Of a DNA stretch of 33,583 bases, positions 1 through 33,583 are shown piece after piece (position 1 is the first letter of the stretch; every line of letters begins with the position of its first letter). The DNA comes from a virus (Duplodnaviria > Caudoviricetes). The translations under genes were made by a program, and so were the position numbers. The DNA lies in IMG/VR virus record IMGVR_UViG_3300021560_000044, positions 1 through 33,583 of that record; one strand, 5' to 3'. The notes below the pieces were generated by a model that did not search any database, had not been told where the DNA came from, and was given only the letters and a program-made list of their open reading frames with translations.

Positions 1-62
1 GGAACCAGACCGCCGGCAACATTGAGCGGGATGCCGGCTCCGCCTAGACGTGGGAATGCCAT
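1..62 (-). CDS. 5' part of the gene downstream of major capsid (putative capsid-associated protein), truncated by the window edge
   Basis: ATG at 62-60 reads MAFPRLGGAGIPLNVAGGLV..., preceded by AGGAGG-type SD, immediately after the MCP stop. Confidence 0.7.
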   Translation of the reverse strand, partial: MAFPRLGGAGIPLNVAGGLV

Positions 63-80
63 GGGTTGCTCCCCCTCCTG

Positions 81-1118
81 TTAGAAGGCTCCGCCGGTGA
101 TGCCGGTGACGCGCATGCCGGAAATCGGCTTGGTGCACACGATGTTGAACGCAACAATCACAACCCCGATGTTTGCTATCTGAAGGTTGGGGATGGCGCT
201 GTACCAACCAGAAAATGCGAACGGTGCATCCTCTGACAAATAGAGCGCGAGATAGCGACTGTTGATCAGATAGGCCGTGCCCTTCGGACACCATGGGTCC
301 ATGAAGATCGGCGTGTCGGCGAGCATCAATCCGCGGAAGCCGGCGTTGACGACCGTGTCGCTGCCGTAGCGCGAGCCGGGTCCGGTGTTGAACTGCTCCA
401 GGCTCATAAAATCGGTCATCAATGTCGTCCAGTCGGAGGGCGACATCACGACAAAGTCGGGCGCCTCGCCGCCACCGCCGATCGAGCCGCCGGTTGGGCC
501 GGTCGTGGTCTGCACGATGTATTTGATGAAGGCGGTGCGGGTGAGAACGCTGCCGGCGCCGGTGATCAGCTGCGCCTGCCAGAACGCGCCGCTGGCGCCG
601 GTGCGCGAAATCGCGCCGTACGTCGACACGTTGGTGCCGTCATCGTAGGCCTGGAACAGGCTGTCGACCTGCGACGGCTGCGCGACGTTGTTGGTGAACG
701 ATGCGGAGCTGATGGCTTGCACCGCCACCGTCTTGGCATCCGCCATGCGCGCCTTGAGCAGCGGGATGACCACCTCGCTCGACTGGATGATGGCTTCCAT
801 GCCCATGAATGGGATGGGGACCACCCCCAGCTTCAAGTTAAATTCGGCGTTCTGGATGGCGGCGACATCGGCCGGCTGCGGGAACGTGCCGGAATAATCC
901 GACCAGCTGAATGAAACGAACGAGCTGTTCTGCACCGGCACGGTGACTTGCGAAACACCACCTCGAGCGCGCTGCGCGTTGCGCATCAACAGCGACAGCA
1001 GCGGCGTCGCCTTGTAGATTTGAACAACCAGGCGCGGAATGAAGGCGCGACGCGTAGCGGCAACTAATTGATTGCCTATCGCTCCACCGGGAACGATGCC
1101 TAGGCCGGTCTGCGGCAT
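81..1118 (-). CDS. Major capsid protein
   Basis: 345 aa, after scaffold and portal. C-terminal pattern PDFVVMS...GFRGLMLADTPIFMDPWCPKGTAYLINSRYL is typical of HK97-fold capsid proteins. SD GAGGGGG. Confidence 0.88.
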   Translation of the reverse strand: MPQTGLGIVPGGAIGNQLVAATRRAFIPRLVVQIYKATPLLSLLMRNAQRARGGVSQVTVPVQNSSFVSFSWSDYSGTFPQPADVAAIQNAEFNLKLGVVPIPFMGMEAIIQSSEVVIPLLKARMADAKTVAVQAISSASFTNNVAQPSQVDSLFQAYDDGTNVSTYGAISRTGASGAFWQAQLITGAGSVLTRTAFIKYIVQTTTGPTGGSIGGGGEAPDFVVMSPSDWTTLMTDFMSLEQFNTGPGSRYGSDTVVNAGFRGLMLADTPIFMDPWCPKGTAYLINSRYLALYLSEDAPFAFSGWYSAIPNLQIANIGVVIVAFNIVCTKPISGMRVTGITGGAF

Positions 1119-1169
1119 GATAACCCCCTCGGGTTAGGGGGCGCGCCCTCGCCCAGGTTTCCTCAAGTC

Positions 1170-1691
1170 TTAGCCTTCGCGGAATGCCTTGCGCGCTTCC
1201 CGTTCGGCCCACGCATCCTCGTTCTCGAACAGCAGCTTGGTGTCGGGGTCGTCGCTCGGTTGCCCGAACCCCCAGGTGGTCGGCTGGAAGCCGGATGGCG
1301 TGATGTCGACTGGCGCATTGGTCTTGTCGAACAGCGCCGCCGCCGCCTCCGGGTCGCCGATCTTTCGATCGACCATCAGCTTCTGAATTTTGCTGATGCC
1401 TTCCTCGGTGTAGCCGGCATCCGCCAGGCGACCGAACGCCGCCTTGGTTTCGGCGTCCTGCTCGCGCTTGTCCTGACTGTCCAGGTATTTTTCGAGCCGC
1501 TCCTCCAGCTTGGTCAGGCGCTGCACCTCCGGCGCTTCCGCCAGGCGGTCCTCGTCGGTGGTGATTTCCGGATAGTTGGCTTTCAGCGCACGCTGATAGT
1601 CACGCCGCGATTTCGGATTATTGTTGAGTTTCTCCAGCACGCCGCGCATCTGCTGCAGCTGCTGATATTCGGCCTCCTCAATCTCGCGCAT
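1170..1691 (-). CDS. Capsid scaffolding protein (putative)
   Basis: 173 aa, charged and helical/coiled-coil, directly upstream of MCP. Confidence 0.7.
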   Translation of the reverse strand: MREIEEAEYQQLQQMRGVLEKLNNNPKSRRDYQRALKANYPEITTDEDRLAEAPEVQRLTKLEERLEKYLDSQDKREQDAETKAAFGRLADAGYTEEGISKIQKLMVDRKIGDPEAAAALFDKTNAPVDITPSGFQPTTWGFGQPSDDPDTKLLFENEDAWAEREARKAFREG

Positions 1692-1695
1692 TGTT

Positions 1696-1893
1696 TTACG
1701 TCACGTGCTTGATCGTCATTTCCGGGGCACCCGGGGCGTTGTGTACGGAGCCCGGCCGCTGCGGGTCGTGGCCGCCCGGCATCGCCGAGCGGCGCGCGCC
1801 AATCTCGGCGATGTCCATGTCGACCTTCACAATCTGCGCGTCCTTGCCGATCAGCTGATTGTAGGTCGGGCCGGGAAACCTATTTGATGCCAT
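1696..1893 (-). CDS. Hypothetical head-module protein
   Basis: 65 aa, SD AGGAGG, tiles the operon. Confidence 0.7.
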   Translation of the reverse strand: MASNRFPGPTYNQLIGKDAQIVKVDMDIAEIGARRSAMPGGHDPQRPGSVHNAPGAPEMTIKHVT

Positions 1894-1910
1894 GAGAGGC
1901 CTCCTGTGTT

Positions 1911-2330
1911 TCAGATGCCGGCGGCAGCGGGAGCACCACCGGGAGCCGGCGGGCCACCCGAGGGCGCGGGCAGTCCCGCCGGTCCCGGCGGACCACCTCC
2001 CCCGCCACCGAGGGAGCGCATGACCGACTGCAGCATCCCGCTCTGTTGTGCGTTCTGCTGCATGTCGCGAAGCGTGGTTTGCTGAACGCCAGGCACCTCC
2101 GCACTCGGGGTGACATGGCGGGAAACGGATTGAATGGCGGAGAGCACCGCCTTGTAGGGGTCGCTGCCGGTGGGCAGGTTGGGCAGCGCCTTTTCGAGTA
2201 TCTTAATGGCCTCCCGCACTTGACTGAGCGCATTAGCATTGTTGCCAGGCGAGCCTGTTGGCACGCCAAGCGGCGATGCCCCCATCGGGGCCCGCCCAGA
2301 CAATGCGGGAGGCAAGTCAAGGGGCGGCAA
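1911..2330 (-). CDS. Pro/Gly-rich head-module protein
   Basis: 139 aa, helical core flanked by low-complexity arms, between portal and scaffold. Confidence 0.7.
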   Translation of the reverse strand: MPPLDLPPALSGRAPMGASPLGVPTGSPGNNANALSQVREAIKILEKALPNLPTGSDPYKAVLSAIQSVSRHVTPSAEVPGVQQTTLRDMQQNAQQSGMLQSVMRSLGGGGGGPPGPAGLPAPSGGPPAPGGAPAAAGI

Positions 2331-2369
2331 CAGTCAACCTGAAGCCGCGGAGTGTCGGACGGGCGGGAA

Positions 2370-2411
2370 TTACTTCCGACGACCCCTGCGGTGCTTTCGA
2401 CGACGAGCCAT
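2370..2411 (-). CDS. 13-aa Arg/Lys-rich micropeptide MARRRKHRRGRRK
   Basis: ATG...TAA read by hand, with GAGGT SD 5 nt upstream. It fills the gap after portal. Confidence 0.6.
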   Translation of the reverse strand: MARRRKHRRGRRK

Positions 2412-2483
2412 GGTGGACCTCATCTGTGAACCGTGCGGCTCAAGCCTGAACACGGGTTCGGTGGGTGCGCCCTCGGGTCGCCT

Positions 2484-4184
2484 CTAACGCTTGCGGCCTT
2501 TGCTGGCGAGCTCAGGATGCTGTTGCAACATCGCTGCCTGCGCGGCCGCACGCGCCTCCGCGTGCTCGATCAAAATATCCTGCTGTGGCGGTCTGGTCAA
2601 CATGATCAGCTCGGCCGGCCCAATGGCACCGGCCTTCGCCAGCATGAACGCCTTGCGTTCCATGTCCTCGGAAAACACCGGCGAGCCCGAGTGGCTGTCC
2701 ACCGCCACCCGGTAGTCGTCGAGCATCTGCGAGAGCATGAACTCCTCTTTCGCCTTTGAGCGATAGACGCCGGCGTCCTTCGCCTGCAGCAGCTTGAAGC
2801 AAAAGTCCGCGTGCGCGGCGCACTGGCGCTCGACCAGCAGCGCGCGGTCGCGGATGCGCGGCGAGCCGGTGCGCAACAGCGTCTGCGCATGCGAGCCCGC
2901 GCGCACGCCAGGCTCACCCTGGCCCATGGTGATGGGCTGAAAGCCACCGGCCTCATCGAACCAGTTCAAGATTTTTTCGATCTGCTGGAACAGCTCCGGC
3001 GGCACCTCTGGCGCCAGGCGCTCGATCTTGGCGTTCGGGGTATCCTCCGAAATCCACCCATCGGGCACGTTGAGCGCCTTGTATTTTTGCTCGTTCAATC
3101 CCTGAAACCCGATGAAGGCTTTTGGCGGCCGCGCCTGCAGTTTGGTGATGCGGCGCACGTCCTCGATCGCGCTGTTGAGCATGTCTTGGAGCGCCACCAG
3201 CGTGATGACCTCGCTCTGTCCCCAGAAATAATTGTCCAGCCGGTTCGGGCATACCTCGGTAAACGGCTGCTCGCCCTCGACCCCGCTGAGATTGCGGTGC
3301 TTGTTCTCGCCCTCCAGGATGATGCCCTCCGCGTCCTTGAGCTTGTCGCCCTCTAAGAGCACGCCCGGGTTCACCATGCGAACGGTGGTCCAGTCCTTGC
3401 GCTTGCTGTCCACCACCCAGAGCTCGTCGACGCGAATGAGCGACGCCGCCAGCTTGGTGTCGATCGCCGGCATCGGCGGCTGCGAGACGATCACCGTGTT
3501 CTTGGACGTTGCCGCGGTGACCTGCTGCACCGGGTTGATGCCGCCGATGATGATCTGCCTCAGCGCATCGCCGGCGATCACCTCCTCCATTTCCTCCTGG
3601 CTGCGACGGTTGGCGCTGGCTTTTATCTTCGCCAGTATCTGCTCCTTATCGTCGCGGTCGACCAGCTGGCGCGCGAGCTCGGTCGGCGTCACGTAGGTGG
3701 TGTAGGTAAACGCCTCCTGCCGATCGAGCCCATCGATGTCCTCGCGCAGCACGCCCATGAACTGCGGATGAATGAGCCAGCTCTCCAGCTCCTCGTTCTG
3801 GCCCCATACCGTCTTGATGAAAGTCTTGGCTTCGATCAGCGCCCAGTGCACGGCATCGGCAAAGTCGAGGTCGCAGCCGCCGCGGTGATAGTCGCGGTTG
3901 AGCACCCGGGAAGCCGCCGCAGCACGTTCGTGATAGGGTTCACCGAGAACGGTATCGTAACTAATCGAAAACCGCACGTCGTCGGCGCTGAACAGAAAGC
4001 TAGCCAGCCGATCGATGTGGGAGAAGATTTTGTTGTAGCGGGCGCCTTCACCAAAGTCGGTGCCGCGCCAGTAGTACGAGCGCCAGGTCCCCAGCTGCGA
4101 AATCCGGTCGGCACGCGATACCTCGCACTGCTCGATGAGCTCAAGCGCCCACGGCGCCAGCGTCTTGTCGCGCGGAACCTTCAC
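2484..4184 (-). CDS. Portal protein (P22/T7-like size class)
   Basis: 566 aa between TerL and scaffold/MCP. PNRLDNYFWGQSEV...LQDMLN pattern and helical C-terminus. Confidence 0.85.
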   Translation of the reverse strand: MKVPRDKTLAPWALELIEQCEVSRADRISQLGTWRSYYWRGTDFGEGARYNKIFSHIDRLASFLFSADDVRFSISYDTVLGEPYHERAAAASRVLNRDYHRGGCDLDFADAVHWALIEAKTFIKTVWGQNEELESWLIHPQFMGVLREDIDGLDRQEAFTYTTYVTPTELARQLVDRDDKEQILAKIKASANRRSQEEMEEVIAGDALRQIIIGGINPVQQVTAATSKNTVIVSQPPMPAIDTKLAASLIRVDELWVVDSKRKDWTTVRMVNPGVLLEGDKLKDAEGIILEGENKHRNLSGVEGEQPFTEVCPNRLDNYFWGQSEVITLVALQDMLNSAIEDVRRITKLQARPPKAFIGFQGLNEQKYKALNVPDGWISEDTPNAKIERLAPEVPPELFQQIEKILNWFDEAGGFQPITMGQGEPGVRAGSHAQTLLRTGSPRIRDRALLVERQCAAHADFCFKLLQAKDAGVYRSKAKEEFMLSQMLDDYRVAVDSHSGSPVFSEDMERKAFMLAKAGAIGPAELIMLTRPPQQDILIEHAEARAAAQAAMLQQHPELASKGRKR

Positions 4185-4221
4185 GCAAAATCCTTGCGTT
4201 AAGAACGCGCGCGCCCTCGCG

Positions 4222-4758
4222 CTATTTGCGCACTGTGATGGTGCGGCCGTGTTCGGTCAAGAGCCGATGCGTCATCACGTGCTCGCCCTTGCGCCCGCCC
4301 TGGCTGAACAGGTCCATGGCATAGGCGTTTTCCTTGCGGTGCGCCTTGGCATCGCCGAACGCCGCCGCCGCCACGTTCATCTGCTGCTTGCCGCCGGCAC
4401 CGGAGAAAAACTCCCGCGCCTGCGGCGCCATGTTCGAAACCGTGGCAGCGAGCGCCCGGTTGTCGTTCTCGATCTGCTCGCGCCAGGCCCGCTCCTCGCC
4501 CTGCGCCGGCGGCAGCCCCTTCGCCGCAACGTCACCCTCGCGCAGATTGTCCTTGAGGTCGGTCAGGCCGTAGTCGTGCTCGATGATGTTCTGGGTGAGA
4601 TCGAGCGCGCGGCTCTTGTTGGTGCCAATGCAAAACCGCTCCGGTTGCCACTGCAGTACCCGCGCGCAGAACGGGCAATCCGGGTCGCCGTCATTGCTTT
4701 CACACGTCACATCGAACGTGTCACCGCAATCCTCGCAGCGGTAGGTTCTGATGATCAT
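4222..4758 (-). CDS. Zinc-ribbon (FmdB-like) protein
   Basis: MIIRTYRCEDCGDTF...DCPFC. The start overlaps the upstream stop (ATGA). Confidence 0.75.
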   Translation of the reverse strand: MIIRTYRCEDCGDTFDVTCESNDGDPDCPFCARVLQWQPERFCIGTNKSRALDLTQNIIEHDYGLTDLKDNLREGDVAAKGLPPAQGEERAWREQIENDNRALAATVSNMAPQAREFFSGAGGKQQMNVAAAAFGDAKAHRKENAYAMDLFSQGGRKGEHVMTHRLLTEHGRTITVRK

Positions 4759-4955
4759 CGCATCACCCGGCGCAGCTCCGCCATCAGGCGCAGCATCCGC
4801 GGCGTCGGAACAATCCACCCGCCGGCGCCCGCATTGCTCCAGGCACTGGCCTCAATCTCATTGAGCAACGCCGTCGCCACCGTGCAGATAATCTCCACGC
4901 GCTCGTCCAGCGCCTTGTAGGCCGCGGCAACGTCCGCCTCGAATTTGGTCGTCAT
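4755..4955 (-). CDS. Hypothetical protein (66 aa)
   Basis: MTTKFEADV..., SD GGAGG, coupled start/stop. Confidence 0.65.
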   Translation of the reverse strand: MTTKFEADVAAAYKALDERVEIICTVATALLNEIEASAWSNAGAGGWIVPTPRMLRLMAELRRVMR

Positions 4956-5032
4956 CGGTGCCTCCAGATATACCACAGCACCAGAACAATCGCCGCCAGC
5001 AGGAGCAGCGCTGTGCATTCGTTCGCCGTCAC
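4952..5032 (-). CDS. Tiny single-TM peptide
   Basis: GTG start, (M)TANECTALLLLAAIVLVLWYIWRHR, with 4-nt overlaps at both ends. Confidence 0.4.
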   Translation of the reverse strand: MTANECTALLLLAAIVLVLWYIWRHR

Positions 5033-5355
5033 CGCTGGCTGTCCGCAATATCCTGCTCGCTCCACCCACGATAACGCAACGCCACAACCTGCAGCGAACT
5101 GCCTTTGTAATTCGGGTGCATCCAGCGGCGCGCGGCACCCCTGAGATATTTGGTGGCCGTTGCGGGGTGAACACCGAGCAGCTCGCCCAGCCGCCGATGG
5201 CTGCAGCGCTTGGCAAGGCGCCGACATTCGTTCCTCCATATCCGAAACGCCCGCACATTCCGGATTGCCCGCTCATACGCAATCTGTTCCGCGGTCCGCT
5301 GCACGTGCTTTGCAGACGGCACTGACGCGCGTGCTTCGTCGCCTATGCTGCTCAT
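5029..5355 (-). CDS. HTH DNA-binding protein (putative)
   Basis: SHRRLGELLGVHPATATKYL HTH-like segment, ATGA-coupled to the TerL stop. Confidence 0.6.
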   Translation of the reverse strand: MSSIGDEARASVPSAKHVQRTAEQIAYERAIRNVRAFRIWRNECRRLAKRCSHRRLGELLGVHPATATKYLRGAARRWMHPNYKGSSLQVVALRYRGWSEQDIADSQR

Positions 5356-7238
5356 CGCCAGGCCGCGTCCAATCTCGCTTGAACTCGTTCGCTCTCTTTT
5401 ACAGAAAAGAAATCTTGCACCAGCTGATCGACCAGCGTCGCGTTCGGGTTCTGGCTCTGCACCCGTTCCTGCTTCGTCACGTTGTCGTAGGTCGCACCGT
5501 TCGCAATCAGCGACGAGCGCAGCCATTCCAGATAGGCCTTGTTGGCAAGCGCGGTCGCAAACACCCGGTCGTCATGCCCGGTCCCCTCCGCCTCGATCAG
5601 CGACCCATCCTGGATGACGCGCTGCATTTCCTCAAGCAGCGGTATCGACCGAATGCGGAGCGCACGCAACGCGTAAGCGTCGCGCATCTGATTGAGGATG
5701 AGGAGCTTGTTGTCTTGCGTGGTTTTCCAGCCATACGCATAGCCCGCGCCCAAGCTGTCCGGCCGATGATACAGATACCAACGCATATTGCCCAGCACGT
5801 TCTCCAGCTTGCGGTCGGCCGCCGCCTGCTGCAGCTGCCCCTGGTCCATCAGCTCGCGCAAGTGCTTGAGCTCGCGCATCGCCGCCGGCCCGGGACCGTT
5901 CACCTCGATGTTGATCCAGATGTTCTTGTAACACCCGGCCAGGTGCGCCATCACCCACGCCAGCTGATAAGTCTCCGGATTGACGCTGGCATACTCCGCA
6001 ACCTGCACCAAACAATCCGCGTAGCAGCGATATATCTGCACACAGTGATTGTCCTGATAGTCCGCGCGCCCATACGCCGGGTCCACACCCATCACGTAGA
6101 ACCCGTTCGGATGCGGCTCCTCCCACACCCGCAAATCCGCCAGCCCCGAGCGCTGCACGCCCTCCACCGTCGTCGCCAGAAAATTCTCCCCCATGTGATA
6201 CGCGTACGCCTTGAACAATATCTTGTTCTCATGCACCCAGCGGATGTCCTCGTTCAATCGCGAGTTCGGGAAAAAATTCTTGCCGGTCATCACAAACGCC
6301 TGCTCCTCGGTCCACGGATATTCCTGCGCCATCAGATCATCCGCGCTGATCTTCGCCGTGCGCATCCACCGGTGCCACGCCAGCTGCTCGGGCTTGACCG
6401 TCACACCATACTGCTCGCGCACCTCCTTCATCAGCGCCGCCTCGCCGTCGTCCGGCTTGCCGTCCCAGTAATGCTTGTACTCGCGCGACGTTTCCTTGAA
6501 CGCGTAATTCTCATTGCTCCACCAGCCAATGAAAAACGCCTTCTGCGTCAGCGTGTCCTTCTGCGCCTCCTGCCAGATGTCCCAGAACAGATTGTAGCCG
6601 CGCGCCGTGCTCTCAAAAATGTACAGCCGATCCGGATGCTTCTGCGCCAGCGCCGCGATCATCGACGCATAGCCGGCTTCCGACCCCCAGCCCGAGCACT
6701 CGGTCGCATGCACAAAATTCCACGCCCGCGAACGCCCTAATCCGCCTCCCGTTTTCCTTCCACCGGCCACCACATAATCAAGCACCGACCCGTTCTTGAG
6801 CACCAGGTTCGACTTGTTGTGTCGAACAATTCCGCTGCGCATACCCAGCGGCAGGCTTTCAAGGTAGCGCTCAAGCAGGATGCGGAATTTAACTCTGTTC
6901 TCATCGGTGTCGGTAATGAGCGCACCTTGCAGCCCGTCATGCACCAGTATCCAGAACAGGTCGATCGCCAGGCTCACCGTCGATATGCCCAGCTGGCGCG
7001 CCTTCAAACACACGAAATGCCGGACCCCGCGGTCGAGCCCCTCGCACAGCTCGTCCAAAAACCGCGTCTGCGACCCGTACAGTTTGAGCGGCGAAACCCC
7101 GGTCTCCTTGCTGTCAATGGTCAGGTAGCCGATAAATTCAAGGAATAAATTGCGCCAGCGATGCCCGGGCCGGTACGCATGCGCACGCACCCCCGCACGC
7201 CCCCGCGGCCGTAACGAAACCGGCTTAGCGCTCGGCAC
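5352..7238 (-). CDS. terL: Terminase large subunit (start uncertain; ORF open to 7265)
   Basis: Walker A LKARQLGIST, Walker B VHATE, coupling motif ESTA, RNase H-like GVDPA...HDDRVFA. Confidence 0.93.
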   Translation of the reverse strand: MPSAKPVSLRPRGRAGVRAHAYRPGHRWRNLFLEFIGYLTIDSKETGVSPLKLYGSQTRFLDELCEGLDRGVRHFVCLKARQLGISTVSLAIDLFWILVHDGLQGALITDTDENRVKFRILLERYLESLPLGMRSGIVRHNKSNLVLKNGSVLDYVVAGGRKTGGGLGRSRAWNFVHATECSGWGSEAGYASMIAALAQKHPDRLYIFESTARGYNLFWDIWQEAQKDTLTQKAFFIGWWSNENYAFKETSREYKHYWDGKPDDGEAALMKEVREQYGVTVKPEQLAWHRWMRTAKISADDLMAQEYPWTEEQAFVMTGKNFFPNSRLNEDIRWVHENKILFKAYAYHMGENFLATTVEGVQRSGLADLRVWEEPHPNGFYVMGVDPAYGRADYQDNHCVQIYRCYADCLVQVAEYASVNPETYQLAWVMAHLAGCYKNIWINIEVNGPGPAAMRELKHLRELMDQGQLQQAAADRKLENVLGNMRWYLYHRPDSLGAGYAYGWKTTQDNKLLILNQMRDAYALRALRIRSIPLLEEMQRVIQDGSLIEAEGTGHDDRVFATALANKAYLEWLRSSLIANGATYDNVTKQERVQSQNPNATLVDQLVQDFFSVKESERVQARLDAAWR

Positions 7239-7488
7239 GCACCGCCTCGATCGCCTCAAACTCAAACGCCGGCATATCCCAATCGATGTCCAGCCACGGC
7301 GGCCGGCTGTACGACTGCACCTGCAGGCGCGGAGTAAACGCCCGCTTCGTTATCCGAACGAGCTCCGCATAGTCCGGGTTCGCCGGCAGCGGCACCCCGC
7401 GCAATTCCATCAGGCTCGCGCACCGCACAATCGCCGGCGCCGCCAGCACCCCAACCAGGCCAGATAAAAATCCGCGGCGGTCAATCAC
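7225..7488 (-). CDS. Small Tat-signal-like protein containing a copy of the MCP N-terminal segment
   Basis: GTG start, (M)IDRRGFLSGLVGVLAAPAIV. Internal LVRITKRAFTPRLQVQSY matches MCP LVAATRRAFIPRLVVQIY. Confidence 0.75.
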   Translation of the reverse strand: MIDRRGFLSGLVGVLAAPAIVRCASLMELRGVPLPANPDYAELVRITKRAFTPRLQVQSYSRPPWLDIDWDMPAFEFEAIEAVRAER

Positions 7489-7720
7489 GGCGCCACTCGA
7501 TGTAGCCAGGCCTATGCAGCGCGCCCCAGTCAATGCGCGCAATCATTTCCGGCGTGACCTTCATCAGCGGCGGCCCCACATATTCACTCCCGCCCGAAAT
7601 CACCGTCACCGCCGTCACTGCCCCGAGCTCGGGCACCGCGGCGATCGGCGCCTTCGCCGCAACCGGCAGCGCCGGCAATAATCCGAAAAACCTACGCCGG
7701 CTTAATAACTGTCCCACCAT
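7481..7720 (-). CDS. Small Tat-signal-like protein
   Basis: LSRRRFFGLLPALPVAAKA twin-arginine motif plus hydrophobic stretch, SD GAGGGAG. Confidence 0.7.
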   Translation of the reverse strand: MVGQLLSRRRFFGLLPALPVAAKAPIAAVPELGAVTAVTVISGGSEYVGPPLMKVTPEMIARIDWGALHRPGYIEWRRD

Positions 7721-7747
7721 CCACTCCCTCGGCCCGGCTAGGCAGGC

Positions 7748-7981
7748 CTACACATCCGGCCGCATCCGCTTGGTCGCCGCCTTCACCGCCCACATCGCAC
7801 CCTCCTCAATGCACGTGCACGCAAGCGCCTTCAACCGGCTCACCTCGGGAAATCCACCGTCCTGCCCCGGTATGTCGTTGATGCAATCCAGCAGGTCCGC
7901 CGCCCGGCGCTTGATCGCATCAACCTGCCCATCCCCGCTCGGATTGAAATCAATCCCTACCAACCACTCGCCACGCGTCAT
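7748..7981 (-). CDS. Acb2/Tad1-like helical-hairpin protein (putative immune-signal sponge)
   Basis: FNPSG...IKRRAADLLD...RLKALACTCIEEGAMWAVKAAT resembles the A-x-T-x-(I/L)EEA-x-MW hairpin motif. Confidence 0.6.
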   Translation of the reverse strand: MTRGEWLVGIDFNPSGDGQVDAIKRRAADLLDCINDIPGQDGGFPEVSRLKALACTCIEEGAMWAVKAATKRMRPDV

Positions 7982-8433
7982 CGCTTCCTCCGTACCGGCC
8001 GCTTCGACCGCGGCGCCCGATGATGCAGCCCAGGCCGCTCCTCCCCGTCCTCACCCGCACGGTCCGGCAAACCAAAAGGCGCATCCTCCCCGCCCCCCGC
8101 CCGGTCAGCGTCATCCTCCGGAGGAGCCTCCCATGCATCACTCTCACCCTCCGCAATCGCCTCCCCCAGCACAGGGTCCCCACAACTCTCAATCTCAGCC
8201 GCCGTTATCGCCTTCCCAGACGTCAATGCCGCCGGCGCCGGGTCCCCGCAACTCTCCGCCTCATCCGCCGCCGCCCCACCGCCCGATAAATCTGAACCAC
8301 CAGCATCGGCAATAACCGCCGGCGCAGCCTCCGGCGCCTCCAATTCCGCAAGGACATCCAACGCAGGCGCCCAGTTGTTCGCCTCATATCCCTCCCGCAA
8401 TCGCGCCGCTAACTCCGCCCGCGTCCTACCCAT
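7978..8433 (-). CDS. Acidic low-complexity hypothetical protein
   Basis: MGRTRAELAARL..., internal ESCGDP duplication, basic C-tail, SD GAGGT. Confidence 0.6.
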   Translation of the reverse strand: MGRTRAELAARLREGYEANNWAPALDVLAELEAPEAAPAVIADAGGSDLSGGGAAADEAESCGDPAPAALTSGKAITAAEIESCGDPVLGEAIAEGESDAWEAPPEDDADRAGGGEDAPFGLPDRAGEDGEERPGLHHRAPRSKRPVRRKR

Positions 8434-8579
8434 GGCCCACCTCTCACCTGCTCCCTCACATAAATCCGCAGCGTAAACCACAACGCCGCTACCCCCTCCT
8501 CCAACGTCGCACCAGCCAGCGCCGCAACAATCCGCGCAACCAACGCCCGAACCCGCGCATCATCCCCCAATGCCGGCAC
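8409..8579 (-). CDS. Hypothetical protein (56 aa)
   Basis: GTG start with AAGGAGG SD, (M)PALGDDARVRALVARIVAALAG... Confidence 0.55.
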   Translation of the reverse strand: MPALGDDARVRALVARIVAALAGATLEEGVAALWFTLRIYVREQVRGGPWVGRGRS

Positions 8580-8654
8580 CCCTATCCTCCTTGGTCAAGC
8601 CCGGGCGACAAACCCCAGGCAGGCCGCGTGCCTCGTCCTCCAGAGAAAGCACCT

Positions 8655-8684
8655 GCACGCTTCAACAGGCGTAAGGACTGTCAA
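8655..8684 (-). promoter_or_regulatory. Putative late/packaging operon promoter
   Basis: TTGACA on minus strand at 8684-8679, ~100 nt upstream of the first gene. The -10 is poor. Confidence 0.35.
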
Positions 8685-8739
8685 TCCTATAATGCCCATC
8701 GCCATTTCTCAGTGCCCTTCAGAGTGCCGGCACCAGCCC

Positions 8740-8935
8740 CTATCACAAAATTTCCAAAAAAAACGAGAGCAAGGGGGAGACCCGCGATCGATCGCAAAGG
8801 GGACCGATGGGGGGCCTGACCCCTAGGTACCACAACCACCGCGCGCAAACGCAAGCACAAGCGCAGCGGCGAACTAACAGTCGTGTACGCAGACATGCAA
8901 GTTGTGCCTGTGCCACAAGGGTTTCTTGCATGCTA
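8740..8935. other. Putative packaging-initiation/terminus or origin region
   Basis: A-tracts, G-runs, perfect palindrome GCGATCGATCGC (8784-8795), nested inverted repeat CATGCAAG...CTTGCATG (8894-8932). It lies at the strand-skew switch. Confidence 0.4.
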
Positions 8936-9075
8936 CAAATATTTGCTCGCAGCAGAGCATGTCTTTTATGCGGAGACATGGTCATCAGCAGCGAGCGCTA
9001 ACGTCGCACAGCCGCTTGCTTTCACGCCGCAAACACAGCGTCAAATGCAGAGGTCATCGGCGGGGGAGTTTCCCG

Positions 9076-9258
9076 TTACGGCGTATCATCGGAGGTATTG
9101 AGCCAGAGTTCGCGGTCTTGTGGGGATGCTTTAGCGCGCCCGTATTTGTGGAGGAGGACGCGTTCGAGCTGCTGGCGCGGTGAGGCTTTATCGGAGGGTT
9201 TTGGGAGTGAGCGCTTTGTCCATGGGTATTCATCGGACCAGGAACGGTATTCGGCCAT
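9076..9258 (-). CDS. Hypothetical protein (60 aa)
   Basis: MAEYRSWSDEYPW..., preceded by GGAGAGAG. Confidence 0.5.
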   Translation of the reverse strand: MAEYRSWSDEYPWTKRSLPKPSDKASPRQQLERVLLHKYGRAKASPQDRELWLNTSDDTP

Positions 9259-9484
9259 TTTTGCTCTCTCCAATTACGCCTCTTTCCCTCATGAGAGGAA
9301 GGGAAGGAAGCAAGGTTTTGCTAACGCAAAAGAGGCCCTGCGGGGCCAGATGAACCAGCAGGCATCTACGGCTGTACTCAGTGCCGCTTCCGGCCGTTTC
9401 GGGCTTGGGCGTGCCTGAGCGGGGAGGGTCGGTGTTGCAGGGGGTTACCGAGCGGCTGCTTGTGTGAGGTTACGCGCGCGTAGC

Positions 9485-9513
9485 GTTTGCGCCGGGTTGT
9501 TTTTTCGTGTCAA
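9485..9513 (-). promoter_or_regulatory. Putative promoter (-35 TTGACA) heading a ~230-nt non-coding leader
   Basis: TTGACA at 9513-9508 followed by an A-tract spacer. Confidence 0.35.
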
Positions 9514-9610
9514 GCCAGAACGATGGAAGTGCCGATGGCCGTAGTGTGATTTGCGGGGATTGCGGAACGGATTTTGGGATCGTTTCGAAACTATCGGCGC
9601 GCTATACCGC

Positions 9611-9623
9611 TAAGTCATTGATT
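9611..9623 (-). promoter_or_regulatory. IHF-consensus site
   Basis: AATCAATGACTTA is an exact match to WATCAANNNNTTR. Confidence 0.55.
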
Positions 9624-9663
9624 TTGCCGTGGGGAATTTCTGCTCATGGTCAGCAATACTGTC

Positions 9664-9873
9664 CTATCTGCACGACTTGAGGTTGTGCTTGGCGGCGATA
9701 TTGGCGGCGAGAGCGCGCAGCTCGGCCTTTGATGGCTGCGGCTTGCGCTTGCCGGCGGGCGGATTTGAGCCTTGCAGGAGTTGCCAGAGGCTGGTGCCGC
9801 CATCGATACGTTCGCAGCCGTGTGCGCGCATCCTCTTGCGGTTCGTGAATTTTTGCCATCGCAAGGCGGGCAT
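9664..9873 (-). CDS. Hypothetical basic protein
   Basis: 69 aa ending ...PSKAELRALAANIAAKH.... It tiles the operon, although alternative frames exist. Confidence 0.45.
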   Translation of the reverse strand: MPALRWQKFTNRKRMRAHGCERIDGGTSLWQLLQGSNPPAGKRKPQPSKAELRALAANIAAKHNLKSCR

Positions 9874-9880
9874 CTGTGCA

Positions 9881-10096
9881 TCACCATGGCTTTGGGGCGG
9901 GGATTTGCATGGTTTCGTAGGTAGTTATGCGCGATCCGCAGCGGTTGCACCAGCGCCGGCGCCGGATACCGTTTGGTGCGGGTCTGCTATCGATGACGGC
10001 CATGCGACCGCCGCACTGGCATGACCAGGCGCCTTTGCCGAAACGGTACGAGGCGCCTTGCGGACCGGTAATTACGCGTCGAATTTCGCTGCCCAT
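9881..10096 (-). CDS. NrdR-like N-terminal zinc-ribbon protein (start uncertain)
   Basis: CQCGG..VIDSRP..IRRRRWCNRCGSRITTYE matches the NrdR Zn-ribbon/RRRR motif. There is no ATP-cone. Confidence 0.7.
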   Translation of the reverse strand: MGSEIRRVITGPQGASYRFGKGAWSCQCGGRMAVIDSRPAPNGIRRRRWCNRCGSRITTYETMQIPAPKPW

Positions 10097-10320
10097 TTTC
10101 CGCACCATCCGACGGCGGTCATTTGCGGGAAGAAGCTGTGCACGATGGGGACCATGGGGGCTTTTGCGGGATCGGCGACGATGGCGGGGGTTCCCATGCC
10201 GACGACCATGGGGACGGGCGGGTTGTGCCGGCAGAGGCCTATCTGGTTGTTCTGGGTGGTGTCTGCGATCCAGAAGCGGCAGTGGCCGCAGCATTGGTCG
10301 GGGAGGTTGACGGTTTTCAT
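10072..10320 (-). CDS. Small 4-Cys metal-binding protein
   Basis: CGHCRFW...CRHNPP...FP...GWCGKW. Confidence 0.7.
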   Translation of the reverse strand: MKTVNLPDQCCGHCRFWIADTTQNNQIGLCRHNPPVPMVVGMGTPAIVADPAKAPMVPIVHSFFPQMTAVGWCGKWAAKFDA

Positions 10321-10688
10321 TTCAGGATGTCCGCGAGCGGGATGAGGACCATGTCGATGTTGCCGCGGTCGCCGCCGTTTTTGTAGGTATTTCCGAGCTT
10401 TATGTGATGGCGGGCGAGCTCTTTAAGGCGCTCGATCGGGAACATGAGATAGACCAGCGTTTTGTCCTCGCGCAGGAGCTCATGCACCCAGTAGTCGGCC
10501 TCGGTGGCGGCGATACCGGAGGGTTCGCCGTTCTGGCGGTATTCGATGCAGATATTGCCGGTGCGTTCCCAGAGCACGCTCTCGGATTTGAGCTCGATTT
10601 TCTCGATTTTTGCGGCCGTGAAAACATCGTGCAGCCGGCGCTCATGCACCGTAGCCGCGGCGAGCTGGATGTCGAATTTCGTGTTCAT
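10317..10688 (-). CDS. Putative PD-(D/E)xK restriction-endonuclease-like protein
   Basis: IELKSE...TGNICIEY...PSGIAATEADYWVH, a common phage family pattern. Confidence 0.65.
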   Translation of the reverse strand: MNTKFDIQLAAATVHERRLHDVFTAAKIEKIELKSESVLWERTGNICIEYRQNGEPSGIAATEADYWVHELLREDKTLVYLMFPIERLKELARHHIKLGNTYKNGGDRGNIDMVLIPLADILK

Positions 10689-11062
10689 GGCGCGCGTTCG
10701 GTGAGGATCAATCTGCAGCCGTCGGGTGCATCTTCGCGCGGCGTCCAGACCATGGTGAGCGCCTGGCAGTGCTTGTCGTTGGCGATGAGGTCGCGGGATG
10801 CGGCCCAGTCGAGAACGGCCTTGCCGCGGTTGTCGAGGTCGCTCTGCGCGCGGGCGCGGCTGCGATCGAACATGATGAGCGCATCAAATTCGCCGGCTAT
10901 CTTCTTGATGCGGCGCATAGTTTTGTTGGCGATGCAATGCGTGTCGGCGGCCTGCATCCAGTTCCGATAGGGCAGCGAGCGATGGATGCGGCCCTTGGCC
11001 GTGCGCCAGAGCGCGTTGACGCTGGGCGGCATAGGCAGGTCGACCTGGTTGATGATAGTCAT
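10685..11062 (-). CDS. rusA: RusA-family Holliday junction resolvase
   Basis: LPMPPSVNALWR...DLDNRGKAVLD...IANDK. ATGA-coupled to the HTH gene. Confidence 0.85.
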   Translation of the reverse strand: MTIINQVDLPMPPSVNALWRTAKGRIHRSLPYRNWMQAADTHCIANKTMRRIKKIAGEFDALIMFDRSRARAQSDLDNRGKAVLDWAASRDLIANDKHCQALTMVWTPREDAPDGCRLILTERAP

Positions 11063-11280
11063 GGTGGGTTGAAGATTGCATTCAGATCGGGGCGTAGGTC
11101 CTTGATAGGAATGCCGGTTTTGTATGCAATTTGGATTGCGAGATTGAGGTCGATGGTGCGGGTGCCATCTTCCCAGCGCGAGATTGCGGCGTGGGTGACG
11201 CCGAGCGCGGCAGCGGCTTGCCGCAGCGAAAGCGGCGGATCGTGGCGGTAGCGCCAGAGCCTGATCGGGTGCAGTTTCAT
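11059..11280 (-). CDS. XRE/Cro-like HTH regulator
   Basis: LSLRQAAAALGVTHAAISRWEDG...LRPDL. It is the first gene of the leftward unit. Confidence 0.88.
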   Translation of the reverse strand: MKLHPIRLWRYRHDPPLSLRQAAAALGVTHAAISRWEDGTRTIDLNLAIQIAYKTGIPIKDLRPDLNAIFNPP

Positions 11281-11289
11281 CTGTGGACG

Positions 11290-11303
11290 TTTCCACTACG
11301 GTA
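11290..11303. promoter_or_regulatory. Operator copy 1 (TTTCCA-N3-YGGTA)
   Basis: TTTCCACTACGGTA overlaps the -10 of a leftward TTGACC-N17-TAGTGG promoter for the HTH gene. Confidence 0.55.
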
Positions 11304-11336
11304 TCGGTTTGTTCCGGTCAATTTGATTGATACTCA

Positions 11337-11364
11337 TTGACACCTTTTTCCACCGTGGTAACAG
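11337..11364 (+). promoter_or_regulatory. Rightward early promoter with operator copy 2
   Basis: TTGACA-N16-TAACAG containing TTTCCACCGTGGTA (11347-11360), near-identical to 15773-15800. Confidence 0.7.
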
Positions 11365-11371
11365 TCGGGGC

Positions 11372-11587
11372 ATGTCAACACGGATGCGAAACTTTTGCGA
11401 GCGGCTCGACCGCATGACCAAGCGGGAGCTCTTGATCGCGCGCGGCGTCATGCGGCACCGCTATCGCAATTTTGTGGCGCGCGACCGGCCGGGTGAGGAT
11501 GACGATGACGCCTGGCACTGCGTGCTGGCGCTGATGGAAATCGAGAAACGGCTATGCAGCGTCGACGATCTGTCCCTCCCGAGCTGA
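11372..11587 (+). CDS. Hypothetical early protein (71 aa), possibly leaderless
   Basis: ATG lies 7 nt after the -10 box with no clear SD. Confidence 0.6.
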   Translation: MSTRMRNFCERLDRMTKRELLIARGVMRHRYRNFVARDRPGEDDDDAWHCVLALMEIEKRLCSVDDLSLPS

Positions 11588-11645
11588 TCGTGGCCGCGGC
11601 GCTGATGCTGGCGACCTTTGTGACGGCGATGATGGCGATACTGTC

Positions 11646-12575
11646 ATGGCGATAACGGGCTTTGCCGGGCCGGGATTTTATTCCGCCATCACAGCGGAGC
11701 AGTACTTCGCCGATCCTTGCCCGCGGCCCTCGCTCACGCAGTCGCTGTGCAAGATTTTGTTGGAGCGCTCGCCGCTGCACGCCTGGCACGCGCACCCGCG
11801 GCTCAATCCGGATTACGCGCCGGACGACGACACCAAATTCGACATCGGCAATCTCGCTCACACGCTGCTGCTCGGCAAAGGCAAAAACATCGACGTGCTG
11901 CCGGAGGAGTATGCCGATTGGCGCAAGAAGGATGCCCGCATGTTGCGCGCCGGTGGCGAGGCGGCCGGCCGCTTGGTGGTGTTGGCGCGACATTACGCGG
12001 TAGCGCAGGCGATGGAACGTGCGGCGCGCGCGGCGCTGGAGGCCGCGGGACATTGGTGGATGTTTGATGCGCACGGCGACAGCGAGGCGATGATTGCGTG
12101 GGAAGCCGGGAATTTTATCTGGTGCCGGCAGCTGCTCGACTGGCTGTCGCCCGATCGAACAACGTACGTCGACTACAAGACGACGCAGGCGAGCGGTGCG
12201 CCGCACACGCTGTCGCGCCGGATGATCGAGTACGGCTGGCCGATCCAGGCGGCGTTCGCCGAGGGCGGGCTCAACGCCGTGTTTGGTCAGGCCAAGCGGC
12301 GGTTCTTGTTTGTGACACAGGAGGCCACACCACCGTATGCGTTGACGGTGGCGGAGCTCAGCGAGGCAGTGCTGACCATGGGGCGTAAACAAGTGGTGTC
12401 CGCCGCACGCCTATGGGAGCGCTGTCTCGCTGACAACGTGTGGCCGGCATACACGGCGGAGATTGTATGGCCGGAGTATCCGGCCTGGGCGGAGGCGGCG
12501 TGGCTTGAGCGCGAAACCGCGGCTGCTGACAGCGCGGCTGCGCCGCCTGCGCCCGACCATTTCATGGGAGGCTGA
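11646..12575 (+). CDS. Exonuclease VIII/RecE-like PD-(D/E)xK nuclease (DUF3799-like)
   Basis: YFADP..SL.QS..K..L..SP.HAW, G.LAH.LLL, R..LDWL...VDYKTT, YGWPIQAAF. Confidence 0.85.
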   Translation: MAITGFAGPGFYSAITAEQYFADPCPRPSLTQSLCKILLERSPLHAWHAHPRLNPDYAPDDDTKFDIGNLAHTLLLGKGKNIDVLPEEYADWRKKDARMLRAGGEAAGRLVVLARHYAVAQAMERAARAALEAAGHWWMFDAHGDSEAMIAWEAGNFIWCRQLLDWLSPDRTTYVDYKTTQASGAPHTLSRRMIEYGWPIQAAFAEGGLNAVFGQAKRRFLFVTQEATPPYALTVAELSEAVLTMGRKQVVSAARLWERCLADNVWPAYTAEIVWPEYPAWAEAAWLERETAAADSAAAPPAPDHFMGG

Positions 12576-12577
12576 GC

Positions 12578-12670
12578 GTGTGCTGGGTGTGGGGATTTGT
12601 TGGCGTGCTGTTTGGCACATCGCTCGGCGCTGTGGTGGCGGCGCTGCTGGTGCAGGCGCGCGAGACATGA
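12578..12670 (+). CDS. Small single-TM peptide (30 aa)
   Basis: (M)CWVWGFVGVLFGTSLGAVVAALLVQARET, fills the gap and is coupled to the next start. Confidence 0.5.
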   Translation: MCWVWGFVGVLFGTSLGAVVAALLVQARET

Positions 12671-12897
12671 TGCAGGACAGGCGGCCGATTTGCGTTCCGT
12701 GTCAGCTGCGCATGCGCTGCACAAAGAACGATTTTTGGTTCTGTGAAGGCGGGCGAGTTTGGGCGTGTGACAAATACAGTTGCGAGAATTGCGGCGCGGA
12801 AGTGCTGACCGGATTTGCGCGAGAGCCAATCACGTCGCAACATGAAAACACCTATGAGGACGCGCTCGATCATACGGGGTTGACGGTGCTGGAATGA
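12667..12897 (+). CDS. Zinc-ribbon protein
   Basis: CVPCQLRM...DKYSCENCG. Confidence 0.7.
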   Translation: MMQDRRPICVPCQLRMRCTKNDFWFCEGGRVWACDKYSCENCGAEVLTGFAREPITSQHENTYEDALDHTGLTVLE

Positions 12898-13115
12898 CGC
12901 ACGGCGCGCTGATCGTGTTCGAGCTGTCGCTGCGCGTATGCGGCGCGCTCATCACGCAGACCTGCCACATGGAACGCGTTTCGGATTTCACGACCGAGGC
13001 GATCTGCAATACGGCCGGTCATGTCATGCTGCTGTATCCCGGCGTGTCCGGCTACAAGTGCAAGCTGCAGACACGGGAGTATCAGTACCGCACCGGCATA
13101 GGGAACCCGTTCTGA
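12894..13115 (+). CDS. Hypothetical protein (73 aa)
   Basis: Coupled ATGA and TGATG overlaps. Confidence 0.6.
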   Translation: MTHGALIVFELSLRVCGALITQTCHMERVSDFTTEAICNTAGHVMLLYPGVSGYKCKLQTREYQYRTGIGNPF

Positions 13116-13333
13116 TGCGCACGCGAGACGAGCATTTGCAATGGTGTAAGCAGCGGGCGCGGGAATACCTGCAGCGGCAGGAGGTTGCCAACGCAATTGC
13201 ATCCATGTGCTCCGATTTGCGCAAGCACCCTGATTTTGAAGGCATCCTGAAAACAATGGAACCGATCGGCTTGTTGTATGCGATGCAGAACGACCTCGAC
13301 GGCGCCACACGCTTTGTCGAAGGTTTCCGCTGA
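13115..13333 (+). CDS. Conserved-looking phage hypothetical protein (72 aa)
   Basis: MRTRDEHLQWCKQRAREYL...ASMCSDLRKHP...FVEGF. Confidence 0.75.
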   Translation: MRTRDEHLQWCKQRAREYLQRQEVANAIASMCSDLRKHPDFEGILKTMEPIGLLYAMQNDLDGATRFVEGFR

Positions 13334-13491
13334 TGCGCGTGCAGCTGCTTGAGATTTTTTTCGGACTGTGCGTCGCGTTGTTCGTGTTCTTTGGTCTGTG
13401 CGCGTTGCGCACCCTGATCATCCGCCGGTTTATCGAGGAGTGTGTGGAGCAACAGGAGAGTGAGCATGGCGATACAGGCGGTTCCTACTGA
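13333..13491 (+). CDS. Small membrane protein (52 aa)
   Basis: MRVQLLEIFFGLCVALFVFFGLCAL..., TGATG coupled. Confidence 0.55.
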   Translation: MRVQLLEIFFGLCVALFVFFGLCALRTLIIRRFIEECVEQQESEHGDTGGSY

Positions 13492-13870
13492 ACTGGAAGA
13501 TGAATTGCGCATGCTGACGCGCAAGGTCGAGCGGACGGTGCCGGCGCTGAACAACGCCGAGAACATGCAGAAGGCGCAGCATATCATCAACAACACGCTC
13601 ACCGCGGCGCACGGCGACACCATCAAGGTGCTGCACAAGATGCGTGACGAGTGTCATGCGCTGGTGGCGCGCGTCGACAAGCTGGTCGACGAGCATGAGG
13701 CGATGCTTGAGAGCAAGGGTCAGAGCATGGCGCATGTTCTGGAAAGCGCGATGCAGGAGCTCAAGCGCTCGGTGGCGTGGCTTGAGGAGCAGACGCCGCG
13801 GCTGGAAAACCCGAAACTTGAAGCTCCGGCACTGCCGAAACCCGATGCTGCGTCATTGGTGGTGCCGTGA
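13466..13870 (+). CDS. Coiled-coil hypothetical protein
   Basis: SD AGGAGA, heptad-rich 134 aa. Confidence 0.7.
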   Translation: MAIQAVPTELEDELRMLTRKVERTVPALNNAENMQKAQHIINNTLTAAHGDTIKVLHKMRDECHALVARVDKLVDEHEAMLESKGQSMAHVLESAMQELKRSVAWLEEQTPRLENPKLEAPALPKPDAASLVVP

Positions 13871-14061
13871 GGTGGCAGTTGCTGATTTTAGTTTGTTCGC
13901 AACTGAACGGTCAGTGTGCGTGGAAATTCGCTGACAGTTACCGTACCGAGGAAGCGTGCGTAGTCGGCGCGCTGTCGATACCAAGTTTGGAGTTTCGGTG
14001 TCGGCAGCGCGTCGAAAGTTTATCAATTCCGCTGCCGCGACCGCGACCAAACAGGGATTAG
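13867..14061 (+). CDS. Small Cys-containing, possibly exported protein
   Basis: (M)RWQLLILVCS...YRTEEAC...FRC..., GTGA coupled. Confidence 0.6.
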   Translation: MRWQLLILVCSQLNGQCAWKFADSYRTEEACVVGALSIPSLEFRCRQRVESLSIPLPRPRPNRD

Positions 14062-14125
14062 GCCCGGCAAGGCCCGGTCTGGTATGGCGGGGTTTGGTTA
14101 GGCGCGGTCAGGCAAGGCGAGGCTT
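14061..14125 (+). repeat. 13-unit GGY-NN pentamer array (candidate VIPR-like guide ncRNA)
   Basis: ggcCC ggcAA ggcCC ggtCT ggtAT ggcGG ggtTT ggtTA ggcGC ggtCA ggcAA ggcGA ggcTT fills the intergenic gap. Confidence 0.85.
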
Positions 14126-14130
14126 AGGGT

Positions 14131-15087
14131 TTGACTTATCAGATACGCAAAGCAAATCGCGGCGAAGCGAAGCCTTTAGTCGGCATCTATGCCCAATCTG
14201 GCGCCGGCAAGACTTGGAGCTCGCTGCTGCTGGCGCGCGGGTTTGCGCCGCGCGGTCGCATCGTGATGATCGAGACCGAGGGAGGCCGCGGCGAGGCTTA
14301 TGTCGATCTGATTGACGGCGGCTACGACGTGGTGTCGATGCGCGACAATTTTGCGCCGCTCAAATTTGGCCAGGCGATCAGCGTTGCCGAGCAAGCGCTG
14401 CCGGAGGTTCTTATCATCGACAGCGCGAGCCATGAATGGGAAGGCACCGGCGGGGTGCTCGACATGGCGTCAGAAAATCAGGCCAAGGGTGTCAAGGGGC
14501 CGTTGGTCTGGCAACGTCCCAAGATGGATCATCAACGGCATTTCATGCTGCGCCTGCTGCAAACGCCGGTGCCGCTGGTCATCGTGTGCATGCGCGCGAA
14601 ATATCCGATGGTCGAAAAGAAAGATGCCGCCGGCAAGAAAGAGTGGGTGCGCAGCGAGTTGCTGGACCCGACGCAGAGCGCGGACATTCTCTATGAAATG
14701 TTTGTGCACGCCTGGATCGATCAGGAGCATCGGCTGCACGTCACCAAGCTGACGCGGCCGGACCTGGCCGATGTTTTTCGCGACAACGAGCCCATCACGC
14801 TGGCGACCGGCGAGCGCCTGGCGGAATGGGCGAAGGGGTTGCCTGCACTTCGGACGGTTGCTGCAGGCACGGAGCCGGTCGGCGTGAGCAACACCGCCAA
14901 AAATGCCCCCGCGTCGGCCGGCTCTCGTATTTCGGTTGCCAACATGGCGCGCGAGGCGGCGCAGCGCGGGCGAACGCAGCTGCGCGCCTATTGCCGCACG
15001 CTCGCCGGCGCGGACTACACGCTGGTCACCCAGCAGATGAAAGACGAGCTGGAAGCGCTGATACCAAAAGAGGACGCGAAGCAATGA
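14131..15087 (+). CDS. AAA-family P-loop ATPase (AAA_24/Sak4-like recombination protein)
   Basis: Walker A AQSGAGKT, IETEGG, Walker B LIIDSASHEW; linked to the RecE-like nuclease; TTG start. Confidence 0.85.
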   Translation: MTYQIRKANRGEAKPLVGIYAQSGAGKTWSSLLLARGFAPRGRIVMIETEGGRGEAYVDLIDGGYDVVSMRDNFAPLKFGQAISVAEQALPEVLIIDSASHEWEGTGGVLDMASENQAKGVKGPLVWQRPKMDHQRHFMLRLLQTPVPLVIVCMRAKYPMVEKKDAAGKKEWVRSELLDPTQSADILYEMFVHAWIDQEHRLHVTKLTRPDLADVFRDNEPITLATGERLAEWAKGLPALRTVAAGTEPVGVSNTAKNAPASAGSRISVANMAREAAQRGRTQLRAYCRTLAGADYTLVTQQMKDELEALIPKEDAKQ

Positions 15088-15281
15088 TAACACCGGAGCA
15101 ATATCAGAGCGTGAAAAATGACCGCGACAACCTGGTGGACGGGATGACGCGCATCGTGGCGCTGCTCACCTCGATCGCGCGCGGCGACACCTCGGACGGC
15201 ACGGCGTGGAACGGTGACGTGGTGCGCGAGCTCGCCCGCGAGTGTCTCGACAAGGTAGGCATCACATGGACCCGACCCTGA
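15084..15281 (+). CDS. Hypothetical protein (65 aa)
   Basis: ATGA-coupled, MITPEQYQ... Confidence 0.65.
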   Translation: MITPEQYQSVKNDRDNLVDGMTRIVALLTSIARGDTSDGTAWNGDVVRELARECLDKVGITWTRP

Positions 15282-15520
15282 CGCGCGACGCAAACAGCGA
15301 GCGCTACGAGCGCACCGTGCCCGGCATGGCGCATTTCTCCGGCACTGGGCCGAAAGGCAAGGTGTGCGGTGTTTGCGCGTACTGGGGTCCGCCGCCGCAG
15401 CGCCTCGGCGAGGCCTGTGCAAAATATGCCGAGTTGATGGGCGGCAAGTGGCATCACCGCGTCATCCCGTTTCACACGCCTGCTTGTAAGTACTGGGCCA
15501 AGAAAAATGCGAAAAAATGA
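15266..15520 (+). CDS. 4-Cys metal-binding protein
   Basis: GMAHFSGTGPKGKVCGVCAYW...CAKY...ACKYW. Confidence 0.75.
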   Translation: MDPTLTRDANSERYERTVPGMAHFSGTGPKGKVCGVCAYWGPPPQRLGEACAKYAELMGGKWHHRVIPFHTPACKYWAKKNAKK

Positions 15521-15759
15521 GCAAAGCCCCGCGCTCGTTCATGCCGGCGTTCATGGACCAAGCGACACTCGCCTACGCGCTGTCGCTGTCGCCGCGCACC
15601 ATTGACGTCTGGGTGGAGCGCGGATTGCTCCCCAAGCCCCTGGAAACCGGCGGCAAGCGGCTGTGGTCCTGGCGGGCGGTCGAGGAAGCCATGGAGCGGC
15701 TCGGGGAGGCCGGCGATCGCGTTGCCGAAATAGCACGTATCCGAGAGGCTCCGCCTTAG
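15517..15759 (+). CDS. xis: Excisionase/AlpA-like winged HTH
   Basis: LAYALSLSPRTIDVWVERGLLPKP...GGKRLWSW, directly upstream of the integrase. Confidence 0.8.
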   Translation: MSKAPRSFMPAFMDQATLAYALSLSPRTIDVWVERGLLPKPLETGGKRLWSWRAVEEAMERLGEAGDRVAEIARIREAPP

Positions 15760-15772
15760 AGCATGTTATTTA

Positions 15773-15800
15773 TTGACACCTGTTTCCAATGTGGTACCAT
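15773..15800 (+). promoter_or_regulatory. Integrase promoter with operator copy 3
   Basis: TTGACA-N16-TACCAT with extended TG, containing TTTCCAATGTGGTA (15783-15796). Confidence 0.75.
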
Positions 15801-15825
15801 CTAAGCCTCAACAGGGGAGGCTGAC

Positions 15826-16776
15826 ATGATCAATCCTAATCGCAAGCGGATCGCACCCGGCACGTTCGCCGCGGTTATCCGCGAGTATCTTGCCACCGAG
15901 CTGTTTAACGGGCTCGCGCCCGCCACCAAGCGCGGCTACCGCATCTACCTCGCCCAAGCCGAGCGGCCAGACTTGCTCGGTGCCTACGATGTCAACATCA
16001 TCACCACCGCGCACGTGCAAGCGTTTCTCGAACGGTATCGCAATCGGCCCGGTGCGATGGGCCAGGCGCTGACCTCGCTCAAGGCCGTGACGAAGTGGGC
16101 GGTGCGGATGGACAAGCTGCCTTACCCGATCACGCTCGGTTGTGTCGTCGCCAAGTCGGACGGCGGTCACCTGGCCTGGCACGATGAGCAGATCGCGATC
16201 GCGATCGAGCATTGTGCGCCGCAAATGGCGCGTTTCGTCGCACTCGCGGCCGGCACCGGTCAGCGCGGCAGCGACCTGGTCAAGATGCAATGGAGTGAGC
16301 TCGTCGAGCGCAACGGTCGCCTTGGTATTCGCGTGCGGCAGCAGAAAACCTTCCGCAAGACGAAACTCGAACTGTGGGTGCCATTTGCACCCGAGCTCGC
16401 GGCGGTCATCCGGACCTGGGAACGGCCAAGCGCGCAGGCGATGCTCGACAATCCAAACCTGCGTTTCATCTTGCTGAAAAAGGACGGCAAGCCCTGGACC
16501 CGCCCGCAGGTTACGTCGTGCTGGTCGCATTTCGAGCGCCACCGGCATCCCGAGCTCGCGAGCCTCAACCTGCACGGACTGCGCGGACATCTGGTCGTGC
16601 GGTTGCGCAATGCGGGTGCGACCGATGGCCAGATCGCGAAATGCGTCGGCATGACCGTCCCTATGGTTACCCGCTATTGCCGGTCCGCCGATCAGCAGGC
16701 CGAGGCCGAGGGCGCGATCGCCTGCCTCGACGACGCGCGGGCGGCGCGGTCTCACGTGAAACGGGAGGCCGTGTGA
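15826..16776 (+). CDS. int: Tyrosine recombinase/integrase
   Basis: Catalytic R (GQRGSD), K (QQKT), HGLR, Y (VTRYC); SD GGGGAGG. Confidence 0.92.
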   Translation: MINPNRKRIAPGTFAAVIREYLATELFNGLAPATKRGYRIYLAQAERPDLLGAYDVNIITTAHVQAFLERYRNRPGAMGQALTSLKAVTKWAVRMDKLPYPITLGCVVAKSDGGHLAWHDEQIAIAIEHCAPQMARFVALAAGTGQRGSDLVKMQWSELVERNGRLGIRVRQQKTFRKTKLELWVPFAPELAAVIRTWERPSAQAMLDNPNLRFILLKKDGKPWTRPQVTSCWSHFERHRHPELASLNLHGLRGHLVVRLRNAGATDGQIAKCVGMTVPMVTRYCRSADQQAEAEGAIACLDDARAARSHVKREAV

Positions 16777-17087
16777 TGACGAGGGCGCAAGCAATCCGGC
16801 TCGCTCGCAAGCGCGTCCAATTGGTCTGGTGCGGCCCGGGGGAATGGTCGGTGTCCTGGCGGGACGAGGCGCGCGACGCAACCTGGCACAGCGAGCACAT
16901 GGACTGGATACACGCCTGCGCGTACCGTCGCGCGGCGCTGCTCGAGGAGGCGCTCGAACTCCTAGGCGTCGACGACGCCGGGTGCATGGCGAATAGCCTG
17001 GCAGAGCAGCAGGGTCGCTGGACCGATCTGCTGCCTGGCCTAGTGGTACGATATCCGGATGCCGAAAATATCCCACACGGAAGCTAA
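16776..17087 (+). CDS. Hypothetical protein (103 aa)
   Basis: TGATG coupled to int, SD GGGAGG. Confidence 0.65.
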   Translation: MTRAQAIRLARKRVQLVWCGPGEWSVSWRDEARDATWHSEHMDWIHACAYRRAALLEEALELLGVDDAGCMANSLAEQQGRWTDLLPGLVVRYPDAENIPHGS

Positions 17088-17232
17088 CTACCGCGCAGGC
17101 AACGCGGACAAACGGTGCGGGCGGTGCAGCATGTTCCGGCTCCCCGCCCGCTGCACGTTGGTGATGTCGCCGATCCTTGAGGCGGACACGTGCGATTATT
17201 TCAAGCCGGCCAAGGACGAGGACAGCCGATGA
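17059..17232 (+). CDS. HiPIP-like 4-Cys mini-protein (57 aa, absent from the ORF track)
   Basis: ANYR...RCGRCSMF...RCTLVMSPI...TCDYF. Confidence 0.65.
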   Translation: MPKISHTEANYRAGNADKRCGRCSMFRLPARCTLVMSPILEADTCDYFKPAKDEDSR

Positions 17233-17537
17233 TCTGCAACCATGAAATTTGGGAACGGGAAACCGCAGTCGCAGACGGCATGTGTCCGATATGTATGGCC
17301 GCCAAGATCGAGCGGCTGCGCGAGGAGGTTGGCAAGGCTCAGTACGAACGGCTAGAGGAATGCGAAGCGGAAATCGAACGCCTGCGCCGCGACTTGGATT
17401 ATACAACGACAGAACGCGAAACTTATAACGGATATCACCAAGCCGCATGTCTGGAGATTGAGCGGCTACGCGCCGAGCGGGACGAGACCCTGGCAACGCT
17501 TAGGCTGTGGCGCGCCATCGCCAAAGTGGAGGAATAG
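17229..17537 (+). CDS. Zn-knuckle plus coiled-coil protein
   Basis: MICNH...MCPIC and three IERLR repeats. Confidence 0.7.
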   Translation: MICNHEIWERETAVADGMCPICMAAKIERLREEVGKAQYERLEECEAEIERLRRDLDYTTTERETYNGYHQAACLEIERLRAERDETLATLRLWRAIAKVEE

Positions 17538-17732
17538 ATGACGGTGGAACTCGTATCGGTATGTGACTATCCAGGCTGTAACGGAACCGGCTTGCTGTAT
17601 TGGGGCCATAGCAAAAAGCTGCACTGTGATTGGTACGTGCCGTGTCCACAATGCAGGCCGGGTGAAGAGCAAAGGCATCCTCACCATCCAACATTGCGGT
17701 TTGATCCTGATGCCCCAGAGGAGAGCCGATGA
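17538..17732 (+). CDS. Small Zn-finger protein
   Basis: CDYPGCNGTG...PCPQC, SD GGAGG. Confidence 0.6.
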   Translation: MTVELVSVCDYPGCNGTGLLYWGHSKKLHCDWYVPCPQCRPGEEQRHPHHPTLRFDPDAPEESR

Positions 17733-17905
17733 CCTACCCACCTAACTGGCCACGGTGCCCCGTATGCGATGACTACGCGCTCGATGGGCACATCACCTGC
17801 GGTCGCGTCGAATGCAACGAGGGCGAACAGCGGCGCAAGCGCGCTGACGACTGGCGCAAAGCCCATCCACAGGGTGTTGAAAACCCGTCGAAGCCAACCC
17901 CTTGA
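17729..17905 (+). CDS. Small Zn-finger protein (58 aa)
   Basis: MTYPPNWPRCPVCDDYALDGHITCGRVEC, ATGA coupled. Confidence 0.65.
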   Translation: MTYPPNWPRCPVCDDYALDGHITCGRVECNEGEQRRKRADDWRKAHPQGVENPSKPTP

Positions 17906-17968
17906 AAATGCTCATGCTCTGTTTTTTTTCGCTTAACATGCTCCACTGAAACATCAATGGCTTAGCGA
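17895..17968. other. Putative attP/recombination site
   Basis: AT-rich intergenic core with CATGCTC repeats and a T-tract, flanked by inverted IHF-like boxes (CAACCCCTTGAAA / CATCAATGGCTTA), near the convergence of the two transcription units. Confidence 0.4.
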
Positions 17969-17994
17969 AATGCAGGTCCGCAAAACCCCGCAAA

Positions 17995-18150
17995 ATGACC
18001 CCTGACGAAGAACTGCTGGCGCGCTGTATCCCCTTCCTGTTTTTGCTGTCCCGGCAGGACGACGAGGACGTGCGCGATGCGGCGATTAACCTGATGCAGG
18101 CGATTGTCGACAGATACCCTGCGATCGGTGACCGAAAAATCACGGACTGA
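17995..18150 (+). CDS. Hypothetical protein (51 aa)
   Basis: MTPDEELLARCIPFLFLL... Confidence 0.45.
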   Translation: MTPDEELLARCIPFLFLLSRQDDEDVRDAAINLMQAIVDRYPAIGDRKITD

Positions 18151-18217
18151 CGCAGAACACCCGCCGGCGCGGGAGGGTGAAGCCAGCGGGTGCTCTGGGC
18201 GGTAGCGACGCCCGGGT

Positions 18218-18385
18218 TTAGCGGCGTTTCCGCGGTTTTGGAGCTTCGCTCGGGAAGCACCTGATTTCAACCCCGGGCTCCAGCGTCCACAGCGTTTCCG
18301 CCTTTAGGCACTCGCGTTCGGTGGCAAAGTCAGCCACGGGTATTGCGAGCCCGCTCGACAGCACAATGGTCAATATCCAGGTCAT
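18218..18385 (-). CDS. Small Cys-containing, possibly exported protein (55 aa)
   Basis: MTWILTIVLSSG...FATERECLKA...IRC, a similar pattern to 13867-14061. Confidence 0.55.
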   Translation of the reverse strand: MTWILTIVLSSGLAIPVADFATERECLKAETLWTLEPGVEIRCFPSEAPKPRKRR

Positions 18386-18448
18386 ATCGTCATGCGCGGG
18401 TTCACTTTTGTTCTCCTAGCCCGTAGGAGGCCCGCTGGTGCGTTATTT

Positions 18449-19708
18449 CTAGGCGACCGGTACCGAGAGGCGCCAGGAAACTTTTCCCTTACCGCTGACG
18501 CCCACAGCTCTGGCGATCGGCTCCGTGAGGTCAATGCCGGCGTCGTTGCTCGGTATTTGTCCGTTCTGCGCCCGGGTGCGCGTCGTGTACTGCAGCTCGG
18601 CGAGGGGGCGATCGGTCGCCAGGCAGTAGTCGGGGTCATTGGTATTCCAGGGACCCAGGTCGACAATGTCGGTCGTCACACTGCCGGCCGGCCCGAGCAC
18701 CTCCACCTTCGGCCTGGTGCCCTGCCACTTGTACGGCAGGGCGACGCCGCGGGTTGAGCCGGTGATGCGTCCCACGTCCGGGTAGGCGCTCGCCTGCTCG
18801 TCGCCGGAGCCGCCGAACACGGTTGCGGTAATGCCACCGTGCCACTCGTTTTCGGTCGGCGGAATATCACCGTCGACGCGCACATAGGCCGCCGAGCACC
18901 ATCCCCACACCGCGACGCCGGTCATGTGACTGTCGCCCCACTGGCACTTGAGCCATTTGGTAGACCCGTTCATGACCCAGCCCACGATCGTGAGCAGGTC
19001 GTTGTTGTCCGCCTTGCCGATGATGGTCGCCGAGCTCGCGGCCGCGGCGCGGATGTTAAGCTGGTCGCCGGCGGACAGACCAAACACGGTGCCCACACCT
19101 GGCGCCGGCGGCTCTGTCACTGGCGGCTCGGTCGGCGGTTCAACTGGCGGCTCGACCGGAGGCTCGACTGGGGGCTCGACCGGTGCTTCCAGCGTCTTGC
19201 CGCTGATCGCCTCGGCAATGGCCTGGCACACGGCCGGGAACTGTGCGTTGTACAGGGTCGCGTCGACCTGGCTGTCAACGAAGCAGACCTCATCTAGAAT
19301 TGCCGGCTTGCTGGTGTTGTTCAGAAAATAGAGGTCGCTTCTATATTTGGCACCCCTGTTTATGAAACCTACCGTTGCGACCCTCGCTGCCACCTTCGCC
19401 GCCATGCTTTGCTGTGTCACGTATAAGCATTCTGTCCCCATCGCTTTCGATGTTGTCTGGTAGGCGTTGAAATGAATGCTGCAGTCTAGCGACCGGGTCT
19501 GCCGATTATGCCAGTTTACGATGGTCGACAAATTTTGGTTCTGTGAGGTCGAGGTGTCGTCGTGAAACGTGACGCAAGTGTCGCCCATCTGCCGCAGATA
19601 GGCCGCGACCTGCTCGACCACCCGGCGCGCTTCGTTGACCTCATCCAAATATCCGGATGCCCCACGCACCTTCAATCCATGTCCACTCGAAATAGCAAAA
19701 GCGGTCAT
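18449..19708 (-). CDS. Modular endolysin: Amidase_3 + PPVE linker + SH3b + RlpA/DPBB-like domain
   Basis: ISSGHG, DEV, SIHFNA, ILDEVCFVD (zinc amidase); LNIRAAA...GWCSAAYV (SH3b); ATVFGG...VDLGPW...IDLT (double-psi barrel). Confidence 0.9.
   Translation of the reverse strand: MTAFAISSGHGLKVRGASGYLDEVNEARRVVEQVAAYLRQMGDTCVTFHDDTSTSQNQNLSTIVNWHNRQTRSLDCSIHFNAYQTTSKAMGTECLYVTQQSMAAKVAARVATVGFINRGAKYRSDLYFLNNTSKPAILDEVCFVDSQVDATLYNAQFPAVCQAIAEAISGKTLEAPVEPPVEPPVEPPVEPPTEPPVTEPPAPGVGTVFGLSAGDQLNIRAAAASSATIIGKADNNDLLTIVGWVMNGSTKWLKCQWGDSHMTGVAVWGWCSAAYVRVDGDIPPTENEWHGGITATVFGGSGDEQASAYPDVGRITGSTRGVALPYKWQGTRPKVEVLGPAGSVTTDIVDLGPWNTNDPDYCLATDRPLAELQYTTRTRAQNGQIPSNDAGIDLTEPIARAVGVSGKGKVSWRLSVPVA
19100..19185 (-). 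repeat. 12-bp coding tandem repeat (PPVE linker)
   Basis: PVEPPVEPPVEPPVEPPTEPP in the endolysin. Confidence 0.85.
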
Positions 19709-20037
19709 TTTGCAGGCTCCTCTGTCGGGAGTGGTTTAAGCGGCTCCATTTCGATCGGCGCCGGCTTGCTGTACTCGCCGACGATGCTCGGCTTTTCGAG
19801 CGCGCCCTCGCGGCGCGGCACGACACACTTCGACAGTATATCGCGCACCTCGCGCTCGCTTTCCAGAAAATACTTGCTCAGCTCCTGACGCTGATTGAAA
19901 AATTGCGTCTGGCTGTAAAACAGAAAGATAAGCAGCATGATGTTGGTCAGTATCATAGCCAGCGTCATCGGCGTTGACTTGAGCGCCTCAACGACGCCGC
20001 CGGCAACGTGGACTGCTTCCTCAACCGGACCGGTCAT
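19705..20037 (-). CDS. Holin-like single-TM lysis protein
   Basis: TM segment LAMILTNIMLLIFLFY plus a coiled segment, coupled to the endolysin. Confidence 0.55.
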   Translation of the reverse strand: MTGPVEEAVHVAGGVVEALKSTPMTLAMILTNIMLLIFLFYSQTQFFNQRQELSKYFLESEREVRDILSKCVVPRREGALEKPSIVGEYSKPAPIEMEPLKPLPTEEPAK

Positions 20038-22196
20038 GTCTGCTCCGTGATACGAGCAAAGCCATTGGCCGAGGCCCATATGCCTTGAATGCCACCAGCG
20101 TAACCCGCCGGCACCTCATAGCGAGCACCCGGACCTACCTGCGCAGTGTAGGTAGTGGTAGAGGCCGCGGGACCATGCTCATAATACGAAAGCAGCACGT
20201 ACAAGATTTGCGTGCTGTCGTTGAATATCGTAGCACCGAGACGATTGCCGCTTTCCAAAAGAAATACACTTGATGCCGAGCTGGCAACGCTGGTTTGGGT
20301 AGCGGTTGAGGAAGTGTTGTCTTTCACTGGTAGGGTAACTGCAGAACCATCAATCCAGTATCCATACATTGATTGCACGGGTAACGATCCAGCCACACCG
20401 TCGAGGGATATTCTGGACGCCTCCCATGGACCGGTTCCAACACTGCTCTGGTCAGTTGCTTGGGTGTTTCGCACCGTAGCAGAACTGTCATGAATGCGAA
20501 GCGAACTTAGCTTACTCTGCGGCAGGCCATACACTGAAACCCAATCAACAAAATTATTATAGTTGTTACCTCCCTGAAGAAAAATTGGCCAAAGAAGATT
20601 ATCCGCAGCCTGCATGTAGTTTGAGCCTTGGCCTGGAAGTGCCTCCGGCCCGTAGCAGATACCGCCTGCAAAGATACCATCGAAGAAGTGGAGAATTTGA
20701 CCAAAATCGTTCGCCCCCACATAGGGTATCCAAAGCATGCTATAAACATGCTGTTGCGAGAAATCGATGTTGAGGACAGGCACGGGGGCAGCAGTGACAG
20801 ACCAAAACGATGCATTCGGCGGCATATTGCCGATGCTAGTGTTTGTGTTCAGATAATAGGTTCCCATCCAAAACACTTTGTTACCTGGAATAAATCGAGT
20901 ACCAGGGTTCCATACTGTAATGCTGTCGAGAGGGGTATTGACCGATTTTTCTTCCTCCCCGCCAACCTGCGGAGAAGCCGACGTAGAGGAAGTGATGTAT
21001 GGAACATAACCGGCAGGCGCTGCTGAATTTTCAAAAATATCAATTTCACCCGCAGGCTGGAAAGGCAGTTGTCCTGTTGGAGGATAGAGGAGCGGCTGAA
21101 GTTGGGTACCCAAAGATACAGCATCGCGTATCCAAAATGACGCCGTGAATAATGGAACAGGCGTCGTGTCCCAAGACCAGCTAGCTTCCATTAGCACTGG
21201 CAATGTAAAAGTATTTCCAAGCCACGGATTGAGCCCGTTCACGAATGGTGTTTTATAGGCAATCGATAACATTTCTGAAGGATTTGTATCAAGACGAGCA
21301 CCGATCTTCAAAATCGAGCTTGCTACCGAAAGGTCAGATGCGGAAGTGGGAAATCCTCCGAATTGAGGAAAATTTCCTGAAATATACCAATTGAACCCAG
21401 CAGCATTGCTGTTAGTAAGATCGATCGTGGACAAATCATTGAAGTCGTCAAAAAATATTTGTTCTGTAAGCGCCCAGGCTCTAGGCGGAAGCATGTTGCT
21501 GCGCCAAGTTAGAATACCTTTGCTGGCATCCCCGGTGTAAGTCGTGCTTTGTGGAGCAAGGCCACTGCCATTGTCGATAAGAAAAGTAGCGGCTGGCCCT
21601 AAACTGTCGCTGGTGTTGGCACCTATAATTACATCCAGCGTGCAGAGATACCATCCTCCACCGCCGCCACTCAGCAGAGTGATAGATTGTCCAATCGCCT
21701 GCCACAAAGGCGCTACGGCCGTTCCAAACACGGCACCTGGTACCGCGATCTGACCTCCCGCAAGATCATATACAGCAACCACTCCCTTTGTAAGCGAGGG
21801 CTGATTGGGATACCAAAAATCTGATATAACCAGCGCGATACGCGTGCGTTCTGCCGCCTTGGCAATCACAGCCAACCGTTCGACATGCCATGCCACAGTG
21901 GTGATTGCGGAATTGCCACTGCCGGGCTGAGCAATCGCCTGCAAAGCATGAACGCTATTAGTCGTTGTCTCGACTATCTTCTGCGCAGTGTTGGTTCCAT
22001 CCGGCGCGGTAGCCATTGCGCCCAGCGTAACCGTAACCGCATTTGCCCCACCCGCGAAAAGCGTGTTGTAGATAGTCCATTGATTGATGTTGTCGGCCTT
22101 TAGTACGGCGTCGTGAGCATTGCCTGCCCCCACATTATGCCCAGGCTGGAGCATATTAATTCGATCGCAGATCGGAGTGCCAAAAGCAAATGTCAT
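20034..22196 (-). CDS. Tail spike/receptor-binding protein with GH16-like glycoside hydrolase domain
   Basis: IFFDDFN, EIDIFE (GH16 ExDxxE), HVYSMLW...FFDG. The C-terminal domain is duplicated in 23373-23858. Lower GC. Confidence 0.75.
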   Translation of the reverse strand: MTFAFGTPICDRINMLQPGHNVGAGNAHDAVLKADNINQWTIYNTLFAGGANAVTVTLGAMATAPDGTNTAQKIVETTTNSVHALQAIAQPGSGNSAITTVAWHVERLAVIAKAAERTRIALVISDFWYPNQPSLTKGVVAVYDLAGGQIAVPGAVFGTAVAPLWQAIGQSITLLSGGGGGWYLCTLDVIIGANTSDSLGPAATFLIDNGSGLAPQSTTYTGDASKGILTWRSNMLPPRAWALTEQIFFDDFNDLSTIDLTNSNAAGFNWYISGNFPQFGGFPTSASDLSVASSILKIGARLDTNPSEMLSIAYKTPFVNGLNPWLGNTFTLPVLMEASWSWDTTPVPLFTASFWIRDAVSLGTQLQPLLYPPTGQLPFQPAGEIDIFENSAAPAGYVPYITSSTSASPQVGGEEEKSVNTPLDSITVWNPGTRFIPGNKVFWMGTYYLNTNTSIGNMPPNASFWSVTAAPVPVLNIDFSQQHVYSMLWIPYVGANDFGQILHFFDGIFAGGICYGPEALPGQGSNYMQAADNLLWPIFLQGGNNYNNFVDWVSVYGLPQSKLSSLRIHDSSATVRNTQATDQSSVGTGPWEASRISLDGVAGSLPVQSMYGYWIDGSAVTLPVKDNTSSTATQTSVASSASSVFLLESGNRLGATIFNDSTQILYVLLSYYEHGPAASTTTYTAQVGPGARYEVPAGYAGGIQGIWASANGFARITEQT

Positions 22197-22507
22197 GGCG
22201 CCGTCACTGGCCAGTTCGGCTGCACTGTAGCCCACGGCACCAGGGCCGCAATCTCTGCTGGTGTTAATTGCCCTATTGCCGTCGGCCCCGGATGGGCGTC
22301 ATAAACGCCATACCCCATTGGATCGACATGCATAGCAAACTGACCATTGGTCAATTCTGTGATCGAATACCAGTAGATGGTGTTGACACCCTCAAGATGC
22401 ATTGCCGCACCGATCTGATGCGAACGCTGCTGTGCCGCCGCCAACGTGGAAAACAGCAAAAAACTCGCATTCTCCTTGGGGCCTTGTATTGCAGACGGTC
22501 CTGTCAT
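22193..22507 (-). CDS. Small tail-fibre-associated protein
   Basis: 104 aa, coupled between two RBP genes. Confidence 0.65.
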   Translation of the reverse strand: MTGPSAIQGPKENASFLLFSTLAAAQQRSHQIGAAMHLEGVNTIYWYSITELTNGQFAMHVDPMGYGVYDAHPGPTAIGQLTPAEIAALVPWATVQPNWPVTAP

Positions 22508-23373
22508 CAGAAGCCCCAATAGGTACGTTGGTTAGAGTTCATATTTGTGCGCTGGGTACCATTAAAGGCTATGCCCCACACTCCTGCCTCCAACCAATCA
22601 ATCGTGTTGCCGCCATTGTTCTGGTCAGCAATTCCGACGTGGCCCGCCGACCAACCAATATTGCCGCTGCTGGCCACACTGTTATCCGTGCCGTTTACAG
22701 TGATGATAGACGATGCGCCATTAAAGATAGCTTGTATCGCGTAATAACTGCCGTCAGTCGCTGCAGTCGATACGGGGCTGCCCCCCGAATACTCATAGAT
22801 GCCATTTGCGGAACTGTTAAATCCAGCCTGCGGAGTATTACCGACGTCTCCATCCAATACCGCTGTAAAACCAGTGCCAAATGACACTCGTTGCGCAGCA
22901 AACGAAATGGTAAAAGGAGCTGCCTGCGTCAAAGTGGTGGCCGACAACATTTTTTGAGTTGTGCTTGTGATCTGAATTATGGGCAATGAACCTAACCCAG
23001 CCAATGTAAACGCAAACTGCAACCCCGCAGTGGCCTGCGCTATATCAAGGCCGTTACCGGTTTGATCGTAGATTTTCGTTACAAAGAGATTAGCCGCGCT
23101 CTTAAACGTGGTAATGGACGCAACATCAAGATTGCCGTTTGACAAAATAACGAAATCTTGTGTTGTGTTATCACTATCACGGCGAAGGTTGACAGCTTTA
23201 GTTGTACCATTACTGACCGCCGCATTGTAGCCGCGCAATCCCCACCATCCCAGCGCGCTCGCGACGCGATCGCCAGGACCAACATAGGGAGGCACCACTG
23301 GTGCGGGGTTATAAAAGGACCGCGTAGACAGCGGTATCACTGGCGGGCGAAATGCGCTGGGGTAAAGCGGCAT
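22507..23373 (-). CDS. ConA/LamG-like (arabinofuranosidase-B-catalytic-like) virion protein
   Basis: WWGLR...LRRDSDNTTQD...VTKIYDQTGNG..QAT, beta-rich. Confidence 0.7.
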   Translation of the reverse strand: MPLYPSAFRPPVIPLSTRSFYNPAPVVPPYVGPGDRVASALGWWGLRGYNAAVSNGTTKAVNLRRDSDNTTQDFVILSNGNLDVASITTFKSAANLFVTKIYDQTGNGLDIAQATAGLQFAFTLAGLGSLPIIQITSTTQKMLSATTLTQAAPFTISFAAQRVSFGTGFTAVLDGDVGNTPQAGFNSSANGIYEYSGGSPVSTAATDGSYYAIQAIFNGASSIITVNGTDNSVASSGNIGWSAGHVGIADQNNGGNTIDWLEAGVWGIAFNGTQRTNMNSNQRTYWGF

Positions 23374-23858
23374 TATGTTAGCTCAGTTACGCGAGCATTG
23401 CCGTTCGCGCTGGCCCAAATGCCAGTGAGTTGCCCCGTAAAGTTGAATGGAACTTCGTAGTAAGACTGAGAACCCAGCTGCACGGTGTAGACCGAGGTAG
23501 AGGCGGGGCCGGTTCCTAGCAACAGATACAGAATTTGAGTGCTGTCGTTGTAAACCGTGGCCCCAAGACGATTGGAGTTAGCCGCCAGAATGGTCACGCT
23601 TGATGCGGAGCTGGCGACACTGGTTTGTACTCCTGCTGATGAGCGTTTGGTGATTACTGGTTGGGTAACAGCAGACCCATCGACCTTAAGCGCGTTTGCC
23701 GCAGTGACCTGGGCGCGAAGTACGCCAGCAACACCATCGATGATTACATGGCCCCAAGTAAATGGACCGACGCCAGTGCCCGATTGATCGAGCACCTGAA
23801 TTGTTTGTGTGACGTTATTTCCATCGATGATAGAAAGCGTGCCTAGTGATGCTGCCAT
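23373..23858 (-). CDS. Beta-rich virion decoration/fibre protein
   Basis: ALKVDGSAVTQPV...NRLGATVYNDSTQILY...YEVP..TGIWASANG. Confidence 0.75.
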   Translation of the reverse strand: MAASLGTLSIIDGNNVTQTIQVLDQSGTGVGPFTWGHVIIDGVAGVLRAQVTAANALKVDGSAVTQPVITKRSSAGVQTSVASSASSVTILAANSNRLGATVYNDSTQILYLLLGTGPASTSVYTVQLGSQSYYEVPFNFTGQLTGIWASANGNARVTELT

Positions 23859-24016
23859 TAGCTCGGTCCTCCCAGGTACATGCTATTCGTCTTGAACTCA
23901 AACCGCAGCTTCGGAGCACTCACGACCGGTGGTCCCGATGATGACGTCAAAACCAGATTGGGGTTTCCAAAGCCAGGAGCAAACATCAACCTGGTTGGGG
24001 GGTTCTGACTAGCCAT
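23858..24016 (-). CDS. Small virion-module protein (52 aa)
   Basis: MASQNPPTRLMF...LRFEFKTNSMYLG, coupled on both sides (TGATG/TAATG). Confidence 0.6.
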   Translation of the reverse strand: MASQNPPTRLMFAPGFGNPNLVLTSSSGPPVVSAPKLRFEFKTNSMYLGGPS

Positions 24017-24345
24017 CAGAAAAACTCAAGAATGGTAAACCCGCTACCTGGCGTGTCGGTAATTGCGTTCCAGCCGCTGACCGGAAACGTGTCGAGGTCG
24101 AACGTGGTGAGCGGCAACATCGTGATGCTTCCCGCACCGTTGACGTGTGCCGCCAGCGGGTTGCCGTTTTGATCGACCAAACAGCACAATCCGACATTGG
24201 CCGTAGCGCTTGCATTGTGAAAGATAACGCGCTCGCGCAGCGCATTGAATTTTAGCACCTGCTGGGAAGTGGCGGTCAGCGTAAAAGCATACGCAACCGG
24301 GTTCTGATTGTATTTTGGATTTTGTAGAGTGACGACGCCCGGCAT
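24016..24345 (-). CDS. Beta-sandwich virion protein
   Basis: 109 aa, SQQVL..N..R..VIFHN pattern related to the neighbouring domains. Confidence 0.7.
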   Translation of the reverse strand: MPGVVTLQNPKYNQNPVAYAFTLTATSQQVLKFNALRERVIFHNASATANVGLCCLVDQNGNPLAAHVNGAGSITMLPLTTFDLDTFPVSGWNAITDTPGSGFTILEFF

Positions 24346-24356
24346 GGTGCTGCCCC

Positions 24357-24764
24357 TCAGAATTGCGCGAAATAGACCATCGCCTGAACCGCGACGCCGG
24401 CGCTGGAGTTAATGCACAGCGCCTGGTTGAGCGTTGTCGACAGCCCCTGGTAATTACCCAGGATACCGACACCGGTTCCGGTCGTACTGGCCATGCGATA
24501 GGCCGGCGTCAGATTGACCGTGCCGGTTGCGCAATTGGTGCCGGTACCGGATTGCAGGCCTACGTTCGCCGTGGCGGCTGACCAGATGACGTAGCCGCAT
24601 ACGTAGATGCGCGCGTTGGCGATCGCTGCGACGAGCTGCGTGGCACCATTGGTCGAGGCGTCATAAACGACGGTGCTGGTGCACGATATTGGAACCTGCG
24701 CATGTGTCGGCCGCGGAACGGCGGTCAGCAGCAAGGCAGCTAGCAAGGCGAGTACAAGACGCAT
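24357..24764 (-). CDS. Signal-peptide-bearing beta-rich protein
   Basis: MRLVLALLAALLLTAVPRPTHA|Q Sec-type signal, 4 Cys. Confidence 0.75.
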   Translation of the reverse strand: MRLVLALLAALLLTAVPRPTHAQVPISCTSTVVYDASTNGATQLVAAIANARIYVCGYVIWSAATANVGLQSGTGTNCATGTVNLTPAYRMASTTGTGVGILGNYQGLSTTLNQALCINSSAGVAVQAMVYFAQF

Positions 24765-24818
24765 GGCGAGCTCCTGGGTGGGCTCGCCTCGGCGGCAGGG
24801 AGCGGTGGTGCAGCGAGA

Positions 24819-25187
24819 TTATCCGCGCTGCCAGAAAAGGGCAATCAGCGGAATAACGACAAAAAAGTTAAACATACCGGCGGCAACGAGCGCGGGTACC
24901 GTTGGACTGCTGATTGCGAGATAGGCCAGGAAAAAGGCGCCCACGACGCTAAGCAGCAGGATTATCCTTGCCGCCGCCAGCATCGCGATCGCCGTCAGGA
25001 CGGCGGTCACCTCGCCGAGGTAGTCGCGCCTTGAGGTCGCCGAGCTCGGCTCCGTCCCCGGCGGCATAATTGCGTCCGAGGCGCTTGTCGACGCCGGCTC
25101 GGGAGCCGCGGGCACGCTCCTCTCTTGTAAAAGCGTAACCCGAGAGCGGGCTGGCGTCGGGGCCGTGGAGGCGCTTTCGAATGTCAT
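24819..25187 (-). CDS. Membrane protein with 2-3 TM segments
   Basis: Hydrophobic C-terminal half, SD GGAGAG. Confidence 0.65.
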   Translation of the reverse strand: MTFESASTAPTPARSRVTLLQERSVPAAPEPASTSASDAIMPPGTEPSSATSRRDYLGEVTAVLTAIAMLAAARIILLLSVVGAFFLAYLAISSPTVPALVAAGMFNFFVVIPLIALFWQRG

Positions 25188-25386
25188 TGAGCTGCTCTCC
25201 CTCCATCACGTCCATCAGCTTGTTCTTGATTGCAACCCATTTCCCAAAGGCAGTGAGCAGCGAAATTTTGAGCTCAAGCGGGGTGTCCTCGGGATTTTTC
25301 TCGGCATGATCCAGCAGGCTCATGACAAATTTGTCGATGCGCCGCGTTATCTGCTGATTGAGTGGCAGGTTTTTATCTACGCCCAT
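24949..25386 (-). CDS. Hypothetical protein (145 aa)
   Basis: Helical N-terminal domain, SD GGAG, overlaps the downstream gene. Confidence 0.65.
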   Translation of the reverse strand: MGVDKNLPLNQQITRRIDKFVMSLLDHAEKNPEDTPLELKISLLTAFGKWVAIKNKLMDVMEGEQLNDIRKRLHGPDASPLSGYAFTREERARGSRAGVDKRLGRNYAAGDGAELGDLKARLPRRGDRRPDGDRDAGGGKDNPAA

Positions 25387-25449
25387 GTCTGCGCTCCGGC
25401 CATACCAGGCCCAACAGTAGCAATATACGCCGCGCCATGGGAAGCCGTT

Positions 25450-25656
25450 TCATTTGGCATGCGACTGCGGCGGCCTCGCCAATTCAGCGTGACCATTGCT
25501 TTGCGGGTTTTGTGTTGTTGCGGATGCCTGCTGCAGTTTATGTGCGAGGAGCACACACGTTGGTGCAATCTGCATGCCGCCTGCCTTGCACGCGAGATCA
25601 AGCACCGCTTGCAGCGCGCGCAATTCCTGGTCGGTGAACTCTAACGTAATTGTCAT
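25450..25656 (-). CDS. Tail-fibre chaperone-like small protein
   Basis: MTITLEFTDQEL..LDLACKAGG, ATGA-coupled to the fibre. Confidence 0.65.
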   Translation of the reverse strand: MTITLEFTDQELRALQAVLDLACKAGGMQIAPTCVLLAHKLQQASATTQNPQSNGHAELARPPQSHAK

Positions 25657-26759
25657 GTCAATACTATGGTTGAGGCACCCTTGCGAAAGTTAAGATGCGT
25701 CCCGTCGTACCAGAGATCGCCGTCGGTAGGGGATGCGTCGGTAGTGGCGGGGCCGAGACGGATGATGCCATCGAACTTGTTGACCGAGGTATTACCCGCC
25801 GACCACATATTCCAATTATTGACAGATGCTCCAGTACCGGATTGATCTTGAATTTCCAAACCGTAATTGTTTGTCAGTGTGGCGGTCGGGGTACTGGGGG
25901 TCGTAATTGTTATTGCACGCTGGGTCGTGCAGGTTGCACTAACAGTTGTTCCAACAGTGACCTGTATTCCATATAAATCTGGAATATTAGCGGTTCCATC
26001 AACAAATGCCCGCAGGTTTATTCCCTGTACTGAAAAGCCAGTGCCATGTGCATTCTCAACAAAGCCGACAATAGCATAACAGTCATCTACATTCCCAGCC
26101 AGATTACTGACGTTGAAAAACAAGCCATCAAGGCTATCAACATGAACTGGAGCAAAGTTATAGAGAAAATTATTGTTTGCACCGGTAAAACCGATGTCTT
26201 TAGTTGAATTACTGTTAAGCGTCATCCAATTGTAGAAACTGCCGAAACTCGCGTTGCCGGCGACGGCGGTACTATTATTTGTGTATCCCATGGATATCGC
26301 AGCACCGTACCGCGCAGGGCTATCCGACCCACTAAGGATTATGTTCTCGTTGATATTGAGAACCATTGCTCCAGTGCGATGTTCATTTGGAGTAAAACCA
26401 GGCGGTAGAGGTCCCGGTTCTCCCACGTTAAGAATGATAGTGTCTATAATGCCGGAGCCACCTATCGCTCCATGCAACAAGTCGACCACACCGCCATAGT
26501 GACTAGTCCCGGGACTTGTACCCGACGGATACCAATTAAGATTGGCATCACCGCCAAACGCGCCCGCGTTGTTGAATTGAATGGAATTAACTGGCGCTCC
26601 AGCCAGCAGCGGTCCAATCACGCTCGCAACCTGCGCAACGGTATACAGAAAATCATGGGGGGCAACGGTCGGCTTCTGCACCCCAACCAAAACGTCTGTC
26701 GCAGTCGGCGGCGAAGGCGAAAAATCAAATTGTGATAGCTTGGTGCCGGTAACTGTCAT
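25653..26759 (-). CDS. Tail fibre protein
   Basis: TKLSQF..D.LVGVQ N-terminus, SIQFNNAGAFGG, C-terminal PTDGDLWYDGT; low GC. Confidence 0.8.
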   Translation of the reverse strand: MTVTGTKLSQFDFSPSPPTATDVLVGVQKPTVAPHDFLYTVAQVASVIGPLLAGAPVNSIQFNNAGAFGGDANLNWYPSGTSPGTSHYGGVVDLLHGAIGGSGIIDTIILNVGEPGPLPPGFTPNEHRTGAMVLNINENIILSGSDSPARYGAAISMGYTNNSTAVAGNASFGSFYNWMTLNSNSTKDIGFTGANNNFLYNFAPVHVDSLDGLFFNVSNLAGNVDDCYAIVGFVENAHGTGFSVQGINLRAFVDGTANIPDLYGIQVTVGTTVSATCTTQRAITITTPSTPTATLTNNYGLEIQDQSGTGASVNNWNMWSAGNTSVNKFDGIIRLGPATTDASPTDGDLWYDGTHLNFRKGASTIVLT

Positions 26760-26760
26760 T

Positions 26761-26997
26761 TTAATTTTCAGTGACCAGGAACTGGCTGGCATCCTCTGTT
26801 ATGAGAAATTGCGATGCATCCTCGGTGATAAGCCCGTTGGTTGGAAACGAAGGCTTGCCGCCGACCCGGCGCACCCGCATCCGACATTCGATAATCCATT
26901 CTTCCTCAGCAAGCATGCACGCCACCATCAGGTCCTCGATGTCCTCTGGCGGCAGGTCGAGCCCAGCGAGCTCCTCCAGGCTGCGGATGCGCGCTAT
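26761..26997 (-). CDS. Fibre adaptor-like protein with LITED repeats; probable ATA start
   Basis: Ends ...LITEDASQFLITEDASQFLVTEN. The frame is opened by GGAGG-N5-ATA. Confidence 0.6.
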   Translation of the reverse strand: MARIRSLEELAGLDLPPEDIEDLMVACMLAEEEWIIECRMRVRRVGGKPSFPTNGLITEDASQFLITEDASQFLVTEN

Positions 26998-27560
26998 GAC
27001 TGCCTCCGGTCGACATCAATGCTGAACGAGCCGTCAGCCAGGCGCCGCACCTTTTTCGGCGAGCGACGAATGTCCTCGTATTTTTGCAGCGCATGGATGA
27101 ACACGTTGACGGAATTTTCCATGCGCTTCGCAGCCGCTTCGTTCGTCTTGGCCGCATCCTCGGCAGTGCTCTGCGTGCGCTCTAGCTCGGCCTTGGATTG
27201 ATCGCTGACCCGCTCGATCATCGAATTGAGCGCAGTGACCGCCTGCCCGAGCACGCCGGCGAGCTGGCTGTGGTGATCCATCGCCTTGACCAGGTCTTTC
27301 GCTAAATCTTTGGTCGCCTGGTCCTGGGATGTGGTGAGCTGTTTGATCGCGGTGGTGACCCCGTCGACCATGTCCTTGTTGGCGCTGTCGATGCGCTTGC
27401 CCAGGCTGGCGACACTCTGCGTCATCGCCTCGACCGCTTCGATCAGATCGCCCTGCTCCAGCCCGAGCTCGCGCCGGACCGCGCGCTGGATTTCGCGATC
27501 GGTCGCCTTGTCGTCGAACGACAGGCGCTTGCCGCCGGGGAGTTCAGCGTAACGCGCCAC
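26994..27560 (-). CDS. Coiled-coil internal virion protein (putative)
   Basis: 188 aa helical protein, SD AGGAGG. Confidence 0.7.
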   Translation of the reverse strand: MARYAELPGGKRLSFDDKATDREIQRAVRRELGLEQGDLIEAVEAMTQSVASLGKRIDSANKDMVDGVTTAIKQLTTSQDQATKDLAKDLVKAMDHHSQLAGVLGQAVTALNSMIERVSDQSKAELERTQSTAEDAAKTNEAAAKRMENSVNVFIHALQKYEDIRRSPKKVRRLADGSFSIDVDRRQS

Positions 27561-28587
27561 GTGCTACCTCCTGCTGCTGCTCCTCGGTTAAATCTGACGG
27601 TGCCTCAAACTTCACCGTCTTGTCGCCGACACGGACACTGTACTGTTCCCGCGTTTTCTTGCGTCCCGGCGCAATCGCAGCCGCACCGCGGACATAAGGT
27701 GCAGCGCGTTCACCGGCTCGCTCGGTGGCACCTATCCCGTACATGATCGAGCCGCCAACCCTCGGCGAGCGCGCACCCGCAACCGTGGCGCCAATACCGG
27801 ACAGAATAGGATGCTGCGCGATCACGTGCTCAACACCTGGCAAATGACTGAGCCCATAGAGGCCGAGCCCATGTTGCACAGCGGAGCCCACTTGCGGGCG
27901 TAATGCTGCAGGCAATTGGGTGCCCTGGTAGCCTGCCTCCCTGGCGCGCCGCATCGTCTGTGCGCCTTGCTTGGTTGTGCGGCCGAGCAGCTGTGCCGCC
28001 GGCTCACCCACCACCGCCGGCCCTACGCGTGCCGCCATCGCCACGGGGTCGATCGCGCGGCCGGCGGCGGCGACCCCCTCGCCGATACGCGCCGCGGTGG
28101 CGCCCAGCCTGGCCATCAATGTGCCGCCACCGGACAGCCCGGCCGAAATATCCATCAGGAAACGCGCCGGGTCGGTTTCAAACGTGCGGCGTGCCTTCTC
28201 GATCGACCCGTAGTGCTCGACCAGGTCGTTGCCGATCACCTTGGCGACGCCGGTGAAACCCATTTGTCGCACAGCATTGTAAACCTGGCTGTAGTTCTGG
28301 ATCAGGCTCCAGAGCTCCTGGCCGGTGTGCATGACACTGCCGGGGAGAGCCTTCGCCGCGCGGCCGACCGAGGGCAGAATTTTTCCCATGCCAACGTCGA
28401 ACTTTTCTTCACTATGCGGGTCCCATGGCGCCTCGATCTGCTTGCCCTGCGCGTCAAAGCGCAGCGTTTGCTGTGCGCCGCCGCTGGTCGCATGCGCGGC
28501 CACCTCGCGTTGCTGCTCCTCGGAGAGCCCCTCGGCCGCCGTGAAGGAAACAGTCTTGCCACCGTACTCGATTTTATAATCCGCCAT
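27544..28587 (-). CDS. Internal virion/DNA ejection protein (putative)
   Basis: Ala/Gly-rich, with the same small domain at both termini. Confidence 0.7.
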   Translation of the reverse strand: MADYKIEYGGKTVSFTAAEGLSEEQQREVAAHATSGGAQQTLRFDAQGKQIEAPWDPHSEEKFDVGMGKILPSVGRAAKALPGSVMHTGQELWSLIQNYSQVYNAVRQMGFTGVAKVIGNDLVEHYGSIEKARRTFETDPARFLMDISAGLSGGGTLMARLGATAARIGEGVAAAGRAIDPVAMAARVGPAVVGEPAAQLLGRTTKQGAQTMRRAREAGYQGTQLPAALRPQVGSAVQHGLGLYGLSHLPGVEHVIAQHPILSGIGATVAGARSPRVGGSIMYGIGATERAGERAAPYVRGAAAIAPGRKKTREQYSVRVGDKTVKFEAPSDLTEEQQQEVARGALR

Positions 28588-30070
28588 CGTCGACCTCGAC
28601 CATTTCTTTCAGGCCCTCCATGCCGATGAGGCCGGCACCGCCGAAACCTAGCAGCGGTTTTTGTTTGCGGATCAAATAGCGCAGCGTGTCCTCTGGTTGT
28701 TCGTTACGCAGCAGCGATGTGTACATGACGCGTTCGTTGAACATTTGCGCGAACGTCTTGTCCGGCGGCGTGCCGAGCCCGGTGAGCTCGCCGGCGCCCG
28801 ACCAGGCCGCCGCTTGTCCTTCCGCCGGCGCCATGCCCACCGACCTGGCAATGTCGCTGTAGAATTGCTCGACCGCCCCGTACTCACCCTTGTTCGGCTG
28901 ACCTACCCAAAACGGGGGTATTTTGCCCGCGTCCTTCATGCTCATGCGACCCTTTAGGACGAGGTCTTGCGGGCGATAGGTGATAACGTAGATGTTCTTT
29001 TTTTCGTTGTACGTAATTCGATCGGCCCATTCACGCTGCCACGCTGAGGGTTGCTTTCCTTTCCCGGTCACCTCTTGAATTTGCGTTTCCAGCCAGCGCG
29101 GGTCGCCGGTGCGCATAGCGAGATTGCGCATAGCGTGCGTGTCGGCCGCAATCGGAATAAGGTTGCCCTGCAGGTCCTCGGAGAACGACACCGGCTTGGG
29201 GTTGGTGAAAATATCCCAACCGCGATGTTCTGGTTCATGTTGTGCTCCGACCGTACTGCCGGCTTGCTCCAGTTTGGCGATATTTCCGCGGTGCAGTTGC
29301 TGCGCCTTGCTGCCGTACGGATAGGGGAGTTTTGCCGGCAACTCGCGTCCCGTCATCAAATAAAAGTAGCTGGCGTTGCGAATGTTTTCAGGCACTTTTG
29401 TTTGCGGCGACGTTGCCGCGACGTAATCCATCAGGCGCGCAAACTCCCGGGCACCCTGATATTCGCCGAGCTCGGCAATCCAGGCCTGGCGGATCGGCTC
29501 ATTGTGATACCAGCGATGGGCGCCAACACGGATGCCCGCCCGCATGCTGGCGCGGACACCGTTAACGACGGCTGGGTTGGCCATCGCAGCCTGCAGGCGT
29601 GGCGATATTCCGCGCGGTGGCACATAGCGCGGGATCGGAACCTGCGGCACGTTCGAACGTAACTCGCCCGACAGATTGAGCGGCCCGGCACCGGACGGCA
29701 TTTGCTTAACAGCTTGCGATGCTTCCGCCTTGGCTTGCCCAAACGCTTTGCCAGGAATGGCGAGGCCTGATGGTTGCACAATCTTGCCGCCGGCGCTGCC
29801 GAGCGCGCCCTCGACCTGGCCGGTGAATGGCAGGCGCGCGCCGATCCCGCCGAGCGCGGTCTGGAACGGGGCGCTGGGATTGTAGGCCTGTGGCTCAACG
29901 TAGGCTGCGCTGCCAGCCTCGCGCAGCCGCTGCGCTTGGTCTACGAGGCCGGTCACCATTTGCGTCGGCGCCCGCATCACCGCCTCGGTCGCCGCCTCGA
30001 TGCCGGTGTGCCGGGTTGCCGGTCGGTCCTCCTCGCGCAGGCGTGCGATTTCGTCGGTGTCCGCCATCAC
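28574..30070 (-). CDS. Internal virion protein with a putative HhH-glycosylase-like domain
   Basis: WY...ATSPQT.VPEN...KP.SF..DL.GN...ADTH...Y..VE...PAEGQAAAW. Confidence 0.6.
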   Translation of the reverse strand: MMADTDEIARLREEDRPATRHTGIEAATEAVMRAPTQMVTGLVDQAQRLREAGSAAYVEPQAYNPSAPFQTALGGIGARLPFTGQVEGALGSAGGKIVQPSGLAIPGKAFGQAKAEASQAVKQMPSGAGPLNLSGELRSNVPQVPIPRYVPPRGISPRLQAAMANPAVVNGVRASMRAGIRVGAHRWYHNEPIRQAWIAELGEYQGAREFARLMDYVAATSPQTKVPENIRNASYFYLMTGRELPAKLPYPYGSKAQQLHRGNIAKLEQAGSTVGAQHEPEHRGWDIFTNPKPVSFSEDLQGNLIPIAADTHAMRNLAMRTGDPRWLETQIQEVTGKGKQPSAWQREWADRITYNEKKNIYVITYRPQDLVLKGRMSMKDAGKIPPFWVGQPNKGEYGAVEQFYSDIARSVGMAPAEGQAAAWSGAGELTGLGTPPDKTFAQMFNERVMYTSLLRNEQPEDTLRYLIRKQKPLLGFGGAGLIGMEGLKEMVEVDDGGL

Positions 30071-31542
30071 TCGACCCTGATATTGGTCGCGCCGTGCGGA
30101 GCGCCGCCCGCGCCGGTGGTGCCGCCGGCCTTGGCCCGTTCTATTTCCTCCTGAATATCGACAAGTGGCACGTCCTGGCCCTTCATCATTCTTTCTGCAA
30201 TTTCGCGTTCGCTCTTAACCATTTCATTGATCCTGCCAATTCCCGCCAGCAATGCCTCCTCGCCGGTGCCTGATCCCAATTCTCTGAGCGCGTGATTGCG
30301 ATCATCGACCCGCAGCTGCCCGGTCGGGTTCATTGCGCGGCCCCACCAATTACCAAGTTCCAGAAGGTCTGTTCTGAATTGCCGTAACGCAGGGTCGCTG
30401 ATGCTTTCCTCCGCCATCTGCACAAGATCATTGAACGGCACCCAATTGCCGCGCTGCACCTGTTTTGATGATTGAATGACGCGCAAAATTTGTCGGTTCA
30501 AATTGTTATTGATGAACTCGGTATTCTTAGCCCGTACTGCCAACGAGCGCTCAGCAGGCGCGTAGGCCTTAACGCGCGCTCGTTGCCGGTTTAGTTCGTC
30601 TGGCCAATTGTCTCCCCATTTTTGTCGGTATAAATCCTCCGCTGCACGGGTGATGCGGTTCTTATTTTCAGCGCCCACGGGACCGGAAGTGTTATAGCTC
30701 TTCAGCACGGTATTCTCATCTTCACCGGCGGCTAGTCGCTGTGCAGCTGATTGCACATCCCCGTCGGTAATGGCACCGGTACCGTAGCGTAACTTGAGTT
30801 GCTCCATCTGCTCGGTGTACTGGCGCTGCTGATCCGTCAAGCTGATGACCCGGTCCCAGTCGCCGCTGCGCATCGCTGCAAGTTTCACCTCATCGCCGAT
30901 GCTGGCCGCGATGGCTTCCATCTTGGCCGCGCGCTCGCCGACGTTGTGTTTGGTCGTATTGAGCGCGGCGTTGTAGCGGCTGAGCTCGATGTTGTTTTGT
31001 TTGATGACCGCGTCCGTTGCCGCCTGCCAGTTGTCCATGTTGTTCTTCATGGCTTCCTGGTCGCCCTTGTGAAAACCGTTGATGGCCTCGGTCGCCGCCT
31101 TCATGGCGGCGAGGCCTCCGCCACGACGCACCGCCAGCGAGCCGAGCGTGACTGCCAGCACCAGCGGGTTGGCAAACGCCTTGAGCGGGTTGATGAACTC
31201 CTGCTTCGGCGGCGGCTGCACGTTGTAGAATTTCGGCTCGCGCGCGGCCGGGATGGTTTGCTGCCCCAGTGCGAACTGCTGCGCGCTCTTGGCGCGAATT
31301 GCTTGCTGCGCCGCCTGGCTGTCCGCGATGGCGTTCTCGGTCGCCATCTGCTGGCGCGCGAGCAGGTTCTCGCGTGTGGGCTCGGGAAAACCACCGCCGG
31401 CAAACGGCAGCGCGGTCGTTGCCGGCGAGCTCGGCGAGAACATCGACGGAAATGCTGGTGGTGGCGGCGCAAACGTCGGTCGCTCGGGTGGCGGTTGCGG
31501 CTCGCGTGGCCTGGTGTCGTCCGTGGTGTCGGTTTCAGCCAT
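30067..31542 (-). CDS. Internal virion/DNA ejection protein (putative)
   Basis: Helical, Q/A-rich, one hydrophobic segment; start MAETD just after the upstream stop. Confidence 0.7.
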   Translation of the reverse strand: MAETDTTDDTRPREPQPPPERPTFAPPPPAFPSMFSPSSPATTALPFAGGGFPEPTRENLLARQQMATENAIADSQAAQQAIRAKSAQQFALGQQTIPAAREPKFYNVQPPPKQEFINPLKAFANPLVLAVTLGSLAVRRGGGLAAMKAATEAINGFHKGDQEAMKNNMDNWQAATDAVIKQNNIELSRYNAALNTTKHNVGERAAKMEAIAASIGDEVKLAAMRSGDWDRVISLTDQQRQYTEQMEQLKLRYGTGAITDGDVQSAAQRLAAGEDENTVLKSYNTSGPVGAENKNRITRAAEDLYRQKWGDNWPDELNRQRARVKAYAPAERSLAVRAKNTEFINNNLNRQILRVIQSSKQVQRGNWVPFNDLVQMAEESISDPALRQFRTDLLELGNWWGRAMNPTGQLRVDDRNHALRELGSGTGEEALLAGIGRINEMVKSEREIAERMMKGQDVPLVDIQEEIERAKAGGTTGAGGAPHGATNIRVE

Positions 31543-31543
31543 G

Positions 31544-32698
31544 TCACACCGAGGTCGATGAGGTCGCCGCGGTGGTCGGGTTACGCGCGCTGAGCCCGCC
31601 GGCGAGCGCGAGCGCGCCGGCGAATTGCCCGAACGTCTGCTGGGTCGCGGTGTCCTGTGCAATGCGCGAGGTCATCAGGTTCTTATAGACGTCGGCGTCG
31701 GCACCGAGCGCTTGCGTCGCATCGCCGATGAGCGTCTGCCCGGATTGCGCGAGCTGCTGCGCGATTTGCAGCGCGCCCGTCGTCTGCGCGGTCGCCAGGT
31801 CTTGCTGCTCCATGGTCGAGCCGCTGAGCCCCAGGCGTGCGTACTGGGCGCGGATTTGGTTGAGCTGCTGGTCGATGACCGATTGCCAGCCAGGCGGTAG
31901 CTGTCCGGTGAGCAGGGGCTGCTCAAGCGCCTGGCCCTCGGCGCTGAGCGTTTGAAACTGCTGCTGCTCGGCGCCGGCAATGTTGCGCAGGTTCTGCTCG
32001 TCGGGCAGCTGCGGATTGAACAGCGAGCCCAGCTTCTGCCCGCCGAGCAGCGCGGCGCCGCCGAGGCCGAGCGCCGCCGTCGTCATCGGGTTGGCCGACG
32101 CGAAGTTGGCGACCGAGCTCACGCCCGGGATACCCGCATACCAAGGCGCGGCACCCGGCGCAGCCGCTGCCGCCGGGATGCTGAGCGGCGCACTGCCCGG
32201 CGCACCCAGCGTCGCACCGAGCACGTCGGCATCAATGCTCCCGCTCACGCCTGGCGCGGTCGGTGCAAGGCTCAATGCGGTGCCGGGAGTGCCTGCAGGT
32301 AGCGCGCCAAACCCTTGGGCTACATAGGCGTTCGGTGATGCGGCCATCGCATCGAGCGGACTGACTGCCGGCGTGAACCCGGCCCCGGGTATTCCGGCGA
32401 GCTCGCCCCCGTAGGTGCCGGCGGTTGCGGCGATGTCAGGTGAGAGCGCCGCGGCATCAATGCCGGCGGTGCCAAGGCCTGCCCCACCCGCGCCGGCAGC
32501 GGCCGCCTCACCGCCGAGCCCGGCAAGCGCAGGGCCGGCAACGAACGGCAATGCGGCCGCCGCCAGTGTGCCGCCAACCTTCAAATAATCCGGCAGGCTT
32601 GCCTGATACTGGCCACCGGTGATGTCGCCGTGGATGAGCGCATTGCCGACGTTGGTGACCGGCGCAAATGCGTGCTCGAAAAAGCTGCCGATGCTCAC
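31544..32698 (-). CDS. Gly/Ala-rich DNA-transfer (pilot/ejection) protein
   Basis: Hydrophobic G/A segments, YARLGLSGSTMEQQ motif, Q-rich helix. Confidence 0.7.
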   Translation of the reverse strand: MSIGSFFEHAFAPVTNVGNALIHGDITGGQYQASLPDYLKVGGTLAAAALPFVAGPALAGLGGEAAAAGAGGAGLGTAGIDAAALSPDIAATAGTYGGELAGIPGAGFTPAVSPLDAMAASPNAYVAQGFGALPAGTPGTALSLAPTAPGVSGSIDADVLGATLGAPGSAPLSIPAAAAAPGAAPWYAGIPGVSSVANFASANPMTTAALGLGGAALLGGQKLGSLFNPQLPDEQNLRNIAGAEQQQFQTLSAEGQALEQPLLTGQLPPGWQSVIDQQLNQIRAQYARLGLSGSTMEQQDLATAQTTGALQIAQQLAQSGQTLIGDATQALGADADVYKNLMTSRIAQDTATQQTFGQFAGALALAGGLSARNPTTAATSSTSV

Positions 32699-32734
32699 GT
32701 GGAACCCCCGCTGTCATGTGCGAGTTGATACGGC

Positions 32735-32953
32735 ATGATAGGCACCCTCATCGGCATCCTTTTGATGCTGATCATCCTCGGCGTGATCTGGTGGGCAATC
32801 CAGCAATTCCTGCCATTGATACCGCTGGGCGAGCCATTTGCGACTGCGGTGCGCGTCATCCTCATCGTTATCATCGCCTTCATCGCAATTTACATCATCA
32901 TCCAGCTGCTTGCCCTGGCTGGCATCCACGTTCCGATGTTCAACATGCGCTAA
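32735..32953 (+). CDS. Two-TM small membrane protein, antisense to the virion operon
   Basis: MIGTLIGILLMLIILGVIWW...PLGEPF...ILIVIIAFIAIYIII. It exactly fills the gap. Confidence 0.75.
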   Translation: MIGTLIGILLMLIILGVIWWAIQQFLPLIPLGEPFATAVRVILIVIIAFIAIYIIIQLLALAGIHVPMFNMR

Positions 32954-33288
32954 ATTTTCAGCGCGGCCCGCATGGCCTGGTGCTCCTCTGCGTTATCGTA
33001 CACCCATTGCTGCACACTTTTGCGGTCGTTGAAATCGACGTTAGTGAGGTCGGTGCCGATATTGATGCCGAGCGCCGCGATGATGTCGTCGTGCGTCTGC
33101 TGATGGCGCTCAAGCCAGGCCTCTTTCTCGTTCGGCACGTAAGGATATAAAATCCTGTTGACGATGGTGACCATCTTCTGCGTTTGTGTCGCCTGCGCAA
33201 TTTCCTGGTGGTCGGTCGCGTGCCACCAGAAGAAGCTGTCCGCCCCTTGCGGGTCGTCAGGAATTGAGAACAGGAACGGCAGGGGCAT
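32950..33288 (-). CDS. His-rich helical hypothetical protein
   Basis: Three aromatic-x(1-3)-H/N-x3-H repeats. Confidence 0.75.
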   Translation of the reverse strand: MPLPFLFSIPDDPQGADSFFWWHATDHQEIAQATQTQKMVTIVNRILYPYVPNEKEAWLERHQQTHDDIIAALGINIGTDLTNVDFNDRKSVQQWVYDNAEEHQAMRAALKI

Positions 33289-33428
33289 CAGCGCCTCCGG
33301 GAACGCCGCCCCCGCCGCGCCTGTCGCATCGCTGCAGCAACCGCTTGCCGTTGCGGATACCCGCTGTGGCGCATTTCCGAAATGTTCGAGGAAATAGTCG
33401 CCCGCGAGCTGCCCTTCTTCAGCGGCAT
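33288..33428 (-). CDS. Basic small protein (46 aa) MPLKKGSSRATISSNISEM...
   Basis: Read by hand, TGATG-coupled, Arg-rich tail. Confidence 0.75.
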   Translation of the reverse strand: MPLKKGSSRATISSNISEMRHSGYPQRQAVAAAMRQARRGRRSRRR

Positions 33429-33429
33429 T

Positions 33430-33507
33430 CTAGTATCTCCGCATGCGGCGGATGCTCTGGCGCTTACGCGGTTTCAGATTGCGCCCGCCGCGTTTGCTCT
33501 TTTTCAT
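33430..33507 (-). CDS. Basic micropeptide (25 aa) MKKSKRGGRNLKPRKRQSIRRMRRY
   Basis: SD AGGAGG, tiles between its neighbours. Confidence 0.65.
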   Translation of the reverse strand: MKKSKRGGRNLKPRKRQSIRRMRRY

Positions 33508-33508
33508 G

Positions 33509-33583
33509 TCAGTGCCTCCTCGCTCTGCGGCCCTTGCGCTTGCCGCGCACGGTGGAAATTTTGCCGCGCTTCAAGTTTGAAAC
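33509..33583 (-). CDS. 3' end of another basic protein (...KRGKISTVRGKRKGRRARRH), truncated by the window
   Basis: Open frame to the window edge, stop 1 nt before the next ATG. Confidence 0.55.
   Translation of the reverse strand, partial: VSNLKRGKISTVRGKRKGRRARRH

Follow-up and report, generated by a model that had tools for sequence, protein, structure and literature searches.

Why would a phage keep, overlapping the start of its packaging genes, a small gene whose product repeats a piece of its own major capsid protein? The question is raised by a viral window of 33,583 nucleotides (the whole stretch of DNA analysed here), a linear virus contig that is 84% complete. Most of this stretch is present in two sequencing runs, both soil metagenomes and one of them possibly its source, and there is no RNA run among those listed for it. 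The phage is probably temperate, since it carries an integrase gene. The protein in question has 87 residues and consists of a twin-arginine-type leader followed by a diverged copy of the N-arm of the phage's own capsid protein. We refer to it as the mimic; its position and that of the other features are given in Table 1.

Table 1. Features of the window, in order of position.
Feature	Position	Strand	Remarks
Major capsid protein (MCP), 345 aa, HK97 fold	81..1118	-	NF033394 (E=6e-29, over cut-off) / phrog_9953
Source segment of the copy, MCP residues 18-35 (N-arm)	1014..1067	-	contains invariant T22, R23, R24, A25, P28
Probable scaffolding protein	1170..1691	-	label inferred from position and conservation; acidic C-terminal motif conserved
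Terminase large subunit (terL)	5352..7238	-	probable GTG start at 7238 behind GAGG
Leader + capsid-fragment protein (mimic), 87 aa	7225..7488	-	GTG start; homologues known
Capsid N-arm copy, mimic residues 43-66 (core 43-60)	7291..7362	-	
Twin-arginine-type leader, mimic residues 1-24	7417..7488	-	RRGFL, 16 uncharged residues, AAPAIVR
Second small ORF, 79 aa	7481..7720	-	RR-x-F-F leader of another type
Acb2/Tad1-like sponge protein	7748..7981	-	PF24729, E=5.5e-13, over cut-off
Integrase	15826..16776	+	phrog_1, E=3.8e-29

The first thing to establish is whether the match is real. A preliminary description of this DNA had claimed an ungapped identity of 12 in 18 residues between the mimic (7362-7309) and the capsid protein (1067-1014), rising to 14 in 24 when extended, with many of the common residues using different codons. 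All of this is reproduced: the codons differ at 6 of the 12 common residues, and DNA identity is 31/54. In BLASTP against the six-frame window, the match has E=7.4e-4. When the mimic ORF is shuffled, the best 18-residue ungapped identity never exceeds 10 against the whole six-frame window (200 shuffles) or 9 against the capsid protein (2,000 shuffles). Five residues of the capsid segment (T22, R23, R24, A25 and P28) are invariant across 29 capsid homologues, and the mimic retains the invariant basic T-R-x-A-F-x-P-R motif. Only about 25 residues of the N-arm are copied; the HK97 fold is absent from the mimic, which has no match to NF033394 and belongs to no family in Pfam, PHROGs or NCBIfam. 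A match to PspM was rejected as noise (16 bits for a cut-off of 80). The structural model of the capsid protein has a mean pLDDT of 64, falling below 50 in the N-arm, where it is unreliable, and its best match among HK97-fold capsids is 7f38_A (Z 18.1, rmsd 4.5, 256 aligned residues). As the aligned HK97 core begins near residue 33-37, the copied residues 18-35 are N-arm by position.

Around the gene, the order on the minus strand is a 167-aa acidic ORF, the Acb2/Tad1-like gene (two genes upstream of the mimic), the 79-aa ORF, the mimic gene, and terL. The GTG start of the mimic gene overlaps the stop of the 79-aa ORF. At the other end, the GAGG and the likely start of terL lie within the final codons of the mimic gene; with overlaps at both ends, the mimic gene is likely to be translationally coupled to the packaging genes. 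A weak test found no sigma-70-like promoter in 6800-10200. The putative scaffold ORF has no family match. The tail of the 79-aa ORF also copies virion protein, in its case a repeat from related phages (E=5.6e-4 to a relative, L044) that is not found elsewhere in the phage's own, incomplete record.

What kind of leader is it? The N-terminus reads D3-R-R-G-F-L, followed by an h-region of 16 uncharged residues from G6 with a mean hydropathy of 2.07, and RR-x-F-L is the consensus of Tat signals. The earlier suggestion of a twin-arginine leader holds up by conservation: in a scan that did not require the arginines, RR lies upstream in 114 of 116 distinct members and RR-x-F/L in 111 of them (among the matches listed), and a TatFind-like rule is passed by 133 of the best 150 of the 2,081 clusters described below. 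The residues at the likely cut site are V-R-A in the family and V-R-C-A in the window protein, without a strict A-x-A motif, and a conserved S-L-M-P-V stretch comes after; signal peptidase is likely to cut the window protein near residues 23-24. The window protein has no match to PF10518 or to the NCBIfam Tat-signal models, and several relatives match PF10518 weakly (E 0.0005-0.1, 13-20.5 bits, all below the cut-off of 22.7). Neighbours in the ESM Atlas include Tat-signal clusters at 0.82-0.88, to be taken as leads only. Altogether the leader resembles a tripartite, cleavable Tat signal of the layout described in PMC6708511, and appears to be under Tat-like constraint.

Where would the product go? 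A transmembrane-like window occurs in 0 of 148 tails (among the matches listed), so the product would be soluble if the leader is cut, and the membrane tether proposed in the preliminary description becomes unlikely unless the leader stays uncleaved. Lipoprotein anchoring is rejected: a lipobox is missing, and 2 of 148 representatives have a cysteine at the corresponding position. A tatA gene scores over cut-off in one of 50 family records, a complete 62-kb phage with three leader genes, and lies directly upstream of a leader gene; none was found in the record of the mimic phage itself.

The mimic gene is one of a very large family of phage genes built alike. A profile made from four relatives matches 2,081 clusters at E<=0.001 (62 at 1e-10) among 1.84 billion representatives. 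The protein is real and conserved, and its homologues keep the capsid-like segment: a profile of the capsid N-arm is matched by 128 of the best 150 of these 2,081 clusters, a set biased by the query, and by none of the reversed controls. These are separate clusters at 50% identity, and their linkers share nothing. Scans of IMG/VR with the leader only were made against this query bias and list 120 matches of an estimated ~170 and ~290. All the counts on tails in this paragraph and the next refer to the matches listed. None of 116 members has more than 150 residues past the leader motif. Tails from 34 of 148 clusters match long ORFs of the fetched loci at E<=0.01, compared with one match for reversed and one and zero for shuffled controls; a first set had given 22 of 86, with zero in four controls.

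What do these tails copy? The 34 assigned clusters comprise 31 capsid pieces, one P22-type portal, and two tail collars, and five capsid types are represented (NF033394/phrog_9953, P22 coat PF11651, GP7 PF20911, Gp23/phrog_138, and phrog_1357); these shares are not frequencies, since the database is rich in relatives of the window's capsid. N-arms are the origin of 22 of the 31 capsid pieces, and come from four capsid types. The remaining 114 of 148 clusters match no source at E<=0.01. PHROGs, which is less sensitive here than BLAST against the fetched long ORFs, gives five matches to capsid or tail families (E<=0.002) on 102 isolated tails. In a test of reading frames, 22 of 102 tails match in the frame of the leader; four off-frame matches merely shadow these capsid matches, and such shadows at the nucleotide level indicate descent by copying. 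A second capsid region stands beside the N-arm in 19 of 149 representatives, often out of order, and some of these are an N-arm piece that matches a similar internal stretch.

Are the tails under selection? Pooling 17 of 18 pairs of a tail and the phage's own gene (619 codons) gives a dN of 0.48 and a dS of 1.54, the dN being lowered by pairs having been picked for protein likeness; four-fold sites are saturated (66/173 alike) and residue identity is 49%. Ten independent pairs of related tails give a pooled dN/dS of 0.29 (0.09-0.54, one saturated), where the five closest pairs belong to one subfamily with an unassigned tail. The window's tail compared with that of its relative L006 is much less constrained (pS 0.49, pN 0.38). 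A ratio near 1 had been named beforehand as what would count against a functional protein; related tails as a group depart from it clearly, and the window's own tail does so weakly. The pooled constraint indicates a family that is protein-coding and selected, while the tail in the window changes fast.

This fast change is also seen in the closest relatives. Leader and motif are both kept in one relative (P0002) and, in two others (L005 and L006), in the ORF that immediately precedes terL. Between the window protein and P0002, 21 of 24 residues are shared in the leader, 5 of 18 in the linker, 11 of 18 in the mimic segment, and 22 of 27 at the C-terminus. Two soil contigs, each a single one of low depth that may contain errors, cover the gene. 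In the first (run X4, depth 2.6), both flanks of the gene are kept and the middle 116 letters are replaced by 119 others. In the second (run X3, depth 3.2), the listed changes (22 of 31 differences) cluster in the mimic part, with 5 residue-changing and 3 silent codons in codons 43-60; a compensating pair of indels adjoins these changes, so that codons 58-60 are uncertain. Changes in relatives of the mimic gene preserve the frame.

How widespread is the gene among relatives of this phage? In records chosen by capsid similarity, the mimic profile matches the capsid N-arm in 49 of 49, and the leader gene is present in 3 of 49 and in none of the eight that are at least 90% complete; the mimic gene is therefore accessory. 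A relative with 84% terL identity (L007) has no leader-mimic ORF in the 528 bases before terL. Word-based searches found one relative and, separately, one near-identical locus plus three leader-only matches, and a metagenome scan added one copy of the window's contig and one weak locus. In tblastn against 50,697 GenBank phages, with a low-complexity filter that may hide the leader, no member of the family turned up; the matches were to capsid genes in two uncultured records, besides noise at E=7. Among GTDB records matching the leader pattern, 29 of 49 have alphaproteobacterial names, many of them bins, and there is a chromosomal alphaproteobacterial subfamily with the same leader and, by eye, no capsid motif in its tails. 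Unnamed clusters also appear in the ESM Atlas, one at 0.93 that is 100% viral and one at 0.91.

The family's gene neighbourhoods are mixed. For 60 loci, using a rough gene caller and no background rate, the closest neighbours among ORFs of 150 aa or longer are terminase in 15, other virion genes in 8, and DNA-metabolism genes in 17, the rest being without a telling match. No receptor-like gene recurs among the large flanking genes. Of 50 family records, 9 have an Acb2/Tad1 gene, and in 4 of these it lies no more than ~4 kb from the leader gene, again with no background rate; in L006 such a gene lies directly upstream of the leader-mimic gene.

An important question is whether each phage copies itself. 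In all 24 records in which both could be seen, the copied piece matches the capsid or portal family of the phage that carries it, with the caveat that related phages are not independent and that the families searched differ by record. Ten of these are of the NF033394 type (the window, L006, L067, L105, L134, L136, L169, L258, L297 and L325; two of them below the family cut-off), eight of the P22 type (L059, L060, L069, L160, L256, L308, L339 and L346), four of the GP7 type (L068, L082, L176 and L294), one of phrog_1357 (L315), and one is the portal (L115). Eleven other assigned tails come from records in which the source gene was not seen, being fragmentary or not searched for that family. In four records (L074, L111, L126 and L270) a capsid gene is present and the tail has no assignment. 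The count leaves out three records whose tails were compared with their own P22-type coat; likeness is weak in L079 and L084 (scores 50 and 60) and absent in L126 (22).

The preliminary description had asked whether the mimic varies together with its genome's capsid N-terminus. At the level of the capsid family it does, and at the fine level of the strain it does not: for the window mimic, the phage's own capsid comes only 25th of 41, and co-variation, tested for six TRRAF-type mimics, was not found (own capsid ranked 15-34 of 41, in a pool biased to the window's relatives). P22-type tails rank their own coat 1-3 of 12. The likeness of mimics to one another (median 15/20) exceeds their likeness to any of the capsids sampled (13/20). 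In a sample of 120 capsids drawn from the window's near clade, position 24 is R in all of them and in 56 of 120 mimics, and position 31 is V in all of them and F, Y or H in 88 of 120 mimics. A 30-column tree, too weak to settle origins, sets most mimics apart from capsids (3 label changes vs 22.6 when shuffled); in it, the window mimic and the phage's own capsid do not group together. By these comparisons, the copy follows the capsid family of the genome and not its own strain. Foreign pieces may exist as well. An RR-leader ORF of another type in L023 carries a GP7-type piece (E=0.001), and no GP7 gene was found in that record, which is 34% complete and has an NF033394-type capsid; its tail and that of the window's 79-aa ORF may both be of foreign origin.

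What is such a protein for? Our best guess, at a probability of roughly 0.38, is that it is a Tat-coupled decoy against immunity that senses capsids. Through translational coupling, the protein would be produced immediately before the products of the head genes, and its leader would be recognised by the host TatBC. Its tail would bind a host sensor of new capsid subunits, which could then be held at the membrane or removed from the cytoplasm by hitchhiker export through Tat, to the benefit of the phage. Virion proteins of three classes (capsid, portal, and tail) are reported as triggers of STAND families, and short capsid motifs as what Lit and CapRel recognise (10.64898/2026.01.04.697583); Thoeris, too, is reported to sense capsids (PMC12578639); and Tat can transport bound partners that have no signal of their own (PMC4273604).

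Several observations favour the decoy. The gene is accessory and not structural; the tails copy the classes of virion protein known as immune triggers; the piece is self at the family level in every record where this could be seen; an Acb2/Tad1-like gene lies near the mimic gene both here and in L006; the bait changes fast between conserved flanks, as in P0002 and the soil contig of run X4; and the leader is under Tat-like constraint, with a phage tatA upstream of one member. The likely coupling of the mimic gene to late genes also fits. An invariant export-type leader joined to a copied segment that is short, accessory, derived from the phage itself, and quick to change is most simply read as a bait that puts its partner out of action at Tat or by passage through it.

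Other observations weaken it. We know of no sensor of the N-arm, and of none for the NF033394 capsid family. Avs7, Avs8 and Avs10 recognise folded capsid protein at the surface of its A-domain and not by a short piece of N-arm (10.64898/2026.01.04.697583). Short capsid motifs can switch Lit and CapRel on, so a capsid fragment might trigger immunity instead of blocking it, and Tat may reject unstructured cargo (PMC6708511). Besides, the preponderance of N-arms is that of an assembly interface, Acb2/Tad1 genes are in only a minority of family records and seldom close, the nearest large annotated neighbour is a DNA-metabolism gene and not a head gene in 17 of the 60 loci, most tails listed have no assigned source, and the two RR-leader ORFs of another type carry pieces not found in their own incomplete records. 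A more general form of the idea is that uncultured phages keep a modular bait cassette, in which self virion pieces are captured in frame behind an invariant Tat leader, shuffled, and swapped, baiting host sensors out through Tat. In that full form we think it rather unlikely; if true, one could read from the thousands of tails which epitopes bacterial immunity watches.

The strongest of the alternatives is interference with assembly, in favour of which most of the assigned capsid pieces are N-arms, from four different capsid types. Here the N-arm copy would bind scaffold or capsid in trans and the Tat leader would drag them to or across the membrane, blocking phages of the same family (from a prophage or in co-infection) or tuning the phage's own heads. 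The P22 N-arm is a scaffold-binding site (PMC9965877), the mimic has a basic motif where the putative scaffold ends in a conserved acidic one, and the match is family-wide and not strain-specific. Blocking relatives would suit a phage with an integrase, but a late-strand gene that overlaps the start of terL would be made in the phage's own lytic cycle, so that its own heads would be hit, and the weak test found no sigma-70-like promoter nearby. Tails that are mosaics of several capsid pieces agree with this reading; absence from 8 of 8 complete relatives, however, excludes an essential assembly role, and nearly all assigned pieces are self, not foreign. We consider assembly interference somewhat unlikely.

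Decidedly unlikely, in our view, is a role for the exported and cut peptide in the periplasm or outside the cell, for example as a decoy of envelope sensors or proteases, or as a signal of capsid-family identity passed among infected cells. The cleavable look of the leader, the S-L-M-P-V stretch conserved after the likely cut, the tails devoid of transmembrane-like windows, and the phage tatA adjoining one member all agree with it. Yet capsid N-arms face the interior of the capsid and to our knowledge have no periplasmic partner, no receptor-like neighbour recurs among the large flanking genes, and the tails vary in length and source.

It is more improbable still that the leader is the working part, occupying or jamming TatBC and altering the envelope, with the tail as a passenger from nearby, strongly expressed genes. 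A nearly invariant leader, the many unassigned tails among the matches listed, the chromosomal alphaproteobacterial subfamily, and the weakly constrained tail in the window would all be expected of a passenger; but tail matches are confined to the frame of the leader, off-frame ones being shadows, the N-arm motif is kept in 128 separate clusters of the best 150 whose linkers have nothing in common, and related tails are constrained. Non-functional debris of partial gene duplications, for which one may cite the capsid homology still visible at the nucleotide level in some members and the patchiness of the family, is already largely refuted and very improbable, given thousands of clusters with intact short frames, frame-preserving changes in relatives, and saturated four-fold sites beside 49% residue identity to the own gene. 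Between the readings in which the tail binds something, the decision rests on the identity of the partner: a host sensor, or scaffold or capsid.

We found no description of a family joining such a leader to virion fragments in the literature, at the level of titles and openings of abstracts and outside subscription papers. The architecture is selected and apparently undescribed, with a function that is putative: in thousands of sequence clusters, which cover at least five unrelated capsid types, an export-type leader is joined to selected pieces of the phage's own virion proteins. The features brought out here are the N-arm subfamily, the pattern of self by family and not self by strain, the in-frame capture, the accessory distribution, the swapped middle module, and the tatA neighbour. 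Were the protein a decoy, it would represent a general counter to the sensing of virion proteins, whose tails point to the sensed epitopes; one of those indicated would be the N-arm, for which no sensor is described. Were it a blocker of assembly, the family would offer a ready-made natural collection of peptides that inhibit capsid assembly.

How does the mimic compare with known systems? Its leader shares with Tat signals (PF10518) the RR-x-F-L motif, the uncharged h-region, and small residues before the likely cut, but the passenger is a capsid fragment of 40-120 residues and not a folded cofactor enzyme. The tail is homologous to a segment of the N-arm of HK97-fold capsid proteins (NF033394), and differs in that some 25 residues are copied and that mimics deviate systematically at positions 24 and 31. 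Taking P22 coat (PF11651) as a model, its N-arm is described as binding scaffold and refolding on maturation (PMC9965877). Among the proteins of satellites and prophages that interfere with assembly, CpmA and CpmB of SaPIs are small proteins that act on the head assembly of a related phage, and redirect that of the helper (PMC5644958), but they target the capsid of another element and have no Tat-type leader, whereas here the piece comes from the phage's own capsid family. Acb2/Tad1 sponges (PF24729), one of which is encoded two genes upstream, are also small anti-defence genes; they bind nucleotide signals (10.1101/2025.08.24.671296) and have no similarity to the mimic protein. The precedent for mimicking a trigger is DSAD1 of SPbeta, an accessory phage protein which blocks the sensor DSR2 by imitating its virion-protein trigger and occupying the tail-tube pocket (PMC10973363). 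DSAD1 is by that description a structural mimic, whereas the bait described here repeats, in sequence, part of one of the phage's own genes, is carried behind an export-type leader, and belongs to a family in which many different pieces are copied.

The leader gene of L060 lies between head genes, and its tail copies residues 1-57 of the coat protein encoded just downstream. This arrangement is likely a snapshot of piece capture. A complete 62-kb phage that encodes its own tatA (L371, G036) has three leader genes, two of which carry pieces of its own P22-type coat. A foreign piece may occur too: the record L023 has an NF033394-type capsid, and the piece in its RR-leader ORF is GP7-type, possibly a non-self bait.

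Other family members have other tails. The subfamily that joins the shared leader to a conserved tail of its own sits on long alphaproteobacterial contigs, including one from Bradyrhizobium erythrophlei, and inspection of these tails by eye did not show any capsid motif. The long-tail subfamily is under clear purifying selection (dN/dS 0.09-0.23). By eye, still other tails (L068, L102, L170, L255, L279, L286, L290, L332) have what we take to be a likeness to portal, terminase or tail-domain motifs; their BLAST comparisons to those same targets were below threshold.

Features in the window and in compared loci (L-numbers)
Feature	Location	Strand	Context or basis
Small ORF with RR-x-F-F leader, the window's second small RR-leader ORF	7481-7720	-	leader type differs from that of the mimic gene
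Acb2/Tad1-like sponge gene	7748-7981	-	
167-aa acidic ORF, C-terminus basic	7978-8481	-	
Leader gene	L060 1943-2302		between scaffold and coat genes
RR-leader ORF, other leader type, with GP7-type capsid piece	L023 3237-3545		
Phage-encoded tatA	L371 1489-1680 (G036)		directly upstream of leader gene
Subfamily, shared leader and own conserved tail	L179, L190, L200, L205, L207, L215, L217, L223, L226		near 10001 (L200 near 3204)
Conserved subfamily, long tail without assigned source	L071, L090, L098, L112, L122, L139, L155, L157, L163, L164, L168, L171		

Beside the mimic gene, the tail of the second RR-leader ORF matches (E=5.6e-4) a repeated beta-strand motif in virion proteins of related phages, of which no other copy was found in the window's own record. 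In one related soil contig, position 7480 is followed directly by 7711, so that most of this ORF is missing there. The Acb2/Tad1-like gene is likewise present in L006, directly upstream of the mimic gene, and in L007 the stretch from the acidic ORF to terL does not contain it. The acidic ORF, without a match in a family search, is kept upstream of terL in both records, and may be a small terminase or a chaperone.
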